Shown here: positions 1 through 40,150 of the stretch, piece after piece | Layout of the letters: each line of letters opens with the position of its first letter | How positions within the stretch are numbered: the stretch's first letter is position 1 | Program-made: the position numbers and the translations under genes | Source: a virus | Direction: 5' to 3' (one strand) | DNA length: 40,150 nt | UHGV virus genome: UHGV-0075716 | Notes under the pieces: generated by a model | Told to the model about the DNA's origin: nothing | The model's input: the letters and a program-made list of their open reading frames with translations, nothing else | Database searches by the model: none

Positions 1-13
1 TGACGGGTAAAAA

Positions 14-1207
14 GTGGATAAAATAATTTTACCCACCGGATTTTTACCCATGCTCACCGTTAAGCAGATTGAAGCAGCAAAGCCGAAAGAAAAACCATAC
101 CGCCTACTCGATGGTAATGGCCTGTACCTTTATGTCCCTGTATCAGGGAAAAAGGTATGGCAGCTTCGCTACAAGATTGACGGTAAGGAGAAAATCCTGA
201 CCGTCGGAAAATATCCACTTATGACTTTGCAGGAGGCAAGAGATAAAGCATGGACCGCGAGGAAAGACATCTCGGTTGGCATCGATCCGGTAAAAGCGAA
301 AAAGGCTTCGTCTAACAACAATTCCTTTAGTGCGATTTACAAGGAATGGTACGAGCACAAGAAGCAAGTCTGGTCAGTAGGCTATGCAACTGAACTTGCA
401 AAAATGTTTGATGACGACATTTTACCTATCATCGGCGGCCTTGAAATTCAGGATATTGAGCCGATGCAACTGCTGGAAGTAATCCGCAGATTTGAAGATC
501 GCGGTGCAATGGAGCGAGCCAACAAAGCCCGCAGAAGATGCGGCGAGGTTTTCCGTTACGCTATTGTCACTGGTAGGGCTAAATATAACCCGGCACCTGA
601 CCTTGCTGACGCCATGAAGGGATACCGCAAGAAGAACTTCCCGTTTCTTCCTGCAGACCAGATCCCTGCATTCAACAAAGCACTGGCAACATTTTCAGGA
701 AGTATCGTATCGCTCATTGCGACCAAAGTTTTACGCTACACAGCCCTAAGAACGAAAGAGCTTCGTTCCATGCTATGGAAGAACGTCGATTTTGAAAACA
801 GGATTATCACCATCGACGCCAGTGTGATGAAGGGACGCAAAATTCATGTGGTCCCGATGTCAGACCAGGTGGTTGAACTTCTCACTACGCTAAGCTCCAT
901 CACCAAACCAGTATCAGAGTTTGTTTTTGCCGGGCGCAACGATAAGAAGAAGCCAATCTGCGAGAACGCGGTTCTACTTGTGATCAAACAAATCGGCTAT
1001 GAGGGTCTAGAAAGCGGTCACGGATTCAGGCATGAATTCAGCACGATTATGAACGAGCACGAATGGCCTGCTGACGCTATTGAAGTGCAACTGGCACATG
1101 CCAACGGCGGATCTGTGCGCGGTATTTACAACCATGCTCAGTATCTCGATAAGCGCAGAGAAATGATGCAGTGGTGGGCGGATTGGCTTGATGAGAAGGT
1201 AGAGTGA
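14..1207 (+). CDS. int: Tyrosine integrase, P4/IntS-like; probable true start ATG at 50 (385 aa)
   Basis: ORF track 397 aa; N-terminus after M at 50 reads MLTVKQIEAAKPKEKPYRLLDGNGLYLYV, typical of the arm-binding domain of P4-family integrases; C-terminal catalytic region with HGFRHEF...RGIYNHAQY motifs. Confidence 0.9.
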   Translation: MDKIILPTGFLPMLTVKQIEAAKPKEKPYRLLDGNGLYLYVPVSGKKVWQLRYKIDGKEKILTVGKYPLMTLQEARDKAWTARKDISVGIDPVKAKKASSNNNSFSAIYKEWYEHKKQVWSVGYATELAKMFDDDILPIIGGLEIQDIEPMQLLEVIRRFEDRGAMERANKARRRCGEVFRYAIVTGRAKYNPAPDLADAMKGYRKKNFPFLPADQIPAFNKALATFSGSIVSLIATKVLRYTALRTKELRSMLWKNVDFENRIITIDASVMKGRKIHVVPMSDQVVELLTTLSSITKPVSEFVFAGRNDKKKPICENAVLLVIKQIGYEGLESGHGFRHEFSTIMNEHEWPADAIEVQLAHANGGSVRGIYNHAQYLDKRREMMQWWADWLDEKVE

Positions 1208-1358
1208 TCCGCCTTAACAACTATCGAAGAGCACAAAGCCTTGTGTGTCTCATAGGCTATGAAACAATCATTTTACATGGTTACTTCACTACTTCCGCAC
1301 AATATGATATCGTTCACAATCTAAAAACATTAATAATTTATCCATTACCGCGGTTAAT

Positions 1359-1385
1359 GCCCGTCGCTTCCAACGGGCTTTTTTG
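1359..1385 (+). terminator. Putative rho-independent terminator downstream of int
   Basis: GCCCGT-loop-ACGGGC hairpin followed by TTTTTTG. Confidence 0.5.
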
Positions 1386-1446
1386 TAAATTATATTTTTA
1401 TTACCTTATATTAATATTGGTAATATGTCTGCATGATGTTTTATAT

Positions 1447-2188
1447 TTATTGCGTGAGCTTCGCATGATAGCTGGAGCATCTCTTGTCATCACTAATTAG
1501 CTCCGCTTTATCCGTTCTTGCCCATATTATATTTCTTTTTATTATTTTTGCTGGATTACCGGCTGCTGCACACATAGATGGCACATCTTTAGTTACAATA
1601 CTCCCATACCCAATGACAGATCCGCTTCCAACAGATACCCCTTTCATTATAGAGACATTTCTCCCTACCCATACGTAACTAGATATAATGATATCTTTTG
1701 CCCAATTAATCCTTTTTTTGCTATGAATATCAAATATAGGATGCCCATCTGATGCACGCAAAATAACATCTCTTGCTATCATGCAGTCATGGCCAATTGT
1801 AACATTGCACTTATCAGTGACGACTTCAAAACCTGCACCTATTGTCGTTCTTCTACCGATAATAACTTTTGAACCTTTTGTTGCGACAATATCACCTTTA
1901 ATCTTACTGTTTTTATGTATTCTTACGTAATTATTATCCCCCCTAAATATTACGGTAAGCCATCGACACTCAACATCATCTTCTATAATAAGTTTGTTAT
2001 TGTTTCCATTGAACTGAACTTTATTCTCTTTGCTATTTACAAGATCTCCACATACAAAAATATTACCTGACCCATTATCATCAATGGAAAACGAGTCTTG
2101 AGTCTTGAGTCTTGAGTCTTGAGTCTTGAGTCTTGAGTCTTGAGTCTTGAGTCTTGAGTCTTGAGTCTTGAGTCTTGAGTCTTGACAT
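1447..2188 (-). CDS. neuO: Hexapeptide-repeat (LbH) O-acetyltransferase, NeuO-like, phase-variable; frame interrupted in this sequence (OFF)
   Basis: ATG at 2188..2186 with AGGA 7 nt upstream is followed at once by 13 heptamers; that frame stops at TGA 2083..2081. The LbH body (IGHDCMIARDV..., VWVGRNVSIMKGVSVGSGSVIGYGSIV) is open from 2094 to 1447 in another frame. 12 or 15 repeats would fuse them (~244 aa). Confidence 0.75.
2094..2184. repeat. 13 perfect tandem copies of heptamer AGTCTTG (AAGACTC on coding strand)
   Basis: Counted directly: 91 bp, 13 x 7, ending 1 nt before the start codon of the acetyltransferase. Confidence 0.97.
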
Positions 2189-2341
2189 GTTAGTATCCTA
2201 CGTTATTTTACCACTAGTTACTTTTCTTGTCATTAAAAAGCATTTAAATTTTTATATTTAATTTCGTTGACGTCAATGTTTTTTGCCAATGTACTTACTT
2301 CTTTATGTGAGCAGTTCATATTTTTGACGCCAACGAAACAT

Positions 2342-5287
2342 TTAGTGCTTCCCTTCTATTAAGTCTAACCTAGCTTTTATTCTTTCTATTTCTCTGCGCT
2401 GCCATGCCGCCTCGATATAGAATAAGAGATCAGGTCTGACCCCCCATCTAGATCCTGCTGGCGTTATTTCAACGCGCTCAATGATGTCTTCTATTACCAT
2501 CACTGGATTATCATCCTCATCAACAATGATGCTCCCGTCATTATCAGTCAGCGGCATTTCCCTTTGGCCAGTAATGACGTCATCATATACTGCGGGATAA
2601 TCGTCATAGCAAAGAAAGGCATAGCGGCATGTTGTGCTTTCTTCTTCCATGAGTCCGTGAGAAATAAGAACATCACGAAGTTGCTGCGCGATTACACCAT
2701 GATGTATCCTCGCCCCTTCTTCCCCCTTTATAGCGACAGCGTTCAGCCATTTATAAGCGATATACCTGACGTCACCCCAGGCATCCAGCAATGCTTCGTC
2801 AGGAGAGACCGGCTCTGTCTTTAATGTTCCGTCACTGGTAACCACAGGATTGGAGCCAAGATAAACTGTCGAGAACCTGTTTCCCGGACCACCAAGAGCA
2901 TTTACATTATCAAGATAAGGTTTAACATCTCCGTTCTCAAAAAGATGTTCGAGTGCGTTATATACCGCGCGACGTGGAGTACTGCTTCCGGAACCATGCA
3001 ACGTTATCATTGCACCATCTGCTGAAGACGTTGTTTCACCGCCGCTAACGATTAATCTCTGAGCGGTAACATCATCAGACGGTACTTTCTTCGCAATAAT
3101 GGCGTAATTACCCTCAAGTTTGACTTCCGCGCGAACTTGTCCTGATGTACCTGCATGGACAGTCAGTGACTGGACGGCAACATCATCTGTGAAATCAACG
3201 GGTACAGGAACCGTCCTCACGCCTGACGTCGACATAAAAGTAGGAAGCGTTCTGTTAGGAGTGGCTCCGTAGACAAAATCCCTTGAAACAAATTCTTCCT
3301 GTTTAATTTTCACCCTGAAACAATACAAATCAGCCGGGTGACCATCGTGAACATAAGGATATTTTCTGTTGTTATCCCCTATGCTCCATGGGTTTAGAAA
3401 ATCTTCCCCACCGAAAATGTAGTACAGCCAGTTGTCTTTGATACAAACTGAACCAACACCAACCGCAGAGTTAACTATTCCGCCCTGATAAATCTGATCA
3501 GTAACATTAACCCACTCTACATTATCCAGACTCCACTCATTGACGTTAACTCTGGTCATAAATGTTCTTGGATAATTTCCTGCATAACGGTTATCAGGTT
3601 CTCCTCCTTCCCACTCACCAAATGCGCGCTCACTGCCAAAAATAACCAGCTCATCGCCAACTTTGGCAAAAGGAAGGTTTGAGTGATGAACATTATTTGG
3701 GAAGCGAAGAGAATTCCATGATGTACCTAAATCAGAGCTTCTGTGCAATGAACTACCGGGTTGAGTACTTAATGTCCCCCTGGTCGTCAGATACAGAATG
3801 CCATCATAATATTTTACACATGGCTCAGATGCATTCGCCTCATATTCTGCAGGTATGCGTCTGCGAACAAAGCTACCAGGAGAACCGAAAGCATCAGAGA
3901 AATAGAGTATCCCAAGCTCGCGTGGACCAATATCACCATTATGGTAGCCAACAGCAAAACTGTTATCGCTAATCGTCGCAAAACTGTGAATCTCAGTAAC
4001 AGGAGTGCTTCCGTCAACAAAAGAAGGAATAGTTCCAAGACTGGTTTTTCTCCATGGTGACGAGTGAAATGATGTGCCAAAACTCCAGTATCTACCCTCG
4101 TTATTCTGATCCACATCCTGGGTATTTTGCGTCGTAACTGTAAAGGTATTTTTATCAATAACAGTAGTCACCGTCATATTCCCGGTAACATCTGTAACAC
4201 CAGAGTTTGAGAAGTTGACAAAATCACCAGCAAATAATCCGTGATCAGTAATGCGAATATAAGCGACTTGCTGATTTGCTGCTTTCGTTATACCACCATA
4301 AACGCGAAGGCTGCGACTCATTGGGCGATCCCACAACTCTGCAACCTGCAGTTTATTTCCTCTCACGGTCCGCGTCTCAATTACAGCAAAAAGGCGATTT
4401 CTGACAACCCCCATACTCATGCAGTGATAGTTAACTGTGGGATAGTTTTCATGTAAATCTGTAAGCCATTCCGGCGTTGTCCAGGTCTTCCCGTCATCTC
4501 CTGAGCGAACCCATGCAACATGGAGGTTATTTACACCATGGCGGTCTCCAGCCATAAAAGGCGCATAGATGACATTGTCATATACAAACGTTTTATCCTG
4601 CGTCCAGGCGTTGTACCACGGTGTATCTGTAATTTTAAATAACTCTCCCTGGATAAAATCTTCAGAAGCATAAAAAAGAGGCTGACCCGGTATTCTCTCA
4701 AATAAAAAACGAGCATTTTTAAATCGACTGACATCTGGAAGAGTTGATACTTTAAAAGTAAGCCCTCGCCCATCTATCTTTTCACCACCTGTTGCAACAG
4801 AAAGTAATTCTGATAGAGCTGATGTATCATCATGAACACCATCACCAATAGCCCCCCAACCTCTTACATCATAACTGTCTCTCCATCTTGCTATCTGAAG
4901 TTTTGGGTATTTATTCGCTCCATCTGGGTCTTCTAATTGCTGCCGTAGTTGATCTGGGTCATACTTCAGCACATTAGGAAAATAGAACTGCTGCGCACCA
5001 TACGCATCATAAACAGCCATAGAATGGCCTTGCACGGTAACGAATTTGGCAATCTGTCCGTTATATACAGGATATCCAGCAGCGTTAATGATGATTGGTT
5101 GAGAAACAGGAACGTGAGAACCGTCTTCGTTCTCCACATAAGCCTGAATCTGGTTTTCAGGATTTACAGGGTCAGTATCAATTTTACCGATATAAATTTT
5201 GCCATTAGCTACGGCTTTAAAAGAACGCGCCATAGTGAAGAGTTGCGAAGGCATCGATACAATCACATTGGCTGTAATGTCTGTCAT
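2342..5287 (-). CDS. Tailspike: P22 gp9-type head-binding N-terminus fused to endosialidase (sialidase beta-propeller) with C-terminal intramolecular chaperone domain
   Basis: N-terminus [11 protein letters not shown]...[14 protein letters not shown]...VLKYDPDQ resembles P22 tailspike head-binding domain; Asp-boxes SGDDGKTW and SSDLGTSW; C-terminal ...VVTSDGTLK...[12 protein letters not shown]... resembles autocleaving chaperone domains. Confidence 0.85.
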
Positions 5288-5409
5288 TTAATTTGCTCCA
5301 GATACAAGGAATCGCCGAAGCATGGCTACGGTGAATTTTGGGCATAAAAAAACCCAGCCGAAGCTGGGTCGTTGCGTTGGTTATTGACCTACACTTTTCG
5401 TGCAGGTAG

Positions 5410-6333
5410 TTAAAGTTTTATTGAGTGGCACGCTCTATCACGTATCGCTGCGAATGAAGCTATCTCTTTAAGTGCCCAGCTTTGCTCAGCCATTAAATGG
5501 CGAAGTGCTTTTAGTTCAGCTCTTACTGCTGAAACGTCATACCCCGCTTTTGTCAGAATATTGATTAGTTTATACGCCGGACTGCATTCAACGAGTGCGC
5601 TGCGGTCAAGAGCAACAGTATCACCGCATTGCTGCCTGATAATGGCGTAAGGTGCATTTTCAGCAAACCATGAAATCGGGAAGTTAATATCCAGTTTTGG
5701 CGCTGGTAACTCTTCTTGTTTGCCAATGAACTCACCTTCAAGTGGAACTCGAGCTGCAAGTGACAGTGCTTCGGTGAACTGCTCCTCACTGATTTCTTTG
5801 TACGAACATCCAAAATGGGATTTCAGTGAGGACCACATGGTGATCATCGCCTTAGCCTGTTTTTCTTTTGGCAGAGACTGACCGCGACTCATGACGAGTT
5901 GTTTAATGGCTTCCTGCTGTTCAGTGGTGATTTTACCCGGCAACGCCTTTTTAGCTTTGCGTGGGTTAACTACATGACCTTTAGTCCAGTACTCGTATAG
6001 CACATCGTCACACTCTTCCTGATACTGGATTACCTTGTCGCGGATTTCAGGACGGACTTTGTTTGGCTGAATGCTTGAAAGCCAAGCCGCAAACTTACGA
6101 AAGGCAAGGCATATCATTAACTGTTTACCGCCAGCAGAAGGTATTTCGATTTCCGAAATACCTTTGACAAATCTCTGTTTTAATTTAACAAATTGAGCAG
6201 CCCAAACCATACCCATGCCTTCTACAACGGGTTTCATAGGAACGTAAGGTTCATTGTTAATGCTGACCAAAAAGAGATTTGTTCCGTGGAATGGAACGTT
6301 GATTGTATGTTCTGCAATTGCTACACTCGTCAT
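5410..6333 (-). CDS. ant: Antirepressor Ant (AntA N-domain plus KilAC-type C-domain)
   Basis: 307 aa; position downstream of arc and upstream of tailspike as in P22 immI; N-terminal pattern similar to P22 Ant. Confidence 0.8.
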   Translation of the reverse strand: MTSVAIAEHTINVPFHGTNLFLVSINNEPYVPMKPVVEGMGMVWAAQFVKLKQRFVKGISEIEIPSAGGKQLMICLAFRKFAAWLSSIQPNKVRPEIRDKVIQYQEECDDVLYEYWTKGHVVNPRKAKKALPGKITTEQQEAIKQLVMSRGQSLPKEKQAKAMITMWSSLKSHFGCSYKEISEEQFTEALSLAARVPLEGEFIGKQEELPAPKLDINFPISWFAENAPYAIIRQQCGDTVALDRSALVECSPAYKLINILTKAGYDVSAVRAELKALRHLMAEQSWALKEIASFAAIRDRACHSIKL

Positions 6334-6407
6334 GTCGTTAATTCCTATGCGTGGTTTTACGATACCGAAGCCCTGACTGTTACCGCAGTTGGGGCTTCAC
6401 TGTTTTG
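6332..6407 (+). ncRNA. Candidate sar-like antisense sRNA covering the ant start/RBS
   Basis: Sigma70-like promoter TTGATT(6299-6304)-17 nt-TACACT(6322-6327) on the strand opposite ant; imperfect hairpin 6367-6398 followed by T-rich tract; transcript would be ~75 nt and antisense to the ant RBS. Confidence 0.4.
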
Positions 6408-6566
6408 ATTTCTTTGCCGCATCAAGCATCACTTCTGAAAACGTGCGCTTGCCACTGAATACTCTTTCTCTTCTCAATTTTTCGTTCGTGCCAAATGATT
6501 CGCCATGAACAAAATTTGGTCTTAAAATGGTAATCGCAATCTCTTTGACTACTGCATCCAAGCGAA

Positions 6567-6719
6567 TCACACCGTTACCCCCTCTCTCTTCAGGCTGTCT
6601 ATCAGGCGCTTGATAACCTCTGAGTTAAACGACCTGCACTCTTCCTTTGCCCTGCTACCGATAGCATCCTTTAACGACTGCGGCATCCTTACCAAAATCC
6701 TACTTATTTCTTTCTCCAT
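6567..6719 (-). CDS. arc: Arc-type ribbon-helix-helix repressor (start at internal ATG 6719, ~50 aa)
   Basis: MEKEISRILVRMPQSLKDAIGSRAKEECRSFNSEVIKRLIDSLKREGVTV; RSFNSEV motif like P22 Arc (NGRSVNSEI); GGAGG 6 nt upstream of ATG. Confidence 0.8.
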   Translation of the reverse strand: MEKEISRILVRMPQSLKDAIGSRAKEECRSFNSEVIKRLIDSLKREGVTV

Positions 6720-6757
6720 GTTACCCTCCCCACAAACAACTCTTTCCGAATACAAAA

Positions 6758-6813
6758 GATAGCAAAGTGAGTATATCTAGTCAAAATTTTTTTGCATACA
6801 CTTTGATATCAAA
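6758..6813. promoter_or_regulatory. arc-mnt divergent control region with candidate operators
   Basis: TAGC...ATCTA inverted half-sites at 6758-6782 and a perfect 12-bp palindrome TTTGATATCAAA at 6802-6813, 20 bp upstream of mnt. Confidence 0.35.
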
Positions 6814-6833
6814 TTGAATACCAAAGGTGTGAT

Positions 6834-7082
6834 ATGGCAAAGGGTGTGTCAATTTCTCCAACTACGGTAAGAATCCCTGAATCTTTACGCGAGGCTCTTT
6901 CTGTCAGAGCATCAAAAAATGGTCGCTCTGTTAACTCCGAGATCGTCATGATTTTGCAAGCCGCGATTGATGAAGATAGGTCGCCAAAGTCAGTTGAGTC
7001 ATTTGCTCAGCAAGAAGCTGACAAATTCAAAGAGGCGCTGCTTGAGACGCTAAAGACCATGTATGGTAAGGATGAAAAATAA
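6834..7082 (+). CDS. mnt: Mnt-type ribbon-helix-helix repressor
   Basis: 82 aa; KNGRSVNSEIVMILQAAI and C-terminal KFKEALLETLKTMYGK resemble P22 Mnt (ANGRSMNSEL..., ...VFDTLKDLYKK). Confidence 0.85.
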   Translation: MAKGVSISPTTVRIPESLREALSVRASKNGRSVNSEIVMILQAAIDEDRSPKSVESFAQQEADKFKEALLETLKTMYGKDEK

Positions 7083-7618
7083 TGCTGCACACAATTCATT
7101 TCTTATGCCCCGTTAACACTGCCACTGTTGGGCAACTTCAGAACCACTGTCTCACCGCATTATCTCAGGGCGCAACTGAATTAAATATCCATATATCAAG
7201 TCAGGGAGGGGAAACTGCCGCTGGCTTTACTGCGTATAACTTTCTTAAGTCACTCCCTGTTACCGTTAGAACTCACAACATAAGCAATGTTGAATCCATA
7301 GCTAATATCGTTTTCCTGGCTGGCTCAGAACGTTTCGCAAACCCATTATCAAGATTCCTGTTACATCCTCTATTATGGGGCTTTGCCACCCCAGCCGCCG
7401 ACCATGCCAGATTGAGAGAGTACGGGAAATGCCTCGATAACGATCTTGATCGCTTCGTTGAGACGTTCAATATCGACATCGGAACCCATATTAGGTGGGA
7501 ATCCCTGATAGCAGACTCGACCATTTTGGATGCTAACAAGGCTCTTGAGCATGGCATAATTAATTCCATAAAAACTGCAAGGCTGGTATCCAATCAGGCA
7601 AACTGGTGGGTTGTTTGA
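7082..7618 (+). CDS. ClpP-family (S14-like) serine peptidase homologue, translationally coupled to mnt
   Basis: Gap-free match to ClpP core: ISSQGGETAAGFTAYNFL...VTVRTHNISNVESIANIVFLAG versus INSPGGVITAGMSIYDTM...[20 protein letters not shown], Ser aligned; His in LLHPL; Asp later. Start overlaps mnt stop (TAATG). Confidence 0.7.
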   Translation: MLHTIHFLCPVNTATVGQLQNHCLTALSQGATELNIHISSQGGETAAGFTAYNFLKSLPVTVRTHNISNVESIANIVFLAGSERFANPLSRFLLHPLLWGFATPAADHARLREYGKCLDNDLDRFVETFNIDIGTHIRWESLIADSTILDANKALEHGIINSIKTARLVSNQANWWVV

Positions 7619-7643
7619 TGGGTAAATCATGATTACTCCTTAT

Positions 7644-7676
7644 AAAAAACCCACCTGACGGTGGGTTTCATTTCTT
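7644..7676. terminator. Bidirectional rho-independent terminator between the ClpP-like gene and the lipoprotein gene
   Basis: A-run, CCCACC-TGAC-GGTGGG hairpin, T-run. Confidence 0.7.
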
Positions 7677-8094
7677 AATCTTGCTTCGTAGAAGGTATAA
7701 GAGATGCATTTGCCTCTTTTGGCTTCAATGTATACATCCCACCATTAAATGGATCAACAGCAAGCCAACCGATTAACCCACCAAACACAAGGTTTCCACC
7801 AATATACCAACCATTAGCATTGGCTTTGATTGGCAGGGTAACTGGTTCGTACCCATCCTTTTCCATAGTGATCTGGTAGCTCTTTTTGCCAAAATAACTA
7901 CCATCTGACTTGGCAAGAGTTACTCCTTGTGGAGTCTTGCCTTGCGCAACAATCACGCCTGATTCATCTTTTACCTTAAAGCTCGCACCGGAAGGGTTGC
8001 TGTTCACTTGCACAAGTTGCGTTTCATCACCAACAATAGTTGCGCACCCAGATAACATCATAGCGCCAGCAACGACGCCAATAATCCTCTTCAT
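7675..8094 (-). CDS. Lipoprotein (signal peptide with lipobox LSGC), function unknown
   Basis: MKRIIGVVAGAMMLSGCATIV...; start at internal ATG 8094; Gly-rich C-terminal segment. Confidence 0.7.
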   Translation of the reverse strand: MKRIIGVVAGAMMLSGCATIVGDETQLVQVNSNPSGASFKVKDESGVIVAQGKTPQGVTLAKSDGSYFGKKSYQITMEKDGYEPVTLPIKANANGWYIGGNLVFGGLIGWLAVDPFNGGMYTLKPKEANASLIPSTKQD

Positions 8095-8211
8095 ATCAAT
8101 TTCCATATTTAAAAAACCGGAAACATCCTAATGACAAACCATTCAAATGTGAAGTAGGCAAAAGATGTTTGCTTTTTTCATGGTATCCTGCTCAAAACTA
8201 AGGAGGTTGGT

Positions 8212-8439
8212 GTGAAGCGATGGTTCCTCATAATTACTGTTTTCGCGATCATTTACACTATTTTCCCTGCATTAAAAGCACCAATGCAAATAATTTCGCT
8301 TGCAATAATTGCAATTGGTGCTTTCATTGCAGTAGCCGTACTTGTGTTTAAGGTTTTAAAGTTTTTAGTTTGGCTATCAAAAGACGATGGATGCAAAGTT
8401 CATCAAGAAAAAGAAGGCAAAATAACCAAAGTTGACTAA
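8212..8439 (+). CDS. Small hydrophobic membrane protein (two predicted TM helices)
   Basis: GTG start with AAGGAGG 5 nt upstream; AT-rich; two long hydrophobic stretches. Confidence 0.5.
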   Translation: MKRWFLIITVFAIIYTIFPALKAPMQIISLAIIAIGAFIAVAVLVFKVLKFLVWLSKDDGCKVHQEKEGKITKVD

Positions 8440-10559
8440 CTGTCACTAGCGAGCCATGTAATAATCCCCGTGCGGGCAATGGTTTTTGCTTCATCTGTTG
8501 ATAAGGTTTTCTCCCATCTCTTAAATGCCCCAGATTGCATCAGTTTCCTTTCTATTACGCGTCTCACTTCTGCTCTGTCTACTGGTGCGTTTTGCAGGCG
8601 AAATAGCATTGATTTAAACTCAGGAGAAGACAGTAGAGCATCAGCAGCCTTTATCCTGCTTGTTTTCCCTGACATCAATGCTGACGTTATCACCCCTGTT
8701 GCACCTACACCAGGAAGACCAGATAAGCTTGTAATACCTTCCGCCGCAGCAGCTTTTGAGGCTATTCCATAAATTTTTGCTAGACTACCCTTTTCTTTCA
8801 GAAAGTTATTAACTTGCTGATCCACAAGACTACTAGCATACTGCTTACCAGTATTGAGTCTATTCATAGCCTTAGCTGCTTGATAAATCGTATCAAGGCG
8901 CTTTGATGCATCTGTGCCAATAGCATCACGGAGAGCCTTCATATTGGCCCCATTGCGTGACATTCCGTTATACCATTTTACAAATCCATCAACTCCTAAT
9001 TGCTGACCAGGTGATTTGGCATAGCTGGTAAATGCTTTATTCATTGAGGTGAGCGCAACTTCCTGCCGCATATCCTTTGGAATCGACTTCATTAATTGCC
9101 TAAAGTCGCCACCGTTTCCTTTTGCCATATTAACAACAGCACTTTCAACTTTTGGAATTGCTGATTGCTGAAGTTTTCTACCCAAGACGGTTACAGCATC
9201 ATCTTCAATGGATTTTCGTTTTTTTACCAACTCCTTACCAAGCGTCCATAATTCCCCTGCGCCATATTTTTCTGCGACAGCCTGTTGGTCATCTGTTATG
9301 GCTGCATATAACTTTTTAAGAACACCTGTTTCTTCATCCTTGAATGGACCAGAGCCTTTGCCAATAGCTTGTCCAACCTGCTTTCTAGCGAGATCTAAAC
9401 GCCCATACGTTGGCAAGGTGTTTGGATCAAGTCGGTTCAATGTCCGCTTCATTATTGGAGATAATTCATCAATTCCACCTATATCATCAGCAAAATCCTC
9501 TAAAAAATTCAATGTATTAGTTGCCTCAATCCGGTCTCTTACAGGAACCTTTTCGGCAATTTTGTTGTAGATGTTATCTGACTGATTTTGTAATGATGAA
9601 ATGGTTTTATCAAAATTATCTGCAAGCCTGTCAGAAACCAGTTGCTTATCAAGGCTTCCCCCAAATGAAGTTATCATTTCATCAGCTTTTCTTCCTAATT
9701 CAGTAATAAAACGCTTATGCGCCTCACTAATCTCTGTGCCAGGGAGACTTGCCACTGCATTATCAAGAGCCCTGACAGCAGGATTATTAGAGATCATGCC
9801 TGGAGTGGCATAATTTTCCAGTTCTAGCTCACGAATAGCATTTATCGCGTTAAAATCAGGATTAACTTCATCGGCGAAATCTTGAATAGCTCGTTGCCCG
9901 CCGATAAATTTATTGTCCATTGCGCCAGCAGCTTTCTTTAACGTTGCTTTAGATGATTTACTACCCATCCCTACGGATGAGCGATAAATATCTCCGGCAC
10001 TATTTTTAATTTTTCCTGCAATCTTCCCAAGCGCTGGACCAACAATCTCTGCTACAGGGCCAGCCACAGCGCCAATAGCAGCTCCAGAAGCAACATCGCT
10101 ATTTGTTCCATTGGCTACAATAGCCCCTTCTCCAGCACCAAGCCCTGCGGCGGCAGCCAGCCTTGCCGCCCCTTTCGGAACCTGAGAAATAATCCCACCA
10201 CCACTAACAAATGGTGCTGCTTGTCCAACGAACTCACCAACATCTTGTGCGGTTGATGGTTTTGCCGCTAACTTCTGCTGTAGAGACTGAATTGCGGCTT
10301 GCTCTTCTGGTGTCATATCCTGAAATAGACCAACACCTTTACCAACATCCATCAATCCACTGAGAACGCCATACATAAAACGGTCGAAGCCGTTAGCATT
10401 ATTAACAACATTTTCCTGTCTGGAGTTTTCCTCTGGTGAAACCAAAGGTGATTGCTGCTGCTCTGGTTGGGAATCAAGCACAAAACCATCAGGAAGCTGT
10501 GAGTTATCAGGCTGATTATCGAGAACAAATCCTTCGGGTAAACCTACATCGGTTGCCAT
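8436..10559 (-). CDS. Ejection (E) protein, P22 gp16-like
   Basis: 707 aa; last gene of the gp14-gp7-gp20-gp16 series by position; N-terminal duplicated PDGFVLD.QP motif. Confidence 0.7.
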   Translation of the reverse strand: MATDVGLPEGFVLDNQPDNSQLPDGFVLDSQPEQQQSPLVSPEENSRQENVVNNANGFDRFMYGVLSGLMDVGKGVGLFQDMTPEEQAAIQSLQQKLAAKPSTAQDVGEFVGQAAPFVSGGGIISQVPKGAARLAAAAGLGAGEGAIVANGTNSDVASGAAIGAVAGPVAEIVGPALGKIAGKIKNSAGDIYRSSVGMGSKSSKATLKKAAGAMDNKFIGGQRAIQDFADEVNPDFNAINAIRELELENYATPGMISNNPAVRALDNAVASLPGTEISEAHKRFITELGRKADEMITSFGGSLDKQLVSDRLADNFDKTISSLQNQSDNIYNKIAEKVPVRDRIEATNTLNFLEDFADDIGGIDELSPIMKRTLNRLDPNTLPTYGRLDLARKQVGQAIGKGSGPFKDEETGVLKKLYAAITDDQQAVAEKYGAGELWTLGKELVKKRKSIEDDAVTVLGRKLQQSAIPKVESAVVNMAKGNGGDFRQLMKSIPKDMRQEVALTSMNKAFTSYAKSPGQQLGVDGFVKWYNGMSRNGANMKALRDAIGTDASKRLDTIYQAAKAMNRLNTGKQYASSLVDQQVNNFLKEKGSLAKIYGIASKAAAAEGITSLSGLPGVGATGVITSALMSGKTSRIKAADALLSSPEFKSMLFRLQNAPVDRAEVRRVIERKLMQSGAFKRWEKTLSTDEAKTIARTGIITWLASDS

Positions 10560-11887
10560 TGTCCGTTCCTATAAATGAGTTTCTGACCAGTTTTAGGGTT
10601 CGTTGCCGTCGCGCCTTCTGATATCCCACTTGGCGCAGCTTTTGTCTGCCCATTACCACCTTGTGGTGTAGGCTGCGCTGGGACATCGTCAAATAGCTTG
10701 GCCTTCCTTCTCCCTAAGCTTTTTTTCAGCCCTTGAGGAATAGTATCTCCATACGTATCCAGATATTCGTCTACCTGCTGGTTAAACTGCTGCCCCATAG
10801 CGTTGGCGTTAATTTTGGCTGCGTTAACAATGTTATCCCTCGCTTCCTGTGACAAGCCATTCCCTGCATTAAGCTGGTCTACATATCCTTTTATCTGCCC
10901 CCATATGCCATCAGAGCGCATGACCTGAACCTGTTCACCTTCGCGAACAACTGACTGAGGGTCGAGAGACTTCATGTAATTAAAGATAATCCCAAGTTGG
11001 GCAGCGCCAGTATTTACCTTGCTAAGGGCTTGCAGAGAGTTTGCCGCCGCTCTGACAGAGTTATAATTTTTGCCAAAATTGGTAATATCAGAATTTAATC
11101 CCTTAATTAAGTCTGCTGACGGCTTACCTTTTTGCCCCAGCTCCATTAGCTTCAATCCCATCTCATCTGAGTGCATTTGTGCCCGCTGAGCCCTGTCTAG
11201 TTGAGCGTTTTGGATATTTGCCCATCCTCTCGCATTCTCCATGTCAGCCTGACGGATGCTTTCATCCAATCGCCCTTGCTCAAGTCGACGCCCCTCCATT
11301 CGATCTTTGATATCGAAATACTTCTCATGACCGAGAGAAAATAGTGCCAGATTACCTGTGAAGTGCTGGAAGCCCTGCGGGTCATTAACCTGCATTTCCG
11401 CAATAGTTTCTGGAGGGATACCTAAACGACGCATCTCCTTTTCGTTATCCATCATGAACCTGCCAAATGCACCCGGACCAAGCGACGAAGCGACCTGAGC
11501 CTTAAGCGCCAGATTGCCAAAATCATCCCGCTGGGCGTCATCGACATACCCCATGCCTTTACGGACTTCCTCAAACTCTTCGGGGAATGCTGTAATAAGA
11601 TTACGCATCTGCTCCCTGTCGCCGGACGCATAAGCATCCGCATAACCTTTCTGGAATGCCGCTTTACGTTCCTGCTGTTGCTGCTGCTTATAAATATCAG
11701 CAACTCCAGCCAGACCACGTAACGCGGTCAGACCAACGTTATTTGCACCTGAGCGAGCCAGTTCATTGTTTTCGCGGATCAGACCAAGCGTTGCGTTAAT
11801 GTCGCTTGCCTTTGGCGCATTCTCATTTTGCGTACCGATGCCAGCCAGAAAACCACCAGAATTAATACCCTGTTGCCACGTAGCCAT
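10544..11887 (-). CDS. Ejection protein, P22 gp20-like
   Basis: 447 aa; position and size in P22-type order. Confidence 0.7.
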   Translation of the reverse strand: MATWQQGINSGGFLAGIGTQNENAPKASDINATLGLIRENNELARSGANNVGLTALRGLAGVADIYKQQQQQERKAAFQKGYADAYASGDREQMRNLITAFPEEFEEVRKGMGYVDDAQRDDFGNLALKAQVASSLGPGAFGRFMMDNEKEMRRLGIPPETIAEMQVNDPQGFQHFTGNLALFSLGHEKYFDIKDRMEGRRLEQGRLDESIRQADMENARGWANIQNAQLDRAQRAQMHSDEMGLKLMELGQKGKPSADLIKGLNSDITNFGKNYNSVRAAANSLQALSKVNTGAAQLGIIFNYMKSLDPQSVVREGEQVQVMRSDGIWGQIKGYVDQLNAGNGLSQEARDNIVNAAKINANAMGQQFNQQVDEYLDTYGDTIPQGLKKSLGRRKAKLFDDVPAQPTPQGGNGQTKAAPSGISEGATATNPKTGQKLIYRNGQWQPM

Positions 11888-11897
11888 TGATTACCCC

Positions 11898-12587
11898 TTA
11901 AAACAACGAGCCAAGCAGACCAAGACCAGCACCGATACCAGCACCCCACGGAGTTGATAGCTCGAGAGCACTGGCTATGCCACCACCCAAAAGCGCACCG
12001 GATGCAGCACCACTAACACCCTGCCGCAATGCTGACGGTCGGTTGGCGTTTGCCGCTGCAAGAGCAGCGCTTTGCTGTGAAATCTGGCTCATGTTGTTGG
12101 CATATGTCTGCCCGGCGTTTGCCTGCCCCTGAAGAGCGCCAAGACCGATATTTGCCAGGTTGTTGTAATTGTTCATTTGTCCAGACAGCCATTGCTGACC
12201 AAGCGTTGGTGCGATTGTTGCTAACTGATTACTGGTTGCGGTGGAACCCAATCCACCTGTTGCTTCCGCTGCCGCCAGACTCTGATAGCGAGCCTGACCA
12301 GCAAGATCTTTGTACTGCTGAGAGTTGTAATACTGGTTAAGTGCCTGACCTTGCCCTTCCAGAGACGATAAGTTCTCAAGGCTGCCGACATGCTTCCCAG
12401 CCAGAGGAGTAAACGGCTTCAGGTTGTTCATGATGGTATTGAACTGCTGATTTTGCAGGTCTGCGGCATACTTCTGAGCTTCTGCGGCATACTTTGCACT
12501 TTTATCAGAGCCACCTTTCCCGCCTTTTTCAGGGCAATAAGGTTCCTCGCCGCGCAGTTTTCTGCCCAGCTTAAATGCATATAACAT
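11898..12587 (-). CDS. Ejection protein, P22 gp7-like
   Basis: 229 aa (same length as P22 gp7); Gln/Ala/Gly-rich; position. Confidence 0.7.
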   Translation of the reverse strand: MLYAFKLGRKLRGEEPYCPEKGGKGGSDKSAKYAAEAQKYAADLQNQQFNTIMNNLKPFTPLAGKHVGSLENLSSLEGQGQALNQYYNSQQYKDLAGQARYQSLAAAEATGGLGSTATSNQLATIAPTLGQQWLSGQMNNYNNLANIGLGALQGQANAGQTYANNMSQISQQSAALAAANANRPSALRQGVSGAASGALLGGGIASALELSTPWGAGIGAGLGLLGSLF

Positions 12588-12589
12588 GG

Positions 12590-13045
12590 CTATCTCCCGT
12601 GATTCAGGAAGTCGATTAGTTCTTCGCGTGTGGCGCTGTAAAAAGTCACGTCATCCACGCCTTTGAAGTATTTCTTGATGGTTCCTACACGCTTAAGGCC
12701 AATAATTGCGCAGTACATCTGCCCGTGGCGGAATTTGCGTGCAGCGAACGATGTGACGCACTGAACGGTGGTGTTAGTCAGAATGTATCGCCAGAACGCC
12801 AGCCCGATTTCCTTGCTGAATCCACGAACCTCTGGCAGGTACATGGCGTGGCAATCGAATGTCAGCGGCTGAATCTCCTGATAGTAAACAATGCCGCCGA
12901 ACTGACCGTGCACGTTAACCTCAAAGTAACGGCATTCAGGTTTGTAGTCGTATCCATCACCGTTGTTGCTCCCGGCGATAATGTCAGGGTGATTTCCTAC
13001 GGCTTCTATCAGGTCGATGTTTCGCGTTGGTTTGAATGTAATCAT
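12590..13045 (-). CDS. P22 gp14-like virion protein
   Basis: 151 aa; position between tail needle and gp7-like gene. Confidence 0.6.
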   Translation of the reverse strand: MITFKPTRNIDLIEAVGNHPDIIAGSNNGDGYDYKPECRYFEVNVHGQFGGIVYYQEIQPLTFDCHAMYLPEVRGFSKEIGLAFWRYILTNTTVQCVTSFAARKFRHGQMYCAIIGLKRVGTIKKYFKGVDDVTFYSATREELIDFLNHGR

Positions 13046-13746
13046 CAGTCAATCAGCCCATGTAATCTAAGTGCTGTTTCAAGCGCCAGAATACGCTGCC
13101 GCGCCTGCTCCAAACCTGTAGCGAGAGCTGCGACTTCGGATTGTGTGTACGTAGTGCCGACCGTGTATGACTGGTTAGCGTTGAATGAACCAAGAAGTGG
13201 CGTACCTGTGGCTGCAGTCCATCCGCTCTGCCTTGCTCCAACGACCTGAATTCCATCAACTGAATATGATGTTTTTACATCCAGCGGTGACGCAAGAGAC
13301 TGCAATTCGGTTACGGTTTTCGATACGTAATCACTCTTAATGCCAGAGACATCGTTTTCTACGTCATCCAGTCTTTGGTCAACAGTGACCAGATGCGCCT
13401 GAATATCGATAACCTCATCCAGCAAGTAATCAACATCGCTACGCAGTACGACTATCTTCCCTTCGGCAGTTGTTAACCTGACCTCAAGTAGATTTATCGC
13501 TTTTGTGTTTGCGGTGATTCTTGCGTCGTGATCAGCCAGTTCGACATCCTGTTCATCGTTTTTTACCTGGGCATCGTAAGCGCCCTGACCAGCCTGATTT
13601 GCCTTCCCGGCAATTGCGCCGACATCAGCCCCCTGATTAATGACATACAGCAGGTAAGACTGGCTGAATATATTGCGTGGAAGGATTGATGTATCGAGTC
13701 GTGTAGCCTGAATTGTTACCGGCTCATTGAGATTCGAATCAGCCAT
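13045..13746 (-). CDS. Tail needle (P22 gp26-like)
   Basis: 233 aa (same as P22 gp26); N-terminal [18 protein letters not shown]...; heptad-rich coiled-coil middle. Confidence 0.8.
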
Positions 13747-15164
13747 TACTCAATCCTTATCTGGCAACCAGACAGAGTGACAGGTGACTTCGTGATAACG
13801 CGCAATTTGAAGCCGACATTTTTCCTGATGCGCCCTACTCGCTTCCACAAAACACGTTTGTCGTAAACGAACGGTTCATTCTGCTCAATCATCTGCTCAC
13901 GCCCGTAATTGATGCCGTCAGTGGTTGCAGAGAGAAAAAGGCGGTCAGCATACTGCGCAACGCCAGTTGACGACTCAACCTCAAGGTCGAAAACTCTGGC
14001 GTTATCCGCTTTGAACAACGGAGTAAACAGCAGGTGTTCCTGTTGCCTGTCGTACTGGCTGCTGATATCGAACTGCAATTTCCCTGTCATCGATTCAAGC
14101 TTATCGCCGCACGTAATTTGGTTGCCTTCGTAAATGAAGTCGATAGCGCGGTACACATCGTCATACAGGCCTGTTTTCAGTACACACCATTGCGGACCAT
14201 TGGCGCTTGAAGATGCGTCGTACACGAGGACGTGGCGCGGCAGGTGAATAATCAGCAACTCATGAGCATCAAACCGCAACGATTCCATCACGCCATCAGC
14301 CAGTTCATCAGCAGTGTAGGAGCGGAGGATTTTCTCAATGCTCGCGCTGGCTATTGGTGATACCTGACCGGAGCCGATGATGTATACAGAAGGCGCGCCT
14401 GTTGCCGGATTGCTGATGAACGCATACGAATCAGCAAACGGCGTTTTGCAGTAAGTCCCGGCAATACCTTTCTGCACCATCAGCGATGGCTGTGCGACAT
14501 ACAAAGCGGCACCAACAGTGGTTGCACCAGTCATGGAGAAATATTCAATCGTTGATGAACCAAAGCAGACAATGAAGTCTCGCCATGTTCCGATGCCGAT
14601 AATGCCGTCAGGCTGCGATTCTGCGCGATATTGTGCGCTGTATCGGTCAGGGTGCGATTCGTCTTCAAGGTCAGTAATAAACCATGAATCCGTGCCGTCT
14701 TTTGACCACGCATAACGCCCACGTAAGCGTGTAATGTCGCGGACTGAACCTAACTCATACTGCGTAAATCCGCTGTCTGCAGGCCAGTTTGAGACGGTTT
14801 TAACCGTGCCATCATAGCGATACTCAACCAGTTGACCATTAACGCCTACAGCCTGAGATGTTCGACCATGCGCCATTGATACACGACCACTTCCGGCAAC
14901 ATCACCGACTTCACTTTCTCCTTTGTACAGCTTGCCGCCACACACGCGATAAACAGCATTCTGCGCCATGTTGTACTCAACTCCGCGCGATACACCGTTT
15001 ACATCAGAGCGTTTGGCAATGCCCGGGAATGAGCGAAGATATCCGCTGCTGTTGAGTATTTCTTTGGGCGTAGCCAGCATATTCACTGGCAGATAGTCGA
15101 TATAGTCGGCGTTTCGAAAGTCTTTGCCGACACCTTTCATAAGCGGAAGTTGCTGAATCGGCAT
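13746..15164 (-). CDS. Head completion/tail accessory protein (P22 gp10-like)
   Basis: 472 aa (same as P22 gp10); position. Confidence 0.8.
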
Positions 15165-15173
15165 TTATTCACC

Positions 15174-15635
15174 TCACGTACTCGGATCATCTTTCTCGAT
15201 GTAAAACCGATTCCACGTAAACGCGCTTTTTAACCCCGCCCCGCGAGGCATATCATTTCGCCGCTCAAGTGGTGGTATTTTGGTTAAAGCGATACAGATT
15301 GTTTGATATGCACTGTCAGCAGCGGTAAGGAGAGCGTCTGACGGCTGAATGACGTTATCCATGCACACTTGCACAGCGAGTTTCAAAGCGACGCCATCAT
15401 TTGCCCATGCAGGGATACCTGAATCATCGTCAGGTAACGGCATGATGCCGTTTTCTGTATCAGCAAACTGATATCCAAGCTCGATACCTTTAGCCTGCCA
15501 TGCTGCCATCATGTCTTCGAGGTCATTAATGGCATCTTCAATTGCCTGAGGGTCAGCATCTGTCAACGTGGCATTGGAATACAGCCCGGCTTTTCGTAAA
15601 GCCTTTAGAACGAGATCACCCTTCGTTTTCGCCAT
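15174..15635 (-). CDS. Head completion protein (P22 gp4-like)
   Basis: 153 aa; position between coat and gp10-like gene. Confidence 0.7.
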   Translation of the reverse strand: MAKTKGDLVLKALRKAGLYSNATLTDADPQAIEDAINDLEDMMAAWQAKGIELGYQFADTENGIMPLPDDDSGIPAWANDGVALKLAVQVCMDNVIQPSDALLTAADSAYQTICIALTKIPPLERRNDMPRGAGLKSAFTWNRFYIEKDDPST

Positions 15636-15804
15636 CTTCTTCCGCCTTAGCCACTTTTTGCTTCGTTGCGGTTTCTTCAGGAGTTTTTACCCAGCCTTTT
15701 TTCAGGTGAGATTTAACTTCTTCGTCATCAACGATGATGTAATCCAGCGAGTGGGGGCCGCAGGTGATCATCGATCCCGGCTTATAAAGCATGATTTGAG
15801 ACAT
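15616..15804 (-). CDS. Small protein of unknown function downstream of coat (start at internal ATG 15804)
   Basis: GGAG then ATG directly after the coat terminator; MSQIMLYKPGSMITCGPHSL... Confidence 0.4.
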   Translation of the reverse strand: MSQIMLYKPGSMITCGPHSLDYIIVDDEEVKSHLKKGWVKTPEETATKQKVAKAEEDGENEG

Positions 15805-15812
15805 TTCGATCT

Positions 15813-15840
15813 CCAAAAAAAAAGAGGGGCCGAAGCCCCT
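15813..15840 (-). terminator. Rho-independent terminator after the coat gene
   Basis: On - strand AGGGGC-TTCG-GCCCCT hairpin followed by T9. Confidence 0.7.
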
Positions 15841-15844
15841 TGGA

Positions 15845-17104
15845 TTACTGGTTAGCCAATACCAGGCCGGTGAATTCCGGGACCAGTACGCTTGCGCCAG
15901 CCAGCGTGGTGAAGCGAGTCCACGTTTTGCCAGATTTAGCGTCGAATTGGTAAGCCATGATGATGGTCGCACCCTGCTCGGTCGTTGCGGTCATAACCTG
16001 CGGACCCTGGCCGGTAGGGAATGCCAACTTGCCATACATCAGCTCAACAGAACCCTCAGCGAAGAAGATGTTGGAAGCCGCAGCCTTCTTGTTGAGGATG
16101 GTGATCGCCGCGTTTGCCACCGGATTGGCGGTAACGTTCTGGTAAGGAATAGACGCCTTATCCGCGTTGTCTGGTGGCAGAATTTTCGGGCTGATGGTAA
16201 CGGTAGTGCCATTTACTGCCAGGACGCGGAATACCTGCGGCTTACCTGTATCCACCTTCTTGATCATGTGGACACTGTTAACGCCTGCGATAGTGAATGC
16301 ATCGCCGACAGCCAGTACGCCAGCAGTGGATACGGTGATGTCACCCTGGCGGTTATCGGTAGGCGCGCCGTTGGAATCCATCGCGGTAACTTTGTGTTTT
16401 ACTGCGCCGCCGAGAGTTACAGCGGTAGCTGAACCAGCCTTCATTGCGCCAGCATAATCAACGCGGAAACTGTCGAAGGATGCCACAGGTGGAATCTGAG
16501 CTTTCTCATAGGCTGTCAGAGTTGCACCGACCGCATATGCGCGAGAGCCAAGCTCCTTAGCCAGGTCTTTGTAGTTGAACGGGTTGTAGAACGCCTTGCG
16601 CTGACCACCCTGAGGCACACCAATGGACAGCATCATTGCATCAACGTCAGCCGATGCGTTCCAGAGTTCTTCGCCGAGAGTGCTACCGGTGGACGCCGAT
16701 TTAATGGTGACCACGTTGGTGGAGCGAGCGACCACCTCATCGACGATCATGTTATCAACCCACGCCGCCAACTGGCGACCCGCCGCCTTGCCAGCCTGCT
16801 CTTTGTGCCACGGATCGCGCATTTCTTTTGCGTCCAGTTCGTAGATGACGTTCTCTGGCTCGCGGAAGCGAGCAGGCACCTGACGCTGAACGAGTGAGTT
16901 TGCAGTGGCCGAAGTCAGATCAAGTCCGCTCACGGTTTTCAGGTGGTAGCCCTGAGGGCGATAAACAACGTCGCCAGCGCGCTGCATTTCAATGTCGCCC
17001 GGTCGGAACTTGCTGCACTCGCGGGAAACGACATTGGACGCCTCAAAACTATCAATGACGCTCTCAAAGAGGATTTCGAGGTCTTTTGTTAACTGGTTAG
17101 ACAT
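15845..17104 (-). CDS. Major capsid (coat) protein, P22 gp5-like
   Basis: 419 aa; between scaffold and gp4-like genes; strong terminator after it. Confidence 0.85.
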   Translation of the reverse strand: MSNQLTKDLEILFESVIDSFEASNVVSRECSKFRPGDIEMQRAGDVVYRPQGYHLKTVSGLDLTSATANSLVQRQVPARFREPENVIYELDAKEMRDPWHKEQAGKAAGRQLAAWVDNMIVDEVVARSTNVVTIKSASTGSTLGEELWNASADVDAMMLSIGVPQGGQRKAFYNPFNYKDLAKELGSRAYAVGATLTAYEKAQIPPVASFDSFRVDYAGAMKAGSATAVTLGGAVKHKVTAMDSNGAPTDNRQGDITVSTAGVLAVGDAFTIAGVNSVHMIKKVDTGKPQVFRVLAVNGTTVTISPKILPPDNADKASIPYQNVTANPVANAAITILNKKAAASNIFFAEGSVELMYGKLAFPTGQGPQVMTATTEQGATIIMAYQFDAKSGKTWTRFTTLAGASVLVPEFTGLVLANQ

Positions 17105-17124
17105 AGGTATTTAGCTCCGATGGA

Positions 17125-18021
17125 TTATTTTTTAGCTTTGTTCTTCGCCGCCCGGTATTCGGTGTAATCACCGGTGTCGCGCGCTTTTTCGAGAAGTTTG
17201 TCGAGGTTATTGATTACTGCGCCGTTGCTCCCCTTAACTGTCGGGGTTGTGGCTGCCGTGGTTTTTGCTTTTGGCATGATTCTGGCCTTCGATTCGATAC
17301 GTTCCAGCAGACGACCAATTGCTACGGGGTTGGTAGCTTCTGCCAGTTGCTTGCGCAGTTCAGCGTTGCGACCGAGTGCCAGAACAACGATTTCCGGCTT
17401 CTCTGACTCAAGAAGGATCATGTCCTGAATGTGAACAGGAACATCTTCGCGTACAGCCTGCTCTGCATCCTGGTAACCAGCCACTTTCAGTGCTTTTACT
17501 CTATGCATGTAATTGGCTGCTTTCTGCTGAAGCGTTGCGGTACGCGCCTCTTCCTCTCGTTTCCGCTCTCGTACTTGCTCCTGGTATTTGCCATTATCCT
17601 CTGCCCACTTAGCCATGCGTTGCTGGTAGATTTCTTCATCGAAACCGATGTCCTCATCATCCAGTTTTGGCATTCGCGGTGGTTGAGTGATTACCGGCTG
17701 CTGCTCGACGGGTTTCTGAGACTGACGCATCAGCTCTTTCAGCTCGCGGTCTTTCTCTTTAATCGTCTTGCGCAGGTGTTTTACCAGTCCATGCTCAGCG
17801 CCATCTTCGCTGGTTGGCGAATCCAGCTTTTCGTCACCAAAGTAGAATTCCTGTTCTGATTCGTCGTCATCAGTTTCAGTAGCCTCCTCTGCATCATTGC
17901 CTGAGGACTCACTGCCATCTTCTGTTTCGACTTTTTCAGCCAGTTCGACATCATCAGGAATCTGCTCTGACGCGTCGGTTTCGATTTCAACTTCTGGTGT
18001 GTTTTCTGCCATCTGGTCCAT
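17125..18021 (-). CDS. Scaffolding protein (P22 gp8-like)
   Basis: 298 aa; acidic N-terminus, charged coiled-coil middle, basic C-terminus; position. Confidence 0.8.
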   Translation of the reverse strand: MDQMAENTPEVEIETDASEQIPDDVELAEKVETEDGSESSGNDAEEATETDDDESEQEFYFGDEKLDSPTSEDGAEHGLVKHLRKTIKEKDRELKELMRQSQKPVEQQPVITQPPRMPKLDDEDIGFDEEIYQQRMAKWAEDNGKYQEQVRERKREEEARTATLQQKAANYMHRVKALKVAGYQDAEQAVREDVPVHIQDMILLESEKPEIVVLALGRNAELRKQLAEATNPVAIGRLLERIESKARIMPKAKTTAATTPTVKGSNGAVINNLDKLLEKARDTGDYTEYRAAKNKAKK

Positions 18022-18111
18022 TTGTTACCCCTGTTTACTCGATGTTCAGCCCATCGGAAGGCAATAGGGTGCCAGGCCTCATAAAGACAGCCATTGCACG
18101 TTATGGGTTAA

Positions 18112-20310
18112 TTACTGCTGTGGTTGTTGCTGAGTTGATTTTTGCAGGATGCTGCTGATGTCCATGCGCTGCGCATGGCCCTGTGCCTGACTTTTCAGGA
18201 CAAGCTCTGCATCAGCACGGGCATTGTCTCCTTGCTGTTGCTGGAACTGTCCGAGCAGTTTCAGAGCCTCGCGGATATCAGATTTCTGCTGGCTATCGGC
18301 AGATGCGAGGATTTTCACAACATTTGCCGCTGCAACCTGAGCATCAGTCTGTGCCTGGAATGCTTTAACCTGAATGGCTGCCTGCTCGTTCTGCGCTTTC
18401 TGCAATTCAGCCTGACCAGCAAGAAGCTGACCTTGCGCAGCAACCATAGCCGGATCTGGCTGACTGGCCTGTTGTTGTTTCGCCTGCTCAACCATCTGCT
18501 GTTCTTCTGGCGTTCTCGGCTTGATAACTCCAGACAGAAGCAACTGATTGCGGTTGTATTCTTTAAGGTCGTCCATCCCTTCGCCGTCCATATTGTCGAG
18601 GATCATCGACGATACAAGGTCGTGTTTCGGCGTTCCGGGCGGGATAAGTGCCAGCATGGAAAGTAACGACTTAACCGTTGCGTCACGGCGAGTAGCGAAC
18701 GACTGACCGACATCGACAGTCACTTCATAGTTACCCTGCGAAAGGTCGTTAAGCGCGATAACCTGCCCTGTCTGACGGTCAACCACTTCACCAGTCATCA
18801 GCGCCACGTCATCGCTGCCATCCTCATTAACGATGCGCATTGGCGTATCGCTGCCATAGACTTCACGAGCCATAGAAAGCCACACGACGCCAGCACGGCG
18901 CATGGATTTAGCCATGTTGTCCATGTAGATATAGGACTGCGTGTCCATCCGGTTAAAGATGCTATCAACGGTATCGGTAGCGACGTTGCTCGGCATGTTC
19001 TCAAGCTGCGACGCACCTGTAATTTGCTGAATAGCCGTTCCGGTGTACTGCAATAGCCCGGCAAGAGCTGGCGGCATTTGTGTCGGAGGTGTCCAGCCAG
19101 CAACCTGAGCTTCTGAAATGACTGTTCCGTTTTTGTCCTTCTTGCTGGTCATAGGAAGAACTGCAGGTCTTTTCTTATTCCTCTCTGCCCAGTGATTCAT
19201 TAATGGGCCGGGAATGAAATCAACATCCACGATAGGAATGCCATCACCGCCAGCCTGAGTGGCGTTATCTGCAATCATGGAAACCATCAGGTTCTCAAGA
19301 CGCTGTGCATCCATCGCTTTTGCTGCGTGGCCTTCGATTCGCTCCTGATTATCAACAAATGAGCGACGCCCATATACCGGGATGAGTGGAATATGTTCGC
19401 CCGGAATACGCTTCGGTTCTTCCAGCCATTCAGCGCCAGACAGAAGGCCGCAATAAACGCGGCGTTTCTTCACCGTTCGCTCACCAATCAGTTCGAATGC
19501 GCCATCGGTTAGCTCGTCGACAATATCTTTGATTTGATCTTCATCATAGATTGCCGTTTCTCCGCTAACAGGGTTGCGCCACGCCGTGAGCTTCACCTTC
19601 TCTATGCGGACTTCGTAGTAACGTCCAACATAGATGGCATCTGGCGTTGACCAGTCATATTGAGTGCCAGTGTCATCACGAGAAAGGCTTGCCGCGATGG
19701 AATCAGGGTATTCAGCCTCGAACGCTTTAGGCGTCATGGAGAACATTTCCATAGCCCACATAGCATCAGAGCGGTCATATTGCTTGCTGTCCTGATCAAA
19801 GAAGACGCATGTCGCTGGGTCGTAAACAGGAAGAAGGCTGATGCGGCGCTGCTCGTTACTCGGATCCATTTCATCTTCGTAATCGGCACACATGCGGAAA
19901 CAACCGAATCCACCCGTTACGGCATCATCAAATGCGTTATCACACGCTTCGCCACCGGATGTTTCCTGATAGTCAGCGCGGAATTTGCCGTTCATTTTTT
20001 CGGCTAAAGCTTCCGATGCCTTGTCATCCTTCGGCCTGAATTTAACGCTGATGCGATTCTGTCGATACTCGCCAATGATGCGATCACATTCACGGGAAAT
20101 CTTATTCAGTTCAAAACGCGGATAATGCTCAAACCTGCCTTCATCAAATGAGTAACCAGCGTTTGTGCTGCCTTCCCACTGTGCGCCGGACACCCGGACG
20201 AAACGCTGAGCCTCAATAATCTGCTCACGCATATCCTGCGTTGCTGACCAGGCATTATCAAAGTTGCACAGCACCTTGCGATGCCAGTCAGTCATCTTTT
20301 TTTCTGCCAT
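18112..20310 (-). CDS. Portal protein (P22 gp1-like)
   Basis: 732 aa; directly downstream of terminase large subunit; Gln-rich C-terminal barrel-like tail. Confidence 0.85.
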   Translation of the reverse strand: MAEKKMTDWHRKVLCNFDNAWSATQDMREQIIEAQRFVRVSGAQWEGSTNAGYSFDEGRFEHYPRFELNKISRECDRIIGEYRQNRISVKFRPKDDKASEALAEKMNGKFRADYQETSGGEACDNAFDDAVTGGFGCFRMCADYEDEMDPSNEQRRISLLPVYDPATCVFFDQDSKQYDRSDAMWAMEMFSMTPKAFEAEYPDSIAASLSRDDTGTQYDWSTPDAIYVGRYYEVRIEKVKLTAWRNPVSGETAIYDEDQIKDIVDELTDGAFELIGERTVKKRRVYCGLLSGAEWLEEPKRIPGEHIPLIPVYGRRSFVDNQERIEGHAAKAMDAQRLENLMVSMIADNATQAGGDGIPIVDVDFIPGPLMNHWAERNKKRPAVLPMTSKKDKNGTVISEAQVAGWTPPTQMPPALAGLLQYTGTAIQQITGASQLENMPSNVATDTVDSIFNRMDTQSYIYMDNMAKSMRRAGVVWLSMAREVYGSDTPMRIVNEDGSDDVALMTGEVVDRQTGQVIALNDLSQGNYEVTVDVGQSFATRRDATVKSLLSMLALIPPGTPKHDLVSSMILDNMDGEGMDDLKEYNRNQLLLSGVIKPRTPEEQQMVEQAKQQQASQPDPAMVAAQGQLLAGQAELQKAQNEQAAIQVKAFQAQTDAQVAAANVVKILASADSQQKSDIREALKLLGQFQQQQGDNARADAELVLKSQAQGHAQRMDISSILQKSTQQQPQQ

Positions 20311-20311
20311 A

Positions 20312-21727
20312 TCAACCTACACCACAAGGAATTGAGTAACTGGAATAGTCGGGTTGCGCAGCCGACTCCGGGCAATGCATACACATCATCAGCGCATCAG
20401 CCAGGTTAGGAGATGGAATACCGAGCTTCTGCTTCATTTCGACCTTAGTCATTAGCTCCAGCTTCCCGTTGTTATTGAATTTGCGCTGAATCTGCGTCAA
20501 TTCTGCAAACAGCTTCTCCAGCATCTTCTCGCCTATCGCTTCTTTGTCGAAGCTCAGCATGTCGTCGGGGTCTGCATACTCACCGTGGACAACCGCCCGA
20601 TATGTCAGATACAGCCTGTCAGCCAGTGCGTAATAGAATTGCGCTCGCTTATTGCGGAATACATCGCCAATAGTACGAACGTTGTCACCCTGTACGACTT
20701 CATCAGCCCATGCTCCGGCTTGATACGGTGCATCTTCATCGAATGGCGATTCGCTGCCCTTGAACATCGTGGCGGTGATTTTCTTGCCGGAAAACGCTTC
20801 CGTTGTCTGTCTGCGTAGCCCGGCACCAACACCATCACCATCCCACAGGTAATGGTCAGCGCCGTCTTCAATCGCCAGCGAAGTAGCCCAGTCAGCACCC
20901 TCGTTGATGTCCATCAGCAGACCTTCGGCAATGCGCTTAACTACCGAACCGTGACGCGATGCATAACCTTTAGCATCTGGCCCTGTATCTGATGGGTCAT
21001 GCGCAGAGACAACAGCGCCTTTCGCTTTCCATCCGAGTTTCTTGTGCGCATCGGTTGCGGCTTCAAGCCATTCACGTTTGATAATTGCCATATCACTTGC
21101 GCTCACTGGCTCACCAAGCCAGATGTGACGATACAGTGTCGGATTTCTGCGTTTACACTCTTCCATCTCCAGACGGAGAACTTCAGGAAAGTGCGGGTTG
21201 TCGGTGTAGTTCACCGTCAACAGGCAAATATCATCAGGAGGATTTACGACGAATCGCTGATAGGTATCGTCGAGTATGTTCTTCGGGTTAAAGCTCACCC
21301 ATATTTCAGAGAACGGCTTACGGATGGTTGGTATCAGGATATCCCATGATTCCTTCGTTACCGCTTCCGCTTCTTCCACCCAGCAGATATCAATACCTTC
21401 GAGCGATTTAATCTTCGTCGGGTTGTTTTTGATGCCGTAGAACATGAATTCAGCATTCGTTCCGAGATGACGAATCATTGAACGCTGAATTTCAAACTCA
21501 GCCGAATATCCTTCACGCTCGATGGTGTCTTCAAGCAGCCGGATTACCGAATCGCTGATACTGTTTTGCAGTTCACGAGCGCAAAGAATACGCACTGGCT
21601 GACGACGCGCCGCTTCAACAAGCAGCCTCGCAATTGCCCATGATTTACCGCTACCTCGACCGCCTTTGGCGACTTTGTAGCGATGCGCCTCAATGAACGG
21701 TTCAAAGATAGGATTAATCGAGGTCAT
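20312..21727 (-). CDS. Terminase large subunit
   Basis: 471 aa; Walker A VAKGGRGSGKSWA near N-terminus; nuclease-domain acidic residues C-terminally. Confidence 0.9.
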   Translation of the reverse strand: MTSINPIFEPFIEAHRYKVAKGGRGSGKSWAIARLLVEAARRQPVRILCARELQNSISDSVIRLLEDTIEREGYSAEFEIQRSMIRHLGTNAEFMFYGIKNNPTKIKSLEGIDICWVEEAEAVTKESWDILIPTIRKPFSEIWVSFNPKNILDDTYQRFVVNPPDDICLLTVNYTDNPHFPEVLRLEMEECKRRNPTLYRHIWLGEPVSASDMAIIKREWLEAATDAHKKLGWKAKGAVVSAHDPSDTGPDAKGYASRHGSVVKRIAEGLLMDINEGADWATSLAIEDGADHYLWDGDGVGAGLRRQTTEAFSGKKITATMFKGSESPFDEDAPYQAGAWADEVVQGDNVRTIGDVFRNKRAQFYYALADRLYLTYRAVVHGEYADPDDMLSFDKEAIGEKMLEKLFAELTQIQRKFNNNGKLELMTKVEMKQKLGIPSPNLADALMMCMHCPESAAQPDYSSYSIPCGVG

Positions 21728-22164
21728 TTTCCGAACAGAGTGCTCATCGGTGATGTTTCAATCTGAATTGCGCCGCCGTCTTTGCCTGTTAGCTCGTGAT
21801 CAACCTTGTCGCGCCATTTATCCTTCTGTCGGTTCTTAAGCCAGAAGATGGCGGCAGTTGTATCAGGCGGGTAATACTTCTCAAGCGGAGTTTCGACAAT
21901 TCTGTTTTCAATAACACGAATATCGATGTCTGGAGCCACGAAGCCCATAGCGCGTTGATAAAGACGGTCACTAACTTCTGCATCAGCGACGGCCTTACCC
22001 TTTTTTATGGACTCCGAAAACTCAGGATAATCAAGCTTCCACTTGTTAATAGTTGACTCACTGACTTCGAAGAAATCAGCAAGCTCTGCATCGGTGTAGC
22101 CCAGCAAGCACAGTTTGCGTGCCTGTTCGGCATACGCCTCTTGATACTTTGTTGGGCGCGCCAT
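21724..22164 (-). CDS. Terminase small subunit (Sf6 gp1-like)
   Basis: 146 aa; N-terminal HTH-like segment; C-terminus ...LTGKDGGAIQIETSPMSTLFGK as recalled for Sf6-type small terminases. Confidence 0.8.
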   Translation of the reverse strand: MARPTKYQEAYAEQARKLCLLGYTDAELADFFEVSESTINKWKLDYPEFSESIKKGKAVADAEVSDRLYQRAMGFVAPDIDIRVIENRIVETPLEKYYPPDTTAAIFWLKNRQKDKWRDKVDHELTGKDGGAIQIETSPMSTLFGK

Positions 22165-22166
22165 GT

Positions 22167-22409
22167 TTATGCTCCGGTGGTGAACAGGTATAACGCTTCC
22201 TTCGATTTACGCACCGCTTCGATAGTGCGGGTAGTGATATCTGAATTAGCGCCGCCTGACTGGAAGTGAATTTTGAATAGCTCAAGCTTCAACTCGTCAG
22301 TGCCAATGAATTGAAATGCTTCTTCTGCGGCTGCGTTCTGGTTCATGACCAGTTTGTAAATCTCTAACTGGAATTTCTGTTCTTCAGTCATGGGAATAAT
22401 CTCTGCCAT
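22167..22409 (-). CDS. Hypothetical protein upstream of terminase
   Basis: 80 aa ORF abutting the small terminase start, same strand. Confidence 0.5.
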   Translation of the reverse strand: MAEIIPMTEEQKFQLEIYKLVMNQNAAAEEAFQFIGTDELKLELFKIHFQSGGANSDITTRTIEAVRKSKEALYLFTTGA

Positions 22410-22572
22410 TGTTGGCTCCGTTTATCCGTTAAAAGGGATATCAGTTAAGTTATCCCGTGTAGGATATAAGCCATTATCAAGCCCACCCGTAGATAGGCTT
22501 TGTAATGGATAACCGTTGCTCAGTTCTCGTAATGCTTTGATTTTTTTCGATAACGCAGTTTTGCGTTTGCCA

Positions 22573-23094
22573 TCAGCACGCGATATCGAGAGTCAACTGC
22601 AGTTGCTCACGCCAGTACTCGACATTTGCTTCAATAACCGGCTTATCCCATCGCCAGCGAGCCATCTCTCTTGCCCCATTGCTGGCTTTTGATTTCCGGT
22701 CATCGCGAATGCGACATGCTTGCTCATATTTCTGCTGCTCAGTCAGTTCACCGCGAAGCAGACTATCAATGTGCAGGTCGCACCATACGGAGAATTTCGG
22801 ATCGCACCATCTTGCAAAGGCAACTGATAACTTTGGATGCAGCCATGTTCCGCCGCCCCTGTCCTTTCGTGCCTTGCTTGTTTTTACATACCCGGAATCA
22901 CGGGTATGTAGAATTTTCGATGGTTCACCTGAATAAACCTCATCCAGAGCTCTAACGTATTCGAGAGTTTCAGCGTTGGACAACCAGTGATCCAGACGCT
23001 TCCCGAAACGTTTTGCAATATCAGTGGCATTAATCCAGCCATCAGTATTGAAGCGGATAGGTTCGCCTTTGTAATTTAGTGGAACGATATTCAT
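22573..23094 (-). CDS. KilA-N domain protein
   Basis: 173 aa; N-terminal ~100 aa resembles the KilA-N DNA-binding fold; basic C-terminus. Confidence 0.65.
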   Translation of the reverse strand: MNIVPLNYKGEPIRFNTDGWINATDIAKRFGKRLDHWLSNAETLEYVRALDEVYSGEPSKILHTRDSGYVKTSKARKDRGGGTWLHPKLSVAFARWCDPKFSVWCDLHIDSLLRGELTEQQKYEQACRIRDDRKSKASNGAREMARWRWDKPVIEANVEYWREQLQLTLDIAC

Positions 23095-23240
23095 AGCGTC
23101 TTACCTTTTAGAAAGATGAGCCTGTTCGCACAGAAAAGCCGCCCCGAGATGGTCGCCACCATATACGGCAGTTCTCAGGCTCAGCTTTCTGAAAGACTCG
23201 GGATTGTTACGCGCTGCGATGCGCGGTTTACTGCAGATGT

Positions 23241-23264
23241 AAAAAAGCCCCGCAAATGCGAGGC
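23241..23264 (-). terminator. Putative rho-independent terminator downstream of the lysis cassette
   Basis: On - strand GCCTCGC-ATTT-GCGGGGC hairpin followed by T6. Confidence 0.5.
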
Positions 23265-23438
23265 TAAATCCTGGTATTTGTAATGACTGGCTCTTATCTC
23301 AACGCAGCCCCTTACCGCGCGCCAGATGCTCAACTTCAAGCATCAGCAATGAGATGTTTAATCTGGATTCACTCCAGAAGTGATCACCACCCTGTCTACA
23401 GAGCCAGATGTGAAGGATGATGAGTAAAATTATCGCTA

Positions 23439-23876
23439 TCATCGAAGGCATTGCGTCCTGATGTATTCCTGCAGGTAGTTAACCTGCGCGGTTATCTTGT
23501 CGATTCCACTTCGGAGACGGTAATAATTGAGTTCAGCATCTGCTGTAAGTCTTGGGCTTTCTCCATTGCCCATGCTGCTGGCTCCGGTCGTTGACTTTGC
23601 ACAGGTGGCGGCGACTTGCAGGCGCTTACGACCAGCAGAAACATCAGCACGGAGACTTTCGATAGTCGCGTTAGCATCAGCAAGCTCCTTTGTGTATCTG
23701 GCGTCGAGTTCTGCTACATCACGTTGACGCTTCTGCATGTCAGCAATTGTGGATGCGGCCTTATCGCGCTGCTCTTTGTAGGCGATGGCGTTATCACGGT
23801 AGTGATTAACAGCCCATGACAGGCAAACGATGATGCAGATAACCAGAGCGGAGATAATCGCGGTTACTCTGCTCAT
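23439..23876 (-). CDS. Rz: Spanin inner-membrane subunit Rz
   Basis: 145 aa; [30 protein letters not shown]... like lambda Rz; overlaps R stop. Confidence 0.85.
23492..23683 (-). CDS. Rz1: Spanin outer-membrane lipoprotein Rz1, embedded in Rz in +1 frame
   Basis: Lipobox LVVSAC followed by Pro-rich segment, wholly inside Rz. Confidence 0.7.
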
Positions 23877-24349
23877 ACCTCAATCTCTCTGACTGTTCCG
23901 CCAGCTTCTTTGAATTTTGTAATCAGGCTGTCAGCCTTATGCTCGAACTGACCATAACCAGCGCCCGGCAGTGAAGCCCATATATTGCTGCAACGGTCGA
24001 TAGCCTGACGGATATCACCGCGATCAATCATCGGTAAAGCGCCACGCTCTTTAATCTGTTGCAATGCCACAGCGTCCTGGCTTTTCGGAGAGAAGTCTTT
24101 CAGGCCAAGCTGCTTACGATAGGCATCCCACCAACGGGAAAGAAGCTGGTAACGTCCGGCTGCTGTTGATTTGAGTTTGGGGTTTAGCGTGACAAGTTTG
24201 CGAGGGTGATCAGAGTAATCAGTGAATAGCTCTCCGCCAACAATGACGTCATAACCATGATTTCTGGTTTTCTGACGTCCATTATCAGTTCCCTCTGACC
24301 ACGCCAGCATATCGAGGAACGCCTTACGTTGATTATTGATTTCCACCAT
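23873..24349 (-). CDS. R: Endolysin R (lambda-type lytic transglycosylase)
   Basis: 158 aa; [39 protein letters not shown]... matches lambda R as recalled. Confidence 0.9.
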
Positions 24350-24656
24350 CTTCTACTCCGGCTTTTTTAGCAGCGAAGCGTTTGATAAGCGAACCAATCG
24401 AGTCAGTACCGATGTAGCCGATGAACACGCTCGTTATATAAGCGAGATTGCTACTTAGTCCGGCGAAGTCGAGAAGGTCACGAATGAACCAGGCGATAAT
24501 GGCGCACATCGTTGCGTCGATTACTGTTTTTGTAAACGCACCGCCATTATATCTGCCGCGAAGGTACGCCATTGCAAACGCAAGGATTGCCCCGATGCCT
24601 TGTTCCTTTGCCGCGAGAATGGCGGCTAACAGGTCATGTTTTTCTGGCATCTTCAT
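24333..24656 (-). CDS. S: Holin S (lambda S107/S105 dual-start)
   Basis: 107 aa; [34 protein letters not shown]... matches lambda S as recalled. Confidence 0.9.
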
Positions 24657-25054
24657 GTCTTACCCCCAATAAGGGGATTTGCTCTATTTAATTAGGAATA
24701 AGGTCGATTACTGATAGAACAAATCCAGGCTACTGTGTTTAGTAATCAGATTTGTTCGTGACCGATATGCACGGGCAAAACGGCAGGAGGTTGTTAGCGC
24801 GACCTCCTGCCACCCGCTTTCACGAAGGTCATGTGTAGAAGGCCGCAGCATAACTATCACTGATGAATTCAGGATAGCCAGTGGCTACGGCTCAGTTTGG
24901 GTTGTGCTGTTGCTGGGCGGCGATGACGCCTGTACGCATTTGGTGATCCGGTTCTGCTTCCGGCATTCGCTTAATTCAGCACAACGGAAAGAGCACTCGG
25001 TGCATTTAAGACAAGCTCCATAAGGGAGAATGCTCTTACCTGTTACACAGATAT

Positions 25055-25110
25055 AAAAAATCCCGAAACCGTTATGCAGGCTCTAACTATTACCTGCGAA
25101 CTGTTTCGGG
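25055..25110 (-). terminator. Late terminator tR-prime (3' end of 6S RNA)
   Basis: CCCGAAAC...GTTTCGGG stem with inner GCAGG/CCTGC, followed on - strand by T6; region reads as near-identical to lambda late leader. Confidence 0.55.
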
Positions 25111-25253
25111 ATTGCATTTTACAGACCTCTCAGCCTGCGATGGTTGGAGTTCCAGACGATACGTCGAAGTGACCAACTAGGCGGAATCGGTAGTAAGCGC
25201 CGCCTCTTTTCATCTCACTACCACAACGAGCGAATTAACCCATCGTTGGGGCA

Positions 25254-25282
25254 AATTTACCCAACTTTATTCAAAAAGTCAA
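25254..25282 (-). promoter_or_regulatory. Late promoter pR-prime (with qut region downstream)
   Basis: On - strand TTGACT-17 nt-TAAATT, 40-70 bp downstream of Q stop, as in lambda. Confidence 0.7.
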
Positions 25283-25324
25283 TATCATGCCGTTAATATG
25301 TTGCCATCCGTGGCAATCATGCTG

Positions 25325-25948
25325 CTAACGTGTGACCGCATTCAAAATGTTGTCTGCGATTGACTCTTCTTTGTGGCATTGCACCACCAGAGCGTCATAC
25401 AGCGGCTTAACAGTGCGTGACCATGTGGGTTGGGTAAGGTTGGGGATTAGCATCGTTACAGCGCGATATGCGGCGCTTGCTGGCATCCTTGAATAGCCGA
25501 CGCCTTTGCATCTTCCACACTCTTTCTCAACAACTCTCCCCCACTGCTCTGTTTTGGCAATATCAACCGCACGGCCTGTACCGTGGCAATCTCTGCATCT
25601 TGCGCCCGGCGTCGCGGCACTACGGCAATAATCCGCATAAGCGAATGTTGCGAGCACTTGCAGTACCTTTGCCTTAGTATTTCCTTCGAGCTTTGCCACA
25701 CCACGATATTTCCCCGATACCTTGTGTGCAAATTGCATCAGATAGTTGATAGCCTTTTGTTTGTCATTCTGGCTGAGTTCGTGCTTGCCGCAGAATGCAG
25801 CCATACCGAATCCGGCTTGTGATTGCGCCATCCCCATAGCAGCCATCACATCAGTACCGGAAAGAGAGTCAGAAGCCGTAGCCCGTGGTGAGTCACTCAT
25901 CATTGGGCTTTTTGGCGAATGAAATTTAGCTACGCTTTCGAGTCTCAT
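25325..25948 (-). CDS. Q: Late antiterminator Q (lambda-type)
   Basis: 207 aa; MRLESVAKFHSPKSPMMSDSP... with CRDCHGTG...CGRCKG zinc motif matches lambda Q as recalled. Confidence 0.9.
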   Translation of the reverse strand: MRLESVAKFHSPKSPMMSDSPRATASDSLSGTDVMAAMGMAQSQAGFGMAAFCGKHELSQNDKQKAINYLMQFAHKVSGKYRGVAKLEGNTKAKVLQVLATFAYADYCRSAATPGARCRDCHGTGRAVDIAKTEQWGRVVEKECGRCKGVGYSRMPASAAYRAVTMLIPNLTQPTWSRTVKPLYDALVVQCHKEESIADNILNAVTR

Positions 25949-26133
25949 GGCCTTCCCCTTTTGCCCTGTTTGACCATCAGGACGCCGTTAACTATTACGT
26001 GACGCTCGCCTTTGCTGTCTCGGTTGTACTTGAGCACTGTTCCTCTTGCGCAGGAAAGCATCCTTGCCACTTCGGTCTGATTGCCTCGTGTCTGGATAAG
26101 AAGCTCTGGTATCGTTTGAATTGTGGCGTTCAT
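25945..26133 (-). CDS. ninH: NinH-like protein
   Basis: 62 aa; IPELLIQTRGNQTEVARMLSCARGTVLKY resembles lambda NinH; just upstream of Q. Confidence 0.7.
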   Translation of the reverse strand: MNATIQTIPELLIQTRGNQTEVARMLSCARGTVLKYNRDSKGERHVIVNGVLMVKQGKRGRP

Positions 26134-26492
26134 GCGTTCTCCAGTTCGGTGATTTTTATTCCAAGCCTTCCGCCTGGTACTTTCACGCCACGAATTACGC
26201 GAATGTCATCGAATTGCTCGTCGTCTTCCGCAAATCCGGCGTGGATAAGGGAGTCGAGTAAACCTTTCAGGATGTTGTCGAGGTCGCGACGGCGGGAGTC
26301 CGGAACGTCTGCGATGACTTTGATACGGAGTCGTGATTTGGTGAAAATGTCTAACTTGAGTTGGCGGATGATTTGCTGAACGTCTTTTCGGTATTTCTGG
26401 CCTTTGTCGCTTATGTAATATTGGCTTCCCCGTCTTCGCCAGTAGGTATTCACCGACGGCGGGTATGGGAGCACAAACTGATATTCGTTCAT
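26130..26492 (-). CDS. rusA: Holliday-junction resolvase RusA
   Basis: 120 aa; PPSVNTYW...DVPDSRRRDLDNILKGLLDSL matches RusA signature. Confidence 0.85.
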   Translation of the reverse strand: MNEYQFVLPYPPSVNTYWRRRGSQYYISDKGQKYRKDVQQIIRQLKLDIFTKSRLRIKVIADVPDSRRRDLDNILKGLLDSLIHAGFAEDDEQFDDIRVIRGVKVPGGRLGIKITELENA

Positions 26493-26779
26493 GACTTAAT
26501 CTTCCCCTCCTTCAGCAGTATCGCCTGCGTCCTGATCACGCCTTCGAGGTGGTAAAGTCTGGCGTCTTTGTTGTCGAGATTATGGGTGCGTCGGTCGATT
26601 TCATCGTGACACGCGCTACAAGCCCATGCGCCGATCAGGTCGTCAGGCTTCATTCCCGTTCCGCAAATTCCAGCCATCCGGTAATGTGCCAGAACTGTAG
26701 TTTCAGGATTGCCATTGCATACGCCGTAAATACGTACCTGGCATTCTCTGCCGCGCGCTTCTTTGCGTAGGTTAGCCAT
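26489..26779 (-). CDS. DUF1364/YbcO-like zinc-binding protein
   Basis: 96 aa; MANLRKEARGRECQVRIYGVCNGNPETTVLAHYR...CSACHDEIDRR pattern. Confidence 0.6.
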   Translation of the reverse strand: MANLRKEARGRECQVRIYGVCNGNPETTVLAHYRMAGICGTGMKPDDLIGAWACSACHDEIDRRTHNLDNKDARLYHLEGVIRTQAILLKEGKIKS

Positions 26780-26984
26780 TTACCTTCCCTCGCAATTGAA
26801 GAATTGACTGAAGGTCTTTTTTAATAAATATGCGAGTGCGAATTGAGCAGTAGTTTTCCTTCATTCTGGCGTAGTAATAGTCTTTTCTTTGCTTAAGCTT
26901 GTTGGCATCCGCTGTCATCCAGTCTTTTACAGCAAACTTAATTAACCAGCGGTGGCAGAGATACCATTTCAGGTAATCACTCAT
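26772..26984 (-). CDS. Hypothetical small protein (AT-rich insert in nin region)
   Basis: 70 aa ORF, start overlaps ninF stop; no recognisable family. Confidence 0.4.
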   Translation of the reverse strand: MSDYLKWYLCHRWLIKFAVKDWMTADANKLKQRKDYYYARMKENYCSIRTRIFIKKDLQSILQLRGKVNG

Positions 26985-27153
26985 CGTCTTCTTCCTCGTA
27001 CATTGAGCTATTCGGATCGCTCATCAGTTCTGCGCAGCAGTGCTCACACACGTGAACTTCCAGCACATGCAGCTTCTGACCGCAGTTAGCGCACGTTAAA
27101 GCTCGCTCGACGCTTTCTTTCTGGTATTGAATGGATTGGGATGGGCTAAGCAT
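26977..27153 (-). CDS. ninF: NinF-like protein (58 aa, below ORF-track cutoff)
   Basis: Manual translation [58 protein letters not shown], close to lambda NinF as recalled. Confidence 0.7.
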   Translation of the reverse strand: MLSPSQSIQYQKESVERALTCANCGQKLHVLEVHVCEHCCAELMSDPNSSMYEEEDDE

Positions 27154-27547
27154 TATTGGCGTCCTGCATCATGAGAAAGACAATCATGGCAGCGCGGAGT
27201 GGGTTTTCATCTTGAGTCATATGATATGGGGTACTATCACCGCCAACTTTTCTATGCGCTGCCTTCCATAATCCATTTTCTGGTGCTGGAATAATTCCAA
27301 TTCTGTTCTCTACGATAATCGGCTCTGCGTCTGATGGGCTTTTACAGTAATCAACCGTTTTTATTGCATAACCAGTTTCGTCATCCCACTCAACACCAAC
27401 GATTGATGTTCCCAACTTTGCGATTTCGCAATCTTCGGGAGCAAATCCACAGCAAATTGCCACTCGCTTGTTAATTTCAAAATCACTTAACTGTGAATAA
27501 TCCATTGTCATTTCCTCGCACGATGTCTTAGCCACCGGATATCCCAC
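27146..27547 (-). CDS. NinX-position protein (DUF2591-like)
   Basis: 133 aa; sits between ninE and ninF where P22 carries ninX. Confidence 0.5.
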
Positions 27548-27684
27548 AGGTGAGCCGTGTAATTGAAGGTTTTTACGTCAGATTCTTTTGGGATTGGCTT
27601 GCGTTTATTTCTGGAGCGTTTCGTTGGAAGGTATTTGCAGTTTTCGCAGATGATGTCGGTGATACTTCGTCGCTGTCGCATCAT
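27508..27684 (-). CDS. ninE: NinE-like protein (start at internal ATG ~27684)
   Basis: [58 protein letters not shown] resembles lambda NinE. Confidence 0.7.
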
Positions 27685-28208
27685 GCCGCTCTCCTGACGC
27701 CCCGCCCGATCGTCATCAATGTCGCTTTGGATACGGTAGTAAACATCCGTCGAGGACTGATGAACGGTCGCCAAATCAGCAGCATGGAACCTTTGCTGTT
27801 TCCCTTCTTCTCCAACCCTGTCGATGGTTCGATAAAATTAATCCGTCCATCAGTAATGATGCGAACTTCGTCAACACTCTCCAGAGCCTTGCTGAACCAT
27901 CCGACAGACATATCCTCTGGCACAAGCATCACTATCGTCTGTCGCTGTTGTATGCACTGCTCAGCGGCTTTTTCCACCCACGGCCTGATATTGCTGTACG
28001 GTGGGTTATTCCAGATTGCACCGTGGCTTTCCCACTCAGAATTGAGCGCGTCGTCGGCCTCAGTTAGCCAGTGAGCACACAGAGCATTTTTGTCGCTCGC
28101 TGCCGAATCCAGCCAGAATCCAAACTCAATATCCAGTGCATCAAAAAGCCAAAGCGGCGTTTGCCAGCAGTCCTTGTCGTGTGCTGGCGTATTTGATTTG
28201 ATAGTCAT
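27681..28208 (-). CDS. Phage Dam-type DNA N6-adenine methyltransferase
   Basis: [15 protein letters not shown]... and NPPY motif (IWNNPPYS); likely start ATG 28208 overlapping ninB stop (ATGA). Confidence 0.8.
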
Positions 28209-36465: not shown

Positions 36466-36931
36466 AATTGCCAATGAATACGCAAAGCTGATAGATTCAG
36501 ATTTAGAGCCAGAGATGATTGCTGACACAATAGAAGGCATGGAAGGAGAATTTACCGATAAAATAGAGCAACTTCTTGCCATTATTAAAAATGAATCTGG
36601 TTATGCTGAACGCCTCAAGGAAGAGGCACAGTCACTAAATGAGCGAGCCGCAGTAATTCAAAATAAGATTGACAGCATTATGGCGTATATAGCGTCATCG
36701 CTTGAAATGGTTGGCAAGAAAAAGATTCGAGCAGGTATTCACCAGGTAACAATCCGCAAACCGTCAGAAACTGTAGAAATCATCGACTCAAGCGCCCTTC
36801 CTCCTGAATACGTTGAGTTTGAAACGACAATTAAAGCCGACAAACTGGCAATCAAACACCAACTAAAAGCAGGAATAAATATCCCCGGCGCTCAACTCAA
36901 AGTTGGGAAACCTTCACTTCTTATCAAATAA
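36443..36931 (+). CDS. Recombination-module protein (Gp157/Gam-like, coiled-coil N-terminus); start possibly GTG 36449
   Basis: 162 aa directly after recT; coiled-coil then ...ALPPEYVEF...AIKHQLKAGINIPGAQL pattern. Confidence 0.45.
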   Translation: MPVSKLYEIANEYAKLIDSDLEPEMIADTIEGMEGEFTDKIEQLLAIIKNESGYAERLKEEAQSLNERAAVIQNKIDSIMAYIASSLEMVGKKKIRAGIHQVTIRKPSETVEIIDSSALPPEYVEFETTIKADKLAIKHQLKAGINIPGAQLKVGKPSLLIK

Positions 36932-36942
36932 CGGTATCGCCT

Positions 36943-37257
36943 ATGAAAAAGACTCCATGGGAGAAATGGGAAGTCGATTTCTTGCGCGAAGTAGCGGCGA
37001 CAATGCCAGTTGGAGTTATCGCTGAAAAACTGGAAAGGACTGAAAAAGCAGTAATGGCGAAAGCAACAAGGATTGGCGCTGACATTGTTAGCCGACTTCG
37101 TGGAAGACGATGGACAAGAGCCGAAGTATCACTTTTCGGTAAGTTCTCCGCAGAAGAAATAGCAATTGCAACCTGCCGCTCAATTTATTCGGTAAGGGCT
37201 ATGCGATACAAGCTAAAAAAACTCGATGAAAAAAGAGCAGGCATACAAATAAATTAA
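36943..37257 (+). CDS. Hypothetical protein
   Basis: 104 aa ORF in ea region. Confidence 0.5.
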   Translation: MKKTPWEKWEVDFLREVAATMPVGVIAEKLERTEKAVMAKATRIGADIVSRLRGRRWTRAEVSLFGKFSAEEIAIATCRSIYSVRAMRYKLKKLDEKRAGIQIN

Positions 37258-37273
37258 CATGGAGTAATTAACA

Positions 37274-37555
37274 ATGAAGCTAAACATCGACCTCGGTAAA
37301 TACGTTATTACTGGAACAAAACACGACCTGATTCTTAATGAAAGAGGAATTATCAAAGAAGGTGAGAATGCAGGGAAAGAAACACTAAGCCGTATCGGTT
37401 ATTACAGCAAGTTTGAGCATCTGGTCAAAGAGTTATGCAACCGTGAAATCCTGTTATCTCAGGCGCAGACGCTACAGGATATTCAGCAGCATATCGAAAC
37501 TTTAGGTATGTCACTTAGCATGGCTATTGACCAGTTCGTGGAGAGTAAATCATGA
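37274..37555 (+). CDS. Hypothetical protein
   Basis: 93 aa ORF with AGGAG-like RBS. Confidence 0.5.
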
Positions 37556-37715
37556 GAGGACTTGCATACAATCCCGGCATTCTTCCAGCAGAAATGATTA
37601 TTCGCCAACGCGTAAAGCCAATGCCATCGAGAGAGGAATTACTTAAGCGAAACTCGTTTCCATCAGTGAATCAAAACAAACATCTGAATGCGATGTGGCG
37701 CAAAGGAGGCGACCA

Positions 37716-38213
37716 GTGAGCAAGATTGACTATCAGGCACTGCGTGAAGAATTTCAATACATGCAGGAGCATTACAGCGATCCTGCGGATCGTGAAAAAC
37801 AGGAACTTTATATTTACGCAGAAACGTTGCTGTATGAACTGGATAAAAGCCAGCAATACATAAAACGCCGCGACCAGGAGAACGAGGATATTGCGCTAAC
37901 GGTTGGGAGGCTGCGTGTTGAGCTGGAAGCAGCAAAAAAGCGCATAGCAGAACTGGAAGCCGAACCTGTAAGCCAAACTTACAAGTTGAACGAGCTGTCG
38001 GGCAACTATCCGGTAACTCCGGATGGTTGGATAAGCTGTAGTGAGCGAATGCCCGCTCAAGATGATTGGATTTTAATTTATTCAAAGCACGGCGAGTATA
38101 TGGCAGGACAGGTACAAGGGGAATACGTGGAGTTGAGCGACGGCACTTTATCGTGGTTAGGGAACGCCTTGTACTGGATGCCTCTACCGGAACCGCCGCA
38201 GGAGGTTAATTGA
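37716..38213 (+). CDS. Ead/Ea22-like protein with DUF551-like C-terminus (GTG start 37716 behind AAGGAGG; ORF track starts 37695)
   Basis: Coiled-coil N-terminal half; C-terminal [26 protein letters not shown]...WMPLPEPP. Confidence 0.5.
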
Positions 38214-38497
38214 TGGTCTCCTTCGCGAAATATACGATTATTGACTGGATAGCATTCATTCAGGTTTTGCTCATCTGGTTTTATATGGCTTACAGGAGTG
38301 GACAGTGGATTGTCAGTGTAGCCTGTAGCAATGGATGGCGTTGGTGGAACCGAAAGAATAAAAAAGCGCTGGCCTTGGCTTCGTTTTACGAAGCATTCAA
38401 TCTTAACAGTCTTCAGCCTGGTTCTGTCGTTGTAGTCACCACTCAAAGCGGCATGACGATACAAATTCACAAGCCAAAGGAGGAAGGTCGTGGCTAA
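38210..38497 (+). CDS. Hypothetical small membrane-associated protein
   Basis: 95 aa; GGAGG upstream; hydrophobic N-terminal segment. Confidence 0.45.
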   Translation: MMVSFAKYTIIDWIAFIQVLLIWFYMAYRSGQWIVSVACSNGWRWWNRKNKKALALASFYEAFNLNSLQPGSVVVVTTQSGMTIQIHKPKEEGRG

Positions 38498-38774
38498 CCT
38501 GCAACTTGCCGTTAAAGGTGAATACTTCGATGCCATGATTCGCGGAGAGAAAACGGAAGAGTATCGCCTGTGTAATGACTACTGGAATAAGCGAATTATG
38601 TTCCGCGAGTATGACCGCCTGATTATCACAAAGGGATATCCGAAGCGCGACGATTCCAGCCGCAGAATTGACGTCCCGTATGAAGGGTATGAAATCAAGA
38701 CAATCACACATCCGCACTTCGGCGATAAACCGGTAAAGGTTTACGCGATAAAGGTAAATATCGGCAATAAATAA
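38490..38774 (+). CDS. ASCH (PUA-like) domain protein
   Basis: 94 aa; GEKTEEYR fits the ASCH GxKxxExR motif; GTG start behind AAGGAGGAAG. Confidence 0.55.
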   Translation: MANLQLAVKGEYFDAMIRGEKTEEYRLCNDYWNKRIMFREYDRLIITKGYPKRDDSSRRIDVPYEGYEIKTITHPHFGDKPVKVYAIKVNIGNK

Positions 38775-38816
38775 CAATCCTCGCACTCGCGGGGATTTCT
38801 TTTATATGGGGATAAT

Positions 38817-39617
38817 ATGACCATCCACTTTCACGGCAGCCCAATATGGGGGGATGAGCATGCCCCTACAGATATGCTGATTAAAGCCCTTTACCGTGAT
38901 GGTGGGGCTTTTGTTTCATTTGCCAGACCAGAGCAGATGAAAAAGATTGCCATGTTCCCTTGTGATATACGCCTTGATAACGGCGCTTTTAGCGACTGGA
39001 TGAAAGCATTAAAGAAAGGCACTCCGGTAGACTGGAGTAAGAGACGAGCAAAATTCTACGACTTTGTTGGGAAGTGGTTCAGCAGAATTGAATGGTTTCT
39101 TATACCTGACGTTATCGAAGGGACAGAGGCAGAAAACGACGAGCAGATTGAGTGTGTTCCTGATTGGCTAAAATCAAAAGCGGTTCCTGTCTGGCATACC
39201 GACGAATCAATTGAACGTCTTTTACGCCTTTCTGGCAAATTTGAATGGGTGGCGATTGGATGCTGCGGCCCACACAGGCACATACGCTCTAAATGGTGGG
39301 AACAGAGAATGGATGAAGTTTTCACTGAACTTTATATCAATCGTAATTTGAAAGTGAAAATTCATGGTCTTCGAATGCTCGACGTGAGAGTTCTTGGTAT
39401 GTATCCGTTCGCCAGTGCGGATTCTACTAATGTTGCTGTTAACGTACCGAAGACAGAGAAGCGATTTCCTGAGATTACCGACAAACTGGCACGTACAGCT
39501 GTACTTCGCGCTGCTATTGAAAAGGTGCACCCGCCATCGATATCAGCATGGGTAGACAGAAAGATGAGAGAGCCGGCGCAAGCCGGTTTTTTATTTGAAT
39601 TCACCGACGCCGCTTAA
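38817..39617 (+). CDS. Hypothetical 266-aa protein; possible TGT/DpdA-like (tRNA-guanine transglycosylase fold) enzyme - low confidence on function
   Basis: ORF is solid; function guess rests on weak motif similarity (IHFHGSP, IRLDNGAFSD vs TGT LTDSGGFQ, EWVAIGCCGP, KIHGLRMLD, PFASADS) and alternating beta/alpha pattern. Confidence 0.55.
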   Translation: MTIHFHGSPIWGDEHAPTDMLIKALYRDGGAFVSFARPEQMKKIAMFPCDIRLDNGAFSDWMKALKKGTPVDWSKRRAKFYDFVGKWFSRIEWFLIPDVIEGTEAENDEQIECVPDWLKSKAVPVWHTDESIERLLRLSGKFEWVAIGCCGPHRHIRSKWWEQRMDEVFTELYINRNLKVKIHGLRMLDVRVLGMYPFASADSTNVAVNVPKTEKRFPEITDKLARTAVLRAAIEKVHPPSISAWVDRKMREPAQAGFLFEFTDAA

Positions 39618-39674
39618 TGCGGATTTCTTTTATCTGAACTCGCTACGGCGAGTTTTGTTTTATGGAGATGATAA

Positions 39675-39842
39675 ATGCACTTCCAAGTCACAGGTGAATG
39701 GAATGGAGAGCCATTCAACAGGGTTATCGAAGCAGAGAACATCAACGACTGCTATAACCACTGGATGATATGGGCGCAGATAGCGCATGCAGACGTAACC
39801 AATATTCGAATTGAAGAACTGAAAGAACACCAATCCGCCTGA
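39675..39842 (+). CDS. Candidate 55-aa protein
   Basis: GGAG upstream; MHFQVTGEWNGEPFNRVIEAENINDCYNHWMIWAQIAHADVTNIRIEELKEHQSA; stop lies inside a terminator hairpin. Confidence 0.4.
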   Translation: MHFQVTGEWNGEPFNRVIEAENINDCYNHWMIWAQIAHADVTNIRIEELKEHQSA

Positions 39843-39856
39843 TGGCGGTTTTTTAT
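39834..39856 (+). terminator. Rho-independent terminator
   Basis: CCGCC-TGAT-GGCGG hairpin followed by T7. Confidence 0.6.
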
Positions 39857-39899
39857 TACCTGATTTGCAGGTTCGATTCCCTATTCGGAGATAGCACTC

Positions 39900-40100
39900 A
39901 TGCAACACGAACTACAGCCTGATTCCCTGGTTGATTTGAAATTCATCATGGCTGATACTGGCTTTGGTAAAACCTTCATCTACGACCGGATTAAGTCCGG
40001 CGACCTGCCAAAAGCCAAAGTTATCCACGGTCGAGCAAGATGGTTATATCGTGACCATTGTGAATTCAAAAATAAGCTCTTAAGCCGCGCCAATGGGTAA
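39900..40100 (+). CDS. xis: Excisionase/recombination directionality factor, AlpA/TorI-like
   Basis: 66 aa; HTH pattern ...GFGKTFIYDRIKSGDLPKAKVIHGRARW... typical of AlpA-family regulators; located at the opposite end of the element from int. Confidence 0.75.
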   Translation: MQHELQPDSLVDLKFIMADTGFGKTFIYDRIKSGDLPKAKVIHGRARWLYRDHCEFKNKLLSRANG

Positions 40101-40150
40101 AATAGCGGGTAAAATATTTCTCACATCTAAAAAACACCATTCCAATCAAT

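What the first reader, a model, noticed from the sequence alone, without database searches (positions are those of the whole stretch)
1208..2341. Low-GC cargo island between integrase and tailspike
This ~1.1-kb segment is visibly AT-rich compared with the flanking int and tailspike genes, and holds only the phase-variable acetyltransferase plus AT-rich intergenic DNA. It sits at the site where P22-like phages carry lysogenic-conversion genes such as gtr or oac, consistent with a horizontally acquired moron. Two near-identical motifs, CGTTGACGTCAATG (2266-2279) and TTGACGCCAACG (2324-2335), lie upstream of the gene on its 5' side and may be regulatory.
Basis: seen in the sequence. Interest (0 to 1): 0.45.

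Follow-up and report, generated by a model that had tools for sequence, protein, structure and literature searches.

The report
Known neuO cargo gene of CUS-3
The AT-rich stretch is the well-studied neuO gene of the E. coli K1 prophage CUS-3, a repeat-controlled on/off enzyme that acetylates the polysialic acid capsule; here it is switched off, so the finding is correct but already known.

Summary
Window 1208-2341 has 35.1% GC against 46.8% for the whole window and is the lowest-GC stretch of its size. The only real gene in it has the lowest GC (0.362) and GC3 (0.275) of 40 ORFs.

[quoted passage not shown] It matches CP000711 at 99.4% and is near-identical to the PDB 3JQY protein. It lies on the minus strand (ATG 2188-2186, stop 1449-1447). 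It carries 13 copies of AAGACTC two bases after the ATG. Thirteen is not a multiple of three, so this copy is phase-OFF and yields a 35-aa peptide.

neuO occupies the tailspike-int slot used by P22 gtrABC and Sf6 oac, but it runs co-directionally with the endosialidase tailspike.

The two motifs are the arms of one 15-nt inverted repeat (14/15). It starts 4 nt after the tailspike stop and is kept unchanged in neuO-less relatives, so it belongs to the tailspike 3' flank and is not neuO-specific.

The neuO-less relatives show three different junctions. Two lie at short direct repeats, and one keeps a neuO 3' fragment, which proves deletion. They are most likely losses, not empty sites.

A repeat-less homologue, 87% identical, follows a diverged endosialidase tailspike in an Atlantibacter-like context.

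Novelty: already known.

The parts
50..1207 (+). int, tyrosine integrase of the CUS-3/IntS (argW) type. This is context and forms the left border of the segment.
   Evidence: Pfam Phage_integrase, Phage_int_M and Arm-DNA-bind_3. It corresponds to CP000711 int 192-1349. The mechanical ORF begins at GTG 14.
1208..1419 (.). AT-rich spacer distal to neuO (GC 0.344). It is retained at about 99% identity in all neuO-less relatives, so it is not part of the variable cargo.
   Evidence: In GPEC172 the similarity starts near window 1228 although int is different.
1359..1386 (+). Intrinsic-terminator-like hairpin GCCCGTCGCTTCCAACGGGC followed by TTTTTT. It faces transcription coming from int.
   Evidence: It is the only terminator-like site in 1100-2500.
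1447..2188 (-). neuO, polysialic acid O-acetyltransferase, in the phase-OFF configuration. The ATG is at 2188-2186 and the body frame ends at the stop 1449-1447.
   Evidence: Frame analysis. PDB 3JQY matches at E = 5.7e-161 over 244/244 residues when rebuilt with 12 repeats. Pfam Hexapep. 99.4% identical to CUS-3.
2093..2183 (-). Poly-psi VNTR: 13 perfect copies of AAGACTC, starting two bases after the ATG.
   Evidence: TRF reports period 7 with 100% matches. The unit and the rule are from PMC3046976.
2081..2188 (-). The 35-aa truncated product actually encoded from the ATG with 13 repeats: MSRLKTQDS...RLVFH, then a stop.
1439..1449 (.). Left copy of the 11-bp direct repeat TTTTATATTTA. It overlaps the neuO stop codon. 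The partner copy is at 2250-2260.
   Evidence: These are the only two copies in the window. The type B neuO-less junction is the exact product of recombination between them.
2250..2260 (.). Right copy of the 11-bp direct repeat TTTTATATTTA.
1482..1490 (.). Left copy of the 9-bp direct repeat TCTTGTCAT, inside the neuO 3' end. The partner copy is at 2225-2233.
   Evidence: (D9). The type C junction in GPEC172 joins the two copies and keeps neuO codons downstream of 1482.
2225..2233 (.). Right copy of the 9-bp direct repeat TCTTGTCAT. Base 2228 is also the right end of the type A deletion.
2205..2233 (-). Best sigma70-like match upstream of neuO: ATGACA, 17 nt, TAAAAT with an upstream TG. The Shine-Dalgarno AGGA lies at 2199-2196. 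This is a prediction only.
   Evidence: It scores 10/12. The region has 7 such sites against 4.8 +/- 2.3 in shuffles, so it is not significant.
2262..2338 (-). Inverted repeat with arms 2262-2276 and 2324-2338. It begins 4 nt after the tailspike stop (2344-2342). On the mRNA strand it gives a 16-bp stem with a long loop.
   Evidence: I6. Shuffle test. RNA fold of 89 nt gives dG -22.6 kcal/mol, z = -4.76. The 165-nt fold gives z = -3.25. It is present unchanged in neuO-less loci and is >=99% identical in 169 of 176 genomes.
2342..5287 (-). Endosialidase tailspike (siaK1 homologue). This is context and forms the right border of the segment.
   Evidence: Pfam Head_binding, End_N_terminal, End_beta_propel, End_beta_barrel, End_tail_spike and Peptidase_S74. 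CP000711 annotation.

Best explanation
The segment is the lysogenic-conversion module of a CUS-3-like P22-like prophage of E. coli K1. It holds neuO together with the AT-rich spacers that separate neuO from int and from the endosialidase tailspike gene. NeuO is a trimeric left-handed beta-helix, acetyl-CoA-dependent O-acetyltransferase. It acetylates O7/O9 of the sialic acid residues in the polysialic acid capsule. Expression is switched on and off at the level of translation. The tract (AAGACTC)n, which starts two bases after the ATG, changes length by slipped-strand mispairing, and only n divisible by three keeps the ATG in frame with the enzyme body. In this window n = 13. The ATG frame therefore stops after 35 codons, the body frame has no start codon before Met at 1782, and the gene is phase-OFF. 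When ON, acetylation changes the receptor that endosialidase-bearing K1 phages, including CUS-3 itself, must bind and cut. This is the same logic as P22 gtrABC and Sf6 oac in the same genome slot. The following steps are shown here: the gene's identity, the repeat number and frame, the compositional deviation, the genome slot, and the presence/absence polymorphism. The following steps come from the literature: enzyme activity, the ON rule, phage protection and DsdC-dependent transcription. The following steps are inferred: neuO has its own promoter somewhere in the 153-nt spacer. The inverted repeat is the 3' stem-loop of the tailspike/late-operon transcript and not a neuO operator. The gene is lost recurrently by deletion, partly between short direct repeats.
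For: Identity. The segment is 99.4-99.7% identical over all 1134 bases to CUS-3 and phiv205-1, and 98.6% over 5.4 kb. CP000711 annotates the neuO poly(psi) repeat at this position. The rebuilt protein matches PDB 3JQY NeuO over 244/244 residues with only three differences. It has a Hexapep domain. His147, Trp171, Met134 and Trp220 are present and invariant among its homologues. Switch. There are 13 perfect heptamers and the frames are as described. The ON rule is from PMC3046976 and PMC13001214. In 30 genomes sampled evenly from the ranking, every length difference from the window is a multiple of 7, giving n = 5-53, with 8 of 30 divisible by 3. Foreignness. The segment has the lowest GC and the gene the lowest GC3 in the window. 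The homologue is also a GC trough in a different, higher-GC context. Slot. In Sf6 the order is tailspike-oac-int-attP, and in P22 it is gene 9-gtrCBA-attP-int. Function and regulation. NeuO protects against K1 phage, and neuO transcript falls more than 7-fold without DsdC (PMC9659370; PMC13001214). Inverted repeat. It is statistically non-random and folds stably. It starts 4 nt after the tailspike stop, where P22, Sf6 and L010 also have a hairpin. It is retained in neuO-less loci. Loss. There are three distinct junctions, in 18 of 5426 genomes against 158 with the full region.
Against: Nothing argues against the identity of the gene. The weak points are all in the inferred steps. No promoter is established: the promoter-like hits are no more frequent than in shuffled sequence, and the best one would start transcription on top of the Shine-Dalgarno sequence. 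The inverted repeat is not a canonical intrinsic terminator, because it has a 47-nt loop and no U-run after the stem. It is also invariant, so no covariation test is possible. Its left arm carries TTGACG, which is a -35-like hexamer for a second promoter-like match, so a role in neuO transcription cannot be excluded. For junction types A and B the direction of change (loss or gain) is inferred, not proven.
Confidence: 0.93

Rival explanations
1. The two TTGACG-containing motifs are neuO-specific regulatory sites. They could be operators for a dimeric regulator (TTGACGTCAA is itself a perfect 10-bp palindrome) or the -35 element of the neuO promoter.
For: The motifs lie 77-150 nt upstream of the neuO ATG. 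TTGACG at 2276-2271 is the -35 part of a 9/12 promoter-like match that would give a leader of about 53 nt. DsdC binds the neuO 'promoter region' in vitro, though only weakly in vivo (PMC9659370).
Against: The whole repeat is kept, >=99% identical, in prophages that have no neuO. The two copies are in inverted orientation and pair over 14 of 15 positions, extending beyond the palindrome core. They sit 4 nt after the tailspike stop, where related phages have a hairpin. The repeat-less neuO homologue in L010 has a different upstream region with its own TTGACT-17-TAGAAT and none of these motifs. The main DsdC peaks in vivo lie within and downstream of the coding sequence, not here.
Confidence: 0.2
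2. The neuO-less CUS-3-like prophages are ancestral empty sites, and neuO is a recent insertion of about 0.8 kb into them.
For: Type A loci (720R6, TUM11352) join window 1419 directly to 2228 with no leftover neuO sequence. The type B junction could be read as a target with an 11-bp duplication flanking an 800-bp insert.
Against: Types A and B each retain a piece that the other lacks (A keeps 2228-2249, B keeps 1420-1438). At most one can therefore be ancestral, and at least one loss is required. Type C keeps a neuO 3' coding fragment and is unambiguously a deletion. A tailspike only 63% identical already has a neuO homologue directly downstream, so the linkage is far older than the ~99%-identical neuO-less modules.
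Confidence: 0.1
3. The low GC reflects only local constraints, namely AT-rich intergenic DNA and the amino-acid composition of a beta-helix enzyme, and not foreign origin.
For: The most AT-rich pieces are the non-coding flanks (0.281-0.344), which are not part of the variable cargo. NeuO is rich in Ile, Asn and Lys.
Against: GC3, which is largely free of amino-acid constraint, is 0.275. This is the lowest of 40 ORFs, below the next lowest at 0.319. The homologue remains a GC trough (0.34-0.41) in DNA of 0.5-0.6 GC. The gene is present or absent among otherwise ~99%-identical modules.
Confidence: 0.05

Closest known systems
neuO of Enterobacteria phage CUS-3 (CP000711; Deszo et al. 2005 and King et al. 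2007, as cited in PMC3046976 and PMC9659370)
   Same: Same gene, same neighbours (int on one side, endosialidase tailspike on the other) and same heptanucleotide unit at the same position. DNA identity is 99.4%.
   Different: Only the repeat number differs (13 here, 19 in CP000711; both are OFF), plus a few point differences.
NeuO crystal structure 3JQY, and OatWY of Neisseria meningitidis W/Y (2WLC)
   Same: The protein is a left-handed beta-helix acetyltransferase. It differs from the 3JQY protein at only three positions (S2L, I33V, I41V). The match to OatWY has E = 4e-31. The catalytic His and Trp are conserved.
   Different: OatWY has no N-terminal heptad extension and is not phage-borne.
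Sf6 oac and P22 gtrABC lysogenic-conversion modules
   Same: They occupy the same slot, directly after the tailspike gene and before int. They follow the same logic of modifying the polysaccharide that the phage's own tailspike recognises. In Sf6, as in CUS-3, attP lies beyond int, so int, cargo and tailspike stay contiguous in the prophage.
   Different: oac and gtrABC are transcribed convergently with the tailspike, whereas neuO runs co-directionally downstream of it. The enzymes are unrelated (membrane acyltransferase, glucosyltransferases). Neither record annotates a repeat-based switch.
Simple-sequence contingency loci switched by slipped-strand mispairing within a coding region
   Same: The repeat unit is not a multiple of three and sits inside the 5' coding region. 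The repeat number varies between strains in whole units. About one third of alleles are in frame (34.4% ON in PMC13001214).
   Different: The in-frame repeats are translated into RLKTQDS heptads that raise catalytic efficiency (PMC3046976). Repeat number therefore tunes activity as well as switching it.

Membership tests
NeuO (polysialic acid O-acetyltransferase, LbetaH family) | Hexapeptide-repeat left-handed beta-helix domain | tested here: met
   Pfam PF00132 Hexapep, E = 3.9e-11, above the cut-off.
NeuO (polysialic acid O-acetyltransferase, LbetaH family) | Full-length near-identity to the experimentally characterised NeuO | tested here: met
   3JQY matches at E = 5.7e-161 over 244/244 residues with three substitutions (S2L, I33V, I41V).
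NeuO (polysialic acid O-acetyltransferase, LbetaH family) | Catalytic His147 and Trp171, plus Met134 and Trp220 (numbering of NeuO+12) | tested here: met
   The residues are named in PMC3046976. They are identical in the alignment to 3JQY. They are invariant as H117, W141, M104 and W190 of the body numbering in five homologues.
NeuO (polysialic acid O-acetyltransferase, LbetaH family) | Acetyl-CoA-dependent O-acetylation of alpha-2,8 polysialic acid | not testable with these tools
   Biochemistry exists only in the literature.
Slipped-strand contingency locus (translational phase variation) | Perfect tandem repeat, unit not divisible by three, inside the 5' coding region | tested here: met
   13 x AAGACTC at 2183-2093, two bases after the ATG.
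Slipped-strand contingency locus (translational phase variation) | Repeat number varies among strains in whole units, with both ON and OFF alleles present | tested here: met
   All 30 sampled genomes differ from the window by multiples of 7 bp, giving n = 5-53, with 8 of 30 divisible by 3. CUS-3 has 19 repeats and phiv205-1 has 18.
Slipped-strand contingency locus (translational phase variation) | High-frequency reversible switching within a clone | not testable with these tools
   Reported by fragment analysis in PMC13001214.
Phage moron / lysogenic-conversion module of P22-like phages | Lies between the tailspike gene and int | tested here: met
   with the Sf6 and P22 records.
Phage moron / lysogenic-conversion module of P22-like phages | Base composition and codon usage deviate from the rest of the phage | tested here: met
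Phage moron / lysogenic-conversion module of P22-like phages | Present or absent among otherwise near-identical phages | tested here: met
   18 neuO-less against 158 neuO-bearing genomes, with ~99%-identical flanks.
Phage moron / lysogenic-conversion module of P22-like phages | Own promoter and terminator allowing expression from the repressed prophage | tested here: inconclusive
   There are promoter-like matches, but no more than in shuffled sequence, and there is no minus-strand terminator downstream of neuO. Expression in lysogens is documented by qRT-PCR in PMC9659370.
Intrinsic (Rho-independent) terminator, considered for the inverted repeat 2262-2338 | Short G+C-rich hairpin with a small loop, followed directly by a U-run | tested here: not met
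   The scan reports no minus-strand terminator. The stem has 16 bp, but the loop is about 47 nt and the stem is followed by AUUAAAU.

The most novel reading that the evidence does not exclude
Pairing an endosialidase tailspike with a downstream neuO-type acetyltransferase may be an old, co-inherited receptor-modifying module that extends beyond E. coli K1. A repeat-less copy, 87% identical at the protein level, follows a tailspike only 63% identical on a metagenomic contig. The same gene sits beside a degraded tailspike end in an Atlantibacter MAG. On this reading the AAGACTC contingency repeat is a later, E. coli-specific addition. The module is then repeatedly and irreversibly lost through deletions, two of the three at short direct repeats that bracket the gene. 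This would be a second, permanent OFF route alongside the reversible one. It would also imply a polysialic-acid-like capsule in Atlantibacter.
Probability: 0.4. Interest if true: 0.35.

Novelty: already known. Interest (0 to 1): 0.12.

Why it matters
neuO is a textbook mobile contingency locus. It controls O-acetylation of the K1 capsule, and thereby affects phage resistance, neutrophil killing, serum sensitivity and immune recognition in neonatal-meningitis and ST95 uropathogenic E. coli (PMC13001214, PMC9659370, PMC8653822). Recognising it here is correct annotation, not a discovery. The modest additions concern its evolution and regulation. The GC trough is wider than the variable cargo. 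The upstream inverted repeat belongs to the tailspike flank. neuO-less relatives arose by at least three separate deletions. A repeat-less homologue exists next to a diverged endosialidase tailspike. The promoter is still not defined in the papers I could read.

Tried and rejected
- **Rfam, 1100-2500, permissive threshold.** Only a chance-level hit over the int-side terminator hairpin (E = 0.76, 16 bits against a 49.5-bit cut-off).
- **tRNA or att remnant in the window.** None found.
- **The + strand ORF 1204-1500 (98 aa), annotated 'hypothetical protein' in 720R6.** No PHROG family. I treat it as spurious.
- **The inverted repeat as the ends of a small multicopy element.** Rejected. The flank occurs once per prophage in 176 genomes (184 places in all) and in only three phage records.
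- **Covariation test of the hairpin.** Impossible. The flank is >=99% identical in 169 of 176 genomes.
- **Megablast with the type A junction.** No match, probably because of the low-complexity filter on very AT-rich DNA. Type A genomes were instead counted from the type B query, where they appear as 88%-identical hits.
- **The primary papers (Deszo 2005, King 2007).** Not held in the library. Their content is cited only through later open-access papers.
- **Distant DNA search of the int-side spacer.** Nothing beyond CUS-3-like phages and short int-proximal matches.
- **Other phages carrying NeuO homologues.** Only CUS-3-like records, plus one Enterococcus phage protein at 35% identity.

Full report
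**1. The observation**

The segment 1208-2341 runs from the base after the int stop codon to the base before the tailspike stop codon.
- Its GC is 0.351. The whole window is 0.468, int is 0.474 and the tailspike is 0.440.
- Only 0.26% of all 1134-bp windows are as low. All of those overlap this site, and the window-wide minimum starts at 1261.
- The coding body of the one gene inside has GC 0.362 and GC3 0.275. Both are the lowest of 40 non-overlapping ORFs of at least ~100 aa.
- The other ORFs average GC 0.473 +/- 0.036 and GC3 0.468 +/- 0.071, and their lowest GC3 is 0.319.

**2. What the gene is**

On the minus strand an ATG at 2188-2186 is followed by TC and then by 13 perfect copies of AAGACTC at 2183-2093.
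- The ATG frame reads MSRLKTQDS...RLVFH and stops at 2083-2081 after 35 codons.
- A different frame carries a 214-residue body down to the stop at 1449-1447.
- Rebuilt with 12 repeats, the protein aligns over all 244 residues with PDB 3JQY, 'polysialic acid O-acetyltransferase' (E = 5.7e-161). There are three substitutions: S2L, I33V and I41V.
- It has a Hexapep domain.
- The catalytic residues named by Schulz et al. (His147, Trp171, Met134, Trp220) are present and are invariant in its nearest homologues.

At the DNA level the segment is 99.4% identical to phage CUS-3 (CP000711). That record annotates the neuO 'poly(psi) domain' with 19 copies of AAGACTC between int and the endosialidase tailspike siaK1. 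Over 5.4 kb the window is 98.6% identical to CUS-3. The neighbouring genes are a tyrosine integrase and an endosialidase tailspike with a P22 head-binding domain.

**3. How it works**

The published rule is that the repeat starts two nucleotides after the start codon. Its length changes by strand slippage. Only copy numbers divisible by three give full-length, active NeuO. Each three copies encode one RLKTQDS heptad, and these heptads raise catalytic efficiency (PMC3046976; PMC13001214).

With 13 copies this window's allele is phase-OFF. The body frame has no start codon across the repeats, and its first Met is at 1782, which would remove most of the beta-helix.

Variation among strains fits the mechanism.
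- I took 30 full-length matches sampled evenly from 158 E. coli genomes.
- Every length difference from the window is a multiple of 7 bp.
- This gives 5 to 53 copies, and 8 of the 30 are divisible by three.
- A published survey found 34.4% of alleles ON, in line with this.

According to the literature, NeuO-mediated acetylation protects against K1-specific phage. neuO transcription depends more than seven-fold on the LysR-type regulator DsdC. DsdC binds mainly within and just downstream of the coding sequence and only weakly in the promoter region (PMC9659370).

**4. The slot**

- In Sf6 the order is tailspike (+), oac (-), int (-), attP.
- In P22 the order is gene 9 (+), gtrC-B-A (-), attP, int (-).

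Two details differ.
- As in Sf6, the CUS-3 attachment core lies beyond int. Int, cargo and tailspike therefore stay contiguous in the prophage.
- neuO is co-directional with the tailspike and lies downstream of it, whereas oac and gtr are convergent with it.

**5. Where the cargo ends**

Relatives without neuO exist, and they show three different junctions.
- **Type A** (phage vB_EcoP-720R6 and strain TUM11352, at the lambda attachment site next to bio-ybhB). Window 1419 is joined directly to 2228, with no shared bases at the junction.
- **Type B** (isolate AF14, next to torT). This is the exact product of recombination between two copies of TTTTATATTTA at 1439-1449 and 2250-2260. These are the only two copies in the 40-kb window.
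- **Type C** (strain GPEC172). This joins two copies of TCTTGTCAT at 1482-1490 and 2225-2233, so it still carries the last codons of neuO. It is unambiguously a deletion.

Types A and B each keep a short piece that the other lacks. At most one of them could therefore be ancestral.

Counts agree between searches. In 5426 complete E. coli genomes, 158 carry the full region and 18 carry a neuO-less junction: 12 of type B, 5 of type A and 1 of type C. Their sum is the 176 genomes that have the tailspike-side flank.

The flanks 1208-1419 (GC 0.344) and 2228-2341 (GC 0.281) are kept in all of these. The GC trough is therefore wider than the variable cargo, which is roughly 1420-2260.

**6. The two motifs**

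The first motif is at 2265-2278, one base off the stated position. The second is at 2324-2335 as stated. They are best described as the arms of one inverted repeat, TTTCGTTGACGTCAA (2262-2276) and TTGACGCCAACGAAA (2324-2338). The arms are 14/15 complementary and 47 nt apart.
- No shuffle reached this quality: 0 of 500 for the 153-nt spacer and 0 of 100 for the whole segment.
- On the transcribed strand the repeat forms a 16-bp stem with dG -22.6 kcal/mol and z = -4.76. The 165-nt context gives z = -3.25.
- It starts 4 nt after the tailspike stop. P22, Sf6 and the metagenomic relative L010 each have a hairpin at the equivalent place.
- It is retained unchanged in neuO-less loci.

I therefore assign it to the 3' end of the tailspike/late transcript and not to neuO. 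It is not a canonical intrinsic terminator, because the loop is long and no U-run follows the stem. Its sequence is invariant, so covariation cannot be tested.

A role in neuO transcription is not excluded. The left arm provides TTGACG as the -35 part of a 9/12 promoter-like match. The best match (ATGACA-17-TAAAAT with TG, 2233-2205) lies closer to the gene. However, such matches are no more frequent here than in shuffled sequence (7 against 4.8 +/- 2.3). The best one would also start transcription on the Shine-Dalgarno sequence. The promoter is unresolved.

**7. Origin**

Among 50,697 phage records only CUS-3-like phages carry this gene; the next hit is a 35%-identical Enterococcus phage protein.

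In the large protein collection the nearest non-E. coli relative is 87% identical and has no heptad extension.
- Its contig has an endosialidase tailspike 63% identical to the window's.
- After the tailspike stop there is a 12-bp hairpin, then a TTGACT-17-TAGAAT promoter-like site.
- The acetyltransferase gene follows in the same direction, and umuDC follows that.

The same gene (86% identical) sits beside a degraded tailspike 3' end in an Atlantibacter MAG. Neither locus contains tandem AAGACTC. In both loci the gene is a GC trough (0.34-0.41) within DNA of 0.5-0.6 GC.

This supports three points:
- The gene is compositionally foreign wherever it is found.
- Its linkage to an endosialidase tailspike predates the CUS-3 lineage.
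- The repeat was added later. This last point is inference from two loci.

**8. Verdict**

The feature is the already well-characterised neuO contingency locus of CUS-3, here in the OFF phase. Interest is low. The small additions are the deletion junctions, the assignment of the inverted repeat to the tailspike flank, and the repeat-less homologue.

Noticed in passing
L010 1-3204 (JGI metagenome contig) and L012 5500-6650 (Atlantibacter sp. MAG): A NeuO homologue, 86-87% identical and without the AAGACTC repeat, lies directly downstream of and co-directional with an endosialidase tailspike that is 63% identical to the window's. In the Atlantibacter MAG only the tailspike 3' end remains. The gene is a GC trough in both loci.
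   Followed up: partly
L002 3917-4345, L005 5917-6345, L004 5917-6342, L007 1330-1720: There are three different neuO-less junctions in CUS-3-like tailspike modules. Two lie at short direct repeats (11 bp and 9 bp) that bracket neuO in the window. Eighteen of 5426 complete E. coli genomes carry one of the three.
   Followed up: yes
L002 3600-4000, L005 5600-6000, L004 5634-6000: The CUS-3-type tailspike module also occurs in prophages at the lambda attachment site (bio-ybhB) and next to torT. Each keeps an 84-nt remnant of the CUS-3-type int 3' end (window 1124-1207). This suggests the integration module was swapped by recombination inside int.
   Followed up: partly
L006 5241-6274 (E. coli AR_0013, argW site): Here neuO is truncated to its 3' 243 nt by an IS629-family insertion, and a group II intron lies nearby. 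This is another route of neuO loss.
   Followed up: no
L003 2642-3418 (phage phiv205-1, MN340231): In this record neuO, with 18 repeats and so in frame, is annotated as 'general stress protein', and the endosialidase as 'tail fiber protein'. RefSeq genomes call neuO only 'acyltransferase'. The annotation does not reflect the known function.
   Followed up: no
window 14-50: The mechanical int ORF starts at GTG 14. The CUS-3 annotation (1158 nt) corresponds to the ATG at 50.
   Followed up: partly
window 34559-34927 (+) and 36443-36931 (+): These are the next lowest-GC ORFs in the window (GC 0.382 and 0.409, GC3 about 0.36). They may be further accessory genes in the early region.
   Followed up: no

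What the first reader, a model, noticed from the sequence alone, without database searches (positions are those of the whole stretch)
2094..2184. Heptanucleotide slipped-strand switch at the 5' end of an O-acetyltransferase gene, currently phase OFF
Thirteen perfect tandem AGTCTTG units (AAGACTC on the coding strand) start 1 nt after ATG 2188..2186. From that ATG the tract encodes (SRLKTQD)n and runs into TGA at 2083..2081. The hexapeptide-repeat acetyltransferase body (2094 to 1447) is open in a different frame. Losing one unit (12) or gaining two (15) fuses ATG to the enzyme, so repeat number acts as an ON/OFF switch. This matches the published neuO system of E. coli K1 prophage CUS-3 (polysialic acid O-acetylation, ON when repeat number is a multiple of 3). 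It is therefore a known mechanism, here caught in the OFF state.
Basis: partly seen in the sequence, partly recalled or inferred. Interest (0 to 1): 0.8.

Follow-up and report, generated by a model that had tools for sequence, protein, structure and literature searches.

The report
neuO capsule-acetylation phase switch, OFF
This is the well-known neuO gene of an E. coli K1 CUS-3-like prophage, whose 7-base repeat at the gene start switches capsule O-acetylation on and off; here it has 13 copies, an OFF setting, so the finding is correct but ordinary.

Summary
Window 2093..2183 (minus strand) holds 13 perfect AAGACTC units that begin two bases after ATG 2188..2186. From that ATG the frame stops after 35 codons, at TGA 2083..2081. 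The left-handed beta-helix acetyltransferase body (2094..1447) is intact in another frame.

That body is 213/215 identical to crystallised NeuO (PDB 3JQY). The DNA is 99.4% identical to phage CUS-3, where the same tract is annotated "poly(psi) domain, 19 copies". The gene lies between the prophage integrase and the endosialidase tailspike, as in CUS-3.

Editing the window's own sequence gives a full-length protein only when the copy number is a multiple of three (12 gives 244 aa, 15 gives 251 aa). No ATG, GTG or TTG in the enzyme frame bypasses the tract.

Across 89 complete E. coli genomes with about 99-100% identical flanks for most, the inferred copy number ranges from 7 to 53 (34 alleles). 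One third are in frame. Ten loci checked by sequence agreed with this rule, and RefSeq annotation agreed in the nine E. coli genome loci.

The system has been published since 2005, so novelty is "already known". The only caveat is that "OFF" describes the assembled consensus, not every cell in a culture.

The parts
2186..2188 (-). neuO start codon ATG
   Evidence: The sequence reads ...TAGGATACTAAC ATG TC AAGACTC.... RefSeq CDSs of in-frame alleles start at the equivalent ATG (locus position 513).
2093..2183 (-). Poly-psi variable-number tandem repeat: 13 exact copies of 5'-AAGACTC-3' (period-7 extent 2093..2185)
   Evidence: TRF reports 100% matches, score 186. Direct count. None in 100 shuffles. 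The same tract is annotated 'poly(psi) domain; contains 19 copies of heptanucleotide repeat AAGACTC' in CUS-3 CP000711.
2081..2188 (-). OFF-state reading frame: a 35-aa product MSRLKTQD...SRLVFH ending at TGA 2083..2081
   Evidence: the ORF listing and translation. The same ...SRLVFH/R ending occurs in other alleles with n mod 3 = 1 (n = 7, 19, 52).
1447..2094 (-). NeuO catalytic body: 215 codons of left-handed beta-helix O-acetyltransferase plus TAA. It is in the frame reached from the ATG only when the copy number is a multiple of 3.
   Evidence: 213/215 identical to PDB 3JQY 'polysialic acid O-acetyltransferase', E = 2.6e-142. Pfam Hexapep PF00132, E = 4e-11. In-silico 12 or 15 copies give 244 or 251 aa ending ...SYHAKLTQ.
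1447..1782 (-). 111-aa C-terminal fragment ORF, from the first ATG in the enzyme frame. This is what annotation pipelines call when the gene is OFF. There is no evidence that it is expressed.
   Evidence: the ORF listing. RefSeq annotates only this fragment (WP_011478229.1) in out-of-frame alleles with n = 14, 52, 7, 19.
2196..2199 (-). Shine-Dalgarno-like AGGA, 7 nt upstream of the ATG
   Evidence: Read from the sequence. Conserved in all ten related loci. Function inferred, not tested.
2205..2233 (-). Promoter-like site ATGACA-17-TAAAAT with an upstream TG. A second candidate, TTGACG-17-AAAAAT, lies at 2248..2276.
   Evidence: Consensus scan only, and not enriched over shuffles: 7 sites found against 4.8 +/- 2.1 expected. 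Candidate, not shown.
14..1207 (+). Prophage integrase, the left neighbour of neuO and convergent with it
   Evidence: ORF. NCBIfam integrase domain, E = 3e-70. Collinear with CUS-3 int.
2342..5287 (-). Endosialidase tailspike gene (981 aa), immediately upstream of neuO on the same strand
   Evidence: ORF. Collinear at 98.6% identity with CUS-3 siaK1 'endosialidase tailspike protein'.

Best explanation
The locus is neuO, the polysialic-acid (K1 capsule) O-acetyltransferase gene carried as cargo by a CUS-3-like, P22-like prophage of E. coli. A tract of AAGACTC heptanucleotides sits two bases after the start codon. Seven is not a multiple of three, so each gain or loss of a unit by replication slippage shifts the reading frame. 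Ribosomes starting at ATG 2188 reach the enzyme body only when the copy number is a multiple of three. With 13 copies, as here, translation ends after 35 codons and no enzyme is made. This is the phase-OFF genotype, which would give a non-O-acetylated K1 capsule. Losing one unit (12 copies, 4 RLKTQDS heptads, 244 aa) or gaining two (15 copies, 251 aa) turns it ON. In ON alleles the translated repeats form a disordered N-terminal poly-psi extension, and the literature reports that its length raises catalytic efficiency linearly. Shown here: the sequence anatomy, identity with NeuO and CUS-3, the frame rule, the absence of a bypass start, and between-strain hypervariability. Taken from the literature: the slippage mechanism, enzyme activity, the rheostat effect, and the phenotypes (resistance to K1 phage and neutrophils, altered serum sensitivity and immunogenicity).
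For: The repeat and frames are as described. The body is 213/215 identical to the NeuO crystal-structure sequence 3JQY, and the next-best match is meningococcal OatWY (2WLC, E = 3.7e-31). The DNA is 99.4% identical to CUS-3 CP000711, with the tract annotated as the neuO poly(psi) domain. The order int-neuO-endosialidase is the same and that arm is 98.6% identical. In-silico editing of the window for n = 0..18 gives a full-length ORF only when n mod 3 = 0. Of 5,426 complete E. coli genomes, 178 carry a match to the region and 158 carry it at 80% coverage or more. In 89 of the 92 tabulated genomes the length difference from the window is an exact multiple of 7, which gives 7..53 copies, 34 alleles, and 29/89 (33%) in frame. 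Four genomes whose flanks are 100% identical to the window carry 27, 27, 35 and 52 copies. Sequence checks of 10 loci gave n = 19, 12, 15, 14, 52, 7, 18, 18, 21 and 19, with a full-length ORF exactly when n mod 3 = 0. In the nine E. coli genome loci among these, RefSeq annotates the full CDS from the upstream ATG only for in-frame alleles and a 111-aa fragment otherwise. MS7163 has 21 copies, which equals the published, Sanger-verified value. That culture was 93% 21 copies, with 20 and 22 as minorities (PMC13001214). CE10, where a neuO deletion has a phage phenotype (PMC9659370), has 18 copies and is ON. The published rule and the rheostat effect are in PMC3046976, citing Deszo et al. 2005 PNAS 102:5564.
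Against: Nothing in the sequence contradicts this. Four limits remain. The copy number comes from one assembled consensus. Switching within a culture, protein expression and capsule O-acetylation cannot be tested in silico. The window does not show whether the host carries the K1 (kps/neu) capsule genes that provide the substrate. The promoter is only a consensus-level guess.
Confidence: 0.97

Rival explanations
1. The count of 13 is an assembly or sequencing miscount of a repeat tract. The true majority allele in the source culture may then be in frame, so 'OFF' would be an artefact.
For: Repeat tracts are error-prone in assemblies. One RefSeq genome (729_270514_x_12) shows an interrupted tract of 12 units, then 22 imperfect nt, then 17 units, which looks like a consensus error. 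IMG/VR contigs break inside the tract (L133, L136, L137). Published cultures are mixtures of neighbouring lengths (PMC13001214).
Against: The 91-nt tract here is perfect and shorter than a typical sequencing read. The flanks are clean. About two thirds of public genomes are also out of frame, as expected for a freely switching locus (PMC13001214 reports 65.6% OFF).
Confidence: 0.07
2. The tract is bypassed. Active enzyme would be made in the 13-copy state from a non-canonical start codon or by ribosomal frameshifting on the repeats, so the switch would be leaky rather than OFF.
For: A repeat-less NeuO (+0) is active according to PMC3046976, so any initiation just after the tract would give a working enzyme. 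ATT and ATA codons exist in the enzyme frame near the tract.
Against: There is no ATG, GTG or TTG in the enzyme frame between the upstream stop and ATG 1782. No Shine-Dalgarno-like motif precedes the ATT/ATA codons or ATG 1782. The literature reports truncated, inactive protein for out-of-frame numbers (PMC3046976).
Confidence: 0.02
3. The gene is a decaying prophage pseudogene, and the repeat is a neutral microsatellite without regulatory meaning.
For: The ATG frame is interrupted. Some annotation pipelines call only a fragment or a pseudogene.
Against: The 215-codon body has no stop or frameshift and is 99% identical to the active crystallised enzyme. In-frame and out-of-frame alleles coexist among genomes with near-identical flanks, in a 1:2 ratio. 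Experiments show reversible switching and phenotypes (PMC13001214, PMC9659370, PMC8653822).
Confidence: 0.01

Closest known systems
neuO of E. coli K1 prophage CUS-3 (Deszo et al. 2005; CP000711; NeuO structure PDB 3JQY)
   Same: The same gene. The protein body is 99% identical and the DNA 99.4% identical. The AAGACTC unit is the same, in the same position 2 nt after the ATG. The rule is the same (ON only at multiples of 3), and so is the position between int and the endosialidase tailspike gene.
   Different: Copy number is 13 here and 19 in the CUS-3 reference; both are OFF. Two conservative substitutions (I/V) lie near the N-terminus of the body. The rest of the prophage is a mosaic variant: the regions 5385..11674 and 28658..34011 have little or no megablast match to CUS-3.
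OatWY, sialate O-acetyltransferase of Neisseria meningitidis serogroups W-135/Y (PDB 2WLC)
   Same: It is the closest structurally characterised relative after NeuO itself (E = 3.7e-31). It is also a left-handed beta-helix trimer that acetylates a sialic-acid capsule (PMC3046976).
   Different: It is chromosomal and part of the capsule locus, not a prophage gene. It has no poly-psi heptanucleotide tract or N-terminal heptad extension (PMC3046976).
Translational phase variation by 5' coding repeats in other pathogens: Haemophilus influenzae lic genes (CAAT)n and Neisseria opa (CTCTT)n. This comparison is from my own knowledge, not tested here.
   Same: The logic is the same. A tandem repeat whose unit is not a multiple of 3 sits just after the start codon, slippage shifts the frame, and a surface structure switches ON or OFF stochastically.
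   Different: The unit length and sequence differ, and so do the genes. Those repeats are not reported to tune enzyme activity when in frame, and they are not prophage cargo.
Prophage-encoded surface-polysaccharide modification (lysogenic conversion): Shigella phage Sf6 oac and Salmonella P22 gtrABC. This comparison is from my own knowledge, not tested here.
   Same: A P22-like temperate phage carries a polysaccharide-modifying enzyme near its attachment site and tailspike end. The enzyme alters the phage's own receptor and protects the lysogen from related phages. NeuO reduces K1-phage killing (PMC9659370, PMC13001214).
   Different: Sf6 Oac is an integral-membrane acyltransferase and is not repeat-controlled. 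gtr phase variation is epigenetic (Dam/OxyR), not slipped-strand.

Membership tests
neuO / CUS-3 poly-psi phase-variable polysialate O-acetyltransferase | Enzyme body is a NeuO-type left-handed beta-helix (hexapeptide-repeat) acetyltransferase | tested here: met
   213/215 identical to PDB 3JQY over the whole 215-aa body, E = 2.6e-142. Pfam Hexapep PF00132, E = 4e-11.
neuO / CUS-3 poly-psi phase-variable polysialate O-acetyltransferase | [quoted passage not shown] | tested here: met
   The sequence reads ATG TC (AAGACTC)13 GTTTTCC... at 2188..2086 on the minus strand. The definition is quoted in PMC3046976.
neuO / CUS-3 poly-psi phase-variable polysialate O-acetyltransferase | Full-length translation only when the copy number is a multiple of three, with three units encoding one RLKTQDS heptad | tested here: met
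   In-silico series n = 0..18 on the window's own sequence. Ten natural alleles checked by sequence. RefSeq CDS calls follow the same rule in the nine E. coli genome loci.
neuO / CUS-3 poly-psi phase-variable polysialate O-acetyltransferase | Carried by a CUS-3-type P22-like prophage, between the integrase and the endosialidase tailspike gene | tested here: met
   Window 1..5384 is collinear with CUS-3 143..5568 at 98.6% identity. The attR core TTGCAGGTTCGATTCC is at 39865..39880.
neuO / CUS-3 poly-psi phase-variable polysialate O-acetyltransferase | Copy number is hypervariable (variable-number tandem repeat behaviour) | tested here: met
   Tested between strains only. 89 genomes give 7..53 copies and 34 alleles. 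Genomes with flanks 100% identical to the window carry 27, 35 and 52 copies. Within-culture switching of this isolate is not testable here.
neuO / CUS-3 poly-psi phase-variable polysialate O-acetyltransferase | Catalytic residues of NeuO are retained (His147, Trp171, Arg137, Met134 in 3JQY numbering, per PMC3046976) | tested here: met
   The only two differences from 3JQY are I/V substitutions at body positions 4 and 12. All later positions are identical (alignment).
neuO / CUS-3 poly-psi phase-variable polysialate O-acetyltransferase | Host makes alpha-2,8 polysialic acid (K1 capsule), the only substrate | not testable with these tools
   The window covers only the prophage and 270 nt of flank. 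The kps/neu cluster lies elsewhere in the genome.
neuO / CUS-3 poly-psi phase-variable polysialate O-acetyltransferase | Acetyl-CoA-dependent O-acetylation of polysialic acid, with reversible OAc+/OAc- form variation in culture | not testable with these tools
   This needs biochemistry or fragment analysis. It is shown for other strains in PMC13001214 and PMC8653822.

The most novel reading that the evidence does not exclude
The evidence does not exclude that the OFF state has an activity of its own. One possibility is that the 35-aa MSRLKTQD-repeat peptide is active. Another is that the 111-aa C-terminal fragment from ATG 1782 is made, or that the untranslated body still serves as a DsdC binding platform, since DsdC binds inside the neuO coding sequence (PMC9659370). 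Separately, this prophage is a mosaic CUS-3 variant whose exact combination of modules is absent from 5,426 complete E. coli genomes. That is ordinary lambdoid mosaicism.
Probability: 0.03. Interest if true: 0.4.

Novelty: already known. Interest (0 to 1): 0.12.

Why it matters
NeuO-mediated O-acetylation changes the antigenicity of the K1 capsule. It also changes resistance to K1-specific phages and neutrophils, serum sensitivity and desiccation tolerance in neonatal-meningitis, urinary and avian pathogenic E. coli (PMC13001214, PMC9659370, PMC8653822, PMC3046976). For this window, the practical value is correct annotation. The locus should be called 'neuO, phase-variable, 13 repeats, out of frame', not a 111-aa 'acyltransferase' fragment or a pseudogene. 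The strain should be expected to throw OAc+ variants at high frequency, because a single-unit loss restores the frame. Nothing here opens a new question.

Tried and rejected
(1) I looked for a canonical alternative start that bypasses the tract. There is none in the enzyme frame before ATG 1782.

(2) I tried to read Deszo et al. 2005 (PMC555961). It is not held, so the original claims are cited through PMC3046976 and PMC13001214.

(3) I scanned GTDB species genomes for (AAGACTC)x4, hoping to find neuO-like switches in other species. More than 120 hits came back, but all 120 stored loci have flanks unrelated to neuO and lie in unrelated phyla. They are independent heptamer arrays, not homologues. 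My crude ORF-position analysis of them was inconclusive, because high-GC genomes give many spurious ORFs.

(4) An IMG/VR scan gave 9 loci. Six are CUS-3-like neuO (n = 8, 12, 9, and three cut by contig ends). Three are unrelated.

(5) I tried to find the window's source genome among complete E. coli genomes using the non-CUS-3 part, 5300..12000. The best match was only 80% coverage at 97.3% identity, so the source is not in that set.

(6) The promoter scan is not enriched over shuffles, so no promoter claim is made.

(7) NCBIfam has no NeuO-specific model, and all hits fall below their curated cut-offs. This explains the generic RefSeq name.

Full report
**Observation**

On the minus strand the sequence reads TAGGATACTAAC ATG TC (AAGACTC)x13 GTTTTCCATTGATGAT.... 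Tandem Repeats Finder reports a single period-7 array at 2093..2185 with 13.3 copies, 100% matches and score 186. It is by far the strongest array in the 40-kb window. A direct count gives exactly 13 AAGACTC units at 2183..2093. The dimer of the unit occurs 12 times in the window, all within the tract, and never in 100 dinucleotide-preserving shuffles.

ATG 2188..2186 opens a 35-codon frame, MSRLKTQD...SRLVFH, closed by TGA 2083..2081. A second frame is open through the tract down to TAA 1449..1447 and encodes 215 residues after the repeats. That frame has no ATG, GTG or TTG before ATG 1782.

**What it is**

- The 215-residue body matches the crystallised polysialic acid O-acetyltransferase NeuO (PDB 3JQY) end to end: 213/215 identical, E = 2.6e-142. 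The only differences are two I/V substitutions near its start.
- The next-best structure is meningococcal OatWY (E = 3.7e-31), followed by galactoside and maltose acetyltransferases. Pfam finds the hexapeptide repeat.
- NCBIfam has no NeuO-specific model, which explains the generic RefSeq name 'acyltransferase'.
- At the DNA level, 1300..2400 is 99.4% identical to Enterobacteria phage CUS-3 (CP000711). That record annotates the tract as 'neuO poly(psi) domain; contains 19 copies of heptanucleotide repeat AAGACTC'.
- Window 1..5384 is collinear with CUS-3 143..5568 at 98.6% identity. It carries the integrase (14..1207, plus strand), neuO, and the 981-aa endosialidase tailspike gene (2342..5287, minus strand).
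- The CUS-3 attR core sits at 39865..39880. The window is therefore essentially one CUS-3-like prophage plus 270 nt of flank.

**How it works**

I tested the frame rule on the window's own sequence by rebuilding the gene with 0 to 18 units. A full-length protein ending ...SYHAKLTQ appears only at n = 0, 3, 6, 9, 12, 15 and 18. For n mod 3 = 1 the product ends ...SRLVFH, and for n mod 3 = 2 it ends ...IFLYVEIL. Thirteen copies is therefore OFF. Losing one unit gives 244 aa with four RLKTQDS heptads, and gaining two gives 251 aa. No canonical start codon in the enzyme frame lies before ATG 1782, so nothing bypasses the tract.

**Variation in public genomes**

The 1,101-nt query matches 178 of 5,426 complete E. 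coli genomes, 158 of them at 80% coverage or more and always on the chromosome. The query is covered end to end, so the length of each match reports the copy number.

- In 89 of the 92 tabulated genomes the length difference from the window is an exact multiple of 7.
- This gives 7 to 53 copies and 34 different alleles, with 29/89 (33%) in frame.
- Four genomes whose flanks are 100% identical to the window carry 27, 27, 35 and 52 copies. The tract therefore changes far faster than the surrounding DNA.

I verified the length-based inference by sequence in ten loci, with n = 19, 12, 15, 14, 52, 7, 18, 18, 21 and 19. In every case the ORF from the ATG was full length exactly when n was a multiple of 3. 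RefSeq annotation of the nine E. coli genome loci follows the same rule. In-frame alleles get a CDS from the upstream ATG, and out-of-frame alleles get only the 111-aa fragment WP_011478229.1.

Two strains with published phenotypes fit. MS7163 has 21 copies, exactly the Sanger-verified number reported. CE10 has 18 copies and is ON (PMC13001214, PMC9659370).

Two Danish poultry isolates have near-identical genome size and coordinates but carry 19 copies versus an interrupted tract equivalent to about 32 units. This suggests change within a lineage. The interrupted tract may instead be an assembly error.

**Literature**

- Schulz et al. 2011 (PMC3046976), citing Deszo et al. 2005, describe the AAGACTC repeat as inserted two nucleotides after the start codon, with 2 to 93 copies seen in isolates. 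Slippage most often changes the number by one copy, and full-length NeuO is made only at multiples of three. The RLKTQDS heptads are disordered and dispensable, and they raise catalytic efficiency linearly with their number.
- A 2026 study (PMC13001214) found 3 to 53 repeats in 64 complete genomes, with 65.6% out of frame. It measured an MS7163 culture at 93% 21 copies, 1.9% 20 copies and 5.4% 22 copies.
- NeuO reduces killing by K1 phage and is transcriptionally dependent on DsdC, which binds inside the gene (PMC9659370).
- My independent survey reproduces the published range and ON fraction.

**Rivals**

- A miscounted repeat cannot be excluded from one consensus sequence. The tract is perfect and only 91 nt long, so I rate this at about 7%.
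- Leaky expression through non-canonical initiation or frameshifting has no sequence support.
- Pseudogene decay is contradicted by the intact, 99%-identical body and by the 1:2 mix of in-frame and out-of-frame alleles among near-identical loci.

**Verdict**

This is a textbook contingency locus known since 2005, caught in an OFF allele, so the novelty rating is 'already known' and interest is low. Two refinements apply. The repeat also acts as a rheostat on enzyme activity when ON. 'OFF' describes the assembled consensus and not every cell.

The useful practical outcome is annotation. The locus should be labelled neuO (phase-variable, 13 repeats, out of frame), not a 111-aa acyltransferase fragment.

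Noticed in passing
Single MAGs have many loci, for example Acidobacteria SZAS-13 on at least 14 contigs and the Iophon symbiont on at least 10. Flanks are unrelated to neuO, and the arrays grade into variant heptamers (AGGACTC, AAGACTA, AAGGCTC). Several end 0-10 nt before a possible start codon (L017, L018, L062, L099, L120). They look like independent, genome-wide heptamer-array families and may be worth a separate look as possible multi-locus contingency repeats.
   Followed up: partly
window 30558-30652: Two clusters of three 11-nt direct repeats (GTTGGACAACC), about 30 nt apart, lie inside a 296-aa replication-initiator-like ORF (30148..31038, minus strand). That ORF is immediately upstream of a DnaB-like helicase ORF (28722..30173, minus strand). 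The layout is typical of lambdoid origin iterons inside the O-like gene.
   Followed up: partly
window 5385-11674 and 28658-34011: The prophage is a mosaic relative to the CUS-3 reference. These stretches (the immI/antirepressor/ejection-protein region and the replication/immunity region) have little or no megablast match to CP000711. Related E. coli prophages annotate a ClpP-like protease and a Panacea-domain protein in the first region. No complete E. coli genome in the collection has the same combination; the best is 80% coverage at 97.3% identity.
   Followed up: partly
window 39865-40150: The CUS-3 attR core TTGCAGGTTCGATTCC is at 39865..39880. The 270 nt beyond it are outside the prophage. 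They open an ORF (MQHELQPDSLVDLKFIMADTGFGKTFIYDRIKSGDLPKAK...) that resembles, from memory, an AlpA-type excisionase/regulator of another integrated element. No tRNA gene was found in the window.
   Followed up: no
L008 (E. coli MS20659, NZ_CP082073.1 846423-849712): Some E. coli genomes (H135-H140) carry the endosialidase tailspike gene but lack neuO, and in MS20659 the adjacent integrase as well. In MS20659 the tailspike end lies next to ybhB, so this is an endosialidase prophage without the acetyltransferase cargo at a different chromosomal site.
   Followed up: partly
L141 (E. coli 729_270514_x_12, NZ_CP160121.1): The neuO tract is interrupted: 12 perfect units, then 22 nt of imperfect repeat (AAGATCTCGAGACTCAAGTTGC), then 17 perfect units. 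It is in frame overall, yet RefSeq annotates it as a partial pseudogene. It is either a long-read consensus error or a rare stabilising interruption of the repeat.
   Followed up: partly
window 1359-1378: A GC-rich hairpin followed by a T-run (GCCCGTCGCTTCCAACGGGC TTTTTT) sits on the plus strand, between the convergent integrase and neuO genes. It reads as the integrase terminator. On the neuO strand the hairpin is preceded by an A-run and has no T-tail, so it is at best a weak bidirectional terminator.
   Followed up: no

Follow-up and report, generated by a model that had tools for sequence, protein, structure and literature searches.

The open reading frame at 2342..5287 (-) of the window, i.e., the whole stretch of 40,150 nt of viral DNA analyzed here (UHGV-0075716), very probably (at around 96%) encodes the tailspike of a CUS-3-type P22-like E. 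coli K1 prophage, a protein that would both bind and destroy the receptor. Judged from its sequence, the locus is a CUS-3-type endosialidase tailspike gene of a kind that has already been described, and there is nothing new about the gene as such. Sequence comparisons divide the predicted protein into four parts, namely a head-binding domain (aa 1-113), a linker (aa 114-145), an endosialidase body of the GH58 type (aa 146-817), and an S74 chaperone (aa 818-981), which lie in the window as follows:

2342..5287 (-), whole tailspike gene (siaK1 allele), from the open reading frame and its match to CUS-3 siaK1
4949..5287 (-), P22-type head-binding (tail-attachment) domain, aa 1-113, from PF09008
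4853..4948 (-), linker, aa 114-145, from K1F homology (MAFFT alignment)
4652..4852 (-), endosialidase N-terminal extension, aa 146-212, from PF12218 (E 7.6e-37)
3302..4651 (-), catalytic six-bladed beta-propeller, aa 213-662, from PF12217 (E 1.4e-232)
4481..4504 (-), Asp box SGDDGKTW, aa 262-269, from a motif search
4070..4318 (-), lectin-like beta-barrel within the propeller, aa 324-406, from PF12195 (E 1.6e-45)
3716..3739 (-), Asp box SSDLGTSW, aa 517-524, from a motif search
2837..3301 (-), trimeric beta-helix stalk, aa 663-817, from PF12219 (E 7.4e-78)
2345..2836 (-), intramolecular chaperone and self-cleaving domain, aa 818-981, from PF13884 and PDB 3gw6

The tailspike gene and its attachment domain

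The reading frame opens with an ATG that has a GGAG Shine-Dalgarno sequence 8 nt on its 5' side and continues without interruption over 981 aa to the stop codon at 2342..2344. Across 100% of its length the gene shares 99.0% DNA identity with siaK1 of phage CUS-3, and 970 of the 981 residues are identical to the CUS-3 protein ABQ88383.1 (98.9% protein identity). The siaK1 gene is annotated there as "endosialidase tailspike protein" with endo-alpha-sialidase activity (GO:0016996) based on a direct assay (PMID 16689790). The precursor has a computed mass of 109.3 kDa, in agreement with the value of 109 kDa given for the enzyme of CUS-3 (PMC5380687), which we counted in favor of a CUS-3-type identity. 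Copies that are 100% identical to the gene are present in four complete genomes of E. coli and carry the annotation "phage tailspike protein". Matches in Pfam, the PDB, and the phage collections sufficed for an unambiguous identification of the gene. A Pfam profile search of the 981-aa protein returned six domains in the expected order, all of them over the curated cut-offs, and crystal structures at 66-91% identity span nearly every domain of the tailspike; the single-sequence AlphaFold2 model of the protein (mean pLDDT 32.5, pTM 0.23) was uninformative. The initial annotation of this DNA came without an identification of the gene as an already characterized one of a named phage.

Head_binding (PF09008) matches aa 1-113 over its full profile (positions 1-113 of 113; E 6.9e-66), and alignments to PDB entries begin at residue 1 and extend over aa 1-118 for Sf6 gp14 and aa 1-117 for P22 gp9, with E values from 1e-44 to 1e-64 for the Sf6 and P22 N-terminal domain structures. 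We indeed confirmed the resemblance of the N-terminal ca. 110 aa to P22 gp9 that had initially been proposed, as the first 113 residues are 75% identical to this protein and 91% identical to Sf6 gp14. The conserved YDPDQ motif (aa 109-113) closes the head-binding domain, and similarity to P22 and Sf6 ends directly after it. What follows is homologous to residues ca. 213-245 of the K1F endosialidase, with 18 of 33 residues identical over aa 113-145 in a MAFFT alignment and PDB 9vvr aligned to aa 113-150. Since the linker is thus already K1F-homologous, we place the junction between the P22-type and the endosialidase-type part at about aa 113/114.

The endosialidase body and its probable substrate

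The central part of the protein aligns end-to-end with the crystal chains of two endosialidases, those of K1F (PDB 1v0e and 3gvl; E=0 over aa 145-817, 438 of 665 aligned residues identical) and phi92 (PDB 4hiz; E 2.6e-271), and the alignment of the stalk reaches the end of the mature K1F chain. The propeller scores 771.6 bits with PF12217 (cut-off 24) and spans profile positions 1-367 of 367. It carries both Asp boxes that the initial annotation had taken as typical of sialidase propellers, a number that compares to 0.0006 matches to S.D.G.TW expected from composition; at least one match was obtained in only 11 of 20000 shuffles of the protein. Asp boxes are a generic feature that many beta-propellers share, and the generic BNR_2 family of Pfam matches the protein weakly, which might suggest that the propeller is that of an exo-sialidase, or is lectin-like and non-catalytic, instead of belonging to an endo-acting depolymerase. 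We consider this hardly conceivable given the full-profile matches specific to endosialidases, the end-to-end alignment to the crystal chains, and the conservation of the catalytic residues detailed below. A generic exo-sialidase was rejected with a BNR_2 score of 17.4 bits, under the cut-off of 31.4.

Five residues of the K1F enzyme reported to be catalytic or intolerant to substitution (H350, R549, E581, R596, and R647; PMC12632334) correspond to H250, R456, E488, R503, and R554 in this tailspike and are all identical, which makes the latter candidate active-site residues. The further residues listed as critical in K1F (Q330, D331, H527, S528, K585, N699, R866, and D994) are kept as well. 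K410 of K1F is replaced by G310, at a position that was dispensable in a mutational scan of K1F (PMC12632334). Together with the 98.9% identity to the assayed CUS-3 enzyme, this conservation predicts endo-cleavage of alpha-2,8 polysialic acid, and the initially proposed K1 polysialic acid receptor agrees with the 99.0% identity to siaK1 and the conserved K1F active-site residues.

The 11 of 981 residues that differ from the CUS-3 reference (P43, A49, P121, A207, R309, D366, V548, G767, T807, A832, and I932 in the protein studied here) are few and scattered over the domains. R309 lies in the propeller, G767 and T807 lie in the stalk, and D366, where CUS-3, ZX5, and K1F all have G, lies in the beta-barrel that forms the polysialic acid binding site of K1F (PMC12632334). 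Scanning of the K1F enzyme further identified the stalk and the loops of the barrel as elements that tune discrimination between hosts (PMC12632334). With one substitution in the binding barrel, two in the stalk, and a neuO gene on the phage itself, specificity might have shifted from the plain K1 capsule to O-acetylated polysialic acid or to the alternating alpha-2,8/2,9 polymer of K92. This appears very improbable to us because the active-site residues are all identical to K1F, the protein is so close to the assayed endosialidase in sequence, the substitutions are so few and dispersed, and K1 strains such as RS218 and CE10 (O7:K1) are the sources of its closest relatives.

A predicted self-cleaving chaperone domain at the C-terminus

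Peptidase_S74 (PF13884) matches aa 818-878 with 41.6 bits (cut-off 22). The C-terminal chaperone of the K1F endosialidase (PDB 3gw6) aligns to aa 698-979 (E 8.4e-95), and the neck appendage of GA-1 (PDB 3gud) matches the C-terminal domain at E 1.4e-8. The endosialidase-like chaperone inferred before at the C-terminus is therefore present, though with 164 instead of ca. 150 aa, and a profile search for sialidase and S74 peptidase domains, the check suggested at the time, detected both of them above their cut-offs. S74 domains feature a Ser-Lys dyad, with the lysine five residues past the serine, and a GVIAQ trimerization motif (PMC3742440). GVIAQ is found at aa 864-868, and S911 and K916 of K1F (endoNF) align with S818 (2834..2836) and K823, making S818 the predicted cleavage residue with K823 as its partner in what would be an autoproteolytic release after folding of the trimer. 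The predicted products have computed masses of 90.7 kDa (mature chain) and 18.6 kDa (released fragment).

A mosaic prophage with neuO next to the tailspike

Two features flank the tailspike gene, of which the first had already been noted as a capsule-modifying enzyme carried by the same phage:

1447..2188 (-), neuO, phase-variable polysialic acid O-acetyltransferase, from a PDB 3jqy match and repeats
5351..5370 (-), terminator-like hairpin then T7, in the gap that separates ant from the start of the tailspike, from a consensus match alone

The body of neuO, directly downstream of the tailspike gene, is an open reading frame at 1447..2094 (-) that matches the NeuO structure over all 215 aa (PDB 3jqy; E 2.6e-142). 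The gene has 13 AAGACTC repeats at 2093..2183, compared to 19 in the CUS-3 reference, and is ON when the repeat number is a multiple of three (PMC3046976, PMC13001214). As this does not apply to 13 repeats, neuO is out of frame and its phase OFF. Upstream of the tailspike, the open reading frame at 5410..6333 encodes a P22_AR_N domain (ant), and the gene order of int, neuO, tailspike, and ant is shared with CUS-3. The hairpin between ant and the tailspike falls inside a stretch named boundary sequence bsq1 in the CUS-3 record, and a promoter scan returned 15 sites versus 13.1 +/- 3.5 in shuffled sequence, i.e., no excess.

The genes for the P22-like virion (portal, terminase, coat, scaffold, and ejection proteins) are all present as long open reading frames, as are the lysis genes, and the virion genes are 95-97% matched to CUS-3 and other Lederbergvirus phages. 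In one of the genomes with a 100% identical tailspike copy, the prophage adjoins tRNA-Arg. Collinear near-identity to CUS-3 over the whole genome was not found: 71% of positions 1-25000 of the window align to CP000711 at 95.7%, while about 29% have no match; for the last 15 kb the best phage match covers just 62%, and this early region (25-40 kb) is best matched by lambdoid phages other than CUS-3, for example 683R2, HK106, and mEp506. The partial alignment to CUS-3 and the lambdoid early region mark it as a mosaic CUS-3-like relative rather than the same phage.

The sizeable unmatched portions of the window could also fit an intact gene that is a silent passenger of a defective, non-inducible prophage, with the locus kept in the host only for neuO. 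CUS-3-type prophages are fixed across lineages such as ST95 (PMC13001214), and the tailspike of the related prophage phiv205-1 is split by an insertion sequence. This scenario seems unlikely, as the frame of 981 codons is unbroken with each functional residue examined conserved, and none of the P22-like virion genes is missing. In addition, a passage of PMC5850374 that cites Parent et al. 2014 refers to CUS-3 virions purified and reconstructed by cryo-EM.

Proposed function

By analogy to the literature on K1F and P22, three chains would trimerize with the C-terminal domain as the nucleus, and this domain would then cleave itself off at S818 via the S818/K823 dyad, so that a mature chain of ca. 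91 kDa would remain. Docking of the trimer to the P22-like tail, probably in six copies as in P22, would fall to the N-terminal domain, and the virion could thereby tunnel through the capsule toward the outer membrane. The neuO product, when ON, would O-acetylate the same polymer, polysialic acid. In published studies, O-acetylation by NeuO is associated with a lower sensitivity toward lytic K1 phage. It is conceivable, yet very doubtful, that the allele with its 11 substitutions, including D366 and the changes in the stalk, differs from the RS218 reference enzyme in processivity or in tolerance of the NeuO-acetylated capsule; if true, the allele of the tailspike would be coupled to whether the adjacent neuO is ON or OFF.

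The discovery value of the locus is low, with the CUS-3 tailspike, its P22-type adaptor, the kinship to K1F, and phase-variable neuO all published since 2005-2007, the CUS-3 virion already imaged, and close homologs crystallized. Its use lies more in annotation, because it marks the host as a probably K1-capsulated E. coli with a CUS-3-type prophage and also gives the phase state of neuO (13 repeats, OFF). Moreover, the three-module architecture of the tailspike could be correctly recovered from the letters of the sequence.

Comparison with known systems

The closest relative, SiaK1 of CUS-3 (CP000711.1, ABQ88383.1), has the same length of 981 aa, the same domain order, and the same neighbors int, neuO with its AAGACTC repeats, and ant, but the prophages differ past mnt/arc and over large parts of the early region. 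Stummeyer et al. 2006 and King et al. 2007 are reportedly the studies to be named for this endosialidase tailspike, and its chimeric architecture is said to have been the central point of the former. A passage of the review PMC5380687 refers to Stummeyer et al. 2006 and presents this architecture as the textbook example of module exchange among tailspikes.

The endosialidase of K1F (endoNF, gp17) shares the catalytic body and the chaperone from aa 113 onward, with an identity of about 66% in the body (aa 146-817) and about 56% in the chaperone. Unlike the prophage studied here, K1F is a lytic T7-like phage, and its endosialidase is attached by a T7 tail-fiber N-terminal domain (PF03906) and Tail_spike_N (PF18668) instead of a P22 head-binding domain. 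Conversely, the tailspikes of P22 (gp9), Sf6 (gp14), and HK620 have the head-binding domain ending at YDPDQ in common with this protein, and the genes of these three tailspikes take the same place in the immI region, downstream of ant. However, the bodies of the P22, Sf6, and HK620 tailspikes are O-antigen endoglycosidases that fold into a right-handed parallel beta-helix and have neither a propeller nor an S74 chaperone domain.

A further relative is the tail protein of the temperate Uetakevirus vB_EcoP_ZX5 (MW722083, QTH80017.1), which has 99.5% DNA identity over nt 522-2914 of our query. The two proteins are near-identical between about aa 175 and about aa 965 and have the same Pfam domains in body and chaperone, whereas the N-terminal roughly 190 aa of the ZX5 protein are unrelated and lack Head_binding, and the last roughly 15 aa differ, too. 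The junction with ZX5 lies inside the End_N_terminal domain (about aa 175) and not at a domain border.

Domain architecture of the tailspike

The interval 2342..5287, called a chimeric tailspike in the initial annotation, is filled on the minus strand by a single, uninterrupted open reading frame of 981 codons with an ATG start and a GGAG ribosome-binding site 8 nt upstream of it. Searched against Pfam-A with curated cut-offs, its product carries six domains in order, all well above their thresholds.

Pfam-A domains of the tailspike
aa 1-113, Head_binding (PF09008), E 6.9e-66
aa 146-212, End_N_terminal (PF12218), E 7.6e-37
aa 213-662, End_beta_propel (PF12217), E 1.4e-232
aa 324-406, End_beta_barrel (PF12195), inserted in the propeller, E 1.6e-45
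aa 663-817, End_tail_spike (PF12219), E 7.4e-78
aa 818-878, Peptidase_S74 (PF13884), E 1.6e-10

The generic BNR_2 model remained under its cut-off in the same scan, so the sialidase signal is endosialidase-specific. Structures of the endosialidase of K1F, a lytic T7-like coliphage, match aa 145-817 (1v0e and 3gvl; E=0), the phi92 endosialidase structure matches the tailspike with E 2.6e-271 (4hiz), and that of the K1F C-terminal chaperone matches aa 698-979 (3gw6; E 8.4e-95). Structures of Sf6 gp14 and P22 gp9 match the N-terminus only, with 91% and 75% identity over aa 1-113, respectively. These searches bear out the earlier proposal of a P22-type head-binding N-terminus, a sialidase-fold body and a C-terminal self-cleaving chaperone of the endosialidase type. 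A single-sequence AlphaFold model was unusable (pLDDT 32.5).

The similarity to P22 and Sf6 ends directly after a YDPDQ motif at aa 109-113. By aa 113 the sequence already aligns with K1F, opposite K1F residues about 213 onward, which in these alignments puts the change from the P22-type to the endosialidase-type module at aa 113/114. In the linker, 18 of 33 residues are identical to K1F. Both Asp boxes named in the initial annotation are present in the body (SGDDGKTW, aa 262-269; SSDLGTSW, aa 517-524) and are not due to chance, given that the composition of the tailspike predicts 0.0006 matches to S.D.G.TW and that only 11 of 20000 shuffled versions contained at least one.

Catalytic and cleavage residues

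Aligned with K1F gp17 (from DQ111067), the tailspike has identical residues (H250, R456, E488, R503 and R554) at the positions of K1F H350, R549, E581, R596 and R647, which are catalytic and mutation-intolerant (PMC12632334). Further residues critical in K1F (Q330, D331, H527, S528, K585, N699, R866 and D994; PMC12632334) are all kept. K1F K410 is replaced by G310, and K410 is dispensable in vivo (PMC12632334). S818 and K823, at the border of the C-terminal domain, are the counterparts of K1F S911 and K916; autoproteolysis of the endosialidase chaperone domain needs a serine-lysine dyad and cuts at the serine (PMC3742440). A GVIAQ motif, part of a region required for trimerisation (PMC3742440), lies at aa 864-868. 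The computed precursor of 109.3 kDa would yield products of 90.7 and 18.6 kDa, and the CUS-3 enzyme is given as 109 kDa in a review table (PMC5380687).

Relationship to CUS-3 siaK1

Among phage records, megablast aligned 100% of the gene at 99.0% DNA identity to CUS-3 (CP000711.1), a P22-like prophage of E. coli K1, whose record names it siaK1, "endosialidase tailspike protein", with endo-alpha-sialidase activity annotated in GO from direct assay (PMID 16689790). Of the 981 amino acids, 11 are not shared by the two proteins; they are scattered over all domains and include none of the functional residues examined. D366 (codon at 4190..4192), in the beta-barrel that binds polysialic acid, stands where CUS-3, phage vB_EcoP_ZX5 (ZX5) and K1F share a G. 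An unchanged copy of the gene (100% identity, all 11 substitutions) is present in four complete E. coli genomes of human origin, in one of which the prophage adjoins tRNA-Arg, intS and yfdC. At a coverage of at least 80%, the gene occurs in 181 of 5426 complete E. coli genomes, annotated as "phage tailspike protein". The gene is already known, and its interpretation as a chimeric endosialidase tailspike is supported at the level of sequence.

Genomic context and neuO phase state

The gene order agrees with the CUS-3 record:

14..1207, plus strand, integrase
1447..2188, minus strand, neuO (phase-variable polysialic acid O-acetyltransferase)
2342..5287, minus strand, tailspike
5410..6333, minus strand, P22-type antirepressor (ant)
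after the antirepressor, Arc/Mnt-type regulators

Past these regulators lies a complete P22-like set of ejection, head, portal, terminase and lysis open reading frames. Only 71% of the first 25 kb aligns to CUS-3, and the early region (25001..40150; replication, immunity and recombination genes) finds its best matches in 683R2, HK106, mEp506 and E212, not CUS-3. By these alignments, the window is a mosaic CUS-3-like prophage with the canonical int-neuO-siaK1-ant module, and the resemblance of its early region to other lambdoid phages indicates that lambdoid backbones of more than one kind carry the int-neuO-tailspike module.

Beyond ant, the stretch 6567..8439 departs from the CUS-3 RS218 reference:

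6567..6755, minus strand, Arc/Mnt-type
6834..7082, plus strand, Arc/Mnt-type
7082..7618, plus strand, ClpP-like protease (PF00574, 3.4e-12), at a site where a head protease is not usually encoded; the CU37RT-2 prophage has this gene too
7675..8106, minus strand, lipoprotein-like, matching phrog_6823 of unknown function

A strong terminator-like hairpin (5351..5370, minus strand; 8 bp with 5 GC pairs, then T7) separates ant from the tailspike start in a stretch that the CUS-3 record names boundary sequence bsq1. For the tailspike to be expressed, late-operon transcription would therefore have to read through the hairpin or be antiterminated. Such expression is known for P22 gene 9.

The initial annotation also held that the same phage encodes a capsule-modifying enzyme, and the neuO body indeed matches the NeuO crystal sequence (3jqy; E 2.6e-142). 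Its 5' end contains exactly 13 AAGACTC units (2093..2183); full-length translation demands a multiple of three (PMC3046976, PMC13001214), and frame 0 from the ATG meets stop codons right after the repeats, so this copy reads as out of frame and phase OFF. About two thirds of sequenced neuO-bearing K1 genomes are phase OFF (PMC13001214), and the CUS-3 reference, with 19 repeats, is OFF too. Just upstream of neuO lies a promoter-like site (ATGACA-17-TAAAAT with TG, 2233..2205); the promoter scan gave no excess of sites over shuffled sequence.

Proposed mode of action

The comparisons directly show the architecture, the conservation of the residues for catalysis and cleavage, and near-identity with an enzyme that has been assayed; work on K1F and P22 suggests how the protein would act. 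The C-terminal domain would nucleate folding of the stalk trimer and then cleave itself off at S818, and the N-terminal domain would anchor the trimer in the tail, which is of the P22 type. The propeller, assisted by binding sites in barrel and stalk, would degrade alpha-2,8 polysialic acid and thereby bring the virion to the outer membrane. NeuO, when ON, would acetylate the same polymer; this is reported to make cells less susceptible to a lytic phage of K1 strains, with superinfection exclusion as a suggested role (PMC13001214).

Comparison with other tailspikes

Nothing about the tailspike finding is new, and CUS-3 virions have been reconstructed by cryo-EM (Parent et al. 2014, cited in PMC5850374). 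According to a review (PMC5380687), the chimeric design is the published example of tailspike module exchange (Stummeyer et al. 2006): the tailspikes of P22, Sf6, HK620 and CUS-3 have a common N-terminal domain, and CUS-3 and K1F a common catalytic domain, whereas the K1F N-terminus is of the T7 fibre type. Our Pfam scan of K1F gp17 confirms this alternative adaptor (Phage_T7_tail and Tail_spike_N). In the APEC prophage phiv205-1 (MN340231.1, 344..5739), an insertion with two transposase open reading frames splits the tailspike gene after about nt 207, in the head-binding domain; neuO is retained, and this prophage probably cannot make a functional tailspike. The endosialidase body and chaperone recur in the temperate Uetakevirus ZX5 (MW722083.1, 803..3922, against window 2374..4766), where the part between about aa 175 and about aa 965 is 99.5% identical in DNA and follows an unrelated N-terminus. 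The 5' recombination junction falls within End_N_terminal and not at a domain border. Endosialidase domains are noted in the ZX5 paper, which leaves CUS-3 unmentioned. The comparison suggests that the endosialidase module has recently been exchanged between two genera of temperate podoviruses, which adds a little to the established picture of module exchange.

What the first reader, a model, noticed from the sequence alone, without database searches (positions are those of the whole stretch)
6299..6407. Candidate sar-like antisense RNA over the ant ribosome-binding site
On the strand opposite ant there is a good sigma70 promoter (TTGATT-17-TACACT) inside the first codons of ant. A transcript from it would cross the ant start and RBS and end at a hairpin plus T-tract ~75 nt later in the arc-ant gap. 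P22 has such an sRNA (sar) that represses ant translation. The 233-bp arc-ant gap here is otherwise unexplained.
Basis: partly seen in the sequence, partly recalled or inferred. Interest (0 to 1): 0.55.

Follow-up and report, generated by a model that had tools for sequence, protein, structure and literature searches.

The report
sar antisense RNA of P22-like prophage
This is an ordinary copy of sar, the small antisense RNA that P22-like phages use to block translation of their antirepressor gene; it belongs to a curated RNA family and similar sequence occurs in about one in six complete E. coli genomes.

Summary
Window 6335-6401 (+) matches Rfam RF00262 (sar RNA) over the full model at 77.7 bits (gathering score 43, E 7.6e-16). 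It is the only Rfam family found in the 40-kb window. It sits where P22's annotated sar sits. The promoter lies inside the first codons of ant on the opposite strand (TTGATT 6299-6304, 17 nt, TGc-TACACT 6322-6327). By homology the start is G6334, next to the ant ATG. The 5' hairpin carries the anti-Shine-Dalgarno UCCU in its loop. A 14-bp terminator hairpin (6367-6398) is followed by a T run (6403-6406). The context is a complete immI module: mnt, Pant, arc, ant. All 16 related loci examined also carry sar. The 5' stem covaries between phage types and the terminator hairpin is almost invariant. Two points need correcting. The promoter match alone is at chance level (8/12; 150 comparable sites in the window). 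The 233-bp arc-ant gap is not empty: besides sar it holds a 57-codon ORF in a slot that carries different small ORFs in different relatives. Expression was not tested. Verdict: already known, low interest.

The parts
6299..6327 (+). Psar promoter: -35 TTGATT (6299-6304), 17-nt spacer, extended -10 TGc (6319-6321) and -10 TACACT (6322-6327). It lies inside ant codons 3-12 on the opposite strand.
   Evidence: Sequence. It aligns position for position with P22's annotated sar promoter GTGTTA-17-TATACT. 'TTGCTA' (the TGn extension plus the start of the -10) is kept in all 11 phage sequences. On consensus alone it scores 8/12, which is not above chance.
6334..6406 (+). sar antisense RNA, about 71-74 nt. 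The inferred +1 is G6334 and the inferred 3' end lies in the T run 6403-6406. It is fully complementary to the ant mRNA leader, positions -1 to about -72.
   Evidence: Rfam RF00262 hit at 6335-6401, 77.7 bits, E 7.6e-16, model positions 1-68 of 68. The start and end are inferred from the coordinates annotated in the P22 record. The fold is -28.3 kcal/mol, z = -4.24.
6335..6362 (+). sar 5' stem-loop. The stem is UCGU(U)A / U(U)ACGA. The loop carries the anti-Shine-Dalgarno UCCU (6343-6346), complementary to the ant AGGA that lies 9 nt upstream of the ATG.
   Evidence: Four of the 6 stem pairs show changes on both sides across phage types. This segment is identical in CUS-3, PA45B and MS 21-1.
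6367..6398 (+). sar 3' hairpin, the intrinsic terminator: 14 bp with loop UACC. It is followed by ACUGUUUUGAUUUCUUU. It is also the shared segment at which the mosaic joints of this region fall.
   Evidence: Terminator scan and fold. Nine of 14 pairs never vary across the 13 sequences. Identity profiles show one genome diverging just after the hairpin and another becoming identical just before it.
5410..6333 (-). ant, the antirepressor gene and the target of sar. Its Shine-Dalgarno AGGA is at 6346-6343 and its ATG at 6333-6331.
   Evidence: ORF. Pfam PF10547 P22_AR_N, E 6.9e-40. PHROG anti-repressor Ant, E about 1e-68. In the predicted leader fold the SD is unpaired.
6397..6570 (-). orf57, a 57-codon ORF between arc and ant. 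Its GTG start overlaps the arc stop (GTGA) and its stop codon lies in the last bases of the sar terminator stem. Whether it encodes a protein is uncertain.
   Evidence: ORF. It matches phrog_17642 at E 1.3e-43 and has no Pfam hit. It is annotated as hypothetical in phiv205-1 and PA45B. Only close homologues exist. Against Klebsiella aerogenes there are 8 nonsynonymous and 3 synonymous codon changes. The AlphaFold2 model has pLDDT 53.5.
6567..6722 (-). arc, the Arc repressor gene and first gene of the Pant operon.
   Evidence: Pfam PF03869 Arc, E 8.4e-12. It differs by one nucleotide from phiv205-1 arc.
6756..6784 (-). Candidate Pant promoter, TTGACT-17-TATCTT with an upstream TG. It would drive arc, orf57 and ant.
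   Evidence: Promoter scan, 9/12. Its position corresponds to the Pant annotated in P22 between mnt and arc. This is a consensus and position match only.
6834..7082 (+). mnt, the Mnt-type ribbon-helix-helix repressor gene, transcribed divergently from arc.
   Evidence: Pfam Arc and FitA-like RHH domains. The best PHROG is phrog_2685, E 8e-32; that family is named 'partition protein ATPase', the same label the P22 mnt record carries.

Best explanation
Window 6299-6406 (+) is the sar gene of a P22-like (Lederbergvirus) E. coli prophage.

Proposed mechanism:
1. A sigma-70 promoter with an extended -10 lies inside the first 12 codons of ant and points the other way.
2. It makes an RNA of about 70 nt, starting at the base next to the ant start codon and ending at an intrinsic terminator.
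3. The RNA is the exact complement of the ant mRNA leader. It presents the anti-Shine-Dalgarno UCCU in the loop of its 5' hairpin.
4. It pairs with the ant ribosome-binding site and blocks translation initiation. This keeps antirepressor synthesis low, on top of the transcriptional control of Pant by Mnt and Arc.

What is shown here: the sequence and structure homology, the position, the gene context and the covariation. What is inferred from P22 and not tested here: transcription, the exact RNA ends and the repression of ant.
For: - Rfam sar (RF00262) matches the full model at 77.7 bits against a gathering score of 43, E 7.6e-16. It is the only Rfam family above threshold in the whole window.
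- The alignment with P22 is collinear. The P22 record annotates the sar promoter, the antisense RNA and the terminator at the corresponding positions. The epsilon34 record does the same.
- The predicted fold has two hairpins, at -28.3 kcal/mol and z = -4.24.
- The 5' stem keeps pairing through changes on both sides in 4 of 6 pairs. The covariation score is 0.200 against 0.084 in shuffles (0 of 500 reach it), and all slid registers score lower.
- The gene context is arc, ant and mnt with a Pant-like promoter.
- sar was found above the gathering score in all 16 related loci from E. coli, Salmonella and Klebsiella phages and prophages.
[quoted passage not shown] It was detected by small-RNA sequencing during P22 infection (PMC13397905).
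Against: - No expression data exist for this element.
- The promoter matches the consensus at only 8/12, which is a chance-level score. Its -10 hexamer is TACACT, whereas 8 of the 10 other phages printed have TATACT. Activity could therefore differ from P22.
- The near-invariance of the terminator hairpin gives no covariation support for that helix.
- Because sar is a cis-antisense RNA, its complementarity to the target is automatic and is not independent evidence.
Confidence: 0.93

Rival explanations
1. The conserved hairpin and its flanks are kept mainly as a recombination 'boundary sequence' or as a structure in the ant mRNA leader. On this view the plus-strand promoter is a by-product of the conserved Ant N-terminus (M-x-S-I/V-A-I), so no functional antisense RNA is made in this phage.
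For: - The mosaic joints fall at the edges of the hairpin. The window is 100% identical to CU37RT-2 up to 6406. It is identical to phiv205-1 from about 6363 onwards, apart from two bases in the hairpin loop.
- CUS-3 annotates this stretch as a 'boundary sequence'.
- The promoter hexamers overlap coding sequence and score only 8/12.
Against: - In P22 the homologous promoter and RNA are annotated features of the genome record and are described as studied experimentally in papers read here. They are not merely predictions.
- The 5' stem covaries in the sense expected for a folded RNA.
- On the ant strand the hairpin has no U tract, the scan lists no minus-strand terminator there, and the leader fold is not exceptional (z = -1.47).
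- A role as a recombination joint does not exclude a role as the sar terminator.
Confidence: 0.04
2. The element is a decayed sar. The sequence is homologous, but the T-to-C change in the -10 hexamer (TATACT to TACACT) or the insertion of orf57 has disabled it, and ant here is controlled by Arc and Mnt only.
For: - The -10 hexamer differs from the TATACT of 8 of the 10 other phages printed.
- The locus architecture differs from P22 by an extra ORF upstream of the target.
Against: - The change is at the third position of the -10 hexamer, which is its least conserved position (established knowledge of sigma-70 promoters).
- The -35 hexamer is closer to consensus than P22's: TTGATT against GTGTTA.
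- The extended -10 TG is intact.
- The identical Psar-sar sequence is kept in independent genomes. CU37RT-2 is 100% identical over the stretch compared (6240-6406) and MS 21-1 differs only by one base in the terminator loop. Sixteen E. coli records are at least 99% identical over 6299-6410.
- All RNA structural elements are intact, and the Rfam score lies within the range seen in intact phages, 44.8-97.8 bits.
Confidence: 0.03

Closest known systems
sar RNA of Salmonella phage P22 (Rfam RF00262; Liao et al. 1987, Wu et al. 1987, Schaefer & McClure 1997, as cited in PMC2629481)
   Same: - The position is the same: the promoter lies in the first ant codons on the opposite strand, and +1 is next to the ant ATG.
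- The size is similar, about 70 nt.
- The plan is the same two hairpins, with the anti-SD in the 5' loop.
- The 32-nt terminator hairpin is identical in sequence to P22's.
- The immI context is the same: mnt, Pant, arc, ant.
   Different: - The 5' hairpin and the RBS complement are of the CUS-3/TL-2011b sequence type, not the P22 type.
- The -10 hexamer is TACACT rather than TATACT, and the -35 hexamer is TTGATT rather than GTGTTA.
- The T run after the terminator is longer.
- The 3' end abuts the stop codon of an extra 57-codon ORF rather than that of arc. The target region is therefore the orf57-ant junction, not the arc-ant junction.
c4 antisense RNA of phages P1 and P7
   Same: It is a small phage RNA that blocks translation of an antirepressor (ant) mRNA by pairing around the ribosome-binding site through loop sequences (PMC12197685).
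   Different: c4 is encoded elsewhere and acts in trans, as listed in the table of PMC12197685. It is unrelated in sequence: no Rfam family other than sar reaches its gathering score in the window.
OOP RNA of lambdoid phages
   Same: It is a short cis-encoded antisense RNA of a temperate phage that tunes the lysis-lysogeny decision (PMC12197685).
   Different: OOP is an antisense RNA that controls cII expression (PMC12197685), not a block on the ribosome-binding site of ant. It belongs to a different family and there is no match to it here.

Membership tests
sar RNA (Rfam RF00262) | Sequence and secondary structure match the curated covariance model above its gathering score. | tested here: met
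   77.7 bits against 43, E 7.6e-16, model positions 1-68 of 68, not truncated.
sar RNA (Rfam RF00262) | Encoded antisense to the leader and ribosome-binding site of a P22-type ant gene, with the 5' end next to the ant start codon. | tested here: met
   The hit starts at 6335 and the ant ATG complement is at 6331-6333. ant carries PF10547 at E 6.9e-40. The SD AGGA (6346-6343) lies within the RNA's complement.
sar RNA (Rfam RF00262) | Own promoter (Psar) inside the first ant codons, convergent with Pant. | tested here: inconclusive
   The hexamers and an extended -10 TG sit at positions homologous to P22's annotated Psar. The consensus score alone is at chance level, and promoter activity cannot be measured here.
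sar RNA (Rfam RF00262) | Two stem-loops: a 5' hairpin with the anti-SD in its loop, and a 3' G+C-rich hairpin that acts as an intrinsic terminator. | tested here: met
   The minimum-free-energy fold shows both hairpins (z = -4.24). The terminator scan finds the 3' hairpin. The 5' stem has 4 of 6 pairs with changes on both sides.
sar RNA (Rfam RF00262) | immI context: arc upstream of ant in one operon, with mnt transcribed divergently. | tested here: met
   arc is at 6567-6722 (-), ant at 5410-6333 (-) and mnt at 6834-7082 (+). There is an extra ORF between arc and ant.
sar RNA (Rfam RF00262) | Made as an RNA of about 68-69 nt that represses ant translation. | not testable with these tools
   This is known for P22 only. 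No transcript data are available for this window.
c4 antisense RNA (P1/P7) | Match to any curated RNA family other than sar, which would include c4 if Rfam holds a c4 model. | tested here: not met
   Only sar reaches a gathering score in the window. No c4 family appears even at E <= 10 in 5000-8000. I did not confirm that Rfam holds a c4 model.

The most novel reading that the evidence does not exclude
The sar family may come in discrete specificity classes, which would work like the heteroimmunity of the P1 and P7 c4 RNAs. The 5' hairpin, which covers the RBS, occurs in at least four sequence types: P22 type, CUS-3/window type, Kapi1/Emek/Klebsiella type and SPN3UB type. The terminator hairpin stays nearly invariant and serves as the joint at which ant modules and arc-plus-cargo modules are exchanged. 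The slot between arc and that joint carries interchangeable small ORFs of unknown function (orf57, orf73, a Cys-rich 67-aa ORF). Co-resident P22-like prophages would then cross-repress each other's antirepressors, or fail to, according to sar type.
Probability: 0.2. Interest if true: 0.35.

Novelty: already known. Interest (0 to 1): 0.1.

Why it matters
It matters little beyond correct annotation. sar is a long-known antisense regulator, and this copy would be labelled by any Rfam scan.

Three practical points follow:
- Sequence similar to the sar region occurs in 862 of 5426 complete E. coli genomes. The RefSeq feature rows returned under those matches list only protein-coding genes, so it appears to go unannotated.
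- The arc-ant 'gap' in this lineage is a cargo slot that holds small ORFs, not empty spacer.
- The sar terminator hairpin marks a recombination joint in the mosaic immI region.

Tried and rejected
- **Promoter by consensus alone:** rejected as evidence. The match is 8/12, the scan does not list it, and the window holds 150 comparable sites.
- **Coding test of orf57 by substitution pattern:** it gave no support. The ORF is nucleotide-identical in phiv205-1 and PA45B. The only diverged copy found, from Klebsiella aerogenes, gives 8 nonsynonymous against 3 synonymous codon changes.
- **Variants of orf57:** frameshifted or extended forms exist (P0004 and P0006; L012).
- **Structure of orf57:** the AlphaFold2 model has pLDDT 53.5, too low for a fold search.
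- **orf57 against orf73 of Emek:** no detectable similarity, although MAFFT forced a 28% alignment.
- **Pfam on the two alternative slot ORFs:** nothing found.
- **Schaefer & McClure 1997 (PMC1369469):** not held in the library. Structural details of P22 sar are therefore taken from Rfam and from secondary citations.
- **Search for 'Psar/Pant':** nothing returned on the interplay of the two promoters, and the one P22-related paper among the hits was not opened. I make no claim about how Pant transcription affects Psar.
- **MAFFT alignment of sar:** it puts the P22-type 5' arm one column out of structural register. The helix-1 counts therefore understate pairing for P22-type sequences. The individual folds show a 6-bp stem there.

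Full report
**Observation**

- TTGATT lies at 6299-6304, then a 17-nt spacer, then TACACT at 6322-6327.
- The complement of the ant start codon is at 6331-6333.
- A hairpin of 14 pairs (7 G-C, 4-nt loop) occupies 6367-6398. It is followed by ACTGTTTTGA, with the T run at 6403-6406. One search lists it as terminator-like.
- ant is the 307-codon ORF at 5410-6333 (-). arc ends at 6567, so the arc-ant gap is 6334-6566, which is 233 bp.
- The 76-nt RNA from 6335 folds into two hairpins at -28.3 kcal/mol, z = -4.24, and none of 200 shuffles fold as well.

**Is it more than chance?**

The promoter alone is not.
- It matches the consensus at 8/12 and falls below the 9/12 threshold of the scan.
- A count over the window finds 150 sites at least as good on the two strands. 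Fifteen of them also carry a TG two bases upstream of the -10 hexamer, as this one does.

The element as a whole is far above chance.
- The Rfam covariance model for sar RNA (RF00262) matches 6335-6401 (+) over model positions 1-68 of 68 at 77.7 bits. The gathering score is 43 and the E-value is 7.6e-16.
- It is the only family above threshold in all 40 kb.

**Homology with the characterised element**

The P22 genome record annotates a sar promoter, a sar antisense RNA and a sar terminator between arc and ant. The epsilon34 record does the same 'by similarity with P22 Psar'. The window aligns collinearly with both.
- P22 Psar is GTGTTA-17-TATACT, and the annotated +1 is the G immediately after the complement of the ant ATG.
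- The window has TTGATT-17-TACACT with the same spacing, which puts the homologous +1 at G6334.
- The RNA therefore covers the ant leader from position -1 upstream, including the Shine-Dalgarno AGGA (6346-6343 on the minus strand, 9 nt before the ATG). It does not cover the AUG itself.
- 'TTGCTA', which spans the TGn extension and the start of the -10 hexamer, is present in all 11 phage sequences printed. This gives an extended -10 promoter.
- The P22 annotation ends 6 nt after the hairpin. The equivalent point here falls in the T run, so the RNA would be about 71-74 nt long.

**Context**

The neighbours form a complete P22-type immI module on the minus strand.
- A Pant-like promoter, TTGACT-17-TATCTT, lies at 6784-6756.
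- arc lies at 6567-6722 (PF03869, E 8.4e-12).
- ant carries PF10547 at E 6.9e-40 and matches the PHROG anti-repressor Ant families at about 1e-68.
- mnt is transcribed divergently at 6834-7082.
- The tailspike gene follows at 2342-5287.
- Overall the window is a Lederbergvirus-type E. coli prophage. It is closest to phiv205-1 (96.9% identity over 73% of the first 25 kb) and CUS-3 (95.7% over 71%).

**Structure and covariation**

- Rfam sar was found above the gathering score in all 16 related loci fetched, from E. coli, Salmonella and Klebsiella phages and prophages. Scores ranged from 44.8 to 97.8 bits.
- Individual folds give the same two-hairpin plan in all but TL-2011b.
- The 5' hairpin comes in several sequence types, most with an intact stem:
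  - P22 type: GUUGGU...ACUGAC.
  - Window/CUS-3 type: UCGUUA...UUACGA.
  - Kapi1/Emek/Klebsiella type: UCAAUA...UGUUGA.
  - SPN3UB type, which keeps a shorter stem of 4 outer pairs.
- On alignment A4, 4 of the 6 pairs of this helix show changes on both sides. The covariation score is 0.200 against 0.084 in shuffles (0 of 500 reach it), and every slid register is lower.
- MAFFT puts the P22-type 5' arm one column out of register, so these counts understate the pairing.
- The loop always carries a CU-rich anti-SD (UCCU here).
- The 3' hairpin is almost invariant: 9 of 14 pairs never vary. It therefore offers no covariation evidence.
- On the ant strand the same palindrome has no U tract. The leader fold is unremarkable (z = -1.47) and leaves the SD unpaired.

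**Mechanism**

In P22, sar is a 68/69-nt RNA that pairs with ant mRNA at the ribosome-binding site and prevents translation initiation. It acts in addition to the Mnt and Arc repressors and is needed for proper establishment of lysogeny (PMC12197685; PMC7968456; PMC2629481). It was seen again by small-RNA sequencing of P22-infected cells (PMC13397905).

I assign the same mechanism to the window's element. Homology, position, structure and context are shown here. Transcription, the RNA ends and repression are inferred.

**How this copy differs from P22**

1. The 5' hairpin and the RBS complement are of the CUS-3 type.
2. The -10 hexamer is TACACT, coupled to a Val codon in Ant where P22 and CUS-3 have Ile. 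The -35 hexamer is nearer to consensus than P22's.
3. The region is visibly mosaic around the terminator hairpin:
   - The window is 100% identical to E. coli CU37RT-2 up to 6406 and unrelated beyond.
   - It is identical to phiv205-1 from about 6363 onwards, apart from two bases in the hairpin loop, and to PA45B from about 6331 onwards, apart from one loop base.
   - MS 21-1 diverges from it just after 6398.
   - CUS-3 annotates this stretch as a 'boundary sequence'.
4. The arc-ant gap is not empty. The 174-nt ORF at 6397-6570 (-) starts with a GTG that overlaps the arc stop (GTGA, preceded by GAGGGGG). It ends inside the last bases of the terminator stem.

**The ORF slot between arc and sar**

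- orf57 matches phrog_17642 at E 1.3e-43 but has no Pfam hit.
- It is annotated as 'hypothetical protein' in phiv205-1 and PA45B. It has the same synteny in Klebsiella aerogenes.
- Relatives carry other ORFs at the same place, each starting 4 nt inside the arc stop:
  - an unrelated orf73 in Emek, 611R6 and CU37RT-2;
  - a Cys-rich 67-codon ORF in MS 21-1.
- P22, epsilon34 and N7 have nothing there, and CUS-3 has no annotated arc gene.
- Whether orf57 makes a protein is open:
  - The only diverged copy shows 8 nonsynonymous against 3 synonymous codon changes.
  - Frameshifted variants exist.
  - The AlphaFold2 model is poor, with pLDDT 53.5.

**Distribution**

Sequence similar to 6299-6410 occurs in 862 of 5426 complete E. 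coli genomes, and 16 records are at least 99% identical. The feature rows returned under these matches list only protein-coding genes, so sar appears to go unannotated in RefSeq E. coli genomes.

**Verdict**

This is a member of the long-known sar family, so it is already known and of low interest.

The most novel reading the data allow is that sar 5'-hairpin types define specificity classes, and that the invariant terminator serves as the exchange joint next to a cargo slot. That reading is speculative, and I give it a probability of about 0.2.

Noticed in passing
window 6397-6570 (-): A 57-codon ORF (orf57, phrog_17642, no Pfam hit) lies between arc and ant. It is coupled to the arc stop by a GTGA overlap and ends inside the sar terminator stem. 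Its coding status is unclear: 8 nonsynonymous against 3 synonymous codon changes versus Klebsiella aerogenes, frameshifted variants exist, and the AlphaFold2 pLDDT is 53.5.
   Followed up: partly
L006 637-858 (Emek), L005 687-908 (611R6) and L014 2598-2819 (CU37RT-2); L013 1373-1576 (MS 21-1); corresponds to window 6400-6566: The slot between the arc stop and the sar terminator carries unrelated small ORFs in different relatives. These are orf57, orf73 and a Cys-rich 67-aa ORF; a 'ClpX C4-type zinc finger protein' is among the features RefSeq lists under the match in two other E. coli genomes (H122 and H124), but its position and its relation to this ORF were not checked. Each ORF starts 4 nt inside the arc stop. 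P22, epsilon34 and N7 have nothing there.
   Followed up: partly
window 6363-6406: Mosaic joints flank the sar terminator hairpin. The window is 100% identical to E. coli CU37RT-2 up to 6406. From about 6363 onwards it is identical to phiv205-1 apart from two bases in the hairpin loop. The hairpin behaves as a recombination boundary sequence.
   Followed up: yes
window 7082-7618 (+): A 178-aa Clp-protease-like ORF (PF00574, E 3.4e-12; PHROG 'head maturation protease') lies directly after mnt, outside the morphogenesis genes. PGAP names it 'ATP-dependent Clp protease proteolytic subunit' in relatives. Two related E. coli genomes have a 'ClpX C4-type zinc finger protein' among the RefSeq features listed in this region.
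   Followed up: no
window 6280-6298 (both strands): A short hairpin (TGTTCCGTGGAATGGAACG) inside ant directly abuts the Psar -35 hexamer. The terminator scan lists it on both strands. It is only partly conserved in CUS-3 and may be chance.
   Followed up: no
window 7675-8106 (-): A 143-aa ORF has a signal peptide and an LSGC lipobox, so it looks like a lipoprotein. It lies in the variable 'ant moron' region between the immI genes and the large 707-aa ORF.
   Followed up: no
window 2342-5287 (-): The 981-aa tailspike has a P22-type head-binding N-terminus. The matching region in CUS-3 includes the endosialidase tailspike siaK1 among its annotated features and is the same length (2946 nt). This suggests a phage specific for the K1 capsule.
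   Followed up: no
E. coli RefSeq genomes: Sequence similar to the sar region is present in 862 of 5426 complete E. coli genomes. The annotated features returned under the matches are only CDSs, so this Rfam family seems to go unannotated there.
   Followed up: partly

What the first reader, a model, noticed from the sequence alone, without database searches (positions are those of the whole stretch)
6834..7618. ClpP-family serine peptidase gene translationally coupled to the mnt repressor gene
The 178-aa ORF aligns without gaps to the ClpP catalytic core over ~40 residues, with the nucleophilic Ser in the same position (VESIA vs AASMG), a His in LLHPL and a downstream Asp. Its ATG overlaps the mnt stop (TAATG), so it should be expressed from the mnt promoter in the lysogen. 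A ClpP-like protease as cargo of an immI maintenance operon is not a feature I know from P22. It could be a lysogen-expressed exclusion or defence function, or a regulator of Ant or repressor stability.
Basis: partly seen in the sequence, partly recalled or inferred. Interest (0 to 1): 0.7.

Follow-up and report, generated by a model that had tools for sequence, protein, structure and literature searches.

The report
Prophage-borne short ClpP behind mnt
A P22-like E. coli prophage carries an intact gene for a shortened ClpP-type protease subunit joined to the end of its maintenance-repressor gene mnt, so lysogens probably make an extra ClpP that could alter the host's Clp protease; what it does for the lysogen is untested.

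Summary
ORF 7082-7618 (178 aa) starts in the stop codon of an Mnt homologue (TAATG). It scores 47 bits against Pfam CLP_protease (cut-off 20.2). Its model (pLDDT 91) superposes on ClpP structures.

The nearest solved relative is PpClpP1 of Pseudomonas plecoglossicida (PDB 9UXT; E 4e-35, TM 0.93). That protein is an N-terminally truncated ClpP with a wide-pore tetradecamer and weak peptidase activity. It does not bind ClpX, but forms mixed tetradecamers with canonical ClpP that raise ClpXP activity.

Ser72 and His95 are invariant. The proposed Asp is not: the canonical position is Ser here and never Asp in 110 relatives.

The gene is a ~560-bp cassette between the mnt stop and its terminator. 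It occurs in 128 of 5,426 complete E. coli genomes and is under purifying selection (dN/dS 0.08). Relatives at 52-74% identity are lone, opposite-strand genes at other prophage cargo sites without any mnt, which argues against a role specific to immI. Pseudomonas orthologues are chromosomal.

Best reading: cargo expressed in the lysogen that encodes an accessory ClpP subunit. A defence role is possible but unsupported (no PADLOC match). New member of a known kind in an undescribed context; interest about 0.5.

The parts
5410..6333 (-). ant (antirepressor), part of the immI region that hosts the finding
   Evidence: Pfam P22_AR_N, E 6.9e-40. PHROG anti-repressor Ant, E 1e-68.
6335..6401 (+). 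sar antisense RNA of immI
   Evidence: Rfam RF00262, 77.7 bits against a gathering score of 43, E 9e-16, full-length match.
6567..6755 (-). arc (Arc repressor). The mechanical ORF starts at a TTG; RefSeq calls a 50-aa product in near-identical prophages, which would start at the internal ATG (about 6719).
   Evidence: Pfam Arc, E 1.5e-11. RefSeq 'Arc family DNA-binding protein', 153 nt, in S88.
6756..6833 (.). Divergent Pant/Pmnt control region. It holds an 18-nt-arm palindrome at 6790-6825 (candidate operator) and a promoter-like site on the minus strand at 6784-6756.
   Evidence: Inverted repeat I1. TTGACT-17-TATCTT on the minus strand. The position corresponds to the annotated Pmnt/Pant/arcO of epsilon34. 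Function is inferred, not shown.
6834..7082 (+). mnt homologue (82-aa ribbon-helix-helix repressor)
   Evidence: Pfam Arc, E 3e-10. Full-length match to phrog_2685, E 8e-32, which is the family of epsilon34 mnt (row H9). 37.5% identical to P22 Mnt.
7067..7072 (+). Shine-Dalgarno-like TAAGGA inside the 3' end of mnt, 9 nt before the ClpP-like ATG
   Evidence: Read directly from the sequence.
7082..7618 (+). Short ClpP-family peptidase gene (178 aa). Ser72 codon 7295-7297, His95 codon 7364-7366. No N-terminal axial region. C-terminal NWWV motif.
   Evidence: Pfam CLP_protease, 47 bits. PDB 9UXT, E 4e-35. AF2 pLDDT 91. Foldseek TM 0.93 to 9UXT and about 0.8 to E. coli ClpP. dN/dS 0.08.
7647..7668 (.). 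Stem-loop terminator, apparently bidirectional. It ends the mnt/ClpP-like transcript, and on the other strand the convergent lipoprotein gene.
   Evidence: 9-bp GC-rich stem followed by a T-rich tail. On the minus strand it is followed by TTTTTTAT. It is homologous to the annotated Rho-independent terminator that abuts mnt in epsilon34.
7675..8106 (-). Convergent neighbour: a 143-aa predicted lipoprotein, homologue of epsilon34 gp15. It is not part of the operon; it marks the downstream edge of the inserted cassette.
   Evidence: phrog_6823, E 9e-86. Weak PEGA match. Homology to epsilon34 resumes at window position 7644 (row H8).

Best explanation
The 178-aa ORF is a functional gene for an N-terminally truncated ClpP-family serine peptidase subunit of the PpClpP1 type. 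It has a Ser72-His95 catalytic pair and no canonical Asp. It lacks the axial loops, and the ClpX/ClpA docking pocket is not conserved.

It is a discrete cargo cassette of about 560 bp placed between the stop codon of mnt and the mnt terminator of a P22-like prophage. It is therefore transcribed from Pmnt and translated by coupling with mnt while the phage is a prophage. This expression step is inferred.

By analogy with PpClpP1, the product should form ClpP-like heptameric rings. These could stack with themselves into a weakly active, wide-pore tetradecamer. They could also stack with a ring of the host's ClpP into a mixed tetradecamer that ClpX or ClpA can only reach through the host ring. 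Either would change how much, or what, the lysogen's Clp machinery degrades. This step is also inferred.

The benefit to the lysogen or phage is not established. Candidates are altered stress or virulence physiology, or interference with incoming phages.
For: Identity:
- Pfam CLP_protease above threshold.
- PDB 9UXT hit at E 4e-35 over residues 3-175.
- Confident model (pLDDT 91, pTM 0.88) with TM 0.93 and rmsd 1.7 A to 9UXT, and about 0.8 to E. coli ClpP.
- Ser and His are invariant.

Functional gene:
- dN/dS 0.08 against the Pectobacterium orthologue.
- 47 of 50 close copies are intact.
- Present in 128 of 5,426 complete E. coli genomes.

Cassette and operon:
- A one-base overlap with the mnt gene in about 50 loci, in my own ORF calls, upstream ORFs of several lengths and many different downstream neighbours.
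- Homology to epsilon34 resumes at the terminator.
- An identical mnt allele exists without the gene.
- sar, arc, ant and mnt show a standard immI region.

Cargo nature:
- Relatives at 52-74% identity are lone, opposite-strand genes between Rz and terS, or among tail and baseplate genes.
- A promoter-like and a terminator-like site flank one of them.

Mechanistic lead, from PMC12900304:
- PpClpP1 forms a homotetradecamer with a 42.7 A pore.
- Ser and His are essential; the third residue is dispensable.
- It shows no ClpX pull-down.
- It forms a stable heterotetradecamer with canonical ClpP that has higher ClpX-dependent activity.
- Residues that form the docking pocket in E. coli ClpP are polar here (the residue list is from memory).
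Against: - Nothing about oligomeric state, activity or interaction with E. coli ClpP was or could be tested here. Identity to PpClpP1 is only 38-45%.
- PpClpP1 orthologues in Pseudomonas are chromosomal genes beside KGG stress proteins. Their physiology may not transfer to a phage copy.
- No plus-strand promoter passed the consensus scan in the control region. Expression in the lysogen rests on the P22 paradigm for Pmnt.
- The only phenotype on record is for a whole prophage (phiv205-1: biofilm and adhesion). Its authors attributed it to another gene.
Confidence: 0.55

Rival explanations
1. It is a dedicated anti-phage or superinfection-exclusion effector. On this reading a wide-pore, unfoldase-independent peptidase made in the lysogen degrades unfolded or ejected proteins of incoming phages, or triggers abortive infection.
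For: - It lies in the mnt-to-gene-16 interval, which varies greatly between P22-like prophages. Elsewhere that interval carries a YafO-family toxin pair or a Panacea-domain protein, and in P22 it carries sieA (established knowledge).
- The 186-aa E. coli relative sits beside a 182-aa protein with an RNKRSH (Rx4H) motif and a weak Abi_2 match, E 0.042.
- All phage-borne relatives are oriented like lysogen-expressed cargo.
Against: - No PADLOC match for this protein or three relatives.
- No conserved partner or sensor gene across contexts.
- The closest characterised relative is a housekeeping-type paralogue in a chromosomal stress locus.
- The Abi_2 hit is below threshold.
Confidence: 0.2
2. 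It is a regulator internal to immI. The peptidase would control the stability of Ant, Arc or Mnt (or of the prophage repressor) and so tune induction or immunity.
For: In every copy at 79% identity or above (about 50 loci, in E. coli and Pectobacterium, and also in a lambda-like phage where the whole ant-arc-mnt-ClpP block sits between tail genes L and K) it overlaps mnt by one base.
Against: - Relatives at 52-74% identity are in prophages with no mnt, arc or ant nearby.
- P22, epsilon34 and a prophage with the identical mnt allele work without it.
- The Ant type differs between carriers: P22_AR_N here, Bro-N in Pectobacterium.
- Without unfoldase docking, selective degradation of folded regulators is unlikely unless host ClpXP is recruited.
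Confidence: 0.1
3. It is a prohead or head-maturation protease, as annotated in GenBank for phage phiv205-1.
For: - Best PHROG is phrog_94, 'head maturation protease', E 1e-20.
- NCBIfam Clp_rel_HeadMat, E 3e-13.
- The GenBank label.
Against: - The NCBIfam score is 49.9 against a cut-off of 120.
- The match covers only the generic ClpP core.
- The gene is on the opposite strand to, and far from, the head genes. It sits in immI or at lysis/terS or tail cargo sites.
- P22-type capsids mature without a protease (established knowledge).
- The nearest structure is a cellular ClpP paralogue, not a phage protease.
Confidence: 0.02
4. It is a catalytically crippled decoy subunit that poisons or sequesters host ClpP, protecting phage proteins from ClpXP or ClpAP.
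For: - No canonical Asp.
- PpClpP1 is 13-fold less active than canonical ClpP and does not bind ClpX.
Against: - Ser and His are kept in 108 of 110 representatives, which argues that catalysis is under selection.
- The PpClpP1/P2 mixed complex is more active, not less.
Confidence: 0.08
5. It forms a toxin-antitoxin or addiction pair, with the ribbon-helix-helix protein as antitoxin and the peptidase as toxin.
For: The layout resembles type II TA operons: a small RHH gene overlapping a downstream gene. The Mnt-like protein also matches FitA-like RHH.
Against: - The RHH protein is an Mnt homologue in a full immI region with sar, arc and ant.
- Most relatives of the peptidase have no RHH partner.
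- An IS-disrupted phage (E212) keeps the peptidase without mnt.
Confidence: 0.03

Closest known systems
PpClpP1 of Pseudomonas plecoglossicida (PDB 9UXT; PMC12900304, 2026)
   Same: - Full-length homology (E 4e-35) and the same fold (TM 0.93).
- The same length class (178 versus 183 aa).
- The same missing N-terminal axial region.
- Ser and His conserved, with a non-acidic residue at the Asp position (Ser here, Pro there).
   Different: - Only 38-45% identical.
- PpClpP1 orthologues are chromosomal, conserved across Pseudomonas and flanked by KGG stress proteins and DUF6555.
- This gene is prophage cargo fused to the mnt operon.
- Biochemistry is known for PpClpP1 only.
Accessory ClpP paralogues that form mixed tetradecamers (P. 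aeruginosa ClpP2, Listeria ClpP1/2, mycobacterial ClpP1P2)
   Same: A second ClpP isoform that relies on a canonical partner ring for unfoldase docking and tunes ClpXP output (PMC13056064; PMC12900304). The Listeria ClpP1/2 structure is among the top fold hits.
   Different: Those are host genes under host regulation. Here the extra isoform would be brought in by a temperate phage and expressed from a lysogeny-maintenance promoter. Hetero-oligomerisation with E. coli ClpP is not shown.
E. coli ClpP (peptidase family S14)
   Same: Same fold (TM about 0.8, 22% identity). Ser97 and His122 equivalents are present and the handle region is present.
   Different: - Lacks about 25 N-terminal residues of mature ClpP (the axial loop and gate).
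- Asp171 is replaced by Ser.
- Pocket residues Y60, Y62, F82, I90, L114 and L189 are replaced by N, H, S, H, N and K.
- It has an extra C-terminal NWWV motif.
P22 immI region (ant, sar, arc, mnt) and the neighbouring sieA-type cargo slot
   Same: ant, sar, arc and mnt are all present, in P22 order and orientation.
   Different: - P22 and epsilon34 have no gene between mnt and its terminator.
- This prophage also has an extra 57-aa ORF between arc and ant.
ClpP-related phage head-maturation proteases (NCBIfam NF045542, phrog_94)
   Same: They share the ClpP core.
   Different: The score is below the family cut-off. The gene is not linked to head genes, is not fused to scaffold or capsid, and is on the opposite strand to the late genes.

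Membership tests
ClpP / peptidase S14 (Pfam PF00574) | Profile match above the curated threshold | tested here: met
   47 bits against a gathering score of 20.2, E 3.4e-12, residues 24-165.
ClpP / peptidase S14 (Pfam PF00574) | ClpP fold (alpha/beta head plus handle) | tested here: met
   AF2 model with pLDDT 91. Foldseek TM 0.77-0.81 to E. coli, S. aureus and T. thermophilus ClpP, and 0.93 to 9UXT.
ClpP / peptidase S14 (Pfam PF00574) | Nucleophilic Ser and general-base His at the canonical positions | tested here: met
   Ser72 aligns with Ser97 and His95 with His122. Both are invariant in 39 relatives and present in 108 of 110 relatives.
ClpP / peptidase S14 (Pfam PF00574) | Catalytic Asp (E. 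coli Asp171) completing the triad | tested here: not met
   The aligned residue is Ser146. The column is S/A/P in close relatives and G/A/P/S, never Asp, in 110 representatives. In PpClpP1 this position is Pro and is dispensable.
ClpP / peptidase S14 (Pfam PF00574) | N-terminal axial loops and gate that contact the unfoldase | tested here: not met
   The protein begins at the first core strand. About 25 residues of mature E. coli ClpP have no counterpart.
ClpP / peptidase S14 (Pfam PF00574) | Hydrophobic pocket that receives the ClpX IGF or ClpA loops | tested here: not met
   Y60, Y62, F82, I90, L114 and L189 of E. coli ClpP align with N, H, S, H, N and K. The list of pocket residues is from memory, so this is indicative. 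It agrees with the failed ClpX pull-down of PpClpP1.
ClpP / peptidase S14 (Pfam PF00574) | Assembly into two stacked heptameric rings | not testable with these tools
   Only monomer prediction was available. The homologue 9UXT is a tetradecamer.
PpClpP1-type short ClpP clade | Full-length sequence and structural similarity to PpClpP1 | tested here: met
   E 4e-35 over residues 3-175. TM 0.93, rmsd 1.7 A, 38% identity.
PpClpP1-type short ClpP clade | About 180 aa, N-terminal truncation, Ser-His with a non-acidic third residue | tested here: met
   There are 63 clusters (50% identity) at E<=1e-30, most of them 180-195 aa long.
PpClpP1-type short ClpP clade | Mixed tetradecamer with the host's canonical ClpP that alters ClpXP activity | not testable with these tools
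   Known only for PpClpP1/P2. Needs co-purification with E. coli ClpP.
ClpP-related phage head-maturation protease (NCBIfam NF045542) | Score above the curated cut-off, and linkage to portal, scaffold and capsid genes | tested here: not met
   49.9 bits against a cut-off of 120. The gene lies in immI or at lysis/terS or tail sites, on the strand opposite the late genes.
P22-type immI region | ant, sar RNA, arc and mnt in divergent arrangement | tested here: met
   P22_AR_N, E 7e-40, and Arc domains. sar RF00262, 77.7 bits. Mnt homology to P22.
Known anti-phage defence systems (PADLOC-DB v2) | Match to any defence-protein model | tested here: not met
   No hit at E<=1 for this protein or for three relatives.
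Type II toxin-antitoxin pair (RHH antitoxin plus toxin) | The two genes stay paired across the family | tested here: not met
   Pairing holds only in the clade at 79% identity or above. Relatives at 74% and 52-60% have no RHH neighbour.

The most novel reading that the evidence does not exclude
A temperate phage supplies its lysogen with its own ClpP ring. That ring stacks on host ClpP, so the prophage reprogrammes the host's ClpXP/ClpAP machine from the lysogeny-maintenance promoter. The payoff would be phage-specific, for example faster destruction of replication or ejection proteins of superinfecting phages, or control of induction. On this reading the whole enterobacterial branch of this ClpP clade consists of phage-spread proteolysis modifiers.
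Probability: 0.2. Interest if true: 0.8.

Novelty: new member of a known kind. Interest (0 to 1): 0.5.

Why it matters
Accessory ClpP isoforms are now known to retune ClpXP and shift virulence-related traits in Pseudomonas (PMC13056064, PMC12900304). If temperate phages spread such an isoform among E. coli, Klebsiella, Pectobacterium and Pantoea, that would be a new route of lysogenic conversion that acts on host proteolysis. About 2.4% of complete E. coli genomes carry it, including ExPEC/APEC strains such as S88 and IMT5155.

The gene also shows a maintenance-repressor operon being used as an expression platform for cargo.

The database labels need correcting. 'Head maturation protease' is wrong for this gene, and 'ATP-dependent Clp protease proteolytic subunit' hides the fact that it probably cannot dock an ATPase by itself.

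The hypothesis can be tested directly, with reagents and assays already published for the homologue.

Tried and rejected
1. PADLOC scans of the protein, its neighbours and three relatives gave nothing.
2. Literature searches found no description of this gene in immI or in any prophage. The terms covered ClpP-like with anti-phage and prophage, prophage-encoded ClpP, P22-like with Clp protease and mnt, phiv205-1, and PhiR12. The one 'prophage-encoded clpP' mention concerns a Staphylococcus prophage and was noted only in passing.
3. I tested whether PpClpP1 itself is prophage-borne. It is not. Orthologues in the P. putida and P. fluorescens groups share a chromosomal KGG/DUF6555 neighbourhood.
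4. The head-protease annotation was rejected on score and context.
5. The toxin-antitoxin reading was rejected because the pairing is not conserved.
6. The consensus promoter scan found no plus-strand Pmnt, and the hits it did find are no more numerous than in shuffled sequence. Promoter assignment therefore rests on position and on the epsilon34 annotation.
7. I looked for model coordinates to measure Ser-His geometry. None were available to scripts.
8. The neighbour of the 186-aa E. coli relative (a 182-aa protein with an Rx4H motif) gave only a sub-threshold Abi_2 hit. It is not used as evidence.
Full report
**What is there**

The window is a complete P22-like prophage. It runs from integrase through tailspike, immI, ejection proteins, head genes and lysis genes to the early region.

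At the finding's coordinates there are two plus-strand ORFs: 6834..7082 (82 aa) and 7082..7618 (178 aa). The TAA stop of the first (7080-7082) shares its last base with the ATG of the second (7082-7084). A TAAGGA Shine-Dalgarno sequence sits 9 nt upstream, inside the first gene. A GC-rich stem-loop with T-rich tails on both strands follows at 7647-7668.

The surroundings are a standard immI region:
- ant, 5410..6333 on the minus strand (P22_AR_N, E 7e-40);
- the sar antisense RNA, 6335..6401 (Rfam RF00262, 77.7 bits);
- arc (Pfam Arc, E 1.5e-11);
- a 78-bp divergent control region with an 18-nt-arm palindrome;
- the 82-aa ribbon-helix-helix protein, which is 37.5% identical to P22 Mnt over residues 13-79 and occupies the position of mnt.

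**Is it a ClpP?**

Yes.
- The 178-aa product scores 47 bits against Pfam CLP_protease, where the gathering score is 20.2.
- A sequence search of the PDB gives one outstanding hit: 9UXT, 'Clp protease', E 4e-35 over residues 3-175. Canonical ClpPs follow at about 1e-8.
- An AlphaFold2 model built on 39 relatives is confident (pLDDT 91, pTM 0.88).
- Foldseek places the model on 9UXT with TM 0.93 and rmsd 1.7 A, and on E. coli, Listeria, Thermus and S. aureus ClpP with TM about 0.8.

**Catalytic residues and other ClpP features**

In an alignment with E. coli ClpP, Ser72 (VESIA) falls on Ser97 and His95 (LLHPL) on His122. Both are invariant in 39 close relatives. Both are present in 108 of 110 representatives of the wider short-ClpP clade.

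Asp145 aligns with Arg170 of E. coli ClpP. The residue under catalytic Asp171 is Ser146. That column is S/A/P in close relatives and G/A/P/S, never Asp, in 110 representatives.

Three further differences from canonical ClpP:
- The protein starts at the first core strand, so the roughly 25-residue axial-loop and gate region of mature ClpP is missing.
- The residues I recall as forming the IGF-loop docking pocket of E. coli ClpP (Y60, Y62, F82, I90, L114, L189) are N, H, S, H, N and K here.
- A C-terminal NWWV motif is conserved in the family and has no ClpP counterpart.

**What the solved homologue tells us**

9UXT is PpClpP1 of Pseudomonas plecoglossicida (PMC12900304). That paper reports the following:
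- The protein is an N-terminally truncated ClpP with a Ser-His-Pro 'triad'.
- It forms a homotetradecamer with an unusually wide (42.7 A) axial pore.
- Its peptidase activity is 13-fold weaker than that of the canonical paralogue.
- Ser and His are essential, while the third residue is dispensable (about 60% activity retained).
- It does not pull down ClpX.
- It forms a stable heterotetradecamer with canonical ClpP, and that complex raises ClpX-dependent degradation.

A 2026 study of P. aeruginosa ClpP2 makes the general point that alternative ClpP isoforms tune ClpXP assembly and phenotype (PMC13056064). These papers are the basis of the mechanism I propose. None of it was tested for the phage protein.

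**Is it a real, maintained gene?**

- Against the Pectobacterium orthologue (79% amino-acid identity), dN/dS is 0.08.
- Of 50 close copies collected, 47 are intact at 178 aa.
- The gene is in 128 of 5,426 complete E. coli genomes (133 places). All copies are chromosomal and at least 95% identical. Where rows were listed they are annotated 'ATP-dependent Clp protease proteolytic subunit' beside an 'Arc family DNA-binding protein'.
- It is in six GenBank phage records.
- A relative is encoded in 124 IMG/VR viral contigs.

**Anatomy as a cassette**

In epsilon34 the mnt gene abuts its Rho-independent terminator and gene 15. Homology between the window and epsilon34 resumes at window position 7644, which is the terminator (row H8). 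An E. coli prophage with a 100% identical mnt allele lacks the gene, and homology ends at the mnt stop. The ClpP-like gene is therefore an insertion of about 560 bp, exactly between the mnt stop codon and the terminator.

In about 50 loci with copies at 79% identity or above, the one-base overlap with the mnt gene is kept. The upstream mnt-like ORFs differ in length (78-97 aa in my own ORF calls) and the downstream neighbours vary widely. BLAST matches that begin inside mnt, at query positions about 168 to 209, point to recombination breakpoints within mnt.

The same ant-arc-mnt-ClpP block also sits between tail genes L and K of lambda-like phages PhiR12_1, 4 and 5.

In phage E212 an IS21-type remnant has replaced ant, arc and mnt but left the ClpP-like gene.

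**Contexts of more distant relatives**

These contexts matter most for the interpretation.
- Copies at 74% and 52-60% identity, in Klebsiella, E. coli, Pantoea, Erwinia, Proteus and Rahnella prophages, have no RHH neighbour.
- They are lone genes on the strand opposite the late genes. They lie between Rz/lysozyme and the small terminase, or among baseplate and tail-fibre genes.
- One Klebsiella locus has a promoter-like site and a terminator-like site flanking the gene. These are consensus matches only.
- Copies at 38-48% identity in Massilia and other Betaproteobacteria are chromosomal.
- PpClpP1 orthologues across Pseudomonas are 183 aa and chromosomal. In both groups examined they share KGG stress-protein and DUF6555 neighbours, with no phage genes.

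The picture is a cellular accessory-ClpP clade. Its enterobacterial branch travels as prophage cargo, and in the E. coli/Pectobacterium lineage it has been wired into the mnt operon.

**Most likely mechanism**

Shown:
- a ClpP-fold Ser-His peptidase subunit under purifying selection;
- inserted as a cassette in the mnt transcription unit;
- a family that is prophage cargo at several sites.

Inferred:
- Transcription from Pmnt and coupled translation in the lysogen. This rests on the P22 paradigm that Mnt is made in lysogens, on the overlap and Shine-Dalgarno sequence, and on the single downstream terminator.
- Ring and tetradecamer assembly.
- No autonomous docking of ClpX or ClpA.
- Mixed tetradecamers with host ClpP that change Clp-dependent proteolysis. 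This rests on homology to PpClpP1 and on the missing N-terminus and pocket residues.

I put about 0.9 on the molecular identity, about 0.7 on lysogen co-expression and about 0.4 on the mixed-complex mechanism. That gives about 0.55 for the package.

**Rivals**

- A defence or exclusion role is possible. The mnt-to-gene-16 interval is a cargo hotspot: S88 has a YafO-family toxin pair there, and another strain has a Panacea-domain protein. However, there is no PADLOC match, no conserved partner, and the characterised relative is a housekeeping-type paralogue.
- A role specific to immI is weakened by the many relatives that lack immI.
- The GenBank label 'head maturation protease' fails on score (49.9 against a cut-off of 120) and on context.
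- A toxin-antitoxin reading fails because the pairing is not conserved.
- A pure decoy is unlikely given near-universal retention of Ser and His.

**Novelty**

I found no paper describing this gene in immI or as prophage cargo. The PpClpP1 paper does not mention phages ('prophage' occurs 0 times).

The only related phenotype is for a whole prophage. phiv205-1 carries a 99.4% identical copy and raises biofilm formation and adhesion in APEC DE205B, which the authors attributed to another gene.

I file it as a new member of a known kind, the PpClpP1-type accessory ClpP, in a new and interesting context. Interest is about 0.5. The gene is real, widespread and unstudied, and a published homologue makes it directly testable. 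Its biological role remains open, and the protein family itself is not new.

Noticed in passing
window 6397-6570 (-): A 57-aa ORF lies between arc and ant. It overlaps the arc stop and the 3' end of sar. It is conserved in 14 related loci, and RefSeq annotates a protein at the same position in S88 and OkiPb01711 (WP_000620145.1, hypothetical). Epsilon34 has no gene annotated between arc and ant, and to my knowledge neither does P22.
   Followed up: no
window 7675-8106 (-): A 143-aa predicted lipoprotein (signal peptide with LSGC lipobox; weak PEGA and Cor-like N-terminal matches; phrog_6823; homologue of epsilon34 gp15) is convergent with the ClpP-like gene. It is a candidate exclusion or surface protein.
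   Followed up: partly
window 8212-8439 (+): A 75-aa ORF with two hydrophobic segments lies between the lipoprotein gene and the gene-16 homologue. It has only a marginal PADLOC '4TM effector' match (E 0.05).
   Followed up: no
L118 4834-5858 (E. coli S88); L117 3574-4667 (E. coli OkiPb01711): The interval between mnt (or the ClpP-like gene) and gene 16 is a hypervariable cargo slot. S88 carries a YafO-family toxin plus a partner there. OkiPb01711 carries a Panacea-domain protein. Other prophages carry a 355-aa P63C-domain protein.
   Followed up: partly
L102 3374-3922 (+): In lambdoid E. coli prophages the 186-aa relative (52% identity) is preceded, 78 nt upstream on the same strand, by a 182-aa protein. 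That protein has an RNKRSH (Rx4H, HEPN-like) motif and a sub-threshold Abi_2 match (E 0.042). The two may form a cargo module.
   Followed up: partly
L111-L116, around 5001-5552: PpClpP1 orthologues in the P. putida and P. fluorescens groups share a conserved chromosomal neighbourhood of KGG general-stress proteins and DUF6555. This suggests a stress or stationary-phase role that the 2026 structural paper does not discuss.
   Followed up: partly
L003 4500-5020 (phage E212): What I read as the C-terminal end of an IS21-family IstB helper gene replaces ant, arc and most of mnt. The intact ClpP-like ORF that follows is not annotated in the GenBank record.
   Followed up: partly
L002 3606-5618 (phage PhiR12_1): The whole ant-arc-mnt-ClpP block is inserted between tail genes K and L of a lambda-like siphovirus, so the immI module together with its cargo moves between phage types.
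   Followed up: partly
window 7082-7618, residues 100, 103, 140, 169: Among 47 intact close copies there are 11 protein alleles. Recurrent changes are G100C/V, T103S, E140A and V169A. Residues 100-103 lie in the low-confidence handle-strand segment of the model.
   Followed up: no
window 7082-7618, residues 174-177: A C-terminal NWWV motif (W175 and W176 nearly invariant in close relatives, and common in the wider clade) has no counterpart in canonical ClpP. In the model it forms a terminal beta-strand. Its role is unknown.
   Followed up: no

Follow-up and report, generated by a model that had tools for sequence, protein, structure and literature searches.

The closest described relative of the gene analyzed here is M.EcoVT2Dam, the 175-aa product of orf32 of phage VT2-Sakai (BAA84315). 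It is described as an orphan methylase with the target 5'-GATC-3' in the passage of PMC6602927 that cites Radlinska & Bujnicki 2001, and it is among the phage Dam-like enzymes listed in PMC7556043, a paper whose authors describe what phage Dam enzymes are for as "still not well understood". A protein 100% identical to the VT2-Sakai protein is encoded by the 528-bp "dam" CDS of phage Phi24B, which is expressed in lysogen cultures and whose expression is significantly altered upon induction (PMC3342100). Another homolog, L0094 of phage 933W, is annotated in the 933W record as "similar to methylases of bacteriophage HP1 and T1". The HP1 (orf13) and T1 Dam enzymes belong to the same Pfam/TIGR family, as distant, paralog-level relatives from unrelated phage types and other genomic contexts.

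The window that we analyzed is the whole stretch of 40,150 nucleotides of virus genome UHGV-0075716. On its minus strand we found a methylase gene of this family, tightly packed between nin genes. The features of the locus are as follows, in the direction of transcription.

28670..28693, minus strand: intrinsic-terminator-like hairpin, AGGCCTGC...GCAGGCCT then TTTTATTT, GC-rich with a T-run, directly upstream of ninB (from a consensus scan)
28205..28645, minus strand: ninB, 146 aa from ATG 28645 (PF05772, 182.6 bits)
28219..28224, minus strand: Shine-Dalgarno-like (SD-like) GGGGAG within the 3' end of ninB, 10 nt upstream of the methylase ATG
28205..28208, minus strand: ATGA overlap of the ninB stop (TGA 28207..28205) and the methylase start (from the junction sequence)
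27681..28208, minus strand: phage N-6-adenine DNA methyltransferase CDS, 175 aa plus TGA (from ORF translation and profile matches)
27695..27691, minus strand: SD of ninE, AGGAG, within the 3' end of the methylase gene, 6 nt before the ninE ATG
27681..27684, minus strand: ATGA overlap of the methylase stop and the ninE start (ATG 27684..27682) (from the junction sequence)
27508..27684, minus strand: ninE, 58 aa (PF05322, 149.4 bits, full length)
27146..27511, minus strand: ninX (DUF2591; PF10765, 77.5 bits), whose ATG at 27511 overlaps the ninE TGA (ATGA)

The methylase gene runs from an ATG at 28208..28206 to a TGA at 27683..27681. An earlier note on this DNA had placed an ORF at 27681-28208, and translation gives the same coordinates, on the minus strand, which that note did not mention. 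We take ATG 28208 as the start because all 32 of the 32 aligned homologs begin at this position (M-T-I/L-K-S-N-T). A longer ORF of 195 aa from GTG 28268 was rejected: its 20 extra residues are outside the Pfam profile alignment, fall within ninB and are missing from the aligned homologs. An antisense ORF (27550..28074, plus strand, 174 aa) was also rejected, being without family support and having one sub-threshold chance match only.

The protein matches the Pfam family PF05869, "DNA N-6-adenine-methyltransferase (Dam)", with 217 bits (E = 1.7e-64; cutoff 28.1 bits) over profile positions 1-167 of 169, and the NCBIfam equivalog TIGR01712 (phage_N6A_met) with 260.9 bits (E = 3.3e-78; cutoff 97.05 bits) over positions 1-165 of 165. 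Both matches are far above chance. They bear out the assignment to a Dam family of N6-adenine methyltransferases made in the earlier note. The protein also matches the PHROG family phrog_111, "DNA methyltransferase". The two protein motifs to which the earlier note had pointed are both present in the translation: NPPY at residues 68-71 (28007..27996; gtacggtgggtt on the plus strand, reverse complement AAC CCA CCG TAC), and an N-terminal segment at residues 11-20 (28178..28149). The NPPY is a catalytic motif IV of the (N/D)PPY type; it is invariant across 33 aligned homologs and aligns with the NPPY of T1 Dam and HP1 orf13. Ahead of it, residues 29-38 include a predicted AdoMet-binding, motif I-like segment (F-x-L-D-x-A-A), in which F31, L33, D34 and A36 are invariant in the homolog alignment and which is kept as LD(S/T/A)AA in the T1 and HP1 enzymes. 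Overall identity is 37% to HP1 Dam (E = 4e-33) and 34% to T1 Dam (E = 1e-26), with the WxTP, LDxAA and NPPYS motifs in common. Unlike the protein here, T1 Dam (237 aa) has an N-terminal extension and an internal insertion.

Much closer is M.EcoVT2Dam, with 170 of 175 residues identical (97%). The five differences from the VT2-Sakai protein (E60V, I92V, T163A, T166A and R169Q) all miss the invariant columns. L0094 of 933W is 96.6% identical. The slot is also identical in VT2-Sakai, where orf32 lies between ninB and ninE with the same 4-nt overlaps, although the ninB allele upstream is unlike the one here. The carriers differ too: the phage here is P22-like with an endosialidase tailspike, whereas M.EcoVT2Dam is carried by a Stx phage. 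Judged by sequence identity, the methylase is an ortholog of M.EcoVT2Dam, and from the 97% identity we infer that its specificity is m6A in GATC. Because GATC is also the site of the host Dam enzyme, no new methylation motif is expected in a dam+ host.

Searching PDB sequences (including E. coli Dam, T4 Dam and DpnM) with phmmer gave no match better than E = 0.6, so we examined the fold through an AlphaFold (AF2) model. The model has an N6-adenine methyltransferase fold of the class-I SAM-dependent (Rossmann-like) type. The alpha-class GATC methylases E. coli Dam, T4 Dam and DpnM resemble the methylase at the level of fold only. It does not belong to their profile family, its motif order differs from theirs (here motif I precedes motif IV), and it is shorter by about 100 residues and lacks a separate DNA-recognition domain. 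On these comparisons the enzyme would be "Dam-type" by function, not by descent. In a Pfam scan at E <= 0.01, PF05869 was the sole match and the MT-A70 profile was absent; the methylase, with its NPPY motif, is outside the MT-A70 family, whose motif is DPPW (for example M.EcoPA8orf6770P and M.EfaBMDam). We also considered the Hia5-type non-specific adenine methylases as relatives and rejected them, as they form a separate DPPY subfamily and the Hia5 paper names neither VT2, HP1 nor T1.

The best structural match of the model is PCIF1, an RNA cap m6A methyltransferase, with METTL3/14/4 appearing as weak Foldseek matches (E > 0.04), and the protein is a single domain of 175 aa without a separate target-recognition domain. 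Both points are compatible with an active methyltransferase whose relevant substrate or specificity is not, or not only, GATC in DNA, but relaxed adenine methylation, RNA, or a partner-dependent target. A case of this kind is M.EcoPA8orf6770P of a STEC prophage, which shares with the methylase here a prophage location and an annotation as GATC adenine methylase: it has no significant DNA activity alone, and methylates 16S rRNA together with PNB-2 (PMC10810198). Its preference for 16S rRNA means that specificity based on annotation can mislead, although it comes from another family. It is an MT-A70/DPPW protein, encoded at a different locus near the prophage left end and requiring its partner PNB-2, whereas the enzyme here is an NPPY/PF05869 protein; we therefore rejected the STEC prophage rRNA methyltransferase as the same gene. 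A different substrate seems to us very unlikely, and we proceed with GATC methylation of DNA as the preferred reading.

The flanking genes were identified in the earlier note as ninB and ninE, with start and stop codons overlapping on both sides. Both statements held: the Pfam matches listed above identify the two neighbors, and minus-strand ATGA sequences lie at 28205-28208 and 27681-27684. The minus-strand order is an O-like initiator, a DnaB-like helicase, ninB, the methylase, ninE, ninX, ninF, a 70-aa ORF, a DUF1364 gene, rusA, ninH and Q. The methylase thus has the setting of a gene of a lambdoid nin operon, lying between the replication genes and Q, on the strand transcribed from pR and with ATGA-type packing. 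All nine of the nine junctions from ninB to Q (25325-28645, minus strand) overlap, six of them by 4 nt (ATGA) and three by 8 nt (ninX/ninF, ninF/70-aa ORF and 70-aa ORF/DUF1364 gene). The codon overlaps are therefore not special to the methylase. The section of PMC8022706 that quotes Kroger & Hobom 1982 and Cheng et al. 1995 likewise presents overlapping junctions in the nin region as a general lambdoid property. The 70-aa ORF (26772-26984, minus strand) has no Pfam match. Among database proteins there are in-frame fusions of the methylase to NinE, NinB or RusA domains, which are probably frameshift or annotation artefacts at ATGA junctions, given the 4-nt overlaps.

No gene for a partner restriction enzyme adjoins the methylase gene, which is an orphan. 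Phage methyltransferases can be parts of restriction-modification systems, and M.EcoGIII of a Stx phage has a cognate endonuclease, so we considered whether the methylase could be the modification half of such a system. Its overlapping neighbors are NinB and NinE, however, the rest of the ninB-Q block consists of nin genes, RusA and Q, and the ortholog M.EcoVT2Dam is itself described as an orphan methyltransferase in the source cited above. We give this idea practically no credence, and treat the gene as a solitary methylase.

Comparison with other lambdoid phages shows how the slot between ninB and ninE is filled. BLASTN homology to lambda DNA runs through ninB (95.6% nucleotide identity to lambda ninB), ends exactly at the stop codon at 28205, and is back at 27677, 7 nt inside ninE. 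P22 homology, also by BLASTN, ends at 28218 and is back at 27678, just inside ninE. VT2-Sakai DNA, by contrast, is homologous only over 28215..27511, which is the methylase gene plus ninE, because its ninB allele differs. The same slot holds ninC and ninD in lambda and ninD in P22, likewise with ATGA-type junctions. The NinC and NinD proteins of lambda (NinC is PAPS-reductase-like) and NinD of P22 are unrelated to the methylase. Since the breaks in homology fall at gene boundaries, the methylase gene is an alternative cassette for ninC+ninD of lambda or ninD of P22, and this exchange of slot contents at gene boundaries is classic lambdoid mosaicism. The earlier note had described the methylase as inserted between ninB and ninE; the position is correct, and the homology breaks show a replacement of one cassette by another and not an insertion. 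We also rejected an inserted gene (moron) with its own promoter and terminator, there being zero intergenic space on either side and no more promoter-like matches than in shuffled sequences. Klebsiella phage PIN1 encodes a distant methylase relative (28% identity) where its annotation has a PAPS reductase gene, and lambda NinC is of the PAPS reductase family. A fusion of the two alternative cassettes, or a functional link between them, could account for this.

The arrangement is common. DNA of the ninB-methylase-ninE(-ninX) segment matches 433 phage records, 61 of them over 80% or more of the 1.3-kb query, and the matching records include phages of Escherichia (HK544 among them), Salmonella and Shigella (Sf101) as well as Stx-converting phages. 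By tblastn, a 95-99% identical protein is present in 244 phage records and distant family members in about 1,700. The methylase gene is present in 1562 of 5426 complete E. coli genomes (29%), which have as many as five copies apiece; the methylase sequence is 100% identical in five complete genomes. Among the genomes listed, PGAP names it "phage N-6-adenine-methyltransferase", with "recombination protein NinB" on one side and "NinE family protein" on the other. What we describe is therefore known and annotated already, from the gene and its family to its place and its overlapping codons, and there is little discovery value in finding it here, a near-identical ortholog having already been cloned and characterized. 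A literature search pairing Dam methyltransferase with ninB found nothing.

These data also bear on whether the ORF could be a decayed, inactive remnant that is carried passively in the nin region. Genes of the nin region are non-essential in lambda (PMC8022706), and truncated and fused variants of the methylase exist in databases, as might be expected of such a remnant. Against this, the ORF is full length, all 46 of the 46 invariant family columns are intact, and it scores 261 bits on the equivalog model; of the 1570 E. coli records that match, only one falls below 95% nucleotide conservation, and the ortholog is expressed in Phi24B. A remnant is highly improbable on this evidence, which favors an intact enzyme.

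The hairpin at 28670..28693 occupies the position that corresponds to tR2 of lambda, and in the P22 record a terminator "similar to phage lambda" is marked at ninA, an equivalent place. It is a bare consensus match, in a region where the number of terminator-like sites is not over that in shuffled sequences. Its location upstream of ninB implies, as far as a consensus match can, that expression of the methylase depends on antitermination. The methylase would be transcribed from pR within the nin operon, after N-type antitermination past the tR2-like terminator, and by analogy with lambda its location downstream of this terminator should make it a delayed-early product. As for translation, ninB is preceded by the SD GGGGGAGAGGGAAG, and the 4-nt overlaps suggest coupling, in which ribosomes would pass from ninB to the methylase gene and on to ninE. 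A GATC site is present at 28216-28219, between the SD-like GGGGAG and the methylase ATG.

Putting these observations together, we think it very probable that the gene encodes an orphan GATC m6A methylase, made in the delayed-early period, that tops up the methylation of replicating phage DNA; this is the best explanation. The solitary SAM-dependent enzyme would flip out the adenine of GATC and methylate it at N6. Rapidly replicating phage DNA that host Dam leaves under-methylated would in this way become fully GATC-methylated before packaging. Full methylation would then shield it from nicking by MutH and, in the next host, from methylation-sensitive restriction that cleaves at GATC, and the methylase might additionally alter Dam-dependent regulation. 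Restriction protection and altered Dam-dependent regulation, the two roles that the earlier note had offered, are plausible, and any selective benefit is speculative. The benefit is less than clear because the activity is redundant in a dam+ host. Moreover, GATC is depleted in the whole 40.15-kb genome, with 86 sites observed where base composition predicts 155 and a Markov model 199 (ratio approximately 0.43-0.55). Depletion leaves fewer sites to protect and so counts against a protective role; CTAG (0.42) and GGCC (0.45) are depleted as well across the genome.

The wider question, which goes beyond this genome, is why many lambdoid phages of dam+ hosts keep a GATC methylase of their own. The prevalence of the gene in dam+ hosts (29% of complete E. 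coli genomes) might reflect a function beyond redundant GATC methylation, though we consider this very unlikely. If it were true, the gene could, for example, counter a host defense system that senses GATC or hemimethylation, govern how stable lysogens are and how often they induce spontaneously, or act on a second substrate.

The window as a whole appears to be a complete P22-like genome of 40.15 kb, with the integrase gene (14..1207) at the point of opening. It is that of a CUS-3-like E. coli phage, with a virion half closest to phiv205-1 and CUS-3 and an early half that is a mosaic of HK106, mEp506 and vB_EcoP-683R2. A 266-aa ORF in the early-left region (38817-39617, plus strand) has no Pfam match. 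Between the antirepressor-like and DNA-injection genes is a 178-aa ORF (7082-7618, plus strand) with a match of 47 bits to the Clp-protease family, an unusual accessory gene. Within the O-like initiator gene (30148..31038, minus strand), at 30547-30664, an 11-bp iteron, TGGACAACCGT, occurs six times, as two groups of three; an identical repeat unit has been reported as the probable origin in gene 18 of phage L (PMC8022706). The tailspike gene (2342-5287, minus strand) encodes complete endosialidase domains and an S74 chaperone, fused to a head-binding domain of the P22 type, the same architecture as in the tailspike of the K1-capsule phage CUS-3.

What the first reader, a model, noticed from the sequence alone, without database searches (positions are those of the whole stretch)
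38490..39617. ASCH (PUA-like) protein followed by a 266-aa protein with possible TGT/DpdA-like features
ORF 38490-38774 has the GxKxxExR motif of ASCH domains, which recognise modified nucleic acids. After a hairpin plus T-tract (about 38780-38807) comes a 266-aa ORF whose conserved-looking segments (IRLDNGAF, EWVAIGCCGP, KIHGLRMLD, PFASADS) loosely recall the tRNA-guanine transglycosylase barrel. If true, this would be a DNA or RNA base-exchange system (7-deazaguanine type) in the early-left operon, relying on host precursor synthesis. This is a hypothesis from weak motif similarity only.
Basis: inference. Interest (0 to 1): 0.55.

Follow-up and report, generated by a model that had tools for sequence, protein, structure and literature searches.

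The report
Prophage DpdA-type DNA guanine transglycosylase gene
The 266-aa gene is a compact phage relative of the enzymes that swap guanine in DNA for 7-deazaguanine bases; it was already catalogued in a near-identical phage (HK106) but never tested, and the small ASCH gene in front of it is an unrelated neighbour.

Summary

The protein is 98.5% identical to HK106 gp29, listed as a 'DpdA-only' phage protein by Hutinet et al. 2019. No member of this lambdoid subgroup has been tested. The closest tested relative, Salmonella phage 7-11, has only trace dADG.

The ASCH gene is an independent mosaic neighbour. It occurs in about 2089 of 5426 complete E. coli genomes, the DpdA gene in 82, and the two together in 29. 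Modest interest.

The parts
38490..38774 (+). 94-aa ASCH-fold protein (PHROG 625). It is an independent mosaic gene of the lambdoid early-left 'ea' region and not a demonstrated partner of the next gene.
38776..38807 (+). Terminator-like hairpin plus T-tract. It is also the conserved left junction of the DpdA cassette.
   Evidence: Scan hit at 38776-38797 plus tail. The same sequence precedes the DpdA ATG in all close loci whatever gene lies upstream (at least 7 upstream contexts). It also ends ASCH genes in genomes that lack DpdA.
38817..39617 (+). 266-aa DpdA-family (TGT-superfamily) guanine transglycosylase, minimal form without a Zn subdomain. Predicted catalytic residues: D54 (38976-38978), D98 (39108-39110), H127 (39195-39197), H183 (39363-39365), D202 (39420-39422).
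39567..39592 (+). G+C-rich hairpin plus T-run inside the last 50 nt of the DpdA ORF. The 11 C-terminal residues encoded here are predicted to be disordered.
   Evidence: Scan, 11 pairs. pLDDT is below 50 for residues 256-266. The last ~90 nt also occur in genomes without the gene (H149, H150).
39636..39662 (+). Terminator-like hairpin plus T-tract forming the right junction of the cassette.
   Evidence: Scan hit at 39636-39655. The sequence is conserved up to about here in all close loci, and different genes follow it.

Best explanation
The 266-aa ORF encodes a compact phage DpdA, a member of the tRNA-guanine transglycosylase superfamily that works on DNA.

Proposed mechanism, by analogy with bacterial DpdA and TGT:
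- D202, at the end of strand beta8, attacks C1' of a target deoxyguanosine and forms a covalent enzyme-DNA intermediate.
- D54, at the end of beta3 in the DNGAF motif, acts as general acid/base.
- A free 7-deazaguanine base (preQ0 or preQ1) then replaces the guanine.

The prophage carries no preQ0 synthesis genes and no YhhQ-type transporter. The base must therefore come from the E. coli queuosine pathway (FolE-QueD-QueE-QueC, plus or minus QueF) or from host YhhQ uptake.

The gene lies in the N-antiterminated early-left (PL) operon. It would be expressed after induction or infection and would modify replicating phage DNA after replication. The modification is probably sparse and limited to a sequence motif, and it would blunt restriction or other DNA-targeting defences.

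The gene is a self-contained cassette bounded by conserved terminator-like hairpins. The ASCH gene upstream is a separate, much commoner cassette that happens to sit next to it in about a third of carriers.

Shown here: homology, fold, conserved catalytic residues, genomic associations, and absence of precursor genes. Inferred: the substrate (DNA), the base inserted, the extent of modification and the anti-restriction role.
For: Family assignment:
- PHROG 887 'queuine tRNA-ribosyltransferase', E=3e-102.
- 98.5% identity to HK106 gp29. That protein is listed in the DpdA column of Supplementary Data 1 of Hutinet 2019.
- hhalign of the family profile against CAjan DpdA gives 95.4% probability, E=1.7e-8. 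CAjan DpdA is validated: deleting it abolishes dPreQ0 (PMC6884629).
- hhalign against an 8-member DpdA1 alignment gives 97.6%, E=2.8e-12. D54, D98, H127, H183 and D202 align to identical residues.
- Epa33 gp11 links the two families by plain tblastn (1e-27 to this protein; 9e-5 to CAjan DpdA).

Structure:
- AF2 model with pLDDT 90.1, pTM 0.87 and eight beta-alpha units.
- The invariant residues sit at the C-terminal ends of strands beta3, 4, 5, 7 and 8. This is where the bDpdA paper places Asp95, Asp130, His181, Leu236 and Asp256.

Link to 7-deazaguanine:
- A YhhQ/Vut_1 gene lies directly upstream in 21 of 79 viral loci and directly downstream in 1 more, and also in PEAT2.
- A QueD (PTPS)-DpdA fusion exists, P0315.

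Link to DNA:
- In-frame fusions to Dam (P0006, L045, L048) and to a D12 N6-adenine DNA methyltransferase (P0245).
- DNA methyltransferases are recurrent neighbours.

Other points:
- No precursor or transporter genes in the window.
- An N antiterminator at 33028-33336.
- Purifying selection.
- ASCH is independent of DpdA.
Against: - There is no Pfam TGT, NCBIfam or PDB sequence hit. The validated CAjan DpdA has none either.
- The Zn site (CxCx2Cx22H) and the Ins8 insertion, which are conserved in bacterial DpdA, are absent. The residue equivalences rest on alignment and topology, not on a superposition I could inspect.
- The closest tested relative, Salmonella phage 7-11 (58% identical), carries only 50 dADG per 10^6 nt (0.02% of G). 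Another DpdA-only phage, Orion, has none (PMC6884629).
- Bacterial DpdA needs the ATPase DpdB, and no such partner is seen here.
- No experiment exists for this lambdoid subgroup.
Confidence: 0.65

Rival explanations
1. ASCH and the transglycosylase form a two-gene system. ASCH would read or further process the modified base, for example by hydrating preQ0-DNA to ADG-DNA as DpdC does in bacteria.
For: The two genes are adjacent and co-oriented in the window, in E. coli W and in 29 complete E. coli genomes. ASCH belongs to the PUA-like modified-base readers, and YqfB is an amidohydrolase. Phage 7-11 carries dADG with no known hydratase (PMC6884629). Epa33 has a weak ASCH-like gene three genes from its DpdA-like gene.
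Against: ASCH is in about 2089 of 5426 E. coli genomes and DpdA in 82, and only 29 have them adjacent. HK106 and most close loci lack ASCH or keep only its first 11 codons. ASCH was upstream in 9 of about 32 close loci and in none of the more distant loci, which carry a VUT gene instead. No ASCH was seen near 7-11, PEAT2 or seven other homologues. A terminator-like junction separates the two genes. The Epa33 ASCH is unrelated to this one.
Confidence: 0.07
2. The enzyme modifies RNA, acting as a phage tRNA-guanine transglycosylase. It would change the queuosine status of host or phage tRNA to tune translation.
For: It belongs to the TGT superfamily. Databases name it 'queuine tRNA-ribosyltransferase'. 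Very little DNA modification is seen in 7-11 (PMC6884629).
Against: The tRNA-binding elements of TGT (the Zn subdomain and the beta-lid) are missing. The nearest sequence relatives are DNA-acting phage DpdAs. There are repeated fusions to DNA methyltransferases. E. coli already has Tgt. The database names derive from homology only.
Confidence: 0.1
3. The protein is Cap10-like or a counter-defence factor. It would bind or transfer a protein-linked 7-deazaguanine, or deplete free preQ0, to interfere with 7-deazaguanine-dependent immunity such as type IV CBASS or QatABCD.
Against: There is no CD-NTase, Cap9 or QueC-like partner nearby. Association with a free-base transporter (YhhQ type) and with DNA methyltransferases points to free base plus DNA. 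Sequence relatedness is to phage DpdA rather than Cap10. No literature supports this role.
Confidence: 0.05
4. The protein is a decayed or repurposed TIM-barrel protein with no transglycosylase activity, carried passively in the variable ea region.
For: ea-region genes are dispensable. Two of about 32 close loci carry frameshifted copies, L062 and L063. Orion's DpdA gives no modification (PMC6884629).
Against: All catalytic-position residues are invariant across 40 sequences down to 44% identity. dN is far below dS. The family has 1847 clusters at 50% identity. The association with VUT is conserved.
Confidence: 0.05

Closest known systems
HK106 gp29 (YP_007151699) and the 'DpdA-only' gamma-proteobacterial phage group of Hutinet et al. 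2019 (Salmonella phages 7-11, SE131, BTP1 and SPN3UB; SfI; Pectobacterium PEAT2)
   Same: 98.5% identical to HK106 gp29 and 58% to 7-11 DpdA. Same position near xis/int in the early-left operon. No preQ0 pathway genes in the phage.
   Different: Essentially nothing differs apart from the neighbouring genes: here ASCH is upstream, while HK106 keeps only an 11-codon ASCH stub. The group has been predicted only. 7-11 DNA showed just 0.02% dADG.
Phage DpdA1 (Escherichia phages CAjan and 9g, Mycobacterium phage Rosebush), validated dPreQ0/dG+ DNA transglycosylases
   Same: Homologous barrel (hhalign 97.6%, E=2.8e-12). Identical residues at the five key positions. No Zn motif in CAjan DpdA either.
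   Different: About 19% identity. DpdA1 is encoded together with folE-queDEC and modifies 25-30% of G. This protein comes alone and is about 40 aa shorter at the C-terminus.
Bacterial DpdA (S. Montevideo, PDB 7UI4), the preQ0 insertase of the Dpd restriction-modification system
   Different: bDpdA has 413 aa with insertions Ins1-3, the 128-residue Ins8 and a structural Zn site. It needs the ATPase DpdB and acts with DpdC-K. None of these is present here.
tRNA-guanine transglycosylases (bacterial TGT, archaeal ArcTGT, eukaryotic QTRT1/2) and CBASS Cap10
   Different: No Pfam PF01702 match. No Zn subdomain, tRNA-binding lid or C-terminal domains. The genomic context points to DNA.
ASCH domain proteins (E. 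coli YqfB ac4C amidohydrolase, E. faecalis 3IUW, P. horikoshii PH0355)
   Same: The 94-aa protein has the same small beta-barrel fold and the GxKxxExR motif.
   Different: 13-18% identity. Sub-threshold Pfam score. No substrate is known. It is a distinct lambdoid-phage subfamily (PHROG 625).

Membership tests
DpdA / TGT superfamily (7-deazaguanine transglycosylases) | (beta/alpha)8 TGT-type barrel | tested here: met
DpdA / TGT superfamily (7-deazaguanine transglycosylases) | General acid/base Asp after beta3, with an aromatic residue 4 positions later (bDpdA Asp95/Phe99) | tested here: met
   D54-N-G-A-F58. D54 is invariant and F58 is conserved in at least 90% of sequences. It aligns to the D of LDSGAFS in DpdA1. 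Equivalence to bDpdA is by strand position, not by superposition.
DpdA / TGT superfamily (7-deazaguanine transglycosylases) | Nucleophile Asp after beta8 (bDpdA Asp256, TGT Asp280) | tested here: met
   D202-S203 are invariant, lie at the end of strand 200-203, and align to the CDSS motif of DpdA1.
DpdA / TGT superfamily (7-deazaguanine transglycosylases) | Base-recognition Asp after beta4 and His after beta5 (bDpdA Asp130, His181) | tested here: met
   D98 and H127 are invariant and align to identical residues of DpdA1 in the profile-profile alignment. With a single CAjan sequence, D98 aligned 3 residues off.
DpdA / TGT superfamily (7-deazaguanine transglycosylases) | Structural Zn site CxCx2Cx22H (conserved in TGT and bacterial DpdA) | tested here: not met
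   There is no conserved Cys, and only about 20 residues lie between D202 and the last barrel helix. The site is also absent from validated CAjan DpdA and from Cap10. It therefore does not define the phage branch.
DpdA / TGT superfamily (7-deazaguanine transglycosylases) | Match to Pfam TGT (PF01702) or an NCBIfam model | tested here: not met
   No hit at E<=1. The same holds for CAjan DpdA, 7-11 DpdA and other members, so the curated models do not cover phage DpdAs.
DpdA / TGT superfamily (7-deazaguanine transglycosylases) | Genomic link to 7-deazaguanine supply | tested here: met
   The link is seen in relatives, not in this window. A YhhQ/Vut_1 gene is adjacent in 22 of 79 loci, and there is a QueD fusion. 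The window itself has none.
DpdA / TGT superfamily (7-deazaguanine transglycosylases) | Guanine to 7-deazaguanine exchange in DNA | not testable with these tools
   This needs LC-MS/MS or a [14C]guanine exchange assay. The only tested close relative, 7-11, shows trace dADG (PMC6884629).
ASCH domain (PF04266, PUA-like) | ASCH beta-barrel fold | tested here: met
ASCH domain (PF04266, PUA-like) | GxKxxExR motif | tested here: met
   G19, K21, E24 and R26 are invariant.
ASCH domain (PF04266, PUA-like) | Pfam gathering score | tested here: not met
   14.4 bits against a cut-off of 21.2, E=0.063, covering residues 6-28 only.

The most novel reading that the evidence does not exclude
DpdA-only temperate phages such as this one do not bulk-modify their DNA. 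Instead, the stripped-down transglycosylase would serve another purpose that uses the host's queuosine precursors. It might mark a few specific sites, for example for packaging or for self/non-self discrimination. Or it might intercept 7-deazaguanine-dependent immunity (type IV CBASS Cap9/Cap10, QatABCD). That would explain the trace modification seen in 7-11 and the structural closeness to Cap10.
Probability: 0.1. Interest if true: 0.7.

Novelty: already known. Interest (0 to 1): 0.3.

Why it matters
If active, this cassette would let a temperate coliphage borrow the host's queuosine pathway to put 7-deazaguanine into its DNA without carrying any biosynthetic genes. The cassette is present in about 1.5% of complete E. 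coli genomes, including the laboratory strain W. It would be a very cheap anti-restriction device, spread by recombination at conserved hairpin junctions.

Whether 'DpdA-only' phages modify their DNA at all was left open in 2019. This prophage and HK106 offer a genetically tractable E. coli system to settle that question.

The new context found here sharpens the prediction but does not change the category:
- a YhhQ-type transporter gene is the ancestral partner and has been lost in the E. coli lineage;
- relatives are fused to Dam or D12 methyltransferases and to QueD;
- the ASCH gene is independent.

Tried and rejected
Searches that found nothing:
- Pfam, NCBIfam and PDB sequence searches of the 266-aa protein, and a PDB search with its 40-sequence profile. 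The PDB profile hits were noise at E>1.
- A PDB sequence search with CAjan DpdA. I therefore could not obtain a bDpdA or TGT sequence for a residue-level alignment and relied on phage DpdA1 sequences instead.
- A PDB profile search for ASCH returned only chance hits.
- Literature searches for lambdoid or prophage DpdA tests and for DpdA/Cap10 links. The ASCH-plus-phage search gave nothing specific. The supplements of the 2023 paper are not held.

Tests that were uninformative:
- dN/dS could not be given as a number because synonymous sites are saturated.
- The profile search of 1.84 billion representatives gave the family size, but its top 150 hits (E<=1e-29) did not reach canonical TGTs.

Hypotheses tested and rejected:
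- ASCH as a functional partner, rejected on co-occurrence.
- The ASCH-like gene near Epa33's DpdA, which is unrelated to this ASCH (hhalign probability 0.4%).
- Hidden preQ0 pathway or VUT genes in the window: tblastn with the CAjan, PEAT2 and L006 proteins gave only E>0.2.

Full report
What is there. The window is a lambdoid, P22/HK-type prophage of about 40 kb. It is 100% identical over the region to E. coli O16:H6 CU37RT-2, where it sits next to torI and dsdC. The finding lies at the distal end of the early-left operon. Upstream are an N antiterminator (33028-33336; Pfam N_peptide E=2e-39), sieB, ral, recT, and DUF551 and DUF4752 'ea' genes. Downstream are a 55-aa ORF and the TorI-type excisionase. 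The hairpin plus T-tract between them is found at 38776-38797 plus tail.

The 266-aa protein. Pfam, NCBIfam, a PDB phmmer search and a PDB search with a 40-sequence profile give nothing. PHROG 887 'queuine tRNA-ribosyltransferase' matches over the full length at E=3e-102. Among phage records, tblastn finds HK106 at 98.5%, PEAT2 at 64% and Salmonella phage 7-11 at 58%, plus P22-like, Stx and many Vibrio phages. HK106 gp29 (YP_007151699) is listed in the DpdA column, with no other pathway gene, in Supplementary Data 1 of Hutinet et al. 2019. That paper's 'third group' comprises 76 phages that encode DpdA only. [quoted passage not shown]

I tested the homology independently in four ways:
- The family profile (A1) aligned to CAjan DpdA with 95.4% probability, E=1.7e-8. 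Deleting CAjan DpdA abolishes dPreQ0.
- The same profile aligned to an alignment of eight DpdA1 proteins (CAjan, JenP1/9g-type, NP1, BcepGomr, Vibrio 1.117.O, RHEph06, LizLemon/Rosebush-type, phiSM) with 97.6% probability, E=2.8e-12 over 162 columns. D54, D98, H127, H183 and D202 face identical residues.
- Epa33 gp11 is hit both by this protein (1e-27) and by CAjan DpdA (9e-5), so it bridges the two families.

Active site. Invariant residues in 40 sequences down to 44% identity include D54, N55, D98, H127, G148, G151, H183, R186, D189, D202 and S203. In the model they lie at the C-terminal ends of strands 3, 4, 5, 6, 7 and 8. The bDpdA structure paper assigns four roles. Asp95 is the general acid/base, with Phe99 four residues later. 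Asp130 and His181 read the base edge. Leu236 stacks on the base. Asp256 is the nucleophile. These positions are at the beta3, beta4, later-strand and beta8 ends, and the three Asp residues are invariant in TGT and DpdA. The spacing here (54/58, 98, 127, 185, 202) fits that pattern. This mapping is an inference from alignment and topology, not from a superposition.

The CxCx2Cx22H zinc site and the large Ins8 insertion of bDpdA are absent. Only about 20 residues separate D202 from the last helix. CAjan DpdA and Cap10 also lack the zinc site. Its absence therefore marks a minimal phage form rather than excluding membership.

Context in relatives. The family is large: 1847 clusters at 50% identity with E<=1e-3. 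I scanned 79 viral loci with locally built HMMs. A short VUT/YhhQ-type gene lies immediately upstream, often overlapping the start codon, in 21 loci. In 1 more locus it lies immediately downstream. All 22 are relatives of 40-87% identity. YhhQ is the E. coli preQ0 transporter (PMC5372724). The same arrangement is seen in PEAT2 and in L006. Several contigs carry in-frame DpdA-Dam fusions: P0006, L045 and L048 with complete Dam domains, and L047 with a partial one. P0245 is a D12 N6-adenine DNA methyltransferase-DpdA fusion, and P0315 is a QueD (PTPS)-DpdA fusion. DNA methyltransferases are also frequent neighbours. These associations tie the family both to 7-deazaguanine supply and to DNA as the substrate. 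The window itself has no FolE, QueD, QueE, QueC or VUT homologue.

Is ASCH a partner? No:
- By megablast, the ASCH gene is in 2089 of 5426 complete E. coli genomes. The DpdA gene is in 82, and a place covering both is in 29.
- Among about 32 close (98-100%) viral loci, ASCH precedes DpdA in 9. None of the more distant loci has it.
- HK106 and others retain only the first 11 ASCH codons fused to the hairpin.
- The 42-nt hairpin-containing spacer always travels with the DpdA gene whatever is upstream, across at least seven contexts. The same hairpin also ends ASCH genes elsewhere. A second conserved hairpin (39636-39662) closes the cassette.
- These are the usual recombination junctions of lambdoid mosaics. 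With N present, they would be read through after induction; that last point is an inference.

Mechanism and likelihood. I consider homology to DpdA near certain (about 0.95). That the protein is an active guanine-exchange enzyme is likely, given the invariant catalytic residues and dN of about 0.10 against saturated dS. DNA is the favoured substrate, given the methyltransferase fusions, the DpdA1 affinity and the loss of tRNA-binding parts. Which base is inserted cannot be read from sequence. In E. coli, VH7D DpdA2 inserts mainly preQ1 and nt-1 DpdA2 inserts preQ0. The extent is probably low. Phage 7-11 carries only 50 dADG per 10^6 nt, and low rates are reported for bDpdA and DpdA2.

Rivals are a tRNA target, a Cap10-like or counter-defence role, an ASCH-DpdA pair, and an inactive relic. 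They are listed with their tests. None is favoured by the data.

Novelty and interest. What remains open is experimental: whether DpdA-only temperate coliphages modify DNA at all. I found no paper that addresses this. The additional observations here refine the picture without changing the category. They are the VUT partnership, which is not recorded for PEAT2 in the 2019 table, the fusion architectures, the cassette junctions, the independence of ASCH, and the gene's presence in E. coli W. I rate the finding as already known and of modest interest.

Noticed in passing
L037-L046, L050-L058, L061, L071, L072; L006:3540-4004; L002:3537-4004: A short (~155 aa) VUT/YhhQ-like gene is the direct neighbour of the DpdA homologue in 22 of 79 viral loci: directly upstream in 21 and directly downstream in 1 (L071). 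The two genes often overlap. The 2019 catalogue lists no YhhQ for PEAT2, so this transporter-DpdA module seems under-recorded. The E. coli 98-100% clade has lost it.
   Followed up: partly
P0006 / L006:4001-5383, L045:5001-6377, L048:5001-6704; P0245; P0315 / L009:2840-3847: Domain fusions of the DpdA-like barrel: C-terminal Dam (PF05869), N-terminal D12 N6-adenine DNA methyltransferase (PF02086), and N-terminal QueD/PTPS (PF01242).
   Followed up: partly
window 38776-38807 and 39618-39662: The DpdA gene is a cassette bounded by conserved terminator-like hairpins that share the string GGATTTCTTTTAT. At least seven different upstream genes abut the same left junction in other prophages, including an 11-codon stub of the ASCH gene (as in HK106).
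   Followed up: partly
window 39528-39617: The last ~90 nt of the DpdA ORF contain a strong hairpin plus T-run (39567-39592) and encode a disordered tail. This segment also occurs in E. coli genomes that lack the rest of the gene (H149, H150), which suggests deletion scars or a shared junction.
   Followed up: no
L008:4001-4810 (E. coli CP057104) and L098:4001-4840 (Klebsiella): More distant homologues (44% identity) sit in the late region, between a holin-like gene and the endolysin and just before the terminase, rather than in the early-left operon. DNA methyltransferases (ParB_N-N6_N4_Mtase, MT-A70) are nearby.
   Followed up: no
L062:4959-5797, L063:4007-4845: Two otherwise 99%-identical copies are split into two ORFs. 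They are likely frameshifted pseudogenes or sequencing errors.
   Followed up: no
L097:3004-3729 and L102:769-1440 (Pseudomonas phage Epa33): The Epa33 DpdA-like gp11 is followed by a 696-aa C5 cytosine DNA methylase and, two genes further on, a 223-aa protein with a weak ASCH-like N-terminus (Pfam E=0.009). That protein is unrelated to the window's ASCH (hhalign probability 0.4%).
   Followed up: yes
window ~34170-34380 (L004:1687-1887) and 33358-34089: The same early-left operon encodes a Ral-family restriction-alleviation protein and SieB. The prophage would therefore carry two different anti-restriction devices if the DpdA is active.
   Followed up: no
NZ_CP026085.1:1440658-1441458 (H128): A RefSeq record labelled E. 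coli 'DH5alpha' carries this prophage gene at 99% identity. That is unexpected for a K-12 derivative. The strain may be mislabelled or a lysogen.
   Followed up: no
window 39675-39842: A 55-aa acidic ORF (PHROG 676, E=3e-38) lies between the DpdA cassette and torI. It resembles lambda's lambdap35 according to the HK106 annotation, it has its own terminator-like hairpin at 39835-39848, and its function is unknown.
   Followed up: no
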